Positions 1 through 64,000 of a stretch of 64,000 bases of DNA are shown one piece after another; the first letter of the stretch is position 1; each line of letters starts with the position of its first letter. Source of the stretch: Anaerolineales bacterium (GTDB lineage Bacteria; Chloroflexota; Anaerolineae; Anaerolineales; Villigracilaceae). The DNA lies in the NCBI GenBank assembly GCA_050293165.1, contig JBNKMO010000059.1, forward strand, positions 130 to 64,129, read 5' to 3'. The notes under the pieces are model-generated. The model was not told the origin of the DNA. It worked only from the letters and a program-made list of their open reading frames with translations, and did not search any database. Both the position numbers and the translations under genes were made by a program.

Positions 1-1419
1 CAAGGCGTTGATGCGCTCAGCGCGGTACGAGCCCATCGGCATATTGATCGGTGGGATTTTGCCGAACTCGTTCAGATCGTTATTGGCGGTCGCAAAGAAA
101 TTGGATTTCGGATTTAAGCTGCGTGGCATCTCATCTACCTGGATGTACGAATCCCAATCATTTTTCGCATCCCAACCGGGGAGCGGAACGAACCCACTTA
201 TACCTGCTCGGCGTTTAGGGACTTTTCCCGTCATTTGAAAGCCGATCTCTCCCGCGTTGTCGGCGAAGACGAAATCCCAGCCGGTCTCGACTTGCCCCAT
301 GATGTCCATGCCTTCTTTAACGGTAACTGCCTCGGCGATATCGAAAAGTGCACGGAAGGTGACTGCGCCCGAATCCGCACCTGTCCAGCGCGTAGCAAGA
401 TAAAGTCCCGGGCGATGCGGGTTTCCATCCATAACCCCGTGCTCGTTCTCGTAGAAATCCACTTTCACATCATCCGCTTTTTTGCGCTTGATCGTTTCCG
501 TACGGACGTTGAAATCGAGCCATTCATCTTCTTTCAGATATTTGCCATCCTTGCAGTTTTCGACCCATGAATCGACGGCATCGACAAAGGCGTAGGTCAC
601 GCCCCAGGCGAGGTCGGGCGTGCGACCGGTAAGCACGCCGGGCGCGCCGGGCATGGTGCCGCCCATCAGATAGCGATCGCCGCTGGAGAGCACGATTTCG
701 CTCCAGACGTTGGGCAGGCGATTGACTTCGAGATGCGGGTCGTTGGCGAGGATCGGCTGCCCCGATTTGGTGCGTGCCCCGCCGATGACCCAATTGTTGG
801 ATGCCATCATGCGCGGTGCGCCCATATCCCAGAGTGATGCGGGGTTGACGATGCGCTTGCCAAGCTCGACCTTTTTGAGCAGATCAATATCCAGTTCGCC
901 GAGATTGCCGGGGAAAAGTTCTTCGAGCTTTTCGAGAGAAATATCGGCTTGGACCATCTCAACGAAGAGACGTTCCATCTCGGCTTGCGATTGTGCGAGC
1001 GTCAGATAGCCAACCATGCGCGAGATCATGATCGAATCGGTGGGTGTCCATTTATCGGGTTTGTAGCCGAGCAGTTTATATTCCCAGGGCGTTTTTTCGG
1101 CGAAGGCAGCGTTGACTCCGTCGGCGTAGGATTGGAGATAGCCCTGATATTTGGCTTCGAGCTTCTCGAACTCACGCTCAAGATTATTGTGCCAATTCAT
1201 TTGGCGGAAGAATTTGTCGATGCCGAGGCTTTCTTCGCTGTCGTTGAGCAACTCGCAAAGGCGACCCTGCCCGAGGACGCGCATCATCAGCATTTGCACG
1301 CCGCGATCCCGCGCGTGAGCAAATCCCTGTCCCCAGTACATGTCGTTTGTGGTTTCGGCTTCAATATGGGGTGTGCCGTTTTCGTCGCGGAAGATGTGCA
1401 GGTCGGGTTTGGGGTTCAT
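1..1419 (-). CDS. Penicillin acylase / Ntn-hydrolase (peptidase S45) family protein. The C-terminal part lies beyond the window start.
   Basis: Missing from the ORF track because there is no stop inside the window. The reverse frame is open for 473 codons from the ATG (complement of 1417-1419) down to nt 1. Translation begins MNPKPDLHIFRDENGTPHIEAETTNDMYWGQGFAHARDRG and contains ...APRMMASNNWVIGG..., the Ser-Asn-Asn-Trp nucleophile region typical of S45 acylases. Confidence 0.8.
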   Translation of the reverse strand, partial: MNPKPDLHIFRDENGTPHIEAETTNDMYWGQGFAHARDRGVQMLMMRVLGQGRLCELLNDSEESLGIDKFFRQMNWHNNLEREFEKLEAKYQGYLQSYADGVNAAFAEKTPWEYKLLGYKPDKWTPTDSIMISRMVGYLTLAQSQAEMERLFVEMVQADISLEKLEELFPGNLGELDIDLLKKVELGKRIVNPASLWDMGAPRMMASNNWVIGGARTKSGQPILANDPHLEVNRLPNVWSEIVLSSGDRYLMGGTMPGAPGVLTGRTPDLAWGVTYAFVDAVDSWVENCKDGKYLKEDEWLDFNVRTETIKRKKADDVKVDFYENEHGVMDGNPHRPGLYLATRWTGADSGAVTFRALFDIAEAVTVKEGMDIMGQVETGWDFVFADNAGEIGFQMTGKVPKRRAGISGFVPLPGWDAKNDWDSYIQVDEMPRSLNPKSNFFATANNDLNEFGKIPPINMPMGSYRAERINAL

Positions 1420-1583
1420 AGGGAGATCCTTTTTATTTGGCGAAGAGAGAAGTGCGAATATTATAGGGTGTGAAATAAAGATAGGATAGGGTTTTAATGT
1501 AGCGCTATTTATGATTTCCTTCCTCAGCGTTTTGTTCTGGCTAATATATAATCAAGATACTTTTTTGTACGAAAGCCCTTGTT

Positions 1584-2423
1584 TTGGAGAACAGAATGGA
1601 TAAATCACCTTCTCGTCGAGAGAAGAAACTCTGCTGCAATTCGCCTCTTTGGTTACATGCTTCATCCTTTTTGGTTGGGGTAGCAGTTTTGACATCCTTC
1701 TCAGTGCTACAGAAAATTATGGTCGGAAGAGCCGATATGATTCTTCAACCAGGAGGTTATTTGGTCCCGTTTTTTTATGGTGGTTTTACCGGGGTGCTTT
1801 TTGGATTATGGTATCGGCGCCTAAAAGAAAATCAAGCTGATCTACTGCATGCCTATGATGAGACCTTGGCAGGATGGGCGAAAGCGATTGAAATGCGGGA
1901 TAAAGTAACAGACGACCATACCCAACGTGTGGTTGTGCTGACAGAGGACTTGGCACGCGCAATGCAAATCCCGGAAGAAGACTTAGTCCATTTGCGACGC
2001 GGGGCTTTGCTACATGATATAGGCAAGATTGGTATCCCTGACGCAATTTTGAGCAAACCCGGTCACCTGACGGACGCGGAGAGAAGCATTGTGCAACAGC
2101 ACCCGGAACATGCCAGACAGATGTTGGAAGAGATTGATTTTTTAGAACCTGCCCTATGCATTCCTTGTTGTCATCATGAACGCTGGAATGGGAGCGGTTA
2201 CCCCAATGGCTCTAAAGGGGAAGAAGTCCCTTTAGGAGCCCGCATATTTGCTGTTGTAGATGTTTGGGATGCGCTTGCGAGCGACCGCCCTTATCGTAAA
2301 GCATGGTCGCAAAAAGATGCGCTGGCGTATATAGAAGAGAACGCAGGCAAACTCTTTGACCCTGATGTGGTGAAGGTTTTTTCGAGCTATATACGACCCC
2401 GGATCAATTCATCTGATCGTTAG
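1584..2423 (+). CDS. HD-GYP domain phosphohydrolase (likely c-di-GMP phosphodiesterase) with an N-terminal membrane segment
   Basis: Contains LLHDIGKIGIPDAIL (HD) and HHERWNGSGYP (GYP), with hydrophobic N-terminal helices. The start is uncertain: TTG at 1584 or ATG at 1596. Confidence 0.85.
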   Translation: MENRMDKSPSRREKKLCCNSPLWLHASSFLVGVAVLTSFSVLQKIMVGRADMILQPGGYLVPFFYGGFTGVLFGLWYRRLKENQADLLHAYDETLAGWAKAIEMRDKVTDDHTQRVVVLTEDLARAMQIPEEDLVHLRRGALLHDIGKIGIPDAILSKPGHLTDAERSIVQQHPEHARQMLEEIDFLEPALCIPCCHHERWNGSGYPNGSKGEEVPLGARIFAVVDVWDALASDRPYRKAWSQKDALAYIEENAGKLFDPDVVKVFSSYIRPRINSSDR

Positions 2424-2485
2424 CAAGAGGCTGAATATTGTTACTCTGTATGGAGAAGATATCCCTTCATCTTCTCTGTATTAAA

Positions 2486-2645
2486 AACTGATGTTACGCA
2501 AAAGATGCTTTTGGCAGACTTTGGAGTTCCCCTCACCCTCCGCCCTCTCCCTTTGGGAGAGGGGACTTAATTCCTTCTCCCTTTGGGAGAAGGTTAGGAT
2601 GAGGGAAAACGACAGTCCATTGCTCATCTCTGCGTAACATCAGTT
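2486..2645. repeat. 160-bp nested palindromic (MITE-like) intergenic element
   Basis: The ends are a perfect 15-bp inverted repeat: aactgatgttacgca (2486-2500) and tgcgtaacatcagtt (2631-2645). Inside are two near-identical 9-bp-stem hairpins, ccctctccc-ttt-gggagaggg (2543-2563) and ccttctccc-ttt-gggagaagg (2573-2593). A further arm pair is ccctcaccct / aggatgaggg. Confidence 0.7.
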
Positions 2646-2816
2646 ATTACCTTTACCGATTTGATAAAAAACGGTTTGCCCCTCTTGTTGTATTACCCTG
2701 AGAACCCCTCTCGCTGACCATAGGCATTGCATTAAATTCTCTTTATACTCATCAAATAGACAAATTATTTAGAAACCACAGAATGATATGTCTTTGCAAG
2801 CCCCGATGCTTTTCAG

Positions 2817-2857
2817 GGCGAAGCAATCTCCCACTCTGGTCTGGAGACTGCCGCGTC
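2817..2857. repeat. Degenerate hairpin element (gcaatctcc / ggagactgc core)
   Basis: ggcgaagcaatctcc (2817-2831) is complementary to ggagactgccgcgtc (2843-2857) at 11 of 15 positions. It is followed by cctcctcgcagagac. A related cattgcgagg...gcaatctcc motif occurs at 63523-63561. Confidence 0.45.
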
Positions 2858-2918
2858 GGGCTAATGCCCTCCTCGCAGAGACATGATTTTCTAAATTCTA
2901 TTTATTCTTCTGGAAGAC

Positions 2919-3578
2919 ATGAAAAAAACAACTGCTTTTTCACTTGCTTTTTTGCTGCTACTATCATTTTTCTTGATAGCGGAAAATTTTTCATATCCAG
3001 TATATGCACAGGTTCTGACATCGTCTACGCCGACATTCGATCCGCTTGCAGAACCCTCGCTCCCGGAAAATCCCAGTGAATATGAATTGGGACGTTATTG
3101 GTATTGGTATCACTGCATGACATGTCATGGGGATATCGGGCAGGGACTTACTGACGAGTTTCGTGCACTTTGGCCTGAAGATCATCAGAATTGTTGGGCG
3201 AAAGGTTGTCATGGTGGTCAAAGAGATGATCCCGGTTTCCCTATCCCCACGGTTGTCCCACCTTTGGTTAGCCAGGCTAAATTAGCTCGGTTCTCGTCAT
3301 TTCAGACATTCTATGACTATCTTAAAAGTACACATCCTCCTCAATACCCGGGAACGCTAAAAGATGAGGAATATCAGGCGATTGCTCTCTATGTTTTCGA
3401 TATGAATAACCGGGTGCCAGAATCCCCCACGCTGACGCCGACCATTGCTCCTACATTAACTTCAACACCTGTTCCCGAAGTCGTTCCAGAAACGCATACT
3501 TCTTCCGAGTCGATAATATTTATCATTGCTTTGGGGTTGATCCTGGTTCTAATCGTGATTCGGGCATTTAAAAAATAA
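2919..3578 (+). CDS. Membrane-anchored c-type cytochrome
   Basis: Has an N-terminal signal peptide, the heme motif CMTCH, and a second CWAKGCH (CX4CH) motif. A Pro/Thr-rich linker and a C-terminal TM helix follow (IIFIIALGLILVLIVIRAF). Confidence 0.8.
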   Translation: MKKTTAFSLAFLLLLSFFLIAENFSYPVYAQVLTSSTPTFDPLAEPSLPENPSEYELGRYWYWYHCMTCHGDIGQGLTDEFRALWPEDHQNCWAKGCHGGQRDDPGFPIPTVVPPLVSQAKLARFSSFQTFYDYLKSTHPPQYPGTLKDEEYQAIALYVFDMNNRVPESPTLTPTIAPTLTSTPVPEVVPETHTSSESIIFIIALGLILVLIVIRAFKK

Positions 3579-3602
3579 GGGCGGGTTTTAAACCCGCCCT
3601 TA
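3576..3602. terminator. Bidirectional hairpin between convergent cytochrome c and sdhB
   Basis: Palindrome taagggcgggttt-t-aaacccgccctta overlaps the cytochrome c stop codon and is flanked by an A-run. Confidence 0.65.
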
Positions 3603-3631
3603 CCAAATGCTTTCTAAAGAAACTTTCTTTC

Positions 3632-4342
3632 TTAGTCGAGATTGCCGGTTGCGATGGCTTTCTTAACTTCGCCGATAGCCTGAGTGATTTGAATCTCACG
3701 CGGGCAGGCAACTGTGCAATTGAAGATAGTGCGGCAGCGATAGACACCGAACTGGTCGTTGAGAATTTGGAGACGTTCGGCGGCGCCTTTGTCGCGGCTG
3801 TCGAAGATGAAGCGATGCGCGTTGACAATGGCAGCCGGCCCGACGTATTCGTCGTTCGACCAGAAAGACGGACAGGATGTGGTGCAAGCACCGCACAAAA
3901 TGCACTTGGTGGTGTCGTCGAAGCGTTCGCGGTCTTCAACACTTTGAATGCGTTCCTGTGCCGGAGCGGGATCGTCGTTGATGAAGTACGGCATGACGGA
4001 TTTATAGTGATCGAAGAATGGATCCATATCGACGATCATGTCTTTCAGGACGGGCAAGCCAAGGATCGGCTCGACGGTGATTCTGGTTGATTTGATGTCC
4101 TGAACGAGAGTCTTGCAGGCCAGGCGATTTTGTCCATTGATGCGCATGGCGCAGGAGCCGCAAACACCGTGCGCGCAAGAGCGACGGAAAGAGAGCGAGC
4201 CGTCCTGATGACCTTTGACGTTTTCCATCAGGTCGAGGACGCGGTCTGTAGGTTCAGCTTCGACGGTGAAGGTGTCGTAATAAGGCTTCTTATCTTTTTC
4301 CGGGTTATAGCGGAAGAGTTTCAAGGTAATTTGAGTCATCAT
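3632..4342 (-). CDS. sdhB: Succinate dehydrogenase / fumarate reductase iron-sulfur subunit
   Basis: Cys clusters CAHGVCGSCAM, CILCGACTTSCP and CTVACP. It lies directly downstream of sdhA. Confidence 0.92.
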   Translation of the reverse strand: MMTQITLKLFRYNPEKDKKPYYDTFTVEAEPTDRVLDLMENVKGHQDGSLSFRRSCAHGVCGSCAMRINGQNRLACKTLVQDIKSTRITVEPILGLPVLKDMIVDMDPFFDHYKSVMPYFINDDPAPAQERIQSVEDRERFDDTTKCILCGACTTSCPSFWSNDEYVGPAAIVNAHRFIFDSRDKGAAERLQILNDQFGVYRCRTIFNCTVACPREIQITQAIGEVKKAIATGNLD

Positions 4343-4348
4343 ATCCTC

Positions 4349-6145
4349 CTAGTACACCCGTTTTTTCGGTTCAAATCTGGTGTAGATCACATCTTTGTAG
4401 TCGAGTTTGACTCCATCGTCGTCAAGCCAGGCTAAGGTATGCTTCATCCATTCATCGTCGAGACGTTCGGGATAGTCGTCGCGAGCGTGGGCACCGCGGC
4501 TCTCTTTGCGTTCGAGGGCAGAAACGGCGGTCACCTCGGCGATATCGAGCAGGTTGCTCAATTCCCAGGCATTGAGCAAATCCATATTGAACTTCTCGCC
4601 TTTGTCGTCGAGCTTGATATTCTTGAAGCGTTTCTTCAGCTCGCGGATCTTTTCGACAGCTTCTTTCATACCTTCTTCCACGCGGAAAACGCCAACGTGT
4701 TCGAACATGACCTCTTTCATTTCGGTAGCGATGTCGGAGAGGCGTTCGTTGCCATCGGATTCGAGTAGTACTTTCAGTTGTTTTTCAACGAATTCGGTGG
4801 GATTGTTGGGAAGCGGAATGTAGTCAGCTTCTTTGGCGTACTCGGCAGCTTTGATGCCGGAATGCTTACCGAAGACGACGATATCGAGCAGGGAGTTGGT
4901 TCCGAGACGATTGGAGCCGTGCACGGAAACACAGGCGTTTTCACCAACGGCGAAGAACCCGGGCAACGGATTACGCTTTTTATCGATGACGACTTGCCCG
5001 TAGTTATCGGTGGGGATACCGCCCATGCCGTAGTGTGCTGTCGGCTGGACAGGCATCGGATCGGTGACGGGGTTCACGCCTAGATAGGTTTCGCAGAAGT
5101 CGATGATATCTGGTAGTTTGCCGAGAATCTCTTCGCCCGTTACCACGTACGGGCTTCCGTCCGGACGGGTGCGTCCGTCGAGGGCAGCGTACTTGTTAAC
5201 GGTTTCAGGCGTCACGTCAAGGTAGAGATAGCGCTTGCCGTTAATCCCATTGCCTTGTTTCATTTCAAGATACATGGCACGGCTGACAACATCACGCGAA
5301 GCGAGTTCCTTGACGCTGGGGGCATTGCCTTCTTTTTCCATGAAGCGTTCGCCCTTGCCATTCAGCAGGATACCGCCTTCGCCGCGCACACCTTCGGTGA
5401 TGAGAATACCCATCTTGTAGATGCCGGTTGGATGGAATTGGAAGAACTCCATATCCTGCGCGGGGATGCCGCGGCGAAGGGCGATGGCAACACCGTCACC
5501 GGTATAGGCATAAGCGTTGGAGGTGATCTCCCAAACACGTCCCCAACCGCCGGTTGCGAAGATAACCGATTTGGCTTGGAAGACGTGCAATTCGCCAGTG
5601 GCGATTTCAAGGGCAACGACGCCAGCCACACCCTCTTCGGTGCGGATCAAATCCATGACCTGGAATTCATCATAGAAGGTGACGTTATTCTTGATACTTT
5701 GTTGGTAGAGGGTTTGCAGGATCATATGACCGGTGCGGTCGGCAGCGTAGCAAGCACGCATGACAGGTTTACCGGTCTCGTTGTTGGTGTGTCCACCGAA
5801 AGGACGCTGGGCAATTTTGCCATCTTTGGTGCGGCTGAAGGGCAAGCCCATATGCTCGAGTTCGTAAACGATCTCGGGCGCTTCTTTGCACATGAATTCG
5901 ATTGCGTCTTGATCGCCGAGATAGTCACTGCCCTTGACGGTATCGTAGGTGTGCCATTCGGGGCGATCTTCTTCAAGGTTGCCGAGGGCAGCACCGATGC
6001 CGCCTTGAGCCGCGCCCGTATGCGAGCGGGCGGGATAAAGTTTCGAGATAACTGCCGTTGAAGCAGATTTTGATGCGTATAAACCGGCCATTAGGCCTGC
6101 GCCACCTGCGCCTACAACAACGACTTCAAATTGATGTTTTTTCAT
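4349..6145 (-). CDS. sdhA: Succinate dehydrogenase flavoprotein subunit
   Basis: [21 protein letters not shown] (FAD fold) and [10 protein letters not shown] (covalent-FAD His region). I moved the start to the ATG at 6145, which has a SD (aggagtg). The track start at 6229 would overlap sdhD. Confidence 0.93.
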
Positions 6146-6156
6146 GAAGACACTCC

Positions 6157-6582
6157 TTAAGAAGCCAAGACAACGTAGACGGCTACCAGTAAAATGAAGA
6201 GCCAGAGAATGAAGATAAAGCCGCGCCAAATGGGGCGACCCCAGCCACTGCTGATGAAATCTTCAACGACGATACGCAGACCGTTGATGCCGTGCGTTAC
6301 GCCAAAGAAGACCGCCAGCATCTGCATGACTTGCCAGAAGCTATTGATGAAGCCGTCGAGGTTGACGATATCGCTGCTAACAACATGGCTGGGATTGGGG
6401 AAGAACATCCAGCGGACGACCGTGTTGATATCGGTTTGGGTGCGGGCACCCATAATGAAGGCGGCAACCAAGCCGATCAATCCAACCAGATAGAGGCCCA
6501 GCGCTGAGAGGCGCATGAAGAGCCACATGATATAGTCGAGACTGAAACCGCGTTTTGCTACTGTTCGTGAACTCATATCCAT
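6157..6582 (-). CDS. sdhD: Succinate dehydrogenase hydrophobic membrane anchor subunit
   Basis: A 141-aa protein with 3 TM helices, positioned between sdhC and sdhA. Confidence 0.7.
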
Positions 6583-6588
6583 ATCCTC

Positions 6589-6975
6589 CTAGAGACCCAG
6601 TGTGCTTTTGAGCACAGCGAAGAGGATCAGACCATACAAGGGGATAAAAGCAAGCCATTGCAGCCAGATCGCTTCTCGTTGGTGTTCCAGCAACGCAGGC
6701 CACAGGTCAAGGATGGTGACGCGCAATCCGTTGATCGCGTGGAAGATGACCAGGAAGAAGAGCACCAGTTGGAATATCCAGTTTTCGTAAACAATATTGA
6801 TGGCGATTCCAACATCGCTGCCAAATTGCTGGGTGAGGAAATCTGCGATGATGTGGGAACCGACGAAGAATACCATCGCCAAACCGCTAAGGCGGTGTAG
6901 GATCCACGCCCACATAGGTCCGCCCCCTTTATATTTCAGTCCCGTGAAGAAACCAACTTTCCGATTAAGAGCCAT
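6589..6975 (-). CDS. sdhC: Succinate dehydrogenase cytochrome b subunit
   Basis: Three TM helices with conserved His residues. I chose the ATG at 6975, preceded by aggaggcgc. The track start at 7020 adds 15 unlikely residues. Confidence 0.75.
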   Translation of the reverse strand: MALNRKVGFFTGLKYKGGGPMWAWILHRLSGLAMVFFVGSHIIADFLTQQFGSDVGIAINIVYENWIFQLVLFFLVIFHAINGLRVTILDLWPALLEHQREAIWLQWLAFIPLYGLILFAVLKSTLGL

Positions 6976-7325
6976 TTGCGCCTCCTGTGTAGGGATACTT
7001 TCTAATTGCTCCCGCCACAATGCCTAAGATATTTTCCTGCTTTTAAAAAAGAATATCTATTATGCCAGTTATATCATGGTGGAAACGCATTCATTATCCC
7101 ATTGTGACCAAGTCACAGAAAGTGACAATGTACATAGATATTTAGTTTCAGACTTCCTCTAATAAAGATTAAGTAGACCTTTATAATCCTGTAGTCAAAA
7201 ATCAATAAATTTATATTCTTTTGACATCCCCAATCAGGTTTTTGATCTCTGTGGTATTGACTATTGCCGGGGTCATAAGCTATCCAAGAATTTATAGATT
7301 CTAAAGAAAGCCCAAGGAGGTACGC

Positions 7326-7823
7326 ATGGCAAGTTCGCATCGAATAAGCCGGCGGGATTTTGTTAAGGTTACGACTGCGGCGCTTGGTTCTATTATGGGC
7401 GTTGCGATGGGTATTCCGGTGATCGGGTATTTGATTGACCCGGCGTTGAAAGCCCAATCAGGCGAAGCCTGGATTCCGCTCGGACCGCTGGAAAATTTCC
7501 CTATCGGCACGCCAAAAGCTTTTTCTTTTACTCGTTCCAATATCAATGGCTGGGAAAAGACAGTCAACAGCTACGGCGGTTTTGTTTTACGCAAATCTGA
7601 ATCCGAGATGTTGGTACTGTCCAATCGTTGTACCCACTTGAGTTGCAGCGTTAACTGGGTAGAAGCTCGGGGCGAGTATGTTTGCCCTTGTCACGATGCC
7701 CAGTTTGGGGTCGAGGGCGAGGTGCTCGGCGGCCCGCCGCCACATCCGCTTGATCGCTATGAAACCAATGTCGAGGAAGGCACGCTGATGATCCGCTTCC
7801 CCGCAGTTCCATTCGAAGGATAA
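7326..7823 (+). CDS. qcrA: Rieske [2Fe-2S] subunit of the cytochrome bc complex (Tat-exported)
   Basis: Twin-arginine signal SRRDFVKVTTAALG. Rieske boxes CTHLSC and CPCHDAQF. SD aaggagg at 7314-7320. Confidence 0.9.
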   Translation: MASSHRISRRDFVKVTTAALGSIMGVAMGIPVIGYLIDPALKAQSGEAWIPLGPLENFPIGTPKAFSFTRSNINGWEKTVNSYGGFVLRKSESEMLVLSNRCTHLSCSVNWVEARGEYVCPCHDAQFGVEGEVLGGPPPHPLDRYETNVEEGTLMIRFPAVPFEG

Positions 7824-7827
7824 GACT

Positions 7828-8487
7828 ATGTGGCAAAAAATCTATGCTTGGCTGGATGAACGTGTTGGTTTCGACGGCCTCTATAAAAATCTTTTGGATC
7901 GTCCTGAGCCCCACGGGAATTGGTGGAACACGCTCGGGAGCGCCAGCTTGTTTCTGTTTGTGATGCAAGGACTTACCGGGATATTTCTTACCGTTTACTA
8001 CACCCCCTCGCCGGATCACGCTTACGATAGCATTCAGTACATCATGAATGGTGTTGCTTTCGGGTGGCTAATTCGCGGTATCCATCACTGGGGTGCGACG
8101 CTGATGGTCTTGGTGGTCTTTATTCACATGCTGCGTGTTTTCTTCTCAGCATCTTATAAATACCCGCGTGAGTTGACCTGGATGGTGGGTGTTTTCCTTT
8201 TCCTGCTCACGCTTGGGATGGGTTTCACCGGCTACTTGTTACCTTTCAATCAGCGCGCCTATTGGGCAACAGTTGTTGGTACGAATATAGGCGGTGTTGT
8301 TCCGGGCATTGGCGGCTTCATTTTGAAAGCCCTGCGTGGTGGCACGGACGTGAGTGCTCTGACGCTCTCGCGTTTCTTCTCTGCTCATATTTGGATGCTG
8401 CCCGCTGCTTTAGCTGGTCTGATCGGTGTTCACCTGTATCTGATTATGCGTCATGGTGAATCTGCGTATCCCGATGCGGATGATTAA
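7828..8487 (+). CDS. qcrB: Cytochrome b6-type (split) cytochrome b subunit
   Basis: A 219-aa 4-TM protein containing GIHHWGATLMVLVVFIHMLRVFF (heme-ligand histidines). Confidence 0.9.
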   Translation: MWQKIYAWLDERVGFDGLYKNLLDRPEPHGNWWNTLGSASLFLFVMQGLTGIFLTVYYTPSPDHAYDSIQYIMNGVAFGWLIRGIHHWGATLMVLVVFIHMLRVFFSASYKYPRELTWMVGVFLFLLTLGMGFTGYLLPFNQRAYWATVVGTNIGGVVPGIGGFILKALRGGTDVSALTLSRFFSAHIWMLPAALAGLIGVHLYLIMRHGESAYPDADD

Positions 8488-8498
8488 GGAGTGCTCCG

Positions 8499-9878
8499 AT
8501 GAATGACGAATACAAGAAAAAAGTAAATAATAAATACGAGCAGAAGCTGCAAAAAGGCGAACGCTTTTGGCCGGATAGCATCTATAAAGATTTGCTGGTC
8601 TCCTTTGCGCTTTTCATCCTGTTGATCGGGTTAGCGACTTTTGTTGGTGTTCACCCGGAGCCCAAAGTCGATCCCACGGACGCAACCTATGTTCCCCGTC
8701 CTGAATGGTATTTCCTCTTCCTCTTTGAGTTTCTGAAATACTTCCCGGGCGCACTGGAATGGGTCGGCGCTGCGGTAATCCCCGGCATCCTGGTTGCCGC
8801 TTTATTGCTCTTGCCGCTTTATGATAAAAACCCTTTCCGTCATTATGCCAAGCGCCCCTTTGCAATTGGGTTGATGAGCTTTATCTTTGCGGGAATAGTG
8901 ACTTTAACTTTCAAAGCTGCGACGGTGCTATCCGGTTTGATGGCCTTGGTCTTGTTTGTTCTGGTCGCAGGATTGATGTTCTTTTCGATTTACAAGAAGC
9001 CTGATGTGAATATCTCGTGGCGAAAGCCCGCTTTGTGGATTGTGAGTATTCTGGTGGTTGGCATCATCGGCTGGACGTATCAACAGACTTCTGTGCTGGC
9101 GGAAGGCGAAGAAGAGACATATGTTGCCAGTACTGTTGCGGAAAAGATGGTGCTTGGGCAGGACCTCTATTCGATCAACTGTGTGGAGTGTCATGGTGCT
9201 GAAGGTGAAGGCGGAGAAATTACAGCGACGGCTGCTGATGGAACAGAAGAAAGTTTGCCTGTCAAACCGATTAATACCAAAGACGAAATGTACACACGCA
9301 ATGATGGATCGCTTGCTGACATCATCGCTTATGGTCAACCGAACCTGGGCATGCCGCCTTTTGGTGGTGCCTACGGTGGGGAGTTGACTCCGAGCGAGAT
9401 CGAATACATCGTGACCTTTATGCGCTACACATGGGATGATCGTGCTGAAGTGCCGGCGGATGCCGTCGCCTCTGCGATCCCCGCACTGGCTGAAGGTGAA
9501 GTGCCTTCCTATGAAGTGCACATTTCTGCCGTGGCAAAACGCTACTGTGTCTCCTGTCATCGTGAAGGAAAAGAAAATAATAACTACATTATGGATACTT
9601 ATGCCGGGATTGTCAGTGGTGGAAATAATGGGCCGAACGTTGTCGCTGGTGACATGAACAGCATCTTGCTACAAGTCATTCAACAGCATGAAGTTACGGG
9701 CAATGATGGCGAGACCATCAATGTCATGCCCCCGAGCGGAAAAGCGCTCAAGGATGAATATGTCAATATGTTCATTCGCTGGGTGGAAGCCGGTATGCCC
9801 GAAAGTGCTGATGAAGCTGCCGCGCTCGGTGCGCCAGCTGAAGCAGAAGTAGTGGCAACCGAAACGCCCGCTCAATAA
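8499..9878 (+). CDS. qcrC: bc-complex subunit IV fused to a di-heme cytochrome c domain
   Basis: N-terminal PEWYFLFLFEFLKYFPG (C-terminal half of cytochrome b / subunit IV), extra TM helices, then CVECH and CVSCH heme motifs. Confidence 0.8.
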   Translation: MNDEYKKKVNNKYEQKLQKGERFWPDSIYKDLLVSFALFILLIGLATFVGVHPEPKVDPTDATYVPRPEWYFLFLFEFLKYFPGALEWVGAAVIPGILVAALLLLPLYDKNPFRHYAKRPFAIGLMSFIFAGIVTLTFKAATVLSGLMALVLFVLVAGLMFFSIYKKPDVNISWRKPALWIVSILVVGIIGWTYQQTSVLAEGEEETYVASTVAEKMVLGQDLYSINCVECHGAEGEGGEITATAADGTEESLPVKPINTKDEMYTRNDGSLADIIAYGQPNLGMPPFGGAYGGELTPSEIEYIVTFMRYTWDDRAEVPADAVASAIPALAEGEVPSYEVHISAVAKRYCVSCHREGKENNNYIMDTYAGIVSGGNNGPNVVAGDMNSILLQVIQQHEVTGNDGETINVMPPSGKALKDEYVNMFIRWVEAGMPESADEAAALGAPAEAEVVATETPAQ

Positions 9879-9905
9879 ATTAGACTAGACAAATTAAGCA
9901 ATGAA

Positions 9906-9938
9906 GAACCGCTCGTCTTGACGAGCGGTTCTTTTTTT
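9906..9938 (+). terminator. Rho-independent terminator of qcrABC
   Basis: Stem gaaccgctcgt / acgagcggttc (11 bp, loop cttg) followed by T7. Confidence 0.85.
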
Positions 9939-9949
9939 GTCGATCAATA

Positions 9950-9978
9950 TTGACAAGAAACAGAAATAAGGATATATT
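9950..9978 (+). promoter_or_regulatory. Sigma-70-like promoter of the ArsR-SdpI operon
   Basis: TTGACA (9950-9955), a 17-nt spacer, then TATATT (9973-9978). Confidence 0.55.
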
Positions 9979-9982
9979 TCAA

Positions 9983-9998
9983 TTAGCTGTTTAGCTAA
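9983..9998. promoter_or_regulatory. Candidate operator palindrome for the ArsR-family repressor
   Basis: TTAGCT-gttt-AGCTAA (6-4-6 perfect palindrome) lies just downstream of the -10 box and 16 nt before the ATG. Confidence 0.4.
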
Positions 9999-10013
9999 AT
10001 GACTAATTAGAAT

Positions 10014-10340
10014 ATGGAAATAAAAAATGGAGAAATAACAACAGATATGGCAACAAAAGTGTATAAGGCTTTGGCTGACCCGACTAGGCGAAAAATCTTG
10101 CAATTGCTGCGTGAGCGCGATATGAATGCCGGAGAACTCGCTGAGCATTTTGATTTTGCAAAACCAACCCTTTCAAGGCATTTTTCTGTTTTACAAGAAG
10201 CTGATTTGATTCAAGGGACTCGTGAAGGAAACTATATTGTATATCGACTGAACGTCACCGTGCTGGAAGAAACGATGATGGCGATGATGGAGATGTTTGG
10301 GCTTGAAGCCAGAGGTACCAATAATGAAAAAAGAATATGA
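10014..10340 (+). CDS. ArsR/SdpR-family winged-helix transcriptional regulator
   Basis: Contains LADPTRRKILQLLRERDMNAGELAEHF...TLSRHFSVL. Confidence 0.85.
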   Translation: MEIKNGEITTDMATKVYKALADPTRRKILQLLRERDMNAGELAEHFDFAKPTLSRHFSVLQEADLIQGTREGNYIVYRLNVTVLEETMMAMMEMFGLEARGTNNEKRI

Positions 10341-11004
10341 TAACAAAAGTATGCTCGTCTTTAGCGGTGTGATCTTTTTGCTCGCTGTCGCTGTGACCAT
10401 TTTTGCGTGGTCAAAAGTTCCCTCTGATGCAAGGATACCTGTTCATTGGAATGCACAAGGCGATGTTGATAATTACGGTGGTAAAGTTTTTGGTTTGCTG
10501 ATGGGGCCGGGCTTGATCTTTTTCTTATCGTTATTGCTGGCCTTCATTCCTCGTATGGAACCACGTGTAGAAAACTTACAGCAGTCTCAAAAAGCCTATA
10601 AGGTAGTTTGGTTTTTTGTTGTGCTCCTTATGCTAGTGTTGCATTTGATTACAACAGCTGTGGCGCTGGGCAAGACCATCAATATGACGATGATAATGTC
10701 TTTTGCTATGGGTATTCTTTTCATGGCAATCGGAAACTATATGGGCAAAATTCGTAGCAATTTCATGTTTGGTATCCGTACTCCTTGGGCATTATCCAGT
10801 GAAGCATCCTGGAACAAGACTCATCGCCTAGGTGGCCGTCTTTTCTTTTTGGTCGGGCTGATGGTTTTTCTTAGTGCCTTCTTGCAACGCGGAGAGCTAA
10901 GTTTTGGTCTACTAATTGGCGGCGTTTTCGTTATTCTGATTTTTACCTATTCCTATTCCTATTGGGTTTGGAAACAGGACGACGATCGTAAGGCACTTTC
11001 GTGA
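10324..11004 (+). CDS. SdpI/YhfL-family membrane protein (DUF1648 + SdpI)
   Basis: IPVHWNAQGDVDNYGGK (DUF1648-like) and GIRTPWALSSEASWNKTHRLGG (SdpI signature). The ATG at 10324 overlaps the end of the regulator gene. Confidence 0.8.
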   Translation: MKKEYDNKSMLVFSGVIFLLAVAVTIFAWSKVPSDARIPVHWNAQGDVDNYGGKVFGLLMGPGLIFFLSLLLAFIPRMEPRVENLQQSQKAYKVVWFFVVLLMLVLHLITTAVALGKTINMTMIMSFAMGILFMAIGNYMGKIRSNFMFGIRTPWALSSEASWNKTHRLGGRLFFLVGLMVFLSAFLQRGELSFGLLIGGVFVILIFTYSYSYWVWKQDDDRKALS

Positions 11005-11044
11005 ACTGCTTTGTTTCACATGAAACATAAGTTAGGAGAAAATA

Positions 11045-11689
11045 ATGAGTACAAAAACAACCGTAATTCTAGTTAGCATCGTGATCTTTCTGTCCGTGAT
11101 TGCTGGCGTCATGTTCTACGACCAATTGCCTGATCCGATGGCATCACATTGGGGAGCCAACGATGAAGTCAATGGATATATGAGTAAATTCTGGGGAGTT
11201 TTTATGCTCCCGTTGATTTCTGTGGGCTTGCTTGTCCTCTTTCTAGCCATCCCTTATCTGGACCCTCTCAAGGAAAATATTGCCGAATTTCGTGGAATGT
11301 TCAATCTCTTTATTCTCGCGATGGAGATTTTCCTTGCCTACATATGGGCACTCACAATCCTTTGGAACTTGCGGAATGGCGCTTTCGAGATGGGAGCGGC
11401 GATTATGCCCGCGATGGGGTTGCTCTTTATCTTCATCGGTTACATGATCCGATCTGCAAAGCGGAATTGGTTTATCGGCATTCGTACCCCATGGACATTG
11501 AGTAGTGATAAAGTCTGGGAAGAAACTCATCGCGTAGGAGGTAATCTCTTTATGGTATCAGGTACAATCACAATCTTTGGGCTTTTCTTTGGCGGACAGG
11601 CTATTTGGTTCATGCTTGTACCTATCTTGGGTACCACTGCTTTTCTCTATATCTACTCTTATATACTTTTTCAACGTGAGGCAAAATGA
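11045..11689 (+). CDS. Second SdpI-family membrane protein (paralog)
   Basis: MASHWGANDEVNGYMSK and GIRTPWTLSSDKVWEETHRVGG. Same architecture as the upstream gene. Confidence 0.8.
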   Translation: MSTKTTVILVSIVIFLSVIAGVMFYDQLPDPMASHWGANDEVNGYMSKFWGVFMLPLISVGLLVLFLAIPYLDPLKENIAEFRGMFNLFILAMEIFLAYIWALTILWNLRNGAFEMGAAIMPAMGLLFIFIGYMIRSAKRNWFIGIRTPWTLSSDKVWEETHRVGGNLFMVSGTITIFGLFFGGQAIWFMLVPILGTTAFLYIYSYILFQREAK

Positions 11690-12588
11690 CCACACAAACT
11701 TCATCAACCCTTGATCGTAAGTCTTTGAAGACTTTTCTGATCCTTGCTTTTTCGGTTTCCTGGGTGCTCTTTCTTGTGCCTTTAGCATTCAAGGATGCAG
11801 ACCCACAGCTCCATCAAATTATGCTCACGGTCTTCTTTGCGCTTGCAATGTGGGCACCGGGGATTGCGGCGATCATCGCTACGAAAAAAGCGGATGGCTC
11901 GCTCGCGGCATTGAATATCAAAACATTGGGCCCGAAACGATACTACCTTTGGGCTTGGTTGCTCTTCCCTGTTTTATCGGTGCTGACTGGCGCGGTGACC
12001 GTTTTATTCCGCGTGGCAGAATTTGATCCTGAACTTTCTCTTGTCCGTGACGCGCTGGCTGCATCGCTTGAAACGGTTACCTTAGACCCTATGACGATCA
12101 TTTCTTTGCAAGTTGGAGCCGCGATTCTGATTGCTCCACTTTTCAATATGATCTTTGCTTTTGGTGAAGAGCTGGGGTGGCGTGGTTTTCTTTTACCCAA
12201 ACTATTGCCGCTTGGAGAGTGGAAAGCTATTATCCTCAGCAATGTCATCTGGGGCCTCTGGCATGCACCTGCTATTGTACAGGGGCTTAACTATCCAGGC
12301 TATCCAGTTCTGGGCGTGTTGATGATGGTCGTTTTTACTGTGCTTGTTGGCATCATTCTTAGCTGGCTTTACCTTAACACACGCAGCCCGTGGGCGCCTG
12401 CTTTGGCACATGGTTCGATAAATGCTGTCGCATCCCTTTCTTTGATGTTCCTCGCTCCGGGTTTTAATAGTGCCCTTGGCGGGACGTTGGCGAGTGTGAT
12501 GGGGTGGATTCCTTTGGGAGTGTTCGTGCTTTGGTTGATACTCTCACGTCGGGTGCCGGTTAGCGGGGATAATCTAAATATAGACTGA
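11686..12588 (+). CDS. CPBP-family intramembrane glutamic endopeptidase (CAAX protease / Abi)
   Basis: Motifs EELGWRGFLLP, WGLWHAP and HGSINA. Its start overlaps the previous stop by 4 nt. Confidence 0.85.
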   Translation: MTTQTSSTLDRKSLKTFLILAFSVSWVLFLVPLAFKDADPQLHQIMLTVFFALAMWAPGIAAIIATKKADGSLAALNIKTLGPKRYYLWAWLLFPVLSVLTGAVTVLFRVAEFDPELSLVRDALAASLETVTLDPMTIISLQVGAAILIAPLFNMIFAFGEELGWRGFLLPKLLPLGEWKAIILSNVIWGLWHAPAIVQGLNYPGYPVLGVLMMVVFTVLVGIILSWLYLNTRSPWAPALAHGSINAVASLSLMFLAPGFNSALGGTLASVMGWIPLGVFVLWLILSRRVPVSGDNLNID

Positions 12589-12620
12589 TACTTTTTTAAT
12601 GGAAGCAAGTTCAATATCAG

Positions 12621-12651
12621 GGAGAGATGCGCTCCATCTCTCCTTTTTTTT
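12621..12651 (+). terminator. Rho-independent terminator after the CPBP gene
   Basis: ggagagatg-cgctc-catctctcc followed by T8. Confidence 0.85.
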
Positions 12652-12727
12652 AAAACAATTTAGAACATGTGTTCTGCTTAAATTGGGGATTGTGTATTCA
12701 CATCCTTTTCGCTACACTATAGTCGCT

Positions 12728-13993
12728 ATGTTAGGAAAGGATTCCGGTTCTTATATTGAAATAAAGGAAATGGCTGAGCGCTTGCAGCGCTTGGTTGGTT
12801 TGAGTACGTCACTCAATTCGACATTGAACTTGAATGACATGCTGAAGATCATTATTGAAACGGCTGCAGATATCTTGGACTGTGAGGCTGCTTCAATTCT
12901 TTTATACGATGAAAATTTGGGTGAACTGTTTTTTGCTGCCGCTACTGGTTCAGACGTAAACAAACTGGCCGAGATCCCTGTTCCGATCAATGATAGTTTG
13001 GCAGGGACGATTTTCAGAACCCATGAGCCGCTCATCTTGGATGAACTTGAAGGTGATCCGCGACATAATAAAAAGGCTTCAGAGCATGTCGGTTTTCAGA
13101 CGCGTTCTTTGCTGGGGGTTCCTTTGCGAATTCGTGAGCGAACGATTGGGGTTTTAGAATCGCTGAATAAGAAAACAGGCTCTTTCACGGAAGAAGACCA
13201 GACTACATTAGGGGTGGTTGCTTCTCATGCTGCGGTGGCGATCCATAATGCTCAGTTGATCCAAGCTTTGAAGCACTCCTATGAAAAAGTCAGTAAAGCT
13301 GATCAATTGAAGAGTAATTTTCTGGCGCTGGCATCTCATGAGCTGCGGACGCCTTTGGGCATCATTATTGGCTATGCTACCTTTTTGCGTGAAGATGCAG
13401 ACGGTGAGGCTTCCGATCATGCCGAGCATGTGCTGAATGCTGCCTTGCAGATGCGCACCTTGCTGGAAGATATGAACAACCTGACCATGCTTGAGACGGA
13501 TACTTCCACTTTCTTGCCTCGTAGCGTGGTTTTGCAAGAGTTGCTCGAAACAACTGCGCAAGAGATTCAAGAAATGGCAAAGGTCAAGGGACAGACCATC
13601 GTGTTCGATTTCCCGACTGAGCCTTTGAGTTGTCTTTTGGATGCAAAAAAACTTGGTTCTGCCATCGTCAACCTTTTGCACAATGCCGTGCGTTTCTCAC
13701 CCGAAAACGAAACCATTATTCTCGGCGTCAAACAGAATGGAGACCGACTCATCTGCTGGGTCGAAGATCACGGCATAGGAATTGCTGCTGATCAGCTTAA
13801 AGCCATTTTTGAAAAGTTTTATCAAGTGGAGTCTCCAAATATCCGTCGCTATGGCGGCATGGGCATCGGCTTGACCATTGCACAAGGTCTTATCGAAGCA
13901 CAGGGGGGCAAGTTATGGGCAGAAAGTGAAGGAGAGGGAAAGGGTTCTACCTTCAAGATTTCATTACCGTATCGTCAAATACCATCTCCGTGA
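12728..13993 (+). CDS. Soluble GAF-domain sensor histidine kinase
   Basis: GAF region, HisKA box ASHELRTPL, and HATPase boxes NLLHNAVRFS and GGMGIGLTIAQ. The track start at 12599 runs through the upstream terminator, so I used the ATG at 12728 (alternative at 12770). Confidence 0.85.
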   Translation: MLGKDSGSYIEIKEMAERLQRLVGLSTSLNSTLNLNDMLKIIIETAADILDCEAASILLYDENLGELFFAAATGSDVNKLAEIPVPINDSLAGTIFRTHEPLILDELEGDPRHNKKASEHVGFQTRSLLGVPLRIRERTIGVLESLNKKTGSFTEEDQTTLGVVASHAAVAIHNAQLIQALKHSYEKVSKADQLKSNFLALASHELRTPLGIIIGYATFLREDADGEASDHAEHVLNAALQMRTLLEDMNNLTMLETDTSTFLPRSVVLQELLETTAQEIQEMAKVKGQTIVFDFPTEPLSCLLDAKKLGSAIVNLLHNAVRFSPENETIILGVKQNGDRLICWVEDHGIGIAADQLKAIFEKFYQVESPNIRRYGGMGIGLTIAQGLIEAQGGKLWAESEGEGKGSTFKISLPYRQIPSP

Positions 13994-14179
13994 CCAAAAC
14001 TGAGCCTTCTTCTCATCATCGCAGCGCTCTTTGGGGTTGGTATGCTCACCTGCGGGCATAACTGGGCGTACAGCGATTTTGGCAGCATATCATGCAGGTA
14101 ACGTAACATTCTTGTGGGGGATATGGATGCTTTCATTACACAAAATAGCATTACGATTCTCGAGTACAAAAGATATAAA

Positions 14180-14213
14180 AATCGCCGATTTGTAGTTTAC
14201 AAGATCGGCGATT
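14180..14213 (-). terminator. Terminator of the PEP-binding-domain gene
   Basis: 10-bp stem aatcgccgat / atcggcgatt. On the minus strand it is followed by ttttatatctttt. Confidence 0.6.
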
Positions 14214-14232
14214 AAGAGCGTAATAAAGAATT

Positions 14233-16605
14233 TCACGAAGGGGGATTGTTTTGTTCTTCGTTATTTTCCCTCTCCAAGAAGGCAACAGCGCGTCCTTTTT
14301 CATCGTCCATAACGAGGGTGATGTAATGCTCAGGACGGAAATCTTCAACGGCGATCAAGTGCAGGCAACGCATCAGTTTTTTGTCAGCATTGATCCAGTC
14401 TGCAAGACGGTTAGGGGTTTTGTAGAAGAAATCGTCGCTAAATTGCACATCTTCATCATCAAGATAGATAGCGAGGGGATAAATATGAGCTTCCATCAGG
14501 TCCTGAAAGAAATGGGTGCCGAAGGATGGTTCGGGTGCGGTACCAACTCCCTCGCCGGACAGCTCGATCAAAGCTTGGGTGTTATAAACGTCTGCGTAGC
14601 CGATGTGCACGCCCAAATCCGGGCTCGATGTTCCCCAGCGTCCAGGACCGACCGCGATAAAGTTTTCATCTTCCAGTTTGGCGTTTAGCAGGCCGATCGA
14701 GCGTTCCAATTTGTTCCGCTCTGCCTGTGATTCGATGCTGAAATAATCAGGGGAGACGAAGAGCACATAGTCAATGCGTGGAATGCTGCCGCGTGGTACC
14801 ATGCGTTTGGTCGAGAAAATGACATCTTCTTCATTGATCTTTTCGGGCAAGTGTACAGGATTATTTTCCTTGATATGGCTTTGCGGACGGCATTGCAGAA
14901 GGGTGATTTCGATCTTGGGGTGCAAGGCGCGTGGCTCAAGGATTTTGATGGCGAACTCGGTATCGACTGGCGATTTGTAATATTTTTCAAGAATTTTTAG
15001 CGCTTCTTTCATGTTTTCGGCAAAATTTGTGCGCCGTAATAACTCATCAAAGTTGACGACCAGTTTCTCTTTATCCATCAGGTTGGTACGCAGTGCGGAA
15101 AGATAGCCGTCTTCGACAGATTGGGCGATATAGCGCAGGGGGGCATAGTGCGGATCGAAGAGTTCTTTGGTGGAAACGGTTGTGAGTTTATTTTCTTCAA
15201 GATCGATGGCGTCGACGTACTGCTGCGAGTACCGCTGGATCGCTTTCATATTTGCGGCTGGGTGCAATAATGGACGGCTGAGGGCGACGAGACGGGGATA
15301 GTCGTTACCCGTCTGATCGACGGCACGGGTGCCCATCCCCCAGACCAGACGCAGGAAGCCGTCTTCGCGTTTGATGTCGGGCGACCAACGGTAAAGATTA
15401 CGGCTGAAGCCAACCCCTGCACCGTGTGGAAGATAGTATTTGCCAAAAGGTTCACCTTCAACGAACTGAAGCAGGATAGCGATGCGTTCGTCATAGTCCA
15501 GTAGCCCGGTTTTGCTGCGATAGACGATCGGCTCAGCGCGTAGGGCACTGGCATAAACACGCGCGATATTATCGGTAAGGTCGGCTAAATTTTCTTCCGG
15601 CGTTCCCTGATTGGGACAGAAGTAACTTTCATATTTTCCTGCAAAGGAGTGTCCAAAATTATCTTCGAGCAAACTGGATGAGCGCGCGATAAGGGGTTGT
15701 TTGCCGACTTTTTCGATCACTTCGCGGAGTTGTTCGATGATCTCCTCAGGGAATTTCGCTGCGACGAACTCAGCTTCCAGTTTAGGATGTTCAGCGCGGA
15801 TCTCTTCTTCGGTTTTGTATTTCTGGTCTGCCCACTTCATTAACCCATTATTGGACATGAAGGAATACATCACATCAGAACCAATATAATAGGAATTTGG
15901 GGTGCGGAAGTTCTCACGAATTGCTTCGGGGGCTTTTTTAGCCAGAATACGAGCTGCCAGCAGCATGCCCGCGGATTTTCCGCCGATCTTGCCTTGTCCG
16001 ATTTTACGTTTGCGGATTCTGTACAGGTCCTTGACGCGGAACCATTTTTTCGCGATGTTGATATATGCGAGTTGGTCGCTGATCATTGTACGGATGAGCA
16101 CGACCTTAATCTCCTGTAAACGTGCTTCAAGTGGCCCTCGCTCTTTTGGCGGCAATTTTTCGATTGCCAGCGCCTGATCGAAGATCATGTCTTGCGGGGC
16201 TAGTTCCGGGTTGAAGGTCACTAAGTCAGGCGTATCATCGCCGCGCTCGGCAAGGATCTTAATGATGATATCTTCGAAGTGTTCGTAGGGAAAGTTATAG
16301 GCAAAATAGAAATCGGTCAGCGAATCGCGAATACGTGAGAGACGCAGTTCCCAGATTTCTGAGCTTTCTTCAGAAAACGGGTCGTGCAAGCCTTCTCGAG
16401 TTTGCGAAAGTAGGGCTTTCTCGCGTGCCTCGGCATTAAAAACCTCGCGCGTGATGATGCCGCGCTCGAAAAGTTCACGCCGCATACGAGCGCGGATGCG
16501 ACTACTCAAAACGGGATATTGGTTGAGTGTCAGATAAATATTAAGAATACGATCATTGGAGGGAGCTGCTAAGGTCATAATGTTTTCTGAATTGGTTTTA
16601 TACAA
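14233..16605 (-). CDS. PEP/pyruvate-binding (PPDK N-terminal-like) domain protein
   Basis: A 790-aa ORF with GKIGGKSAGMLLA and surrounding sequence that resembles the nucleotide-binding domain of PEP-utilising enzymes. The exact function is unassigned. Confidence 0.6.
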   Translation of the reverse strand: MYKTNSENIMTLAAPSNDRILNIYLTLNQYPVLSSRIRARMRRELFERGIITREVFNAEAREKALLSQTREGLHDPFSEESSEIWELRLSRIRDSLTDFYFAYNFPYEHFEDIIIKILAERGDDTPDLVTFNPELAPQDMIFDQALAIEKLPPKERGPLEARLQEIKVVLIRTMISDQLAYINIAKKWFRVKDLYRIRKRKIGQGKIGGKSAGMLLAARILAKKAPEAIRENFRTPNSYYIGSDVMYSFMSNNGLMKWADQKYKTEEEIRAEHPKLEAEFVAAKFPEEIIEQLREVIEKVGKQPLIARSSSLLEDNFGHSFAGKYESYFCPNQGTPEENLADLTDNIARVYASALRAEPIVYRSKTGLLDYDERIAILLQFVEGEPFGKYYLPHGAGVGFSRNLYRWSPDIKREDGFLRLVWGMGTRAVDQTGNDYPRLVALSRPLLHPAANMKAIQRYSQQYVDAIDLEENKLTTVSTKELFDPHYAPLRYIAQSVEDGYLSALRTNLMDKEKLVVNFDELLRRTNFAENMKEALKILEKYYKSPVDTEFAIKILEPRALHPKIEITLLQCRPQSHIKENNPVHLPEKINEEDVIFSTKRMVPRGSIPRIDYVLFVSPDYFSIESQAERNKLERSIGLLNAKLEDENFIAVGPGRWGTSSPDLGVHIGYADVYNTQALIELSGEGVGTAPEPSFGTHFFQDLMEAHIYPLAIYLDDEDVQFSDDFFYKTPNRLADWINADKKLMRCLHLIAVEDFRPEHYITLVMDDEKGRAVAFLERENNEEQNNPPS

Positions 16606-16672
16606 AAAGTGCCAGGGCTTTTCTTTACCCTGACACTTGAGATGAAATCTTGGTTAGGAAACCAGTACAAGG

Positions 16673-17806
16673 TTACCCCAGATGCATCGGCATGATGACG
16701 TGGGTAAAGTCCTCATCCCCAACAGGGCGGATGACCCCTGGAGCATTGGGTGCTGATGTCTCGATGGCAACGTTCGGCGATTTAACGATCTCCAGCACTT
16801 CGCGCAGAAATTTGACATTAAAAGCGATCAGCAAACCAATTCCGTCCACAGTGGCTTCAACAATGGTTTCGTTCGATCCGGTTTCTTCCGATTGAGCAGA
16901 AATCTCGACTTCGCTAGGTTCCATATCGTTGGCGGCAGTTTTGATATCCAGACGGACAACATTCGTGCCTTCGCGTGCGAAAATCTCTGCTTGTTTGCAG
17001 GCTTTCAGCAGCGTAGCGGTCGAAACCAGTGTGCGGGATTTGTATGAGCGCGGGATGATCTGTTCGTAATCAGGGAAGGAGCCTTCGATTAATTGGGAGA
17101 CCAATTCGGCGTCTTTCACGCGGAAGATGACCTGTCCACGTCCTTTTGGCGCGACCATTGAGATCATGTCGTTCCCATCGCCAGCAATGCGGGCTAATTC
17201 GTTCAGTGCGCGGGCAGGGATAATGGCATGGATCGGTTCAGCAACTGGCGCTGAGAGAGTCGCCTTGCGAACTGACAGGCGGAAGCCATCTGCAGATGCC
17301 ATCACGATCTGATCACCGGTTACGGTTACAAGTACGCCCATTAAAACGGGGCGAGCTTCATCATTGGATGCAGCAAAGGCGACCTGATGGATCATCTCTT
17401 TGAAATCGACTACGTTGAGTTGAATTGCGCCTTCCATATCGGGTACGGCCAAAGGCGGGAATTCCTGCGCATCAATGCCTTTCACATCGTTATTCGATGC
17501 GCCGCTTTTGATGTGCAGGGTTTGGGTTTCAGATTCCAGTGTGAGTTCCACCTGATCGCCGGGGAGCGTATTTACAAGGTCTGAGAAAGTGCGTGCGGGC
17601 ACAGTCGTGGAGCCTTCTTCTGTAACCTTGGCGGGAATCCAGGCGGTAATGCCCAGCTCCAAATTTGTTGCTGAAAGGCGTAAACGGCCCTCATCACTGG
17701 CTATTAGAACATTTGCCAGAACAGGAAGGGTACTGCGCGGGGAAACAGCGCGGGAAACGATCCCTAAACCACGAGCCAGATTCTCTTGAAGGACGGTAAC
17801 TCTCAT
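16673..17806 (-). CDS. dnaN: DNA polymerase III beta sliding clamp
   Basis: MRVTVLQENLARGLGIVSRAVSPRSTLPVLANVLI... is typical of DnaN. The ATG at 17806 has an agagg SD. Confidence 0.92.
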   Translation of the reverse strand: MRVTVLQENLARGLGIVSRAVSPRSTLPVLANVLIASDEGRLRLSATNLELGITAWIPAKVTEEGSTTVPARTFSDLVNTLPGDQVELTLESETQTLHIKSGASNNDVKGIDAQEFPPLAVPDMEGAIQLNVVDFKEMIHQVAFAASNDEARPVLMGVLVTVTGDQIVMASADGFRLSVRKATLSAPVAEPIHAIIPARALNELARIAGDGNDMISMVAPKGRGQVIFRVKDAELVSQLIEGSFPDYEQIIPRSYKSRTLVSTATLLKACKQAEIFAREGTNVVRLDIKTAANDMEPSEVEISAQSEETGSNETIVEATVDGIGLLIAFNVKFLREVLEIVKSPNVAIETSAPNAPGVIRPVGDEDFTHVIMPMHLG

Positions 17807-17938
17807 GCCAGACCTCTTTATCAATGTTATTGGTGAATTTTCAAAAGTATATCATTAAACAAAAATAAGCCCATCAAAGAAAATTACGAAAATCGGGTAA
17901 AATGCTCTCCGAAGAACTCAATTTATAAAGGTAGAAAT

Positions 17939-18442
17939 ATGGCTCTAAGAAAAATTGTCACCGTGCCGAATGATGTTTTACGGAAAAAGGCACACACCGT
18001 CACCAAATTTGATAATGAATTGCGCACCCTGATCGACGATATGGTCGATACCATGCGGGACGCTCCTGGCGTTGGGCTTGCTGCCCCGCAAGTTGGCATT
18101 TTGCAGCGCCTTGTCGTGATCGAATACGGCGACGACGAGGATGAAACTGTTCCCCCGAAACTCTACGCCGTTGTCAATCCCGAAATTACACGTGCTTCCA
18201 GCGACAAGGAAATAGGCGTTGAGGGTTGTCTCTCCATTCCTGGCTTTGTTGGCGATGTAGAACGTTCCACTTCCATCGTCGTCAAAGGGCAGAATAAGCA
18301 CGGGCAGAATGTCAAATATAAACTCGATGGCTGGGTAGCACGTATATTCCAGCACGAAATCGACCATCTTGAAGGCGTGCTCTTCACCGATCTTGCTGAG
18401 AGCATTTGGAAACCCGACGCAGATTACGTAGATAATGTCTAA
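17939..18442 (+). CDS. def: Peptide deformylase
   Basis: Motifs GVGLAAPQVG, EGCLSIPG and HEIDHL. Confidence 0.93.
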   Translation: MALRKIVTVPNDVLRKKAHTVTKFDNELRTLIDDMVDTMRDAPGVGLAAPQVGILQRLVVIEYGDDEDETVPPKLYAVVNPEITRASSDKEIGVEGCLSIPGFVGDVERSTSIVVKGQNKHGQNVKYKLDGWVARIFQHEIDHLEGVLFTDLAESIWKPDADYVDNV

Positions 18443-18452
18443 AGTGTAGAAG

Positions 18453-27878: not shown

Positions 27879-27918
27879 CATTGTCTTACGATATAGCGAG
27901 ATGCGATACAGGAGCATT

Positions 27919-28236
27919 ATGAGTATCAACTATAAAAAATACCTCCCCCTAACAGAATCTACGGCCTATATTCTCTTGGCATTAGCAGAGCCTTTGCATG
28001 GCTACGGGGTGATGCAAAAGGTCGAGGCGATGAGCAAGGGGACGGTGAAGATCGGTCCGGGCACATTATATGGCGCTTTCTCGAATTTGGAGAAGGAAGA
28101 CCTGATCGCTAAAGTTGGCGAGGAGAGCCGTCGTAAATCCTATACATTGACGGAAAAGGGACGCGAGCTGCTCAAGGAGCATATCCGTCGAATTGAAATT
28201 TTGCTTGAAAATGGGCTACCGACAAAAGATTGGTAG
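27919..28236 (+). CDS. PadR-family transcriptional regulator
   Basis: Contains LTESTAYILLALAEPLHGYGVMQKVE...GPGTLYGAFSNLEKEDLI. SD aggag lies 5 nt upstream of the ATG at 27919. Confidence 0.87.
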   Translation: MSINYKKYLPLTESTAYILLALAEPLHGYGVMQKVEAMSKGTVKIGPGTLYGAFSNLEKEDLIAKVGEESRRKSYTLTEKGRELLKEHIRRIEILLENGLPTKDW

Positions 28237-28249
28237 CAAGGAGAATGAG

Positions 28250-28768
28250 ATGAGTACGATCAAAAAATTCCACTGGTATTGGGCCTGGGACGATGAGAAA
28301 GAAGAAGCCTGGCTGCGCGAGCAATCGCTTGCAGGGCTGCATCTGAAGGATGTGAGCTTTCCCAGTGTCTACACCTTTGAGCAGGGCAAGCCCAGCGATA
28401 ATGTCTATCGTTTGGATTACTTCTATGACCGCAAAGATATGCCCGCCTATTTGCAGGTCTTTGAAGATGCGGGCTGGGAATATCTCGGCGAGATGAGTGG
28501 CTGGCAATATTTTCGCACGGAAAGTGTTGATGGAGAAGCGCCGGAGATCTACAGCGATAATGCATCAAAGGCTAAGAAATACGAGCGTTTGATCCTGTAT
28601 TTGGTCATCTTCCTGCCCATCTATTTGAATTTCTTCAATATGGCCGATCGCTATGATGCGGGCTATATGCAGTTCTTTTCGGTGCTGATGAGCGCCCTTA
28701 TGCTGCTCTACATTTATGCGATGGTGCGATTGGTGAGCCGTGTATCGAAGCTAAAGAAGAAAGTCTGA
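28250..28768 (+). CDS. DUF2812-like membrane protein (usual PadR partner)
   Basis: Contains KKFHWYWAWDDEKEEAWLREQSLAGLHLKDV...FEDAGWEYLGEMSGWQYFR plus two C-terminal TM helices. SD aaggag precedes the ATG at 28250. Confidence 0.72.
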   Translation: MSTIKKFHWYWAWDDEKEEAWLREQSLAGLHLKDVSFPSVYTFEQGKPSDNVYRLDYFYDRKDMPAYLQVFEDAGWEYLGEMSGWQYFRTESVDGEAPEIYSDNASKAKKYERLILYLVIFLPIYLNFFNMADRYDAGYMQFFSVLMSALMLLYIYAMVRLVSRVSKLKKKV

Positions 28769-28790
28769 AAACACAAACTCAGCTGAATCA

Positions 28791-28822
28791 AAAAGGATTT
28801 ACGCAGTCACGTAAATCCTTTT
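28791..28822. terminator. Bidirectional terminator
   Basis: Stem aaaaggatttacg / cgtaaatcctttt (13 bp, loop cagtca) followed by a T-rich flank. Confidence 0.8.
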
Positions 28823-28831
28823 TCTTTTCCA

Positions 28832-29137
28832 CTACTCAAATTCCTTTTCATAGGCCAGAAAATCTTCCCAGCTCCCATCAGCCTCCACGCTGGGATGCGT
28901 CGCATCGCCCTCCTGTCGACTTGACCACGTTAAATGGATGACGGTATAACGCTCCGGCTCCCCCACATGCCTGACGAGAATATCATCCGTCGCCCCATCT
29001 CGATGCGCAATGACTTCGACATTCCTGCCAAAGAGCAGATGATCGGGCGGTAATTCTTTTTGTAGCTCGCTGTAGAGCCTTTTGCTTTCTGCTTCGCTGG
29101 CGGGGAACCAGCCTGCGGGGAAGTTCTTTGTTTTCAA
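28832..29137 (-). CDS. Hypothetical 101-aa protein
   Basis: Intact ORF 36 nt downstream of the HNH gene on the same strand. No motif recognised. Its composition resembles the host backbone rather than the AT-rich cassette. Confidence 0.55.
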   Translation of the reverse strand: MKTKNFPAGWFPASEAESKRLYSELQKELPPDHLLFGRNVEVIAHRDGATDDILVRHVGEPERYTVIHLTWSSRQEGDATHPSVEADGSWEDFLAYEKEFE

Positions 29138-29173
29138 GTTTAGTTTATTTGGTATATCTTACTGAAAACATCT

Positions 29174-30037
29174 TTAAGTCCCTAGAAAGCCACCATTGCA
29201 AAACCAGTCGCTAGCCACCGCAGCCCGATACATGGCAGCTACCCATGAGTTTTTTTGATCAGCTTCAACACTAATAAGCTCCTCTTGCAAATGAGAACGA
29301 ACAGCTTTTTCACCATTAGCTGTTTGATATAGCCTTGTTAGTCGAGTGCGAATTTCAGCGAGACGACTTCCTGCATTTGATGAAAACAAAGTTGGGAGAT
29401 CTAGTTCTTTTAGGTGCATTTCTACGCGTTGTTTAGCCCCCTGCGACCAATAATTAGGCGGTGATGTAAAATAACGGAATCCTGCTGGAACACCAACTAT
29501 CACTTCTGCTACAAGCCAAATATCGTTATCTATATCATCAAAATAAGGATGGAGAAGCTGCTCTCCTTCTGTAGTTGGATAGTATTCGGCTTTCTTCCCT
29601 TGGCACCAATTACAGACTGGAACCAGATTATTAGGTGTTACAGAATAAATAGGAAAAAAAGTTTTAGGAAGGTAGTGATCAAGGGTGTTTACTGTACCTA
29701 TGCCGCATAAGGGACACTTACCATGTATAGGCGCAGACATGATTTGGTCATAAATGGGGCGTCCCTTTGACGTTTTGGGAACCATTCGGCCTGTATAAAC
29801 TTTGACCATTTCATCCCTTGAGATAGAACCTATTTGGTTGTGAGGCTGCTTTTGGAACAGTTGCTTACCCGTTGCCTTAATGTCATAGTCTTTGGCTTCT
29901 GTGTCTACTTGCTGAACAATGGATTGCAATCGTGCTTTTAGCTGTCCATTTTTGACCATAGAGATACAGGTTTTGAAGACTTCAGTAGCAATAAAAGTCT
30001 TCAAATTTTTATCCTTAGGTAGAGGTAGATGTCTCAT
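29174..30037 (-). CDS. HNH endonuclease, PtuB-like (Septu-like effector)
   Basis: HNH/Zn core GKCPLCGIGTVNTLDHYLPKTFFPIYSVTPNNLVPVCNWCQGKK. About 105 aa of N-terminal and about 130 aa of C-terminal sequence have no motif I recognise. It starts 9 nt after the ATPase stop. AT-rich. Confidence 0.75.
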   Translation of the reverse strand: MRHLPLPKDKNLKTFIATEVFKTCISMVKNGQLKARLQSIVQQVDTEAKDYDIKATGKQLFQKQPHNQIGSISRDEMVKVYTGRMVPKTSKGRPIYDQIMSAPIHGKCPLCGIGTVNTLDHYLPKTFFPIYSVTPNNLVPVCNWCQGKKAEYYPTTEGEQLLHPYFDDIDNDIWLVAEVIVGVPAGFRYFTSPPNYWSQGAKQRVEMHLKELDLPTLFSSNAGSRLAEIRTRLTRLYQTANGEKAVRSHLQEELISVEADQKNSWVAAMYRAAVASDWFCNGGFLGT

Positions 30038-30046
30038 AAGCTGGAG

Positions 30047-31630
30047 TTATTTATCATTATTTAGATACATGCCTCGAAGCACTGCTTTCCCCTCTGCTCC
30101 AAGCTTGCCTTCTAACTGCGCTAGTGCTTCTTCGTAACCGTCTGCATTGTGCCTTAAGTTATTTAAAAGCTGGTGGTAACCTGATTGTGATAGTTCCAAC
30201 TGAAACACTTCTCGACTTAGGATGCCAACACTTTCAGCAAATGTTTCAATTGATGGACGCTCAGCCTTTGAAATTTTCAAAATGCGATTGAGTATCCACA
30301 CACAGGATTTCGGAACTTCTTGTAGGATTATCGGTGAATGGGTTGCTACAATCGCTACTCCATTTCTTTGCACAAGCAATTCAGAAATTGCGCGTGTCAT
30401 GGCCGATAATAACGGAGGATGTAAGTGTGCCTCTGGCTCATCAATCAGTACTAGCGTTCTTTCCTCAACTTTCTCCACAAGTCGCGTTATTGTTAGAAGA
30501 ACAATCTTATGACCTGAACTAAGTGCTTTAAAGGTCTTCAGTACCTTGTCTTGCTCTTCCTGGTTGGAAGGGTTGGCCTCAATGATAGATATTAGTTGAG
30601 CTGCCTTGAATACAGGATCAGACTGGAGAATATTAATCGCGTTTATCCATCTTCTTCGTCTTGAGCCAATACGACACTCTCTTAAGCTATCGACAAATTC
30701 ATGAGCTAGCATATCAGGGGTTTTAGGTTTAATCTTTGCCGTTGGAGATGGACTGTCCCAACCACGAAGTCCAATGTAAGAGAAACCAAGAGTATCAGGT
30801 TCTGGATTTCGATCAGGTAATAAATCTGCTTCATCAAATGCACTAAAGGAAATTGCTACTGCATTAGCAAAAGTGCTACTATGACTTTCTTGTTCGCTAA
30901 ATTCAAATGCGCCAGATTGTCTTTCGAATGCATCCTTTGTAACCAAAGCTTTAGCCATCAGAGAAAGCAATCGTGTTTTTCCTACACCGTTGCGTCCAAT
31001 AATAATATGAACATTTGTGGGAATGGGCGAATTTGGGTCAACGTTAAAATCTAGCTTGAAAGGAGGGGAGCCATCATCTGATCTTTTAGGAGGAAAATAA
31101 GTGAAATTGTAGCGTGTTACGCGTGCGTCCCCACGGGCCATTCGTCGGAATTGTCCCTCAACAGTGCTTTGGGTTACAGAGCGAAGCAATGACTCTCTAG
31201 TGACATCTTCGTCCTTAGCCCACTCCCAACGTTCTTCATCCCATGCCACATCACATAAGCAAATTAAAATTTGTTCACGAATTGAATCTCCAAGAGTAGC
31301 TAGTTTTCCGTAGTATTCTTCATCTTGACCAACTGAAAAAAAGTTATCCCTCAATTGATAAAAGCTAGTCGGAACATTTGGTCTGCGATGTCCTGGCAGG
31401 GTGTCTTTCAGTACTGATTGGGGCTTTAATCCGCGTTCTCCGATTTTTACTTGTCCAATTCTGTGGGGCTCGTTATTATGATCAATAATTGTTAGATAGA
31501 ATTGGGTACTATACTTTCCCCAATCATCCCAGTCGTCGCGGTTTAGGTATGCTGACCATCCTTGCGCACCATGAGGGATTTTCGCGCGTGGCGAAATGAC
31601 ATGAAATGGTATTGGTTTAGGCAGATTCAT
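30047..31630 (-). CDS. ABC/AAA_21-type ATPase, PtuA-like, with an unassigned N-terminal domain of about 210 aa
   Basis: Walker A GRNGVGKT at aa 212-219 (nt 30974-30997), signature-like LSSGHK, Walker B LVLIDEPEAHLHP, and H-loop ATHSP. Residues 1-210 match nothing I recognise. AT-rich. Confidence 0.8.
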   Translation of the reverse strand: MNLPKPIPFHVISPRAKIPHGAQGWSAYLNRDDWDDWGKYSTQFYLTIIDHNNEPHRIGQVKIGERGLKPQSVLKDTLPGHRRPNVPTSFYQLRDNFFSVGQDEEYYGKLATLGDSIREQILICLCDVAWDEERWEWAKDEDVTRESLLRSVTQSTVEGQFRRMARGDARVTRYNFTYFPPKRSDDGSPPFKLDFNVDPNSPIPTNVHIIIGRNGVGKTRLLSLMAKALVTKDAFERQSGAFEFSEQESHSSTFANAVAISFSAFDEADLLPDRNPEPDTLGFSYIGLRGWDSPSPTAKIKPKTPDMLAHEFVDSLRECRIGSRRRRWINAINILQSDPVFKAAQLISIIEANPSNQEEQDKVLKTFKALSSGHKIVLLTITRLVEKVEERTLVLIDEPEAHLHPPLLSAMTRAISELLVQRNGVAIVATHSPIILQEVPKSCVWILNRILKISKAERPSIETFAESVGILSREVFQLELSQSGYHQLLNNLRHNADGYEEALAQLEGKLGAEGKAVLRGMYLNNDK

Positions 31631-31678
31631 ATTTTACCTAGATAGGATTTCGTCAAAAATTAGTGTAGCTTTCACTTG

Positions 31679-33223
31679 TTACTCCCACTCAATCGTCGCG
31701 GGCGGTTTCGACGTAATATCATAGACCACCCGATTGATCCCCTCCACCTCGTTCACGATGCGGCTCGAAATCCGCGCCAGCGCCTCGTGCGGGATCGGCG
31801 TCCACTCCGCCGTCATAAAATCGCTCGTCGTCACCGCCCGGATCGCCACCGCCTCCTGATACGTCCGCTGGTCGCCCATCACCCCCACCGAGCGCACCGG
31901 CAGCAGCACCGCAAAGGCTTGCGACGTCTCAGCGCCCTTCCCGATCATGCCGATATTGGATAGCTCTTCGAGCAGGATCGCATCCGCCTTGCGCAGACGG
32001 GATACCCTCGGCTTGGTCACTTCACCCAAACAACGCACGGTCAAACCCGGACCCGGAAATGGCTGCCGCCAAACCAGCTTTTCGGGCAACCCCAAGGCTT
32101 CACCGACAAGCCGCACCTCGTCCTTGAACAGATAGCGCAACGGCTCGACCAGCTCAAACTGCATATCTTCGGGCAGCCCGCCGACATTATGATGACTTTT
32201 GATCTTCGCCGCCTTATTACGGTCTGGCGCCGACGACTCGACCACATCGGGATAGATCGTTCCCTGCACCAAAAACTGCGGCTGCCCAACCGACTTCGCT
32301 TGCTCCTCGAAAATGCGGATGAACTTCTCGCCCACGATCCGACGTTTTTTCTCAGGGTCGGTCTCGCCCGCCAATGCGCCGAGAAAATCATCTTCGGCAT
32401 CGACAGCGATCAACTCCGCGCCGAGATGCTCCCGAAAGGCAGAGACCACTTCATCGGACTCATTCATCCGCATCAAGCCCGTATCGACATAAACACAGAC
32501 GAGTTGATCGCCAATCGCCTTATGCACCAACGCCGCCGCGACGGATGAATCCACCCCGCCACTCACCGCAGCGAGAACGCGCGCCGAGCCAACCTGTTTC
32601 CGTATCTCGGCAACTTTCTCGTCGATGATATTCTCCGCTGTCCAATCGGCATCCACGCCGCATATCTCGACGGCGAACTTGCGCAGCATCTCCCCGCCGC
32701 TGGGGGTGTGATTCACTTCGGGGTGAAACTGAACGCCGTAATAATTCCGCGTCAGATCACCCATCGCGGCGACGGGGCTGTTTTCGGAAATGGCAAGAGA
32801 GACAAAGCCATCAGGCATTTCGGTGATGCGGTCGCCGTGAGACATCAGGGCAGGGAATGGGGAATCAGGAATCAGGGGACTAGGAATCAGTGATTGAACG
32901 GTAGCCACCCCAAATTCGCGTTCGTTCGAGGGGTCTACTTGTCCACCCAAAGCATGGGTTAAGGCTTGCATCCCATAGCAAATCCCCAAGATCGGCAATC
33001 CGGAATCCAGAACATAATCGGGTACTTGCGGCGCGCCCTCGGCATAAACAGAGGCGGGACCGCCCGAAAGGATATATCCGCCCGGCTGGATGGCATTGAC
33101 CTTTTCGGCTGGGGAGTCGTAGGGAAAAAGCTCGCAGTAGATGTTTTGCTCGCGCACGCGGCGGGCGATGAGCTGGGCGAATTGCGAGCCGAAATCGAGG
33201 ATGGCGATTGAGTTTTTAGTCAT
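31679..33223 (-). CDS. guaA: GMP synthase (glutamine-hydrolysing)
   Basis: GATase CYGMQ, ATP-PPase SGGVDSSV, and C-terminal ...KPPATIEWE. Confidence 0.96.
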   Translation of the reverse strand: MTKNSIAILDFGSQFAQLIARRVREQNIYCELFPYDSPAEKVNAIQPGGYILSGGPASVYAEGAPQVPDYVLDSGLPILGICYGMQALTHALGGQVDPSNEREFGVATVQSLIPSPLIPDSPFPALMSHGDRITEMPDGFVSLAISENSPVAAMGDLTRNYYGVQFHPEVNHTPSGGEMLRKFAVEICGVDADWTAENIIDEKVAEIRKQVGSARVLAAVSGGVDSSVAAALVHKAIGDQLVCVYVDTGLMRMNESDEVVSAFREHLGAELIAVDAEDDFLGALAGETDPEKKRRIVGEKFIRIFEEQAKSVGQPQFLVQGTIYPDVVESSAPDRNKAAKIKSHHNVGGLPEDMQFELVEPLRYLFKDEVRLVGEALGLPEKLVWRQPFPGPGLTVRCLGEVTKPRVSRLRKADAILLEELSNIGMIGKGAETSQAFAVLLPVRSVGVMGDQRTYQEAVAIRAVTTSDFMTAEWTPIPHEALARISSRIVNEVEGINRVVYDITSKPPATIEWE

Positions 33224-33250
33224 CTGTTGTCAGTCTCCGTTTATCAGTTT

Positions 33251-33697
33251 TCAGTTGTTGGCTTCTGAATGCTTTTTTTGTTGAAAAAGTTTAGTTTGCC
33301 TATCCACTATTCCTGTTGTTTTTGGGTTTTCTAATAATTGATCGACTATCTGAATTAAGTCGCCAATATCAAAAACGCCGCCATAACACGCATTTGCCCC
33401 CGCTGTAAATATTCTTTGTACCCATTTTTCATCTTTTATTTTATAAACTTGAACAACTATTGGAATATATGGAATATTTTCATTTCCCCTAATTGAGTTT
33501 AATAATTGAAAATCTTCATCATTAATGAAACGAGATAAAATCAAAATGTCGGGATGAAATTTTTCACAGATAGCGAAGCACTCAGCTTGAGCACTAACTG
33601 CATCTAGGGCATATCCTTGTTCTTCAAAGAAGACGGTAAATAATTTTCTAATATCTTCATCGTCATCAAGATATAAAATTTTCCCTTTTGGCTCCAT
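33251..33697 (-). CDS. Stand-alone receiver-like (pseudo-receiver) domain protein
   Basis: CheY-like N-terminus KILYLDDDEDIRKLF, but the phospho-acceptor position reads PDILILSRF (Ser instead of Asp). The conserved Thr/Ser and Lys are also not evident. AT-rich. Confidence 0.65.
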   Translation of the reverse strand: MEPKGKILYLDDDEDIRKLFTVFFEEQGYALDAVSAQAECFAICEKFHPDILILSRFINDEDFQLLNSIRGNENIPYIPIVVQVYKIKDEKWVQRIFTAGANACYGGVFDIGDLIQIVDQLLENPKTTGIVDRQTKLFQQKKHSEANN

Positions 33698-33698
33698 A

Positions 33699-34064
33699 CT
33701 AATCTCTATCCTCTGAAATCAAATGAAAATGTAGATGCGGAAAATCCTGATGCTCCCCGCCATTGACGATCAGGCGGTAGCCTTTCTCTGCGAGCCCGAA
33801 CTCATCGACGAGGCTTTGCACCGTTTTGACAAGGTCTGTCATAAAAGCGGGATTGTCCGCGTCAAGGGCTTGGAAGTTGGGTAAATCCAGTTTGGGCATC
33901 AGCAGGATGTGGACGGAGTAGCTGGGCTTGGGGTGGTGAAAGGCGAGCAGGGTCTCGGTTTCACGCAGGCGTTTGGTGGGGATTAGAAAAGACATTTTTG
34001 TGAAAAGAATACGGATGATGAATTTTCCGAAGGCGGTGTTGGCGAGGCAGTAGAGGGTATTCAT
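33699..34064 (-). CDS. HIT-family (histidine triad) protein
   Basis: Contains the histidine triad HLHFHLI. Confidence 0.85.
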   Translation of the reverse strand: MNTLYCLANTAFGKFIIRILFTKMSFLIPTKRLRETETLLAFHHPKPSYSVHILLMPKLDLPNFQALDADNPAFMTDLVKTVQSLVDEFGLAEKGYRLIVNGGEHQDFPHLHFHLISEDRD

Positions 34065-34108
34065 AAAAAAGTAGGGACGGGGCTCAGACCCGCCCCTACA
34101 AATATATC

Positions 34109-34687
34109 TTAATATCCGTTCGTAAAGGTGATCTCGTCTTCATCCAGCGAGGCGATACAGGCCAGAGATTTGACGACAAAGCCCATCTTTTCGAGAGCGG
34201 CACGTCCACCTTCGAAATGCTTTTCGATCAGCGCGCCGACGCCGACGACCGTGCCTCCCGCCAATTCTGCGAGGCGCACGAGTCCGAGAATGGTCGCGCC
34301 GCTGGCGAGGAAGTCGTCGATGATGAGCACTTTTTCACCGTTGGAGAGATATTCGGGGGAGACGATCAACTCGACCGTGCGACCCTTTGTATGGGAAGGA
34401 GCGAGGGTCAGAAAGACCTGATCGGGCATGGTGATCGGTTTGCGTTTGCGCGCATAGACGACGGGAATGTTTAAATATAAGCCGGTCGCCACGGCGGGTG
34501 CGATGCCGGAAATTTCGGCGGTCAAAATTTTGGTGGCACCGAGGTCTTTGAAAATTTCAGCGAACTTTTTCCCCGCTTCGTCCATCAACATCGGGTCAAC
34601 CTGGTGGTTGACAAAACCATCCACTTTAAGGATGCCGCTGCCGAGGTAGGTACCTTCTTTTTGAATGCGATCTTCGAGTAATTTCAA
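34109..34687 (-). CDS. xpt: Xanthine phosphoribosyltransferase
   Basis: MKLLEDRIQKEGTYLGSGILKVDGFVNHQVDP... and the PRPP motif VLIIDDFLASGAT. Confidence 0.9.
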   Translation of the reverse strand: MKLLEDRIQKEGTYLGSGILKVDGFVNHQVDPMLMDEAGKKFAEIFKDLGATKILTAEISGIAPAVATGLYLNIPVVYARKRKPITMPDQVFLTLAPSHTKGRTVELIVSPEYLSNGEKVLIIDDFLASGATILGLVRLAELAGGTVVGVGALIEKHFEGGRAALEKMGFVVKSLACIASLDEDEITFTNGY

Positions 34688-34766
34688 GAGAGACTCCTTT
34701 ACTAAATTGAGCTAGACAACCAATTCCCATTGTACAACGCGAATCGGCTCTTGTGTTAGAATCCGC

Positions 34767-35450
34767 GTGATGGAAAAAATCACAAATTTGTTATTAGCGT
34801 CGAATTCCCCCCGTCGACGAGAACTGCTTGGCTTGCTTGGTTTTTCTTTTGATAGTAGCTCCGCTGATGTAGACGAAAGTATCCGGCCAAACGAAAAACC
34901 TGCCAACTACGTACTCCGTTTAGCGGAAGCAAAAGCACGTGCATGTGCTGAATCGGGTACGGAAAAATGCGCGGGGCGACTGGTTATCGGATCCGACACA
35001 GCGGTAGTAGATGCCGGGGAAATCCTTGGCAAGCCCAGGAACGAGAGCGACGCGGTATCCATGTTGAAACAATTGCGCGGACGTACACATCAGGTTTATA
35101 CGGCTGTCGCGCTCTACGATCCAGAATCCGAGCAGGCGCTGACCGAGCTGAGTATCAGCGATGTGCCGATGCGCAATTACAGTGATGCGGAACTGGAAGC
35201 CTATGTCCAGACCGGCGATCCGCTCGACAAGGCAGGGGCGTATGCAATCCAGAACGCGGAATTTCATCCTGTAGAAAACTTTGACGCCTGTTACACCAGC
35301 GTGATGGGGTTGCCGCTTTGCCATGTAGCACGTAGTTTGATCAAAATGGGGCTAATGCCTGATGCTGATGTACCAGCTTTGTGTCAGGAGACCTTGGCGT
35401 ATGATTGTTCCATCTATAAGGCGGTTTTACACGATGAAAAAATTGAGTAA
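34767..35450 (+). CDS. maf: Maf-like nucleoside-triphosphate pyrophosphatase
   Basis: LLASNSPRRRELL and GKP..., typical of the Maf family. Confidence 0.88.
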   Translation: MMEKITNLLLASNSPRRRELLGLLGFSFDSSSADVDESIRPNEKPANYVLRLAEAKARACAESGTEKCAGRLVIGSDTAVVDAGEILGKPRNESDAVSMLKQLRGRTHQVYTAVALYDPESEQALTELSISDVPMRNYSDAELEAYVQTGDPLDKAGAYAIQNAEFHPVENFDACYTSVMGLPLCHVARSLIKMGLMPDADVPALCQETLAYDCSIYKAVLHDEKIE

Positions 35451-45936: not shown

Positions 45937-46944
45937 ATGAAAAATAACTGGAAATTTTGGTTGGGTGTGCTGGTCAGCGCGCTCTTTATGTACTGGGCGT
46001 TCAGCAAGTTGGCATGGGGCGACTTTGTGAGCGCGGTAGCGGCGGCGAATTATTGGTGGCTGCTGCCTGGGGTGGCGGTCTACTTTGTAGCAGTCTGGAT
46101 ACGGGCATGGCGCTGGCATTATCTGTTGGCACCGATCAAAAAAGTGCCAACGAAAAAGATGTTCCCGATTACGACAATTGGCTACATGGGCAATAATATC
46201 TACCCCGCGCGGGCCGGCGAAGTGCTGCGGGCGGTCATCCTGAAACGCAAGGAAGGCATTTCGGTCTCGGCCTCGCTGGCAACGATCATTGTTGAGCGCA
46301 TTTTTGATGGCGTGGTGATGTTGGCCTTCGTCTTTTTGAATTTGGGTGAGTTGGCAATGCTGGCGAATTCTGATTCCGGATTTTTCGGCAATATCCAGTC
46401 GTTGGCACTCTGGGGGACGGGGGCGTTCGTGGGCGCGTTGGCGGTCTTTTTGCTGGCAGCGATGTTCCCGCAGGTGACGGCGAAAATTGGCCTTTGGTTT
46501 ATTTATCGCTTGCTGCCGGAGCGTTTGCATATCAAGACAATCAGCGTAATGAATAAATTTCTGGATGGGCTGGCATCGCTGCGTTCGCCCTTCAATGTCT
46601 TGATGGTCTTTTTTACATCTACAATTATCTGGCTGCTTGAGACGGTCAAGTATTGGTTTGTGATGCACGCCTTTGGTTTTACGGTCTCGTTCTTTGTGCT
46701 GATGTTGATGAACGGTATCGTCAATTTGGCGACAACCATCCCCTCCGCGCCGGGCTATGTGGGCACCTTCGACTTGCCGGGCATCGCGGTGTTGACGGCC
46801 TATGGCGTCAACGCAGAAGTAGCGGGGGCGTACACGCTCGTGCTGCACGTTGCGCTTTGGCTGCCGATAACGCTGCTGGGCGCGTATTATCTGGCGAAAG
46901 AGGGAATCAAGTGGTCGGATGATTTACGGGCTGAGACCAAATAA
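45937..46944 (+). CDS. UPF0104 / lysylphosphatidylglycerol-synthase-TM-region (flippase-like) membrane protein
   Basis: An 8-TM protein with the N-terminus MKNNWKFWLGVLVSALFMYWAFSKL...RAWRWHYLL, typical of this family. Confidence 0.8.
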   Translation: MKNNWKFWLGVLVSALFMYWAFSKLAWGDFVSAVAAANYWWLLPGVAVYFVAVWIRAWRWHYLLAPIKKVPTKKMFPITTIGYMGNNIYPARAGEVLRAVILKRKEGISVSASLATIIVERIFDGVVMLAFVFLNLGELAMLANSDSGFFGNIQSLALWGTGAFVGALAVFLLAAMFPQVTAKIGLWFIYRLLPERLHIKTISVMNKFLDGLASLRSPFNVLMVFFTSTIIWLLETVKYWFVMHAFGFTVSFFVLMLMNGIVNLATTIPSAPGYVGTFDLPGIAVLTAYGVNAEVAGAYTLVLHVALWLPITLLGAYYLAKEGIKWSDDLRAETK

Positions 46945-46996
46945 CACCACAAAGGCACAGAGAGCACAAAGAGACTTTTTAGGGTCACAAAGAGAG
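46945..46996. repeat. Left terminal inverted repeat flanking the GxxExxY gene
   Basis: caccacaaag-N10-cacaaag-N14-cacaaag. CACAAAG occurs at 46948, 46965 and 46986. Confidence 0.7.
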
Positions 46997-47001
46997 GGTT
47001 T

Positions 47002-47388
47002 ATGAGCGAGAGAGACAGAGCAAATGCTTTATCACGCGAAGTAATCGGCGCTGCCATCGAAGTACACAAGGTGCTTGGTGCAGGCTTGTTGGAATCCGCT
47101 TATGAAGAATGCTTGTGTCAGGAACTCAAATTACGCGGTATTCCTTTTGAACGCCAAGTTGAGCTTCCCATCGAATATAAAGGGTTGAAACTTTCTGCTG
47201 GCTATCGCATGGATATTGTGGTCGATGGCTTGCTTATTCTTGAATTAAAATCTGTCGAAAAAATATTACCCATACACGAGGCACAATTGCTTACCTACTT
47301 ACGCATGTCAAAAACATGGCTGGGATTATTGATCAACTTCAATGTCCCGGTGCTCAAAGAAGGCATCCGAAGACGCGTTCAAGGGTAA
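47002..47388 (+). CDS. GxxExxY protein (PD-(D/E)XK nuclease superfamily)
   Basis: GAGLLESAYEECL (GxxExxY), D-(x)n-ELK core DIVVDGLLILELKS, and a size of about 128 aa. Confidence 0.85.
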   Translation: MSERDRANALSREVIGAAIEVHKVLGAGLLESAYEECLCQELKLRGIPFERQVELPIEYKGLKLSAGYRMDIVVDGLLILELKSVEKILPIHEAQLLTYLRMSKTWLGLLINFNVPVLKEGIRRRVQG

Positions 47389-47439
47389 GAACTTTGTGCC
47401 TCTAGAAAAAGACTTTGTGTACTTCGTGTCTTTGTGGTG
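47389..47439. repeat. Right terminal inverted repeat flanking the GxxExxY gene
   Basis: Its reverse complement reads caccacaaag-N10-cacaaag-N14-cacaaag, the same spacing as the left arm. CTTTGTG occurs at 47392, 47413 and 47430. Confidence 0.7.
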
Positions 47440-47457
47440 CATAAAACAGGAGAAGTT

Positions 47458-48780
47458 ATGAAAATTGCAATTATTGGTGCAGGGTACGCAGGCATGTCTG
47501 CCGCGTACGATTTCGCAAAGGCCGGTCATCAGGTCACGATCTATGAAGCAGAAGATTCTGCGGGCGGTTTGGCGCGCGGCTTCAAGGACGAAAACTGGGA
47601 TTGGACCGTCGACCGTTTTTACCATCACTGGTTCGCCAGCGACGAGCACATGCTTGGCATCATCAACGAGCTGGGATTGAGCGACAAAGTTCTTTTCCCA
47701 CGTCCTTATACGGTGATGCTGCACAACGAGAAATGGTATCCATTCGACTCGATCCTGCAAGCACTGCTTTACCCGGGCTTGGGCTGGGGCGTGGACAAAC
47801 TCCGTTTTGGCTTGGTCGGTGTTTATTTGCGTTTGACCAAAAATTGGAAAAGTCTTGAAAAAGTGACTGTGGACAGTTGGATGCGCAAATGGGCAGGTGA
47901 CCGCGTCTACGAGCAGATGTGGGAACCGATGCTGATCGGTAAATTTGGCAAACATTATAAAGATGTGCCGATGTCGTGGTTCTGGGCACGCATCCATGCG
48001 CGCACGACGAAGCTCGGTACTTTTGTGGGCGGCTTTCAGGCTTTTGCGGATGCTTTTACTGAGAAGCTGCGCGAGATGGGGGTAGATGTCCGTTTCTCGG
48101 TGCGGGTTTCGAAGATCATCCCGAAGTCGGGCACAACATCCGGTGAAGGGAATCAAGCCCAAAGGGTGAGCGTTTTCGGCGAGACGGGAGAAGAAATCTA
48201 TGACAAGGTTTTGGTCACTACGTCGCCCTCTGTGATGTCTTATCTGGTTCCCAATTTGCCGCCGGAGTATTTGGGTGCGCTGAAAAAATTAAAGAATATG
48301 GGTGCGGTCGTTTTGGTCACGGCGTTGAAACATCAGCTTTCGGAAGATGGTTATTACTGGTTCAACTTGCCGAAGAAGGAGGGCTTTCCCTTTTTAGCGC
48401 TAGTCGAGCATACGAATTATGTTTCGTCGGAGCATTTTGGCGGCGAGTATATCGTGTATGCGGGCGATTATTTGGAGCCCGGGCACGAGCATTTTGAGCT
48501 AAGCGCCGAAGAATTGATGGACAGGTTCGCGGAGAGTTTTGCGCGCATCAATCCCAAATTTGAGCGTGATTGGGTGCGCAAGGTCTGGGTCTTCAAAGCG
48601 GAGTATGCCCAGCCCGTACCGCAGGTGAGCCATTCGCATAATATCCCCGCCATTGAGACCCCGCTGGAGGGCATTTACTTCGCCAGCATGAGCCAGGTCT
48701 ACCCTTGGGATCGGGGGACGAATTTCGCGGTCGAGATTGGGCGCAGGGCGGCACGGTTGATGATGAGTGAACAAAGATAA
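47458..48780 (+). CDS. FAD-dependent oxidoreductase (amine-oxidase / phytoene-desaturase-like fold)
   Basis: MKIAIIGAGYAGMSAAYDFAKAGHQVTIYEA dinucleotide fold. SD aggagaag precedes the ATG at 47458. Confidence 0.85.
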   Translation: MKIAIIGAGYAGMSAAYDFAKAGHQVTIYEAEDSAGGLARGFKDENWDWTVDRFYHHWFASDEHMLGIINELGLSDKVLFPRPYTVMLHNEKWYPFDSILQALLYPGLGWGVDKLRFGLVGVYLRLTKNWKSLEKVTVDSWMRKWAGDRVYEQMWEPMLIGKFGKHYKDVPMSWFWARIHARTTKLGTFVGGFQAFADAFTEKLREMGVDVRFSVRVSKIIPKSGTTSGEGNQAQRVSVFGETGEEIYDKVLVTTSPSVMSYLVPNLPPEYLGALKKLKNMGAVVLVTALKHQLSEDGYYWFNLPKKEGFPFLALVEHTNYVSSEHFGGEYIVYAGDYLEPGHEHFELSAEELMDRFAESFARINPKFERDWVRKVWVFKAEYAQPVPQVSHSHNIPAIETPLEGIYFASMSQVYPWDRGTNFAVEIGRRAARLMMSEQR

Positions 48781-48817
48781 CAGCAATTCGAACGATGAAA
48801 CTGGGGAAGAACCGATA

Positions 48818-49576
48818 ATGAAAAAAGTAGTTGTTCGTTTACTGATAGCTGTAGCTGTTTGCCTGCTTTTTATATGTGCCATAGCTTGGGTAGCTGGAGG
48901 GATCGAGCAAGCAGCACACGGTGAGCCAGTTGCTTTTAGTAATGATGGAGAAGTATATGGGATTGATGCAAACACAATATTGCAAAAGATTTCTTCAGGA
49001 GAAACCGATATATTTGAACTTCTGCCTAATGAAGTAGATTATGCCACCCCCATTCCTAACCTGCCTCCTGTACGATTTACTAGCACTGATTATTTACAAA
49101 TAAAAGACGCCTTTAACCGTTTTCTTTCGGATGAAGAAATTGAAAATTGGGAATATAGCGAAATTTCTTATGGATTAGATTGTGAAGATATTAGCTATGG
49201 ACCACAGGAAGCCTTTTTAAGTATTGTCAAATACATTGTCCATAATGCTGATGAAGTTCGAGTTAAAAGATCGATTGTAATAGAACCTTATAGAGAACGA
49301 ATTTCATGGTTTGAAGAAGGACGAGAAGTTCTATTCTCTTACCCAACATTTGATTATGCAAATATCAAAATCTCTGCTGAGGAGGCTTTAGAAATTGCGG
49401 AAATAAACGGCGGCAAGGAGTTTCGCCCAGCGCAAGATGAGCAGTGCACAATTGCTATCAGTATTTCAGCAAGTCATTTCGATAATGGTTGGGAAGTTAG
49501 ATATATAGGAACAGGGATGAGTTATGAAGTCCATGTCAATAAGGATACAGGGGAATACGAGATTATTGAACAATAG
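48818..49576 (+). CDS. Hypothetical membrane-anchored protein (inserted cargo gene)
   Basis: N-terminal TM MKKVVVRLLIAVAVCLLFICAIAWV. Visibly AT-rich compared with its flanks. C-terminal ...YEVHVNKDTGEYEIIEQ is PepSY-like. Confidence 0.6.
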   Translation: MKKVVVRLLIAVAVCLLFICAIAWVAGGIEQAAHGEPVAFSNDGEVYGIDANTILQKISSGETDIFELLPNEVDYATPIPNLPPVRFTSTDYLQIKDAFNRFLSDEEIENWEYSEISYGLDCEDISYGPQEAFLSIVKYIVHNADEVRVKRSIVIEPYRERISWFEEGREVLFSYPTFDYANIKISAEEALEIAEINGGKEFRPAQDEQCTIAISISASHFDNGWEVRYIGTGMSYEVHVNKDTGEYEIIEQ

Positions 49577-49588
49577 TGAATAAAAGAA

Positions 49589-49618
49589 AGAGCGGACTTT
49601 CAAAAGTCCGCTCTTTTG
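49589..49618 (+). terminator. Rho-independent terminator
   Basis: Stem agagcggacttt / aaagtccgctct (12 bp), then ttttggttt. Confidence 0.8.
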
Positions 49619-49742
49619 GTTTATGCGTTTTCTGTGAACTTCACGAACGGCTCTGGTACAACACCGCCAACGCCGCCCCAATCGCCTGCGAGAGATCGCC
49701 CAACGCCGCGTGTAATTAGATCATTCTAAAAAAACGACATTC

Positions 49743-49855
49743 CCCCCCTGAATGGGATTTACTTTGCGAGCATGAGTTAGGTCTATCCATGGGGTCGCGG
49801 GACGAACTTTGCGGTCGAGATCGGGCGTAGAGCGGCAAGGTTGATGATGAGGTAA
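49743..49855 (+). pseudogene. Remnant 3' end of an FAD oxidoreductase gene, a duplicate of 48658-48780
   Basis: The remnant translates to PLNGIYFASMS*VYPWGRGTNFAVEIGRRAARLMMR*. The intact gene reads PLEGIYFASMSQVYPWDRGTNFAVEIGRRAARLMMSEQR*. There is an in-frame TAG at 49778-49780. Confidence 0.75.
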
Positions 49856-50000
49856 TCAGATGTTCCTCTCCTCGCGCAAGCATTTTTTGGATACCCCTTC
49901 GGGCATGTTTCGCGAAGATGTGATGTCCGCCTGTACCCGAGATGGTGGAGGATAGAGACGGCAAATACCAAGTACAAATAGCTGTTTTGCGTAGCATCAG

Positions 50001-50291
50001 TTAATAAACAGATATGTAATGTTCAACTGTCGGAAAGGGATCGTAAAAGTGGTGCAGGAGCTTTTTCCATTCCTGATATTCTTCAGAGCCACGAAAGCCT
50101 TCTGTGTGGGCTTCCAGACTTTCCCAATTTACAAGCAAAAGATATTTGCCTTCGTTTTCAAGACAGCGTTGAAGTTGATGCGAAAGATAGCCTTCCATTG
50201 AAGAGATGATTTTTTGTGCTTCTCCGAAGGCCGCTTCAAATTCTGTTTTCAGACCGGGTTTTATATCCAGCATTGCCACTTCAAGAATCAT
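50001..50291 (-). CDS. Antibiotic-biosynthesis-monooxygenase (ABM) domain protein
   Basis: A 96-aa ferredoxin-like fold protein, with ...LLVNWESLEAHTEGFRGSEEYQEW... Confidence 0.78.
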   Translation of the reverse strand: MILEVAMLDIKPGLKTEFEAAFGEAQKIISSMEGYLSHQLQRCLENEGKYLLLVNWESLEAHTEGFRGSEEYQEWKKLLHHFYDPFPTVEHYISVY

Positions 50292-50309
50292 TTAATACTT
50301 CCTGTTATT

Positions 50310-52538
50310 TTACCCTTCCGCAGGCGGAGCGGCTTTGCCGTAATCCAGCACATCGCGGACACCGGTACCGCCGGTTGGAGGGCCGACAATGCCTTCGTCT
50401 TCCATCGCGTCCACAAGGCGGGATGCACGGGTGTAGCCGATGCGTAATTTGCGCTGCAACATGGAAACCGAGGCACGTCCCTGCCTGCGGACGATGTCGA
50501 CCGCTTCGTCAAAGAGGGGATCAATCTTCTTGGCGGCGTTCATCTCTTCTTCAAACATCTCGACCTGTTTTAGCGGCACACCCGTGTAGGGCTTGCTCAT
50601 CTGTTCCCCAGACATGGAATAGGCGCTTTCCTGTCCGTTTTGGATACGCCAAAAATCGACGAGGCGGGCGGTTTCGGTATCGGAGATGAATACACCCTGC
50701 AGGCGGGCTGCGGAGGGGGCATCGGGGGCTTGATAGAGCATGTCACCACGTCCAAGCAGGCGTTCGGCGCCGGGTTGATCGAGAATGACGCGACTATCGG
50801 TACCGGAAGCAACTGCAAAGGCGATGCGCGCCGGGAAGTTGGCTTTGATCAACCCCGTGACCACATCCACAGAGGGACGTTGCGTGGCAAGGATCATGTG
50901 AATCCCTGTTGCACGCGCAAGCTGGGCAAGGCGTGTGATGGTGCGCTCTGTCTCATCGGGGGCGATCATCATTAAATCCGCTAACTCGTCGATGATGATG
51001 ACAAGATAGGGTAGGGTTTTACCGCCCTGTGCTTCCATGCGGGCATTGTAGTCGACGATATTGCGCGCGCCAGTCTGTGAGAATTCATGGTAGCGCTTGT
51101 CCATTTCGCGAGTCATCCATTGCAGCGCGCCGACGACACGCTCGGTCTCGACGACAACGGGCGCAAGCAGGTGCGGGATACCGTTGTAACCGGTTAGCTC
51201 AACGCGTTTGGGGTCAACCAGCACCAGCCGCAGATCATCGGGCGTGTTGTAAAGTAGCATGGACGTCAGAATGGCGTTGATACAAACCGATTTACCGGAA
51301 CCGGTAGTACCTGCGATAAGCATGTGGGGCATGGCAGTCAGATCGGCAACTTGGGGATAGCCAGCTACATCACGCCCCAGAGCAAAGCCAAGTGGCATCT
51401 TGGTTGTGTTGAAACTGTCGCTTTCGAGGATGTCGCGCAGGGCGACCATCGTCATCTCTTCGTTGGGAACTTCAATACCAATATAGCCCTTGCCCGGCAC
51501 AGGGGCCTGAATGCGGATGCGCGAGGCCGCCAGCGCGAGGGCAAGGTCATCCGCAAGGGAAGTGATCTTGTTCACGCGCACGCGGGTTCTGCCTTTGCGT
51601 GTTTCGATGAAACCGGGCTCCACACCAAATTGTGTGATCGTAGGGCCGCGGTTGATCTCAACAATCTTAACGGGTGCACCAAAAGAATCGAGCGTGTCTT
51701 CAATCAGTTCTGCGCGCTGGGCAATAAACTCTTCGTTCATGGTTGGCACAAAGCCGGGGTCAAGAATCTCCGCAATGGGAGGCAGGTACCATTCGCGCTG
51801 CGCTTCTTCTGCCGGCAGTTCTGCTTCGGAGGTAGTAGCCTGCCCCTCAGCAGGAGCGTATCCGTTCATCTGCACAGGCGGAAGCACCTCCTGCTGGCGG
51901 CTGGATGCCAACATCTCGTTAATGCGCTCTTTCCAGAGGTCGTAGATGGCAATGAAAAAAGGGCTGACTCGGTCAAAGAATTCAGGAATGGACATATCAA
52001 GCGTGATCGTGATGGCAATCAGCAGCCAGGCGAACAGCACAACGCCGACACCAAACTTGCCCAGCCCGGTTTGCACGATCCGCATGAAGAGCGCACCCAA
52101 ATAGCCCCCGCCGATTTTCGCCTCTTCAAAGGTAACGACGTACATCGGGTTCCCTGCAACAATATGCAAAAGAGGCAGGAGCCACAGGAAGATCAATGAA
52201 AGTCCGGTAGCGCGCTCAAGCGTTAGCTGCGGCACACTTTCCTGATTGCGTACCACGAGCCAAACACCAACCACAATTAACGAGATCGGAAAAGCCCACG
52301 CACCCCAACCAAAGGAGCGGGTTAGGAAAACCACCCACGCCTCAACAAATAAACTGCGATTATTTGAAATCAAACTCAGAATCGTCAGAATACCCAAAAT
52401 ACCCAGCACAGTCCCGGCCAGATCAAGGCGGCGGTTAATAGACATACGCTGCCAGAAATTTAACTGCGCAGGCGCGTTATCCGTCTTTTTCTTTGCGGGG
52501 GAACTTTTCTTTTTGGCGGGAGGCTTTTTGATTGGCAT
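50310..52538 (-). CDS. ftsK: DNA translocase FtsK
   Basis: N-terminal TM helices, Walker A GTTGSGKSV, and a C-terminal gamma winged helix (...LQRKLRIGYTRASRLVD). The start was moved to the ATG at 52538 (MPIKKPPAKKK...). Confidence 0.92.
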   Translation of the reverse strand: MPIKKPPAKKKSSPAKKKTDNAPAQLNFWQRMSINRRLDLAGTVLGILGILTILSLISNNRSLFVEAWVVFLTRSFGWGAWAFPISLIVVGVWLVVRNQESVPQLTLERATGLSLIFLWLLPLLHIVAGNPMYVVTFEEAKIGGGYLGALFMRIVQTGLGKFGVGVVLFAWLLIAITITLDMSIPEFFDRVSPFFIAIYDLWKERINEMLASSRQQEVLPPVQMNGYAPAEGQATTSEAELPAEEAQREWYLPPIAEILDPGFVPTMNEEFIAQRAELIEDTLDSFGAPVKIVEINRGPTITQFGVEPGFIETRKGRTRVRVNKITSLADDLALALAASRIRIQAPVPGKGYIGIEVPNEEMTMVALRDILESDSFNTTKMPLGFALGRDVAGYPQVADLTAMPHMLIAGTTGSGKSVCINAILTSMLLYNTPDDLRLVLVDPKRVELTGYNGIPHLLAPVVVETERVVGALQWMTREMDKRYHEFSQTGARNIVDYNARMEAQGGKTLPYLVIIIDELADLMMIAPDETERTITRLAQLARATGIHMILATQRPSVDVVTGLIKANFPARIAFAVASGTDSRVILDQPGAERLLGRGDMLYQAPDAPSAARLQGVFISDTETARLVDFWRIQNGQESAYSMSGEQMSKPYTGVPLKQVEMFEEEMNAAKKIDPLFDEAVDIVRRQGRASVSMLQRKLRIGYTRASRLVDAMEDEGIVGPPTGGTGVRDVLDYGKAAPPAEG

Positions 52539-52635
52539 ATTCGTTTGGCACCCTGAAAAATTGATGAAATCAAACGAACAAAGTATAGCACAAATGGTCA
52601 GTGCGAGGCGCGTCAAGGGATTGCTTTCAGGCAGA

Positions 52636-52770
52636 TTAACGGATGCCGCCCACAGCCAGCATCATGTAAACCAGCGGAGACAAGCTTCTCATCCGCGCGT
52701 GTGCGCTCGCCTTTTGGTTTGCCATGTATCCTTCAGAATCTGCCCAACGAATAGCATCAAGGCGTTTCAT
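52636..52770 (-). CDS. Candidate small protein (44 aa), below the ORF-track size cutoff
   Basis: MKRLDAIRWADSEGYMANQKASAHARMRSLSPLVYMMLAVGGIR, preceded by a strong SD aagaggaggag. It lies upstream of ftsK on the same strand. Confidence 0.35.
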   Translation of the reverse strand: MKRLDAIRWADSEGYMANQKASAHARMRSLSPLVYMMLAVGGIR

Positions 52771-52883
52771 CTCCTCCTCTTAGGAAGTTGGTCGTCTTGC
52801 TGGAAAGATACCTTTATGCTAGACTTGATTTAGTTATCTAAAGAAATTATTTCTCTATTTCCCAAACAAACACAAAGGACAAT

Positions 52884-54044
52884 ATGATGGCTGAAAAAAT
52901 CTTAATCATTGATGATGATCTGGATACACTCCGCCTTGTGGGGCTAATGCTTGAGAAGCAAGGTTACCAGATTGCAGCAGCCAACAACGGAGAACAGGGG
53001 CTACTCAAGGTTAAGGAAGAAAACCCTGATCTGATATTGCTTGATGTGATGATGCCTGACATGGACGGCTACGAAGTAGCGCGCCGTTTACGCCAGGACC
53101 CAAGCACCGCCAGCATCCCCATTTTGATGTTCACCGCCAAATCGCAGCTCGACGATAAGGTCAGCGGCTTCGAGTCCGGTGCCGACGATTATTTAACCAA
53201 ACCAACGCATCCCACCGAATTACAAGCTCATGTAAAAGCATTACTGGCTCGCTCCATCAAAGCACAGGTAGAAGCCGCTGTTGCAGATAAGAAAGCTTTC
53301 ATTGTTGGCGTCCTCAGCGTACGAGGCGGTCTGGGTGTTTCGGCTGTAGCGTTGAATCTCGGCAGTTATTTGCAAAGCGAAATGGGTGCGGATACTGTCG
53401 TTGCGGAGATGACGCCAGGCATGGGAACAATCGGTCGAGATCTCGGGTTTGAAAGTTACGACGAGTTTTCAACCTTGCTGAAAAATACTCCAGATGCAAT
53501 AGACAACGAGGCTGTTAACGGTGCACTCAACAAGCATAAATCGGGCTTAAAGCTTTTATTGGCTTCTGAACAACCGCGTGAATATCTCCTAAGGGAATCG
53601 TTACCACAATACAACGCTATTTTTAGACAACTTGCCGGGATATCTCGCTTCCTTATTCTGGATTTGGGCGCCAGTTTGCCACGTGTAAATCAGACCATAC
53701 TTCCGCAATGCGATCATGTGATTGTACTGGTCGAAGCAGCGACCAATACGATCACACACACCAAACTGCTACTCGAAGACCTGTTCGAGTTGGGCGTAAA
53801 AGAAAACAACCTAACCATCGTGATGAATAATCGCGTCCGCTCAGAGATGCTCCTCTCTCTGAGCCAAGTCGAGAAAGCGCTTGAAAGGCGAGTTGGTGTC
53901 ACGTTTACGCCTGCGCCCGAATTGCACACACAGGCACTCCGCATGAAAACCAGCGCTGTTTTGGTACAAGATGAAAGCATGTCCAAACAGCAATTCAAAA
54001 ATTTAGCAGCGATTATTAGTAAAGCAGAGGCACCAGAGGAATGA
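52884..54044 (+). CDS. Response-regulator receiver fused to a ParA/MinD (CpaE-like) domain with a degenerate Walker A
   Basis: Canonical REC (IIDDD, LILLDVMMPDMDG, FTAK, DDYLTKP). The P-loop position reads SVRGGLGVS, which lacks the invariant Lys. Confidence 0.8.
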   Translation: MMAEKILIIDDDLDTLRLVGLMLEKQGYQIAAANNGEQGLLKVKEENPDLILLDVMMPDMDGYEVARRLRQDPSTASIPILMFTAKSQLDDKVSGFESGADDYLTKPTHPTELQAHVKALLARSIKAQVEAAVADKKAFIVGVLSVRGGLGVSAVALNLGSYLQSEMGADTVVAEMTPGMGTIGRDLGFESYDEFSTLLKNTPDAIDNEAVNGALNKHKSGLKLLLASEQPREYLLRESLPQYNAIFRQLAGISRFLILDLGASLPRVNQTILPQCDHVIVLVEAATNTITHTKLLLEDLFELGVKENNLTIVMNNRVRSEMLLSLSQVEKALERRVGVTFTPAPELHTQALRMKTSAVLVQDESMSKQQFKNLAAIISKAEAPEE

Positions 54045-54820
54045 AAAGGCTTGCCAGCCAAGTCATAAAAAAAATTGATATTGCATCTCAGCTTTTTCGG
54101 CAAGCCAAACATACCGTTGTCCTTACAGGGGCAGGCATTTCAACTCCATCGGGGATACCCGACTTTCGTTCGGAGGGTACCGGCCTATGGTCAAAGAGCG
54201 AAGCGATGGAAGTTGCTTCCCTATCCACCTTTCGCTATGATCCATCTCAGTTCTACCAGTGGTTTCGCGCGCTGGCAGCCCGGATCACAAATGCAGTTCC
54301 CAACGCAGCGCATCTCGCGTTAGCAGAGTTAGGCAAGGCCGGTTATATCGAGACCGTTATCACGCAAAACATTGATGTCTTACACCAAAAGGCCGGTTCA
54401 AAAAAAGTAATCGAAATGCACGGAACACTGCGTACTCTCTCGTGTACGCAGTGTTTTCATCAGGTGGAATCCGCGCCTTTTCTAGCCCCTTTTATCAGTG
54501 ACGGCACGATCCCGCACTGTCTTGAATGTGGCGCAATCCTAAAACCGGATGTAATCCTTTTTGGAGAGCAATTACCCCAAAAAGCTTGGTTTGAGGCTCA
54601 ACACGCTGCCCGCCATTGCGATCTAATGCTCGTTGTTGGCTCTTCTCTCGAAGTACTCCCTGTCGCTGGGTTGCCCATGCAGACCCTTGATCGGGGTGGA
54701 CATCTCATCATTATGAACCAAACCCCAACCTATATTAACGTACGCGCCGACATTGTCTTCAACGAAGATGTCGCCACATTGCTTCCTACGCTCGCTGAAC
54801 AGGTTCTAAATCATGACTGA
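54041..54820 (+). CDS. cobB: NAD-dependent protein deacylase (Sir2/CobB family)
   Basis: GAGISTPSGIPDFRS, QNID, catalytic EMHG, and Zn ribbon CTQC...CLEC. ATGA overlap with the upstream gene. Confidence 0.9.
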   Translation: MKRLASQVIKKIDIASQLFRQAKHTVVLTGAGISTPSGIPDFRSEGTGLWSKSEAMEVASLSTFRYDPSQFYQWFRALAARITNAVPNAAHLALAELGKAGYIETVITQNIDVLHQKAGSKKVIEMHGTLRTLSCTQCFHQVESAPFLAPFISDGTIPHCLECGAILKPDVILFGEQLPQKAWFEAQHAARHCDLMLVVGSSLEVLPVAGLPMQTLDRGGHLIIMNQTPTYINVRADIVFNEDVATLLPTLAEQVLNHD

Positions 54821-56009
54821 AAAAATCGTATCTCAAAACATTGATGACTACCGTCGCTTGATCGAAATCGCACGTGACCTTGCTTCTACTCTTGATCTTG
54901 ATGCCTTGCTCTACAGAATTGTAAAAATCGCTACCGAGATATCCAACGCCGAAGAAGCCTCCATCTTGCTCTTCGACGACGCGACGAGACAACTCCACTT
55001 TCAAGTTGCTACCAATATGGATCCGAATATGCGCGGTGTAGATGTTCCGTTAGAGGGCAGTATCGCTGGCTGGATTTTGACCAACCGCAAACCGGTCCGC
55101 ATCGGTGATGTACAAGTTGATTCGCGCCATTTCCCCGGCGTCGAAAACGCAACCAGCTATACAACCGAATCGCTTTTGGGAGTGCCGCTTATCACCAAAG
55201 ACAAGGTTGTCGGCGTGCTCGAAGTGCTTAACAAGAGAGATGGGCATTTCAGCAGAGTGGATGAAGAACTTCTGCTCGTCTTGGGCGCGCAAGCTGCGGT
55301 AGCTATCGAAAACACACGTCTCTTCCAACAATCCGATTTAATCTCAGAGTTCGTCCACGAGCTGCGTACACCGCTTGCCTCGCTCAGCACCGCAACTTAT
55401 CTCCTCTTGCGTCCTGAAATTTCACGTGAGCAACACGAGCAGATCGTCAACAACATCCATTCCGAGACCCTGCGCCTAAATGCCTTAGCATCTTCTTTCC
55501 TCGACCTTTCCCGTCTTGAGTCGGGACGGGTTCACTTCCATTACAAAAAAGTCGAGATCGCCCCACTCTTCAATACTTGCCGAGACATTATGCAAACCAA
55601 GGCGAACGAAAACAATATTGAGATCAAGATTGACATCAAGAAAAATACCCCTAAACTGGAGATTGACCCAGACAAGATCAAGCAAGTCCTTCTAAATCTG
55701 CTCAGCAACGCCATCAAATACAACAAACCCGATGGAACTGTCACCTTGCGCGCAAAGAAAGAAAAAGACCAGATGCGCATCGAAGTCGAAGATACCGGCT
55801 ATGGCATCCCCGCCGAAGCAATGCCGCACCTCTTTAAAAAGTTCTTCCGCGTCCACGAAACAGAGTCAAAGATCTCCGGTACTGGCTTAGGACTTTCGAT
55901 TACCAAACAAATTGTGCAGGGGCATAAAGGCACGATCAACGTCAAAAGCCAATCCGGCGCAGGCACGACCTTCATCATACATTTACCTTTACTTGCATCT
56001 CGCGACTAA
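54813..56009 (+). CDS. Soluble GAF-domain sensor histidine kinase
   Basis: GAF region, H-box VHELRTPL, N-box LLSNAIKYN, and G-boxes EDTGYGIP and GTGLGLSI. An 8-nt overlap with cobB. Confidence 0.88.
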   Translation: MTEKIVSQNIDDYRRLIEIARDLASTLDLDALLYRIVKIATEISNAEEASILLFDDATRQLHFQVATNMDPNMRGVDVPLEGSIAGWILTNRKPVRIGDVQVDSRHFPGVENATSYTTESLLGVPLITKDKVVGVLEVLNKRDGHFSRVDEELLLVLGAQAAVAIENTRLFQQSDLISEFVHELRTPLASLSTATYLLLRPEISREQHEQIVNNIHSETLRLNALASSFLDLSRLESGRVHFHYKKVEIAPLFNTCRDIMQTKANENNIEIKIDIKKNTPKLEIDPDKIKQVLLNLLSNAIKYNKPDGTVTLRAKKEKDQMRIEVEDTGYGIPAEAMPHLFKKFFRVHETESKISGTGLGLSITKQIVQGHKGTINVKSQSGAGTTFIIHLPLLASRD

Positions 56010-56069
56010 GAAAACAGAACTCTAGCAGGCAGCTGGGGGTCTGTCATAAAACGCTCAAGAAATGGAGAA

Positions 56070-56291
56070 ATGATGAAAAACAACAAAAATCTCGGCTATA
56101 TTATTTTTAGTATCGGTATCCTACTCTCGGTTATTACGCTGTTACTACTCCCTATCCCCGCATATGGGCTTTATCTCATCCTCGGCAATACCAGACCTGA
56201 TATGAACAAATTCATCCGCATTTTGGTTGCCATCTTTGGCTCATTCATTATTGTGATGGGAATCGCATCGATCGTTTCCTTTATGATGTAA
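56070..56291 (+). CDS. Small two-TM membrane protein
   Basis: A 73-aa protein with two hydrophobic helices. Confidence 0.5.
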   Translation: MMKNNKNLGYIIFSIGILLSVITLLLLPIPAYGLYLILGNTRPDMNKFIRILVAIFGSFIIVMGIASIVSFMM

Positions 56292-56321
56292 AACAAATTC
56301 TAAAATATGCTTGCTCCCAAT

Positions 56322-56342
56322 GCCGCCGAAAGGCGGTTTTTT
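56322..56342 (+). terminator. Weak rho-independent terminator
   Basis: ccgcc-gaaa-ggcgg followed by T6. Confidence 0.5.
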
Positions 56343-56488
56343 CATCCTATCTTACGCATAACTTCTGTGAAGTAAGACTTTCTCAGAGCTTACCATCTAT
56401 AAAACAGACATGGAACATGTTGTATACTTGTTGAACGTATAACACCTTCAAGTTTTATCCTTTGATACACCCCGCCGAGGAATAGATT

Positions 56489-57799
56489 ATGGATATCCGT
56501 GCAAAAATGCTTGCGCCAAAAGTCCCCAAACCTGATGCGGTTCCCGCAAGACCACCATCCACATGGGCGGAAGTGGATGAAAAAGGCCGCTTGATTTTAC
56601 CTGCTGACATCGCAACAAGCTATGGACTAAAACCCGGCGCAAAGGTCCGCCTGGACTCAGGGGAAGACGTTGTTCGTATGCACCGCCCAGTCACGCAACT
56701 CAACAAAGTCTATATCGAACCAACTGTCGCCTGCAACCTGGATTGCATCACCTGTTTCCGCAATGCCTGGGATCAACCCATCGGGCGCATGACCGAAGAA
56801 ACCTTTGCGAGCATTATGGCAGGATTGAAGGAAATGGATCCAATCCCCAGTATCTACTTCGGCGGGATAGGTGAACCACTCTTTCATCCAAAAACCATCG
56901 ATTGGATCGCTGAAGCAAAAGCGCTCGGCGTGAAGGTCGAGTTAATCACCAATGGGACAACGCTCACGGAGAAAAAAGCCCAAGAGATTATCGACACAGG
57001 CCTGGACATACTCTGGCTCTCTCTCGATGGGGCCACGCCCGAAACCTATTCCGATGTTCGCATGGGGGCTGAACTCCCTAATATTCTCAAGAATTTGCGC
57101 CGCTTCGCAAAAATGCGCCCGGCAGGGCATTACCCAAAACCTGAAATCGGAATCGCTTTTGTTGCCATGAAGCGCAATATTGCTGATCTGCCAGCAGTCA
57201 TCAAGCTGGGAAGATCGGTCAAGGCGCAATATTTTTCGGTCAGCAATCTCCAGCCAGCCACCGCCGACATGCAGACAGAACGCCTATACGAGCAGACCAT
57301 GCACAATATCGCCTATCTGGATGCGCCGCACCTGCCGCGCTTGAGCCTGCCTAAAATGGATTTTGACGAGCATACTCGCGAGGCGCTTTTCCAGACCTTC
57401 AATAGCCAGTTGAATATCAGTTTCGCGGGCAATAACTGGAGCGGCGCAAATGATACCTGCAACTTCATCGAAAGCGGTACGATGACCGTCGCATGGGATG
57501 GCGAGGTCAGCCCCTGTTGGCCCTTGATGCACACCCATACCAGCTATCTGCATGGCAAAGAACGCCTTTCGAAGAAACACAGCATCGGGAATGTACGCGA
57601 GCATTCGCTCCTGGACCTGTGGTTTGATCCCGATTATTTGGCATATCGCGAGCGCCTACACAACTTCGCGTTTGCCCCCTGCTCCTTCTGCGGGGGATGT
57701 GATCTATCAGAGACAAACGACGAAGACTGTATCGGCAATAACACCTTCCCTGTTTGCGGTGGTTGTTTGTGGGCACAAGGTATCATCCAGTGCCCGTAA
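56489..57799 (+). CDS. Radical SAM/SPASM maturase with an N-terminal SpoVT/AbrB-like domain (tungsten-oxidoreductase maturase type)
   Basis: AbrB-like VDEKGRLILPADIATSYGLKPGAKVRL, radical-SAM motif CNLDCITC, and C-terminal Cys-rich SPASM (CSFCGGC...CGGCLWAQGIIQC). Confidence 0.87.
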   Translation: MDIRAKMLAPKVPKPDAVPARPPSTWAEVDEKGRLILPADIATSYGLKPGAKVRLDSGEDVVRMHRPVTQLNKVYIEPTVACNLDCITCFRNAWDQPIGRMTEETFASIMAGLKEMDPIPSIYFGGIGEPLFHPKTIDWIAEAKALGVKVELITNGTTLTEKKAQEIIDTGLDILWLSLDGATPETYSDVRMGAELPNILKNLRRFAKMRPAGHYPKPEIGIAFVAMKRNIADLPAVIKLGRSVKAQYFSVSNLQPATADMQTERLYEQTMHNIAYLDAPHLPRLSLPKMDFDEHTREALFQTFNSQLNISFAGNNWSGANDTCNFIESGTMTVAWDGEVSPCWPLMHTHTSYLHGKERLSKKHSIGNVREHSLLDLWFDPDYLAYRERLHNFAFAPCSFCGGCDLSETNDEDCIGNNTFPVCGGCLWAQGIIQCP

Positions 57800-57824
57800 T
57801 TTATTAGTAGAAAGAAGAGACGCG

Positions 57825-58103
57825 ATGGATGTACACTTTTACGCAACACTGCGTGCCATTATCGGCAAAAAAACGGTCACGGTGGACATGCCCCCAAACA
57901 CCACTGCCTTGGCACTGATCGAATTGGTCTCAGCTAAGCACCCTGCCTTACGTGCGGAACTGCTGGATGCCGAGAATCGCTTTCAGCAGCACATGAAGAT
58001 GTTCATTAACGGGCGCGAGGCGGTCTACCTCGACGATAAATTTGAGACCATCATCCAACCGGATGACAAGATCGATGTTTTCCCTCCCGTAGGAGGAGGG
58101 TAA
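57825..58103 (+). CDS. MoaD/ThiS-family sulfur-carrier-like protein
   Basis: A 92-aa protein ending ...DVFPPVGGG (C-terminal Gly-Gly). The real start is the ATG at 57825. The track ORF from 57552 lies out of frame inside the radical-SAM gene. Confidence 0.8.
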   Translation: MDVHFYATLRAIIGKKTVTVDMPPNTTALALIELVSAKHPALRAELLDAENRFQQHMKMFINGREAVYLDDKFETIIQPDDKIDVFPPVGGG

Positions 58104-58104
58104 G

Positions 58105-58362
58105 ATGCAGACGATCATCCGTGAGATGCGCGGGATTCCGTTTTTTCTTTTGGTGGAATATCTCGAAGAGATGGGTGGGCGCTCATTAAACGATCAGCAA
58201 GTTCAGGGTCTGGGGTGGACCGTTACTTTATCCCGTATGGAACCGTTCAAGATCGGCTCACTATCCATCGGGCAGACGCGGCTCGAAATCCAAATCGAGG
58301 ATGCTGCGGTGGATGAGTTCATCAAGGCCTTTGGACAGAAAACGCTCCGCGCAGGCGGTTAA
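58105..58362 (+). CDS. Hypothetical 85-aa protein that also ends in Gly-Gly
   Basis: Its ATG is 1 nt after the MoaD-like stop (taaGatg). The C-terminus is ...KTLRAGG. Confidence 0.6.
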   Translation: MQTIIREMRGIPFFLLVEYLEEMGGRSLNDQQVQGLGWTVTLSRMEPFKIGSLSIGQTRLEIQIEDAAVDEFIKAFGQKTLRAGG

Positions 58363-58398
58363 AAAAAGACAGCCACTTTTTCAGTGACTGTCTTTTTT
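58361..58398. terminator. Bidirectional terminator between the convergent GG-protein gene and aor
   Basis: A7, then stem agacagccac / gtgactgtct (10 bp, 1 mismatch), then T6. Confidence 0.75.
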
Positions 58399-58413
58399 CT
58401 TAGATAGGGGAAA

Positions 58414-60240
58414 CTAGACGATTTCGAGTTCCTTGAGTTTTGCTTCGGGAACAACGCCGTTCTCCCAGCCGCGTTTCTCGTAGTATTCTCCGAGCATGTC
58501 ATCCAGCTCGCAGACGTGACCTTCGGAGCCGGGCATGGTGGAGGGTTCTTCCGTGAAGCGTTTGGGAAGTTGATCGCTGCCTGCGCCAAAGCCGACCAAG
58601 TTGTTGTAGTGGCGTTCGAGGTTGTAGATGCGTTCACCGGTTTTGAGTACGTCATCAGCGGTGAAGGGGACGCCGACCATTGCGGAGTATTGCAGAGCAT
58701 ATTCGTCTGCGCCCTGTGCGAATGCGCTGAACTTGCAGATGTCCATGCTGTCGGAGAAAGCGTGGAAGTTCTGGAAGATCATGACCAACTCGCCTTTGCC
58801 CTTCCACTCGAGCGGATCGACTTTGAGGGAGTTGAAGGGCATTACGCCCAATTCAGCAGCGGGGGTGTAGGCGCGCAAGTGGCAGGCACCGCGGTTAGAG
58901 GTAGCGTAACCCAGGCCTTCGCCTTTGAGACCACGAGGATCGTAAGCGGGGATGCCTTGACCTTTTGCGGTCATCGATAGTTCGGGATGACCAAAATATG
59001 CAGCGGTCGCATCTGCGCCTTCAGCCATTACATCGCCAAAGCCTTCGCGTGTGCCAATCATTTCGGCGGCGCGGGTCATGCCGTCAGCATCGCCCCATTC
59101 AAGGGTGCCTTCGTCTTTGGTGTAGCCTTTTTCGCTGGCTTCCATCCAGATCGAGAGCGGATGACCAATTTCAATGGCGTCGAAACCGTAATCGTTGGCA
59201 AGGTCAATCATTTTGGCGACCAGGCGAGCATCGTTATTGCCGCAGTTTGCGCCAACAGACCAAGCCGGTTCGTATTCAACCGATTCCATGCGCAGTCCTT
59301 TATAAGGACCGTCTTTGACTTCGACTTCCTTTTTGCAGGCGACCGGGCAAGCGTGACAAGTTGGGTCGTTGACCAACAGATTCTCTTTGATATATTCGCC
59401 ACTGATCGTTTCAGCACCTTCACCGAAGGAGGTAAACATACTGTTCTTGGCAGGTAGTGCGCCAATGCTGTTGGTGATATTCATCAGCACGTTCGTGCCG
59501 TAGACAGAAAGTCCACCCTTGCGTGGGCTGGTGATATTCTCTTCTGCCATAATGGTTTTGAGCACACGTTGCTGAACAGGCTTCCAGCCATCGCGATCTT
59601 CGGCTTTGACAATGTGTTTCTTCGATTTGATCACAATCGCTTTCAGGTTTTTGCTGCCGCCAACGCAACCGGTACCGCCACGACCGCTGGCACGATCATC
59701 TTCGTTCATCCAGCAGGCGTATTTGACCAGTTTTTCTCCAGCAGGGCCAATGGCAATCACACTCAGGTCTTTTTCACCATATTTTTCCTGGAAGAAATCA
59801 ACCGTGTCATGAACACCTTTGCCCCAAATTTCTGAAGCATCCAAAAGTTGGAAATCATCTTCTGTAATATATGCGTAAACGGGTTTATCAGCCTTACCTT
59901 TAAAAACCAAACCATCATAACCTGCCCAGCGCAAACGTGCTGCGCTCCAGCCGCCATGATGGCTATCAGTGACAGTGCCTGTCAGTGGGGATTTGGTAAC
60001 CACTGCCATACGCCCGCTCATATTTGCTTCTGAGCCGGTCAGTGGACCGTTCATAAAGCAAAGGATATTATCCGGTGAAAGTGGATCTACCTGCGGACCA
60101 TTATCAAAAACAAATTTGACACCCAATCCACGACCACCAATATACTTGCGCGCATCGTCTTCGGGAACGGGCTTGTTTTCTACCTTGCCCTCCGTTAGAT
60201 CAATCCACGCGATCCGATTTGCATAACCGCCTAATTGCAT
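58414..60240 (-). CDS. aor: Tungsten-containing aldehyde:ferredoxin oxidoreductase
   Basis: A 608-aa protein. N-terminus GYANRIAWIDLTEGKVENKPVPEDDARKYIGGRGLG, with [4Fe-4S]/pterin Cys motifs (CHACPVAC). Confidence 0.93.
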   Translation of the reverse strand: MQLGGYANRIAWIDLTEGKVENKPVPEDDARKYIGGRGLGVKFVFDNGPQVDPLSPDNILCFMNGPLTGSEANMSGRMAVVTKSPLTGTVTDSHHGGWSAARLRWAGYDGLVFKGKADKPVYAYITEDDFQLLDASEIWGKGVHDTVDFFQEKYGEKDLSVIAIGPAGEKLVKYACWMNEDDRASGRGGTGCVGGSKNLKAIVIKSKKHIVKAEDRDGWKPVQQRVLKTIMAEENITSPRKGGLSVYGTNVLMNITNSIGALPAKNSMFTSFGEGAETISGEYIKENLLVNDPTCHACPVACKKEVEVKDGPYKGLRMESVEYEPAWSVGANCGNNDARLVAKMIDLANDYGFDAIEIGHPLSIWMEASEKGYTKDEGTLEWGDADGMTRAAEMIGTREGFGDVMAEGADATAAYFGHPELSMTAKGQGIPAYDPRGLKGEGLGYATSNRGACHLRAYTPAAELGVMPFNSLKVDPLEWKGKGELVMIFQNFHAFSDSMDICKFSAFAQGADEYALQYSAMVGVPFTADDVLKTGERIYNLERHYNNLVGFGAGSDQLPKRFTEEPSTMPGSEGHVCELDDMLGEYYEKRGWENGVVPEAKLKELEIV

Positions 60241-60517
60241 TATTTTTACTCCTCTCTCTGGGGTAATTAATTATATGTAACAGGGGAATAGACTTAAATA
60301 GTCTAGCATTTTTCAATAAAGGAAGTCAATCCTTAAGTTTTTCCTTAATCAAGAAAAACCCTAAAAAGCAGCTAAAAACGGCTTAGTGTAGCCAGATTCC
60401 CTTCAAAAGGAAAATAAATCCCCCCTGTCTCGGAATAATCGCAGCAATGTATTTGGGCGGTGTCACATCAAAAGCAGGATTACCATATTGATACCATTTG
60501 TGTTTTTTCGCTTGCGT

Positions 60518-61411
60518 TTATTTTTTCTTTTCCTGCTTCTTTCCTTTTTTGTCAGTTTCAGAGAGAAATTCACGCGCAGCAATATCGGGCGCCTGCAAAG
60601 GATGATTTTCATGCTCAGAAAGATAATGCTGATGGTCAAGCACCCACAAGTAGAGATCGCCTTCGGTTTTATTGGGGAAGCTTTTGAGCACGTCACTCTC
60701 GCGGATAACCTTGATAATCGGCATATAAACCGTGTCGTACCAGTGCATCACCGCTTCATCCTCAGGGATGTCGCGTTTTAGATCGAGCCCCATGAAATAC
60801 CGATGTACGGCGATATGCTCAAGCATACGATAGAAACCATCCAGAATATTGAGTTTAATATCGGAATCAGGGCGTAGTTCATCGATCCGCGAGCGTTTTA
60901 AAAACTCGACCTTTTGCCCCAATATCTCAAGGTCTTCGGGACGCAGATCAGCATAAATGGAGACTTTTGTTTCACATTCGCGCACCTCTGCATCAATATA
61001 CGTTTGTCCCTTCTCACGTGCGACTGAAACACGATGATGCCCATCAACAACAAAGTAAACTTCGCCAACTTTGTAGAGCACTACCGCAGGCAGGCTGATA
61101 TCGTCATAAAAAGCACGATTAACGCGCTGCCAACGTTTGGCGGTATTTGCCTGTTTAGGCAAAAAGGCACGATCAAATTCGTAGTAACGGTTCAGGCTGC
61201 CGCTAATCTTGTCGATCTCGACGACTTTTACGCCTTGATAGATTGGGCCACCAATGGATAGCTTCTCTCTCACTTCATCATAAGAAAGCAATGTTGTCGG
61301 CTGTCCGGAAATGGCTGCCCAAACATCGTTAAAAAAAGCTTTAAATCTTGCACGTCTAAAATCAGACTGCACTCGTTCCGAAAGGGAATCAGATGGCATG
61401 GTCAACCTCAA
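60518..61411 (-). CDS. ParB/Srx-like N-terminal domain protein with a DUF4032-like C-terminal region
   Basis: VVDGHHRVSVAREKG (ParB/sulfiredoxin DGHHR box) and a Lys-rich tail KKGKKQEKKK. Confidence 0.65.
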   Translation of the reverse strand: MRLTMPSDSLSERVQSDFRRARFKAFFNDVWAAISGQPTTLLSYDEVREKLSIGGPIYQGVKVVEIDKISGSLNRYYEFDRAFLPKQANTAKRWQRVNRAFYDDISLPAVVLYKVGEVYFVVDGHHRVSVAREKGQTYIDAEVRECETKVSIYADLRPEDLEILGQKVEFLKRSRIDELRPDSDIKLNILDGFYRMLEHIAVHRYFMGLDLKRDIPEDEAVMHWYDTVYMPIIKVIRESDVLKSFPNKTEGDLYLWVLDHQHYLSEHENHPLQAPDIAAREFLSETDKKGKKQEKKK

Positions 61412-62027
61412 TCACTTTATAGGGGTAGATATTCATAATCGTCGTATTGCCAACTTCCGTAGTTGCTGCCTCCAGATTTTGACGGTAAAAATGGGTGTGT
61501 CCATGAAAAAGATAACGCGGTTGCGCCCACTTGACAAGCCAATTAAGCGCTTTTAAACCTTCATGAGCTTGAGTGTCGTCATCGTGAATACCAAAAGGCG
61601 GTGAATGAGTGATAAGCACATCCAGCTTACGACCTCGAAAAATACGCTGATAGAGCAATGCCGGTAAAAGGCTAAAAACTCGCAAATACATCTCTCGCTG
61701 CGTATATTGATTGACGCCATCAGGACGATATCGAATACTTCCTCCTAAGCCCGCGATCAACAAGCCCTTATGAAAAACAACTTTCCTGTCAATATTCAGC
61801 CCACCCTCAGCATAAGAGCGCTTATGCTCAGAACTATAGGCGGGGTCATGATTGCCCGGCACGTAGAAAAGGGGCTTATTAAGCAAAGTAACGATATATT
61901 CAAGATACTCATAAGGTAAATCACCGCAACCCAAAAGCAAATCAACATCGTCAAAATGTTTATCCGCCACCAGCGAATACATTCGCTCGACTACCTGATC
62001 ACTCACCGTCAAAACTTTCATCACCAC
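61389..62027 (-). CDS. Calcineurin-like metallophosphoesterase
   Basis: Contains GDLPYEY, VPGNHD, THSPP and GHTH. Confidence 0.85.
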   Translation of the reverse strand: MVMKVLTVSDQVVERMYSLVADKHFDDVDLLLGCGDLPYEYLEYIVTLLNKPLFYVPGNHDPAYSSEHKRSYAEGGLNIDRKVVFHKGLLIAGLGGSIRYRPDGVNQYTQREMYLRVFSLLPALLYQRIFRGRKLDVLITHSPPFGIHDDDTQAHEGLKALNWLVKWAQPRYLFHGHTHFYRQNLEAATTEVGNTTIMNIYPYKVIEVDHAI

Positions 62028-62030
62028 TTC

Positions 62031-63500
62031 CTAGATCACATACTCCACTTGGGCACCCTGTTCATCAATATAAGTGATGACGGAATTCATCTCACTCAGG
62101 TCGATAGAAAGCGTACAAACTTTATCATCCTTTTGCCATTGCAGATGGATGGCAGCGGCATCAGATTCAAGAACAGTAAAATTCCCGTCAAAGGCAGGAT
62201 ACTCATTCCTAAACTGGATCAACTTGCGAAGCCGCTGCACGACCTCGCGCCCGACCTCCTGCTTGATCTCGTTCAAGGAATAGTTGTGCCTGTTAATATC
62301 TCTGCCATCCCCACCTGCGTCGAGAACAGCGAGGTCATTCTCCCCAGCCAGCAAGCCGACATAGTAGACCTGCGGTACACCGGGCGCAAAAAACTGGATC
62401 GCGCGTGCGGCGAGATAGGCATCATCATCAGCGCCGAGCATCGAGTAGTAGGTACCGCGAATCTGATGAACGTCGAAGCCATCCGGGTCGCGGTACTTCG
62501 GGGATTTGATCAAGCTGAGATTTGATCCCCGCTCGAGACAGGTATCCACTAATTTTCTCGCGTCTGTTCCGTCATAGAGTCCATCCAGATCGGGTTTGAT
62601 CGGTACACCGTCATGGCAATCCAGCATGGTGAACTGTTTCGCAGGTCGCTCCTTGAGATAGGCAACGAGCGAGGTACTGTTGCGATTAAAGAGCGTTTCG
62701 AGCACACGATAGGGCAGGATAAAATCGTAAATCCAATGTCCCTGCTCGGCGAGTTTATACTGCGTGCTGTAGTGTGCGTGGACTTCAGGCAGCAGTTCAA
62801 TGCCATGTGAATTGGCGAGTTCGGTGATCCAGTCGAGAAAATCGTAGATTTCCGGCTCGACGAAGAAGAAGCTTGTTCCGGGCTTTTTGGTGATATAGCC
62901 AACCGCATCCAGGCGTACGATTTTGACGCCGTGTTTGGCGAAGTTCTCAAAGAAGTCTGCCAACAGTTGGCGCGTGGCAGGTGAATTGACATCAAGATCA
63001 ATCTGCTCGGAGGGCGTTGTTTTGCCGAAGGTCGTCCAGACACGCACGCTCTCGCCTGTATCCGCAATGGTGAAGTCAGAATAGGGTTCTTCGCGACGCA
63101 GGAATATCTTTTTGAAGTCTTCAGCAGGGATTTCGCCATCTGCCCAGATTTTATCGACAGTTAAAAACAGGTCAGCGTATGGCGATTTGTGACCATGCTG
63201 CAGAAAATCCTTAAAGAATTCGGATTTGGCAGAAATATGATTAACCATCAGGTCAAGCAAAATATCGTGCTTCTCGCTGAGACGACGAATATCTTTCCAG
63301 TCGCCGAAAGAAGGCTCAATTTCAAGATAAGTCAGCGGCGCAAAACCGCGATCTCCCGATGAGGGAAAGGGAGGCAGGATGTGGACACCGCCTTGAAAGG
63401 CATCCGGGAAATGGGTTTCAAGCACCTCATGGAGCGCTTTCAAGTCACCGCCGAGTGAGTCGGGGTAGGTGATGAGTTGAACTTTGTTTTTGACTGGCAT
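62031..63500 (-). CDS. Sucrose-phosphorylase-family (GH13_18) glycoside phosphorylase
   Basis: NKVQLITYPDSLGG, RLDAVGY and ELLPEVH motifs. The ATG at 63500 has an aagga SD. Confidence 0.87.
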   Translation of the reverse strand: MPVKNKVQLITYPDSLGGDLKALHEVLETHFPDAFQGGVHILPPFPSSGDRGFAPLTYLEIEPSFGDWKDIRRLSEKHDILLDLMVNHISAKSEFFKDFLQHGHKSPYADLFLTVDKIWADGEIPAEDFKKIFLRREEPYSDFTIADTGESVRVWTTFGKTTPSEQIDLDVNSPATRQLLADFFENFAKHGVKIVRLDAVGYITKKPGTSFFFVEPEIYDFLDWITELANSHGIELLPEVHAHYSTQYKLAEQGHWIYDFILPYRVLETLFNRNSTSLVAYLKERPAKQFTMLDCHDGVPIKPDLDGLYDGTDARKLVDTCLERGSNLSLIKSPKYRDPDGFDVHQIRGTYYSMLGADDDAYLAARAIQFFAPGVPQVYYVGLLAGENDLAVLDAGGDGRDINRHNYSLNEIKQEVGREVVQRLRKLIQFRNEYPAFDGNFTVLESDAAAIHLQWQKDDKVCTLSIDLSEMNSVITYIDEQGAQVEYVI

Positions 63501-63563
63501 GGGTTGTTCCTTAAAATTAGTGTCATTGCGAGGCGGGCACACTTCCGCCGTGGCAATCTCCTA

Positions 63564-63600
63564 AAACGTGACGAGTGAAACGTGAAACGTAAAAACGTGA
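63564..63600. repeat. Cluster of AAACGTG heptamers
   Basis: AAACGTG at 63564, 63578 and 63593, plus aaacgta at 63585. It lies in the intergenic spacer between the kinase-like gene and the phosphorylase gene. Confidence 0.55.
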
Positions 63601-63621
63601 CGCATGATACACCTTTACGCC

Positions 63622-64000
63622 TCACACAATACGCATCACTTCATATTCCTTCGTAATCACAAAATCCGCCAACTGCCTGTGCCCGGCAATGATCTTGTGC
63701 TCAAGCTTTAACACATTCTCTATAAAAGGGTCGCCCACTTCGCTGCCACGATTACGCTTTTGGCGATGCGCCAACGTATCCAATCGATTCCGAGCAATAA
63801 ATACTCTGGTATCCACATTCTTCAACAAGGACGTATATGTCCCCTCGGCAACGACGACTTTTACGCCGGTCAGGTCGATGGTCTCATCTTCAATCGAATT
63901 GGCGTTGTAGTCGATCAACGGTTTCGTAATCTTATTCTTTCCAGCAATTGCATCTTTCAAGTTGCCCTCATAAATATCAAAACGTATTTCCACATGTGGG
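63622..64000 (-). CDS. Uridine-kinase/PRK-like P-loop kinase, N-terminus beyond the window end
   Basis: VVVAEGTYTSLL...DTRVFIARNRLDTLAHRQKRNRG resembles the C-terminal half of the uridine kinase family. No P-loop is present in the window, so the gene probably starts beyond nt 64000. Confidence 0.5.
   Translation of the reverse strand, partial: PHVEIRFDIYEGNLKDAIAGKNKITKPLIDYNANSIEDETIDLTGVKVVVAEGTYTSLLKNVDTRVFIARNRLDTLAHRQKRNRGSEVGDPFIENVLKLEHKIIAGHRQLADFVITKEYEVMRIV

What the first reader, a model, noticed from the sequence alone, without database searches (positions are those of the whole stretch)
31016..31630. Unassigned ~205-aa N-terminal domain in front of the ATPase core
Residues 1-~205 precede the P-loop (MNLPKPIPFHVISPRAKIPHGAQGWSAYLNRDDWDDWGKYSTQFYLTIIDHNNEPHRIGQVKIGERGL...). 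They are Trp/Asp-rich and carry no motif I can place. In ABC-type defence ATPases the P-loop is normally within the first ~40 residues. An extra N-terminal module is therefore a plausible sensor or target-recognition domain. It is the most novel part of the cassette.
Basis: inference. Interest (0 to 1): 0.65.

Follow-up and report, generated by a model that had tools for sequence, protein, structure and literature searches.

The report
Lambda Ea59-type N-terminal domain
The unexplained front end of this ATPase is real and strongly conserved, has no recognisable fold relative, and is the hallmark of a widespread two-gene ATPase-plus-nuclease cassette whose oldest known member is the poorly understood ea59-ea31 gene pair of phage lambda.

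Summary
The 527-aa protein (30047-31630, minus strand) has its Walker A motif at residues 212-219. Residues about 171-205 are already the first ABC strands, so the extra module is about 1-170.

The start codon is confirmed by hundreds of full-length homologues. The module folds confidently in AlphaFold2 (pLDDT 91). It has no match in Pfam, NCBIfam, PDB sequences, PDB folds or BFVD.

It is not new to this cassette. It is the family signature of PADLOC candidate PDC-M01A and of phrog_8066. Its oldest known member is phage lambda Ea59 (39% identical end to end). The downstream HNH gene matches lambda Ea31 and PDC-M01B.

In 57 of 57 complete loci from many phyla the domain sits on the same ATPase, followed directly by the HNH gene. 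The ATPase core is structurally closest to Septu and retron PtuA.

The domain evolves no faster than the ATPase N-half. Nine residues are invariant (D32 W34 D36 T42 Y107 D127 S147 L148 R150). That argues for a conserved ligand or partner site, not a fast-evolving sensor of phage proteins.

The function is still unknown. My best guess, with low confidence, is that it binds a cofactor such as single-stranded DNA. This is a new member of a known but uncharacterised family.

The parts
31121..31630 (-). Family-specific N-terminal domain (aa 1-170) of the Ea59-type ATPase. Aa 1-102 form a beta-rich subdomain and aa 103-168 a bundle of five helices.
   Evidence: AlphaFold2 gives pLDDT 91.3 and pTM 0.81. 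No match in Pfam, NCBIfam, PDB sequences, PDB folds or BFVD. Matches profile positions 3-186 of PDC-M01A at 6e-54 and phrog_8066. Matches lambda Ea59 aa 2-190.
31511..31537 (-). The DDWDDWGKY loop (aa 32-40) between strands 2 and 3. D32, W34 and D36 are invariant.
   Evidence: Invariant in 58 of 58 sequences, lambda Ea59 included. Position.
31181..31330 (-). Second conserved patch: GQDEEYY (aa 101-107), D127, and ESLLR (aa 146-150). Invariant residues are Y107, D127, S147, L148 and R150.
30050..31120 (-). ABC-type ATPase core plus C-terminal helical region (aa 171-527). Motifs: Walker A 30974-30997, signature LSSGHK 30506-30523, Walker B LVLIDEPE 30431-30454, H-loop ATHSP 30332-30346.
   Evidence: Pfam AAA_21 at 7.4e-14 and AAA_15 at 8e-13. 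Foldseek best hits are retron I-A PtuA (9n6b, 3e-9) and E. coli Septu PtuA (8eea, 5e-7). Motif positions.
29174..30037 (-). Partner HNH (His-Me finger) nuclease of 287 aa, of the Ea31 / PDC-M01B type. It starts 9 nt after the ATPase stop codon.
   Evidence: PDC-M01B at 1.9e-97. phrog_10378 'HNH endonuclease' at 2.4e-64. 27% identical end to end to lambda Ea31, E 4e-34. Invariant C108, C111, D120, H121, N137, C142, C145 and H163. Pfam HNH matches 21 of 26 family members.

Best explanation
The segment is the N-terminal, family-defining domain (about 170 aa) of a phage-lambda-Ea59-type ABC ATPase. Together with the adjacent Ea31-type HNH nuclease, this ATPase forms a mobile two-gene, Septu-like ATPase-nuclease cassette, listed as PADLOC candidate PDC-M01.

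Shown here:
- The domain is real, autonomously folded and always fused to this ATPase.
- It is always followed by the HNH gene and is inherited together with it.
- It carries an invariant cluster of polar and aromatic residues (D32, W34, D36, T42, Y107, D127, S147, R150) on loops and helix ends.

Inferred: that cluster is a binding site for a conserved ligand or partner, not a variable recognition surface. The most likely role is to bind the activating cofactor and pass that signal to the ABC head. ATP-dependent conformational change would then switch on the HNH nuclease held by the ATPase C-terminus. For the lambda enzyme the cofactor is reported to be single-stranded DNA. The result would be cleavage of nucleic acid in an infected cell.

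Confidence is about 0.9 for the identity part and about 0.3 for the mechanism.
For: Identity:
- PDC-M01A matches full length at 4.5e-190, and PDC-M01B at 1.9e-97.
- Lambda Ea59 is 39% identical over 7-527 (E 3e-109), and lambda Ea31 27% identical (E 4e-34).
- Lambda Ea59 and Ea31 themselves score 3.9e-201 and 5.8e-113 on the same models.
- In 57 of 57 complete loci the N-domain ATPase is directly followed by the HNH gene.
- The ATPase core is closest to PtuA structures.

Domain reality: pLDDT is 91 alone, and pTM is 0.84 in the full-length model.

Conserved-site argument:
- Mean pairwise identity is 0.41 for the N-domain, equal to the ABC N-half and above the 0.37 of the HNH partner.
- Nine residues are invariant in 58 sequences, lambda included.
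- Distances in the N-domain and in the partner co-vary with r about 0.8, as for the rest of the protein. The cassette therefore moves as a unit without domain swapping.

Cofactor idea:
[quoted passage not shown] 1982).
- ea59 is listed as 'ATP-dependent endonuclease' in PMC10695390.
- That this 1982 enzyme is the Ea59+Ea31 pair rests on my own recollection.

Precedent: the N-terminal extension of retron Ec78 PtuA binds the regulating RT and ncRNA, and is absent from stand-alone PtuA (PMC12819146).
Against: No ligand, partner or activity of the domain was tested.

The domain is acidic (median pI 5.2). That is unusual for a nucleic-acid binder.

The ABC head itself could bind the DNA cofactor, as in the Rad50/SMC/RecF family. 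That would leave the N-domain free for another role.

No fold relative was found to support any function.

No defence phenotype is on record for PDC-M01 or lambda ea59-ea31 in the papers I could search.
Confidence: 0.45

Rival explanations
1. The domain is a sensor for a phage protein trigger. Binding of a viral protein to the N-domain would release or activate the HNH nuclease, as PARIS AriA and Septu are thought to respond to phage proteins.
For: The domain sits on the outside of a PtuA-like ATPase. [quoted passage not shown] An acidic, Trp-rich surface suits protein-protein contacts.
Against: There is no accelerated divergence. Identity is 0.41, equal to the ABC N-half. Invariant polar residues persist from an Anaerolineales genome to coliphage lambda. 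Homologues that are 55-77% identical occur in hosts of different phyla with unrelated phages.
Confidence: 0.2
2. The domain is a structural module. It would drive oligomerisation of the ATPase, or dock or cage the HNH subunit to keep it inactive until ATP turnover.
For: The full-length model has pTM 0.84, so the domain is predicted in a fixed position on the ATPase. N-domain distances correlate with those of the partner (r 0.77-0.82). In Septu and retron systems the activity is controlled by assembly state.
Against: [quoted passage not shown] After controlling for the ATPase core the partial correlation with the partner is weak (0.22-0.27). Invariant Asp, Thr, Ser and Arg residues are more typical of a ligand site than of an interface.
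Confidence: 0.2
3. The domain is a second catalytic centre, for example a metal-dependent hydrolase built on the invariant acidic residues D32, D36 and D127 with K62 and R150.
For: The invariant acidic cluster and the nearly invariant K62.
Against: A pLDDT-91 model matched no nuclease or hydrolase fold. There is no PD-(D/E)xK pattern: the residue two before K62 varies among Q, S, D and N. The HNH partner already supplies an intact nuclease site.
Confidence: 0.1
4. The 'domain' is an annotation artefact, and the true protein starts near the P-loop.
For: Gene callers sometimes produce short forms (P0310 at 384 aa, and PADLOC model PDLC04236 at 388 aa).
Against: P0310's locus holds an intact 528-aa ORF. 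Full-length coverage is seen in more than 100 homologues. Only TTG93, GTG128, TTG148 and ATG164 occur upstream of the P-loop. The region is conserved at protein level and folds confidently.
Confidence: 0.01

Closest known systems
Phage lambda Ea59 (ATPase) and Ea31 (HNH), the b-region gene pair next to attP
   Same: Same two genes in the same order, tightly coupled (4-bp overlap in lambda, 9-nt gap here). Homology runs end to end: 39% for the ATPase and 27% for the nuclease. The same N-terminal domain is present, with D32, W34, D36, T42, Y107, D127, S147, L148 and R150 conserved.
   Different: Lambda's copy is phage-borne. This one sits in a chromosomal slot of an Anaerolineales genome, with no phage genes among the called genes of the 21.6-kb locus L072 around the cassette. 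Sequence is diverged: D35 is N and W37 is Y in lambda. The biochemistry (an ATP-dependent and ssDNA-dependent endonuclease) is known only for lambda, only from 1982, and the role of the N-domain was never addressed.
PADLOC phage-defence candidate PDC-M01 (A+B), from 'guilt by embedding' (Payne et al., bioRxiv 10.1101/2024.01.29.577857)
   Same: Both proteins match the models over their full length (4.5e-190 and 1.9e-97), and the genes are adjacent on one strand.
   Different: PDC-M01 is a prediction and no phenotype is reported. The cassette here is not embedded in an RM, BREX or DISARM locus. It lies alone between guaA and host genes.
Septu (PtuA ABC ATPase + PtuB HNH) and the PtuAB effectors of type I-A retrons
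   Same: Two-gene architecture of an ABC ATPase followed by an HNH nuclease. The ATPase core is structurally closest to PtuA (9n6b at 3e-9, 8eea at 5e-7). One PADLOC 'PtuA1' model (PDLC00282) matches full length.
   Different: PtuA has its P-loop near the N-terminus: K43 in Septu EcB88, and the Walker A region aligns at residues 87-111 of retron PtuA. Neither has this domain, and Foldseek of the domain alone found nothing in PDB, which contains these PtuA chains. NCBIfam PtuA scores 46.7 against a cut-off of 500. The HNH partner is longer (287 aa against about 215-230) and is related to PtuB only at E 0.16-1.1 over the HNH core.
N-terminal extension (NTE) of retron Ec78 PtuA
   Same: An extra N-terminal element on a PtuA-like ATPase that serves regulation. 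It binds the RT and ncRNA that hold the effector in check (PMC12819146).
   Different: The retron NTE is about 85 aa, starts with an alpha-helix that wedges between the RT Finger and Thumb domains, and has no detectable similarity to this domain. The partner it binds (a retron RT) is absent here.

Membership tests
Lambda Ea59/Ea31 family (= PADLOC PDC-M01, phrog_8066 + phrog_10378) | ATPase homologous to Ea59 / PDC-M01A over its full length, N-terminal domain included | tested here: met
   BLASTP against lambda Ea59 gives 39% identity over 7-527 with E 3e-109. PDC-M01A matches 9-526 to profile 3-506 of 510 at 4.5e-190. phrog_8066 matches 20-526 at 1.5e-139.
Lambda Ea59/Ea31 family (= PADLOC PDC-M01, phrog_8066 + phrog_10378) | Adjacent downstream gene on the same strand encoding an Ea31 / PDC-M01B-type HNH protein with an intact CxxC...DH...N...CxxC motif | tested here: met
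   27% identity end to end to Ea31, E 4e-34. PDC-M01B at 1.9e-97. Invariant C108, C111, D120, H121, N137, C142 and C145. The same pairing is seen in 57 of 57 complete loci.
Lambda Ea59/Ea31 family (= PADLOC PDC-M01, phrog_8066 + phrog_10378) | Endonuclease activity dependent on ATP and single-stranded DNA | not testable with these tools
   Known only from the literature on lambda (PMC5241400 citing Benchimol 1982; PMC10695390). Assignment of that enzyme to Ea59+Ea31 is from my own recollection.
Lambda Ea59/Ea31 family (= PADLOC PDC-M01, phrog_8066 + phrog_10378) | Anti-phage defence phenotype | not testable with these tools
   No paper in the searchable library reports one. PDC systems are predictions.
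Septu (PtuA/PtuB) | Two-gene operon of an ABC ATPase followed by an HNH nuclease | tested here: met
Septu (PtuA/PtuB) | ATPase of the PtuA structural type | tested here: met
   Foldseek of the full-length model gives retron PtuA 9n6b at 3e-9 and E. coli Septu PtuA 8eea at 5e-7, 8ee4 and 8sux, all at probability 1.0. TM-scores are low (0.26-0.32), which could reflect different domain arrangement.
Septu (PtuA/PtuB) | Sequence membership of curated PtuA (NCBIfam NF041760) and PtuB (TIGR02646) models | tested here: not met
   NF041760 scores 46.7 bits against a cut-off of 500 and covers only aa 389-472. The HNH protein has no TIGR02646 hit. A profile of the partner hits PDB PtuB chains only at E 0.16-1.1.
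Septu (PtuA/PtuB) | P-loop close to the N-terminus, with no large N-terminal domain | tested here: not met
   Walker A lies at aa 212-219, against K43 in Septu EcB88.

The most novel reading that the evidence does not exclude
The Ea59-type N-terminal domain is a previously unrecognised protein fold. It acts as the infection sensor of a widespread Septu-like immune system, for example by binding single-stranded DNA or another replication or recombination intermediate. Phage lambda's long-orphan ea59-ea31 genes would then be a prophage-encoded defence system of this type.
Probability: 0.3. Interest if true: 0.65.

Novelty: new member of a known kind. Interest (0 to 1): 0.42.

Why it matters
The domain marks a very large family, with over a thousand clusters at 50% identity across many bacterial phyla, on plasmids and in phage lambda itself. 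It has no domain-database entry, no solved structure and no assigned role.

Showing what it binds would explain how this Septu-like branch is switched on. It would also give a function to two of the last unexplained early genes of lambda.

For this window alone it adds little. The window simply holds one more copy of that cassette, inserted in a variable slot next to guaA.

Tried and rejected
- **Curated family and structure libraries.** Pfam, NCBIfam and PDB-sequence searches of the domain, as single sequences and as profiles, found nothing meaningful. The best hits were a serpin at E 0.18 and CntL at E 0.18, which I treat as chance.
- **Fold searches.** Foldseek of the pLDDT-91 model gave a best E of 0.9 against PDB and 0.42 against BFVD, with TM-scores of 0.24 or less. 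No fold could be assigned.
- **PD-(D/E)xK nuclease reading of D32...xVK62.** Rejected. The residue two before K62 is not a conserved acid, and there is no fold match.
- **Toprim, OB or SH3-like readings.** Considered from the strand order only and not supported by any search.
- **WonAB (Vibrio cholerae).** Checked as a possible relative and rejected. WonA has K34 and WonB is a PD-(D/E)xK protein.
- **Short homologues lacking the domain.** The one I traced was a gene-call artefact.
- **The 101-aa ORF downstream (28832-29137) as a third component.** Rejected. It is absent from all 71 related loci. It is a host gene, conserved at 88% in a relative that lacks the cassette.
- **Flanking repeats or att-like sites around the cassette.** None were convincing.
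- **Co-evolution test between the N-domain and the HNH subdomains.** Uninformative beyond showing joint inheritance.
- **Papers not held in the library.** Krishnan et al. 2020 (ABC ATPase classification) and Li et al. 2024 (Septu structure) could not be read.

Full report
**1. The observation**

- Its single Walker A motif, GRNGVGKT, is at aa 212-219. A signature-like LSSGHK lies at 370-375, Walker B LVLIDEPE at 393-400 and an H-loop ATHSP at 429-433.
- Aa 1-205 hold 6 of the 9 tryptophans and are richer in Asp (8.8% against 4.0%).
- Upstream of the P-loop the only internal start-type codons are TTG93, GTG128, TTG148 and ATG164.

Homologues settle the start codon.
- The 120 best relatives are 55-77% identical, and most cover 98-100% of the protein at lengths of 520-535 aa.
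- An exhaustive search with aa 1-205 alone found 1139 cluster representatives at E<=1e-3.
- Of the best 150, 148 have the domain within their first 35 residues. The 71 proteins of at least 480 aa have a median length of 520 aa.
- One 'short' relative, P0310 (384 aa), turned out to be a truncated gene call over an intact 528-aa ORF.

**2. Anatomy**

AlphaFold2 on aa 1-205 with a 48-sequence alignment gave pLDDT 91.3 and pTM 0.81.
- Strands lie at 9-12, 26-31, 43-49, 55-65 and 97-101.
- Five helices span 104-165.
- Two further strands lie at 174-179 and 193-197.

In the full-length model (pLDDT 85.3, pTM 0.84) those last two strands continue into strand 207-211 and the P-loop helix. They are therefore the usual N-terminal strands of an ABC ATPase. 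The extra module is aa 1-170 (nt 31121-31630), not 1-205.

**3. What the domain resembles**

Nothing known.
- Pfam and NCBIfam gave no hit for this protein, for ten relatives or for lambda Ea59's N-terminus.
- PDB sequence searches with the sequence and with a profile gave only chance-level hits.
- Foldseek gave a best E of 0.9 against PDB and 0.42 against BFVD.
- No AlphaFold DB or HHpred search was possible. 'New fold' therefore remains unproven.

**4. What the cassette is**

*PADLOC and PHROG models.*
- The whole ATPase matches PDC-M01A (4.5e-190) and one 'PtuA1' model, PDLC00282 (7.8e-168). In both, the N-domain aligns to profile positions 3-186.
- The gene 9 nt downstream (29174-30037, 287 aa) matches PDC-M01B (1.9e-97) and phrog_10378 'HNH endonuclease'.
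- That downstream protein keeps an invariant CxxC...DH...N...CxxC His-Me finger.
- PDC systems are 'guilt-by-embedding' predictions and have no reported phenotype.

*Phage lambda.*
- A tblastn search of phage genomes with the N-domain hit ea59 of phage lambda.
- Lambda Ea59 (525 aa) is 39% identical to this ATPase from residue 7 to 527 (E 3e-109).
- Lambda Ea31 (296 aa, overlapping ea59 by 4 bp) is 27% identical end to end to the HNH protein (E 4e-34).
- Both lambda proteins are themselves top matches to PDC-M01A and PDC-M01B.

*ATPase core.* It is structurally closest to retron I-A PtuA and E. coli Septu PtuA. Curated PtuA and PtuB models are not met, and the HNH partner is only marginally PtuB-like. 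So the cassette works like Septu but belongs to the Ea59/Ea31 family.

**5. Distribution and linkage**

A genome scan gave 71 loci.
- Phyla represented include Pseudomonadota, Verrucomicrobiota, Planctomycetota, Actinomycetota, Bacillota, Cyanobacteriota, Campylobacterota, Bacteroidota and Chloroflexota.
- All 57 loci with complete genes have the N-domain on the same ATPase, immediately followed by the HNH gene.
- The domain also lies on 71 plasmid records.
- The only exception was L062. There the first 62 aa are fused in frame to a truncated GajB helicase, which looks like a rearrangement scar or an assembly chimera.
- A weak, repeated match of aa 26-102 to the C-terminus of PADLOC PDC-S34 (5 of 10 members, best 3.3e-4) is the only hint of the beta-subdomain elsewhere.

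**6. Evolutionary behaviour**

Mean pairwise identity across the 57 cassettes:

| Region | Identity |
|---|---|
| N-domain, beta half | 0.41 |
| N-domain, helical half | 0.41 |
| ABC N-half | 0.41 |
| Insert | 0.44 |
| ABC C-half | 0.69 |
| C-terminal region | 0.48 |
| HNH protein | 0.37 |

- The domain is not fast-evolving.
- D32, W34, D36, T42, Y107, D127, S147, L148 and R150 are invariant in 58 sequences, lambda included.
- These residues lie on loops and helix ends between the two subdomains. The domain is acidic, with a median pI of 5.2.
- Distances in the domain and in the HNH protein co-vary like the rest of the ATPase (r about 0.8). The cassette is therefore inherited as one unit.

**7. 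Mechanism**

Established knowledge of the relatives:
- In PtuAB the ATPase oligomer holds the HNH nuclease by its C-terminal extension and controls it.
- The retron version has an N-terminal extension that binds the regulating RT and ncRNA (PMC12819146).
[quoted passage not shown] 1982).
- ea59 is listed as an ATP-dependent endonuclease that is non-essential for lambda (PMC10695390).
- That this enzyme consists of Ea59 plus Ea31 is my recollection and is not verified here.

On this basis I propose that the N-domain is a conserved ligand-binding regulatory module, most plausibly the site for the activating cofactor. It would couple cofactor binding to the ABC head and hence to HNH cleavage. This is inference, with a probability of about 0.3.

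Rivals are a phage-protein sensor, an assembly or HNH-docking module, and a second catalytic site. They are listed separately with the evidence for and against each.

**8. Genomic setting**

- The window is from an Anaerolineales metagenome-assembled genome.
- The cassette has 41-42% GC, against 56-57% in the adjacent guaA.
- The closest relative, L076, has guaA 90% identical and its DUF2812, PadR and GNAT neighbours 96-99% identical. It lacks the cassette. In the same slot it carries an unrelated 333-aa ORF with no PADLOC hit.
- The cassette is thus accessory cargo in a variable slot, with no other defence genes nearby.

**9. Verdict**

The domain is real, unassigned and the distinctive feature of the cassette.
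- It is also the hallmark of an already catalogued, very widespread family that includes lambda Ea59. Its conservation does not fit a variable recognition module.
- Novelty: a new member of a known but uncharacterised kind.
- Interest is moderate. It rests mainly on the link to lambda and on the absence of any fold relative.

Noticed in passing
L075 (phage lambda NC_001416) 4998-7462; window 29174-31630: Lambda's orphan b-region genes ea59 and ea31 are full-length members of PADLOC candidate PDC-M01, with a Septu-like architecture. No paper in the searchable library holds ea59 together with HNH in this sense, and none of the listed Septu/PtuA papers mentions ea59.
   Followed up: partly
window 31631-31678 and 28832-29173; L076 7603-8900: The slot between guaA and the 101-aa host ORF is variable. 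The closest relative (guaA 90% identical, downstream genes 96-99%) carries an unrelated 333-aa ORF with no PADLOC hit instead of the ATPase-HNH cassette.
   Followed up: partly
window 28832-29137 (-): This 101-aa ORF just downstream of the HNH gene has no family hit and was not called as a gene in the public record. It is nevertheless conserved (88%) in the relative L076, so it is probably a real host gene and not part of the cassette.
   Followed up: partly
window 28790-28823: A perfect 14-nt inverted repeat (AAAAAGGATTTACG / CGTAAATCCTTTTT, 6-nt loop) lies between convergent genes. It is a likely bidirectional terminator that ends the cassette's transcript.
   Followed up: no
L062 5989-7614: A chimeric 541-aa ORF. 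The first 62 aa are 68% identical to the N-domain and are fused in frame to a GajB (Gabija helicase) lacking its first 80 profile positions. This is a rearrangement scar in a defence island or a metagenome-assembly chimera.
   Followed up: partly
L074 1-5155: A 77%-identical homologue of the cassette lies directly downstream of a CBASS-like set (SMODS, ThiF/E1-like and a JAB-like ORF) and next to IS66 fragments. In that genome the cassette is in a defence island, unlike here.
   Followed up: no
window 31325-31552 (aa 26-102): The beta-subdomain gives a weak but repeated match to the C-terminal part (profile positions 314-376 of 416) of PADLOC single-gene candidate PDC-S34. Five of 10 family members match, best E 3.3e-4. 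This may be a second context for the module.
   Followed up: no
L032-L034 (Mesorhizobium) 5947-7104; L026 (Shigella flexneri) 7524-8243: These look like decayed copies. The Mesorhizobium ATPases are 385 aa and have lost most of the ABC C-half while the HNH gene is intact. The Shigella HNH gene is shortened to 239 aa.
   Followed up: no
window 24989-25903 and 26084-27010 (-): Two tandem paralogous multi-pass membrane proteins of 304 and 308 aa (one with a weak DUF7544 match), about 40% identical. The pair is conserved in the relative L076.
   Followed up: no
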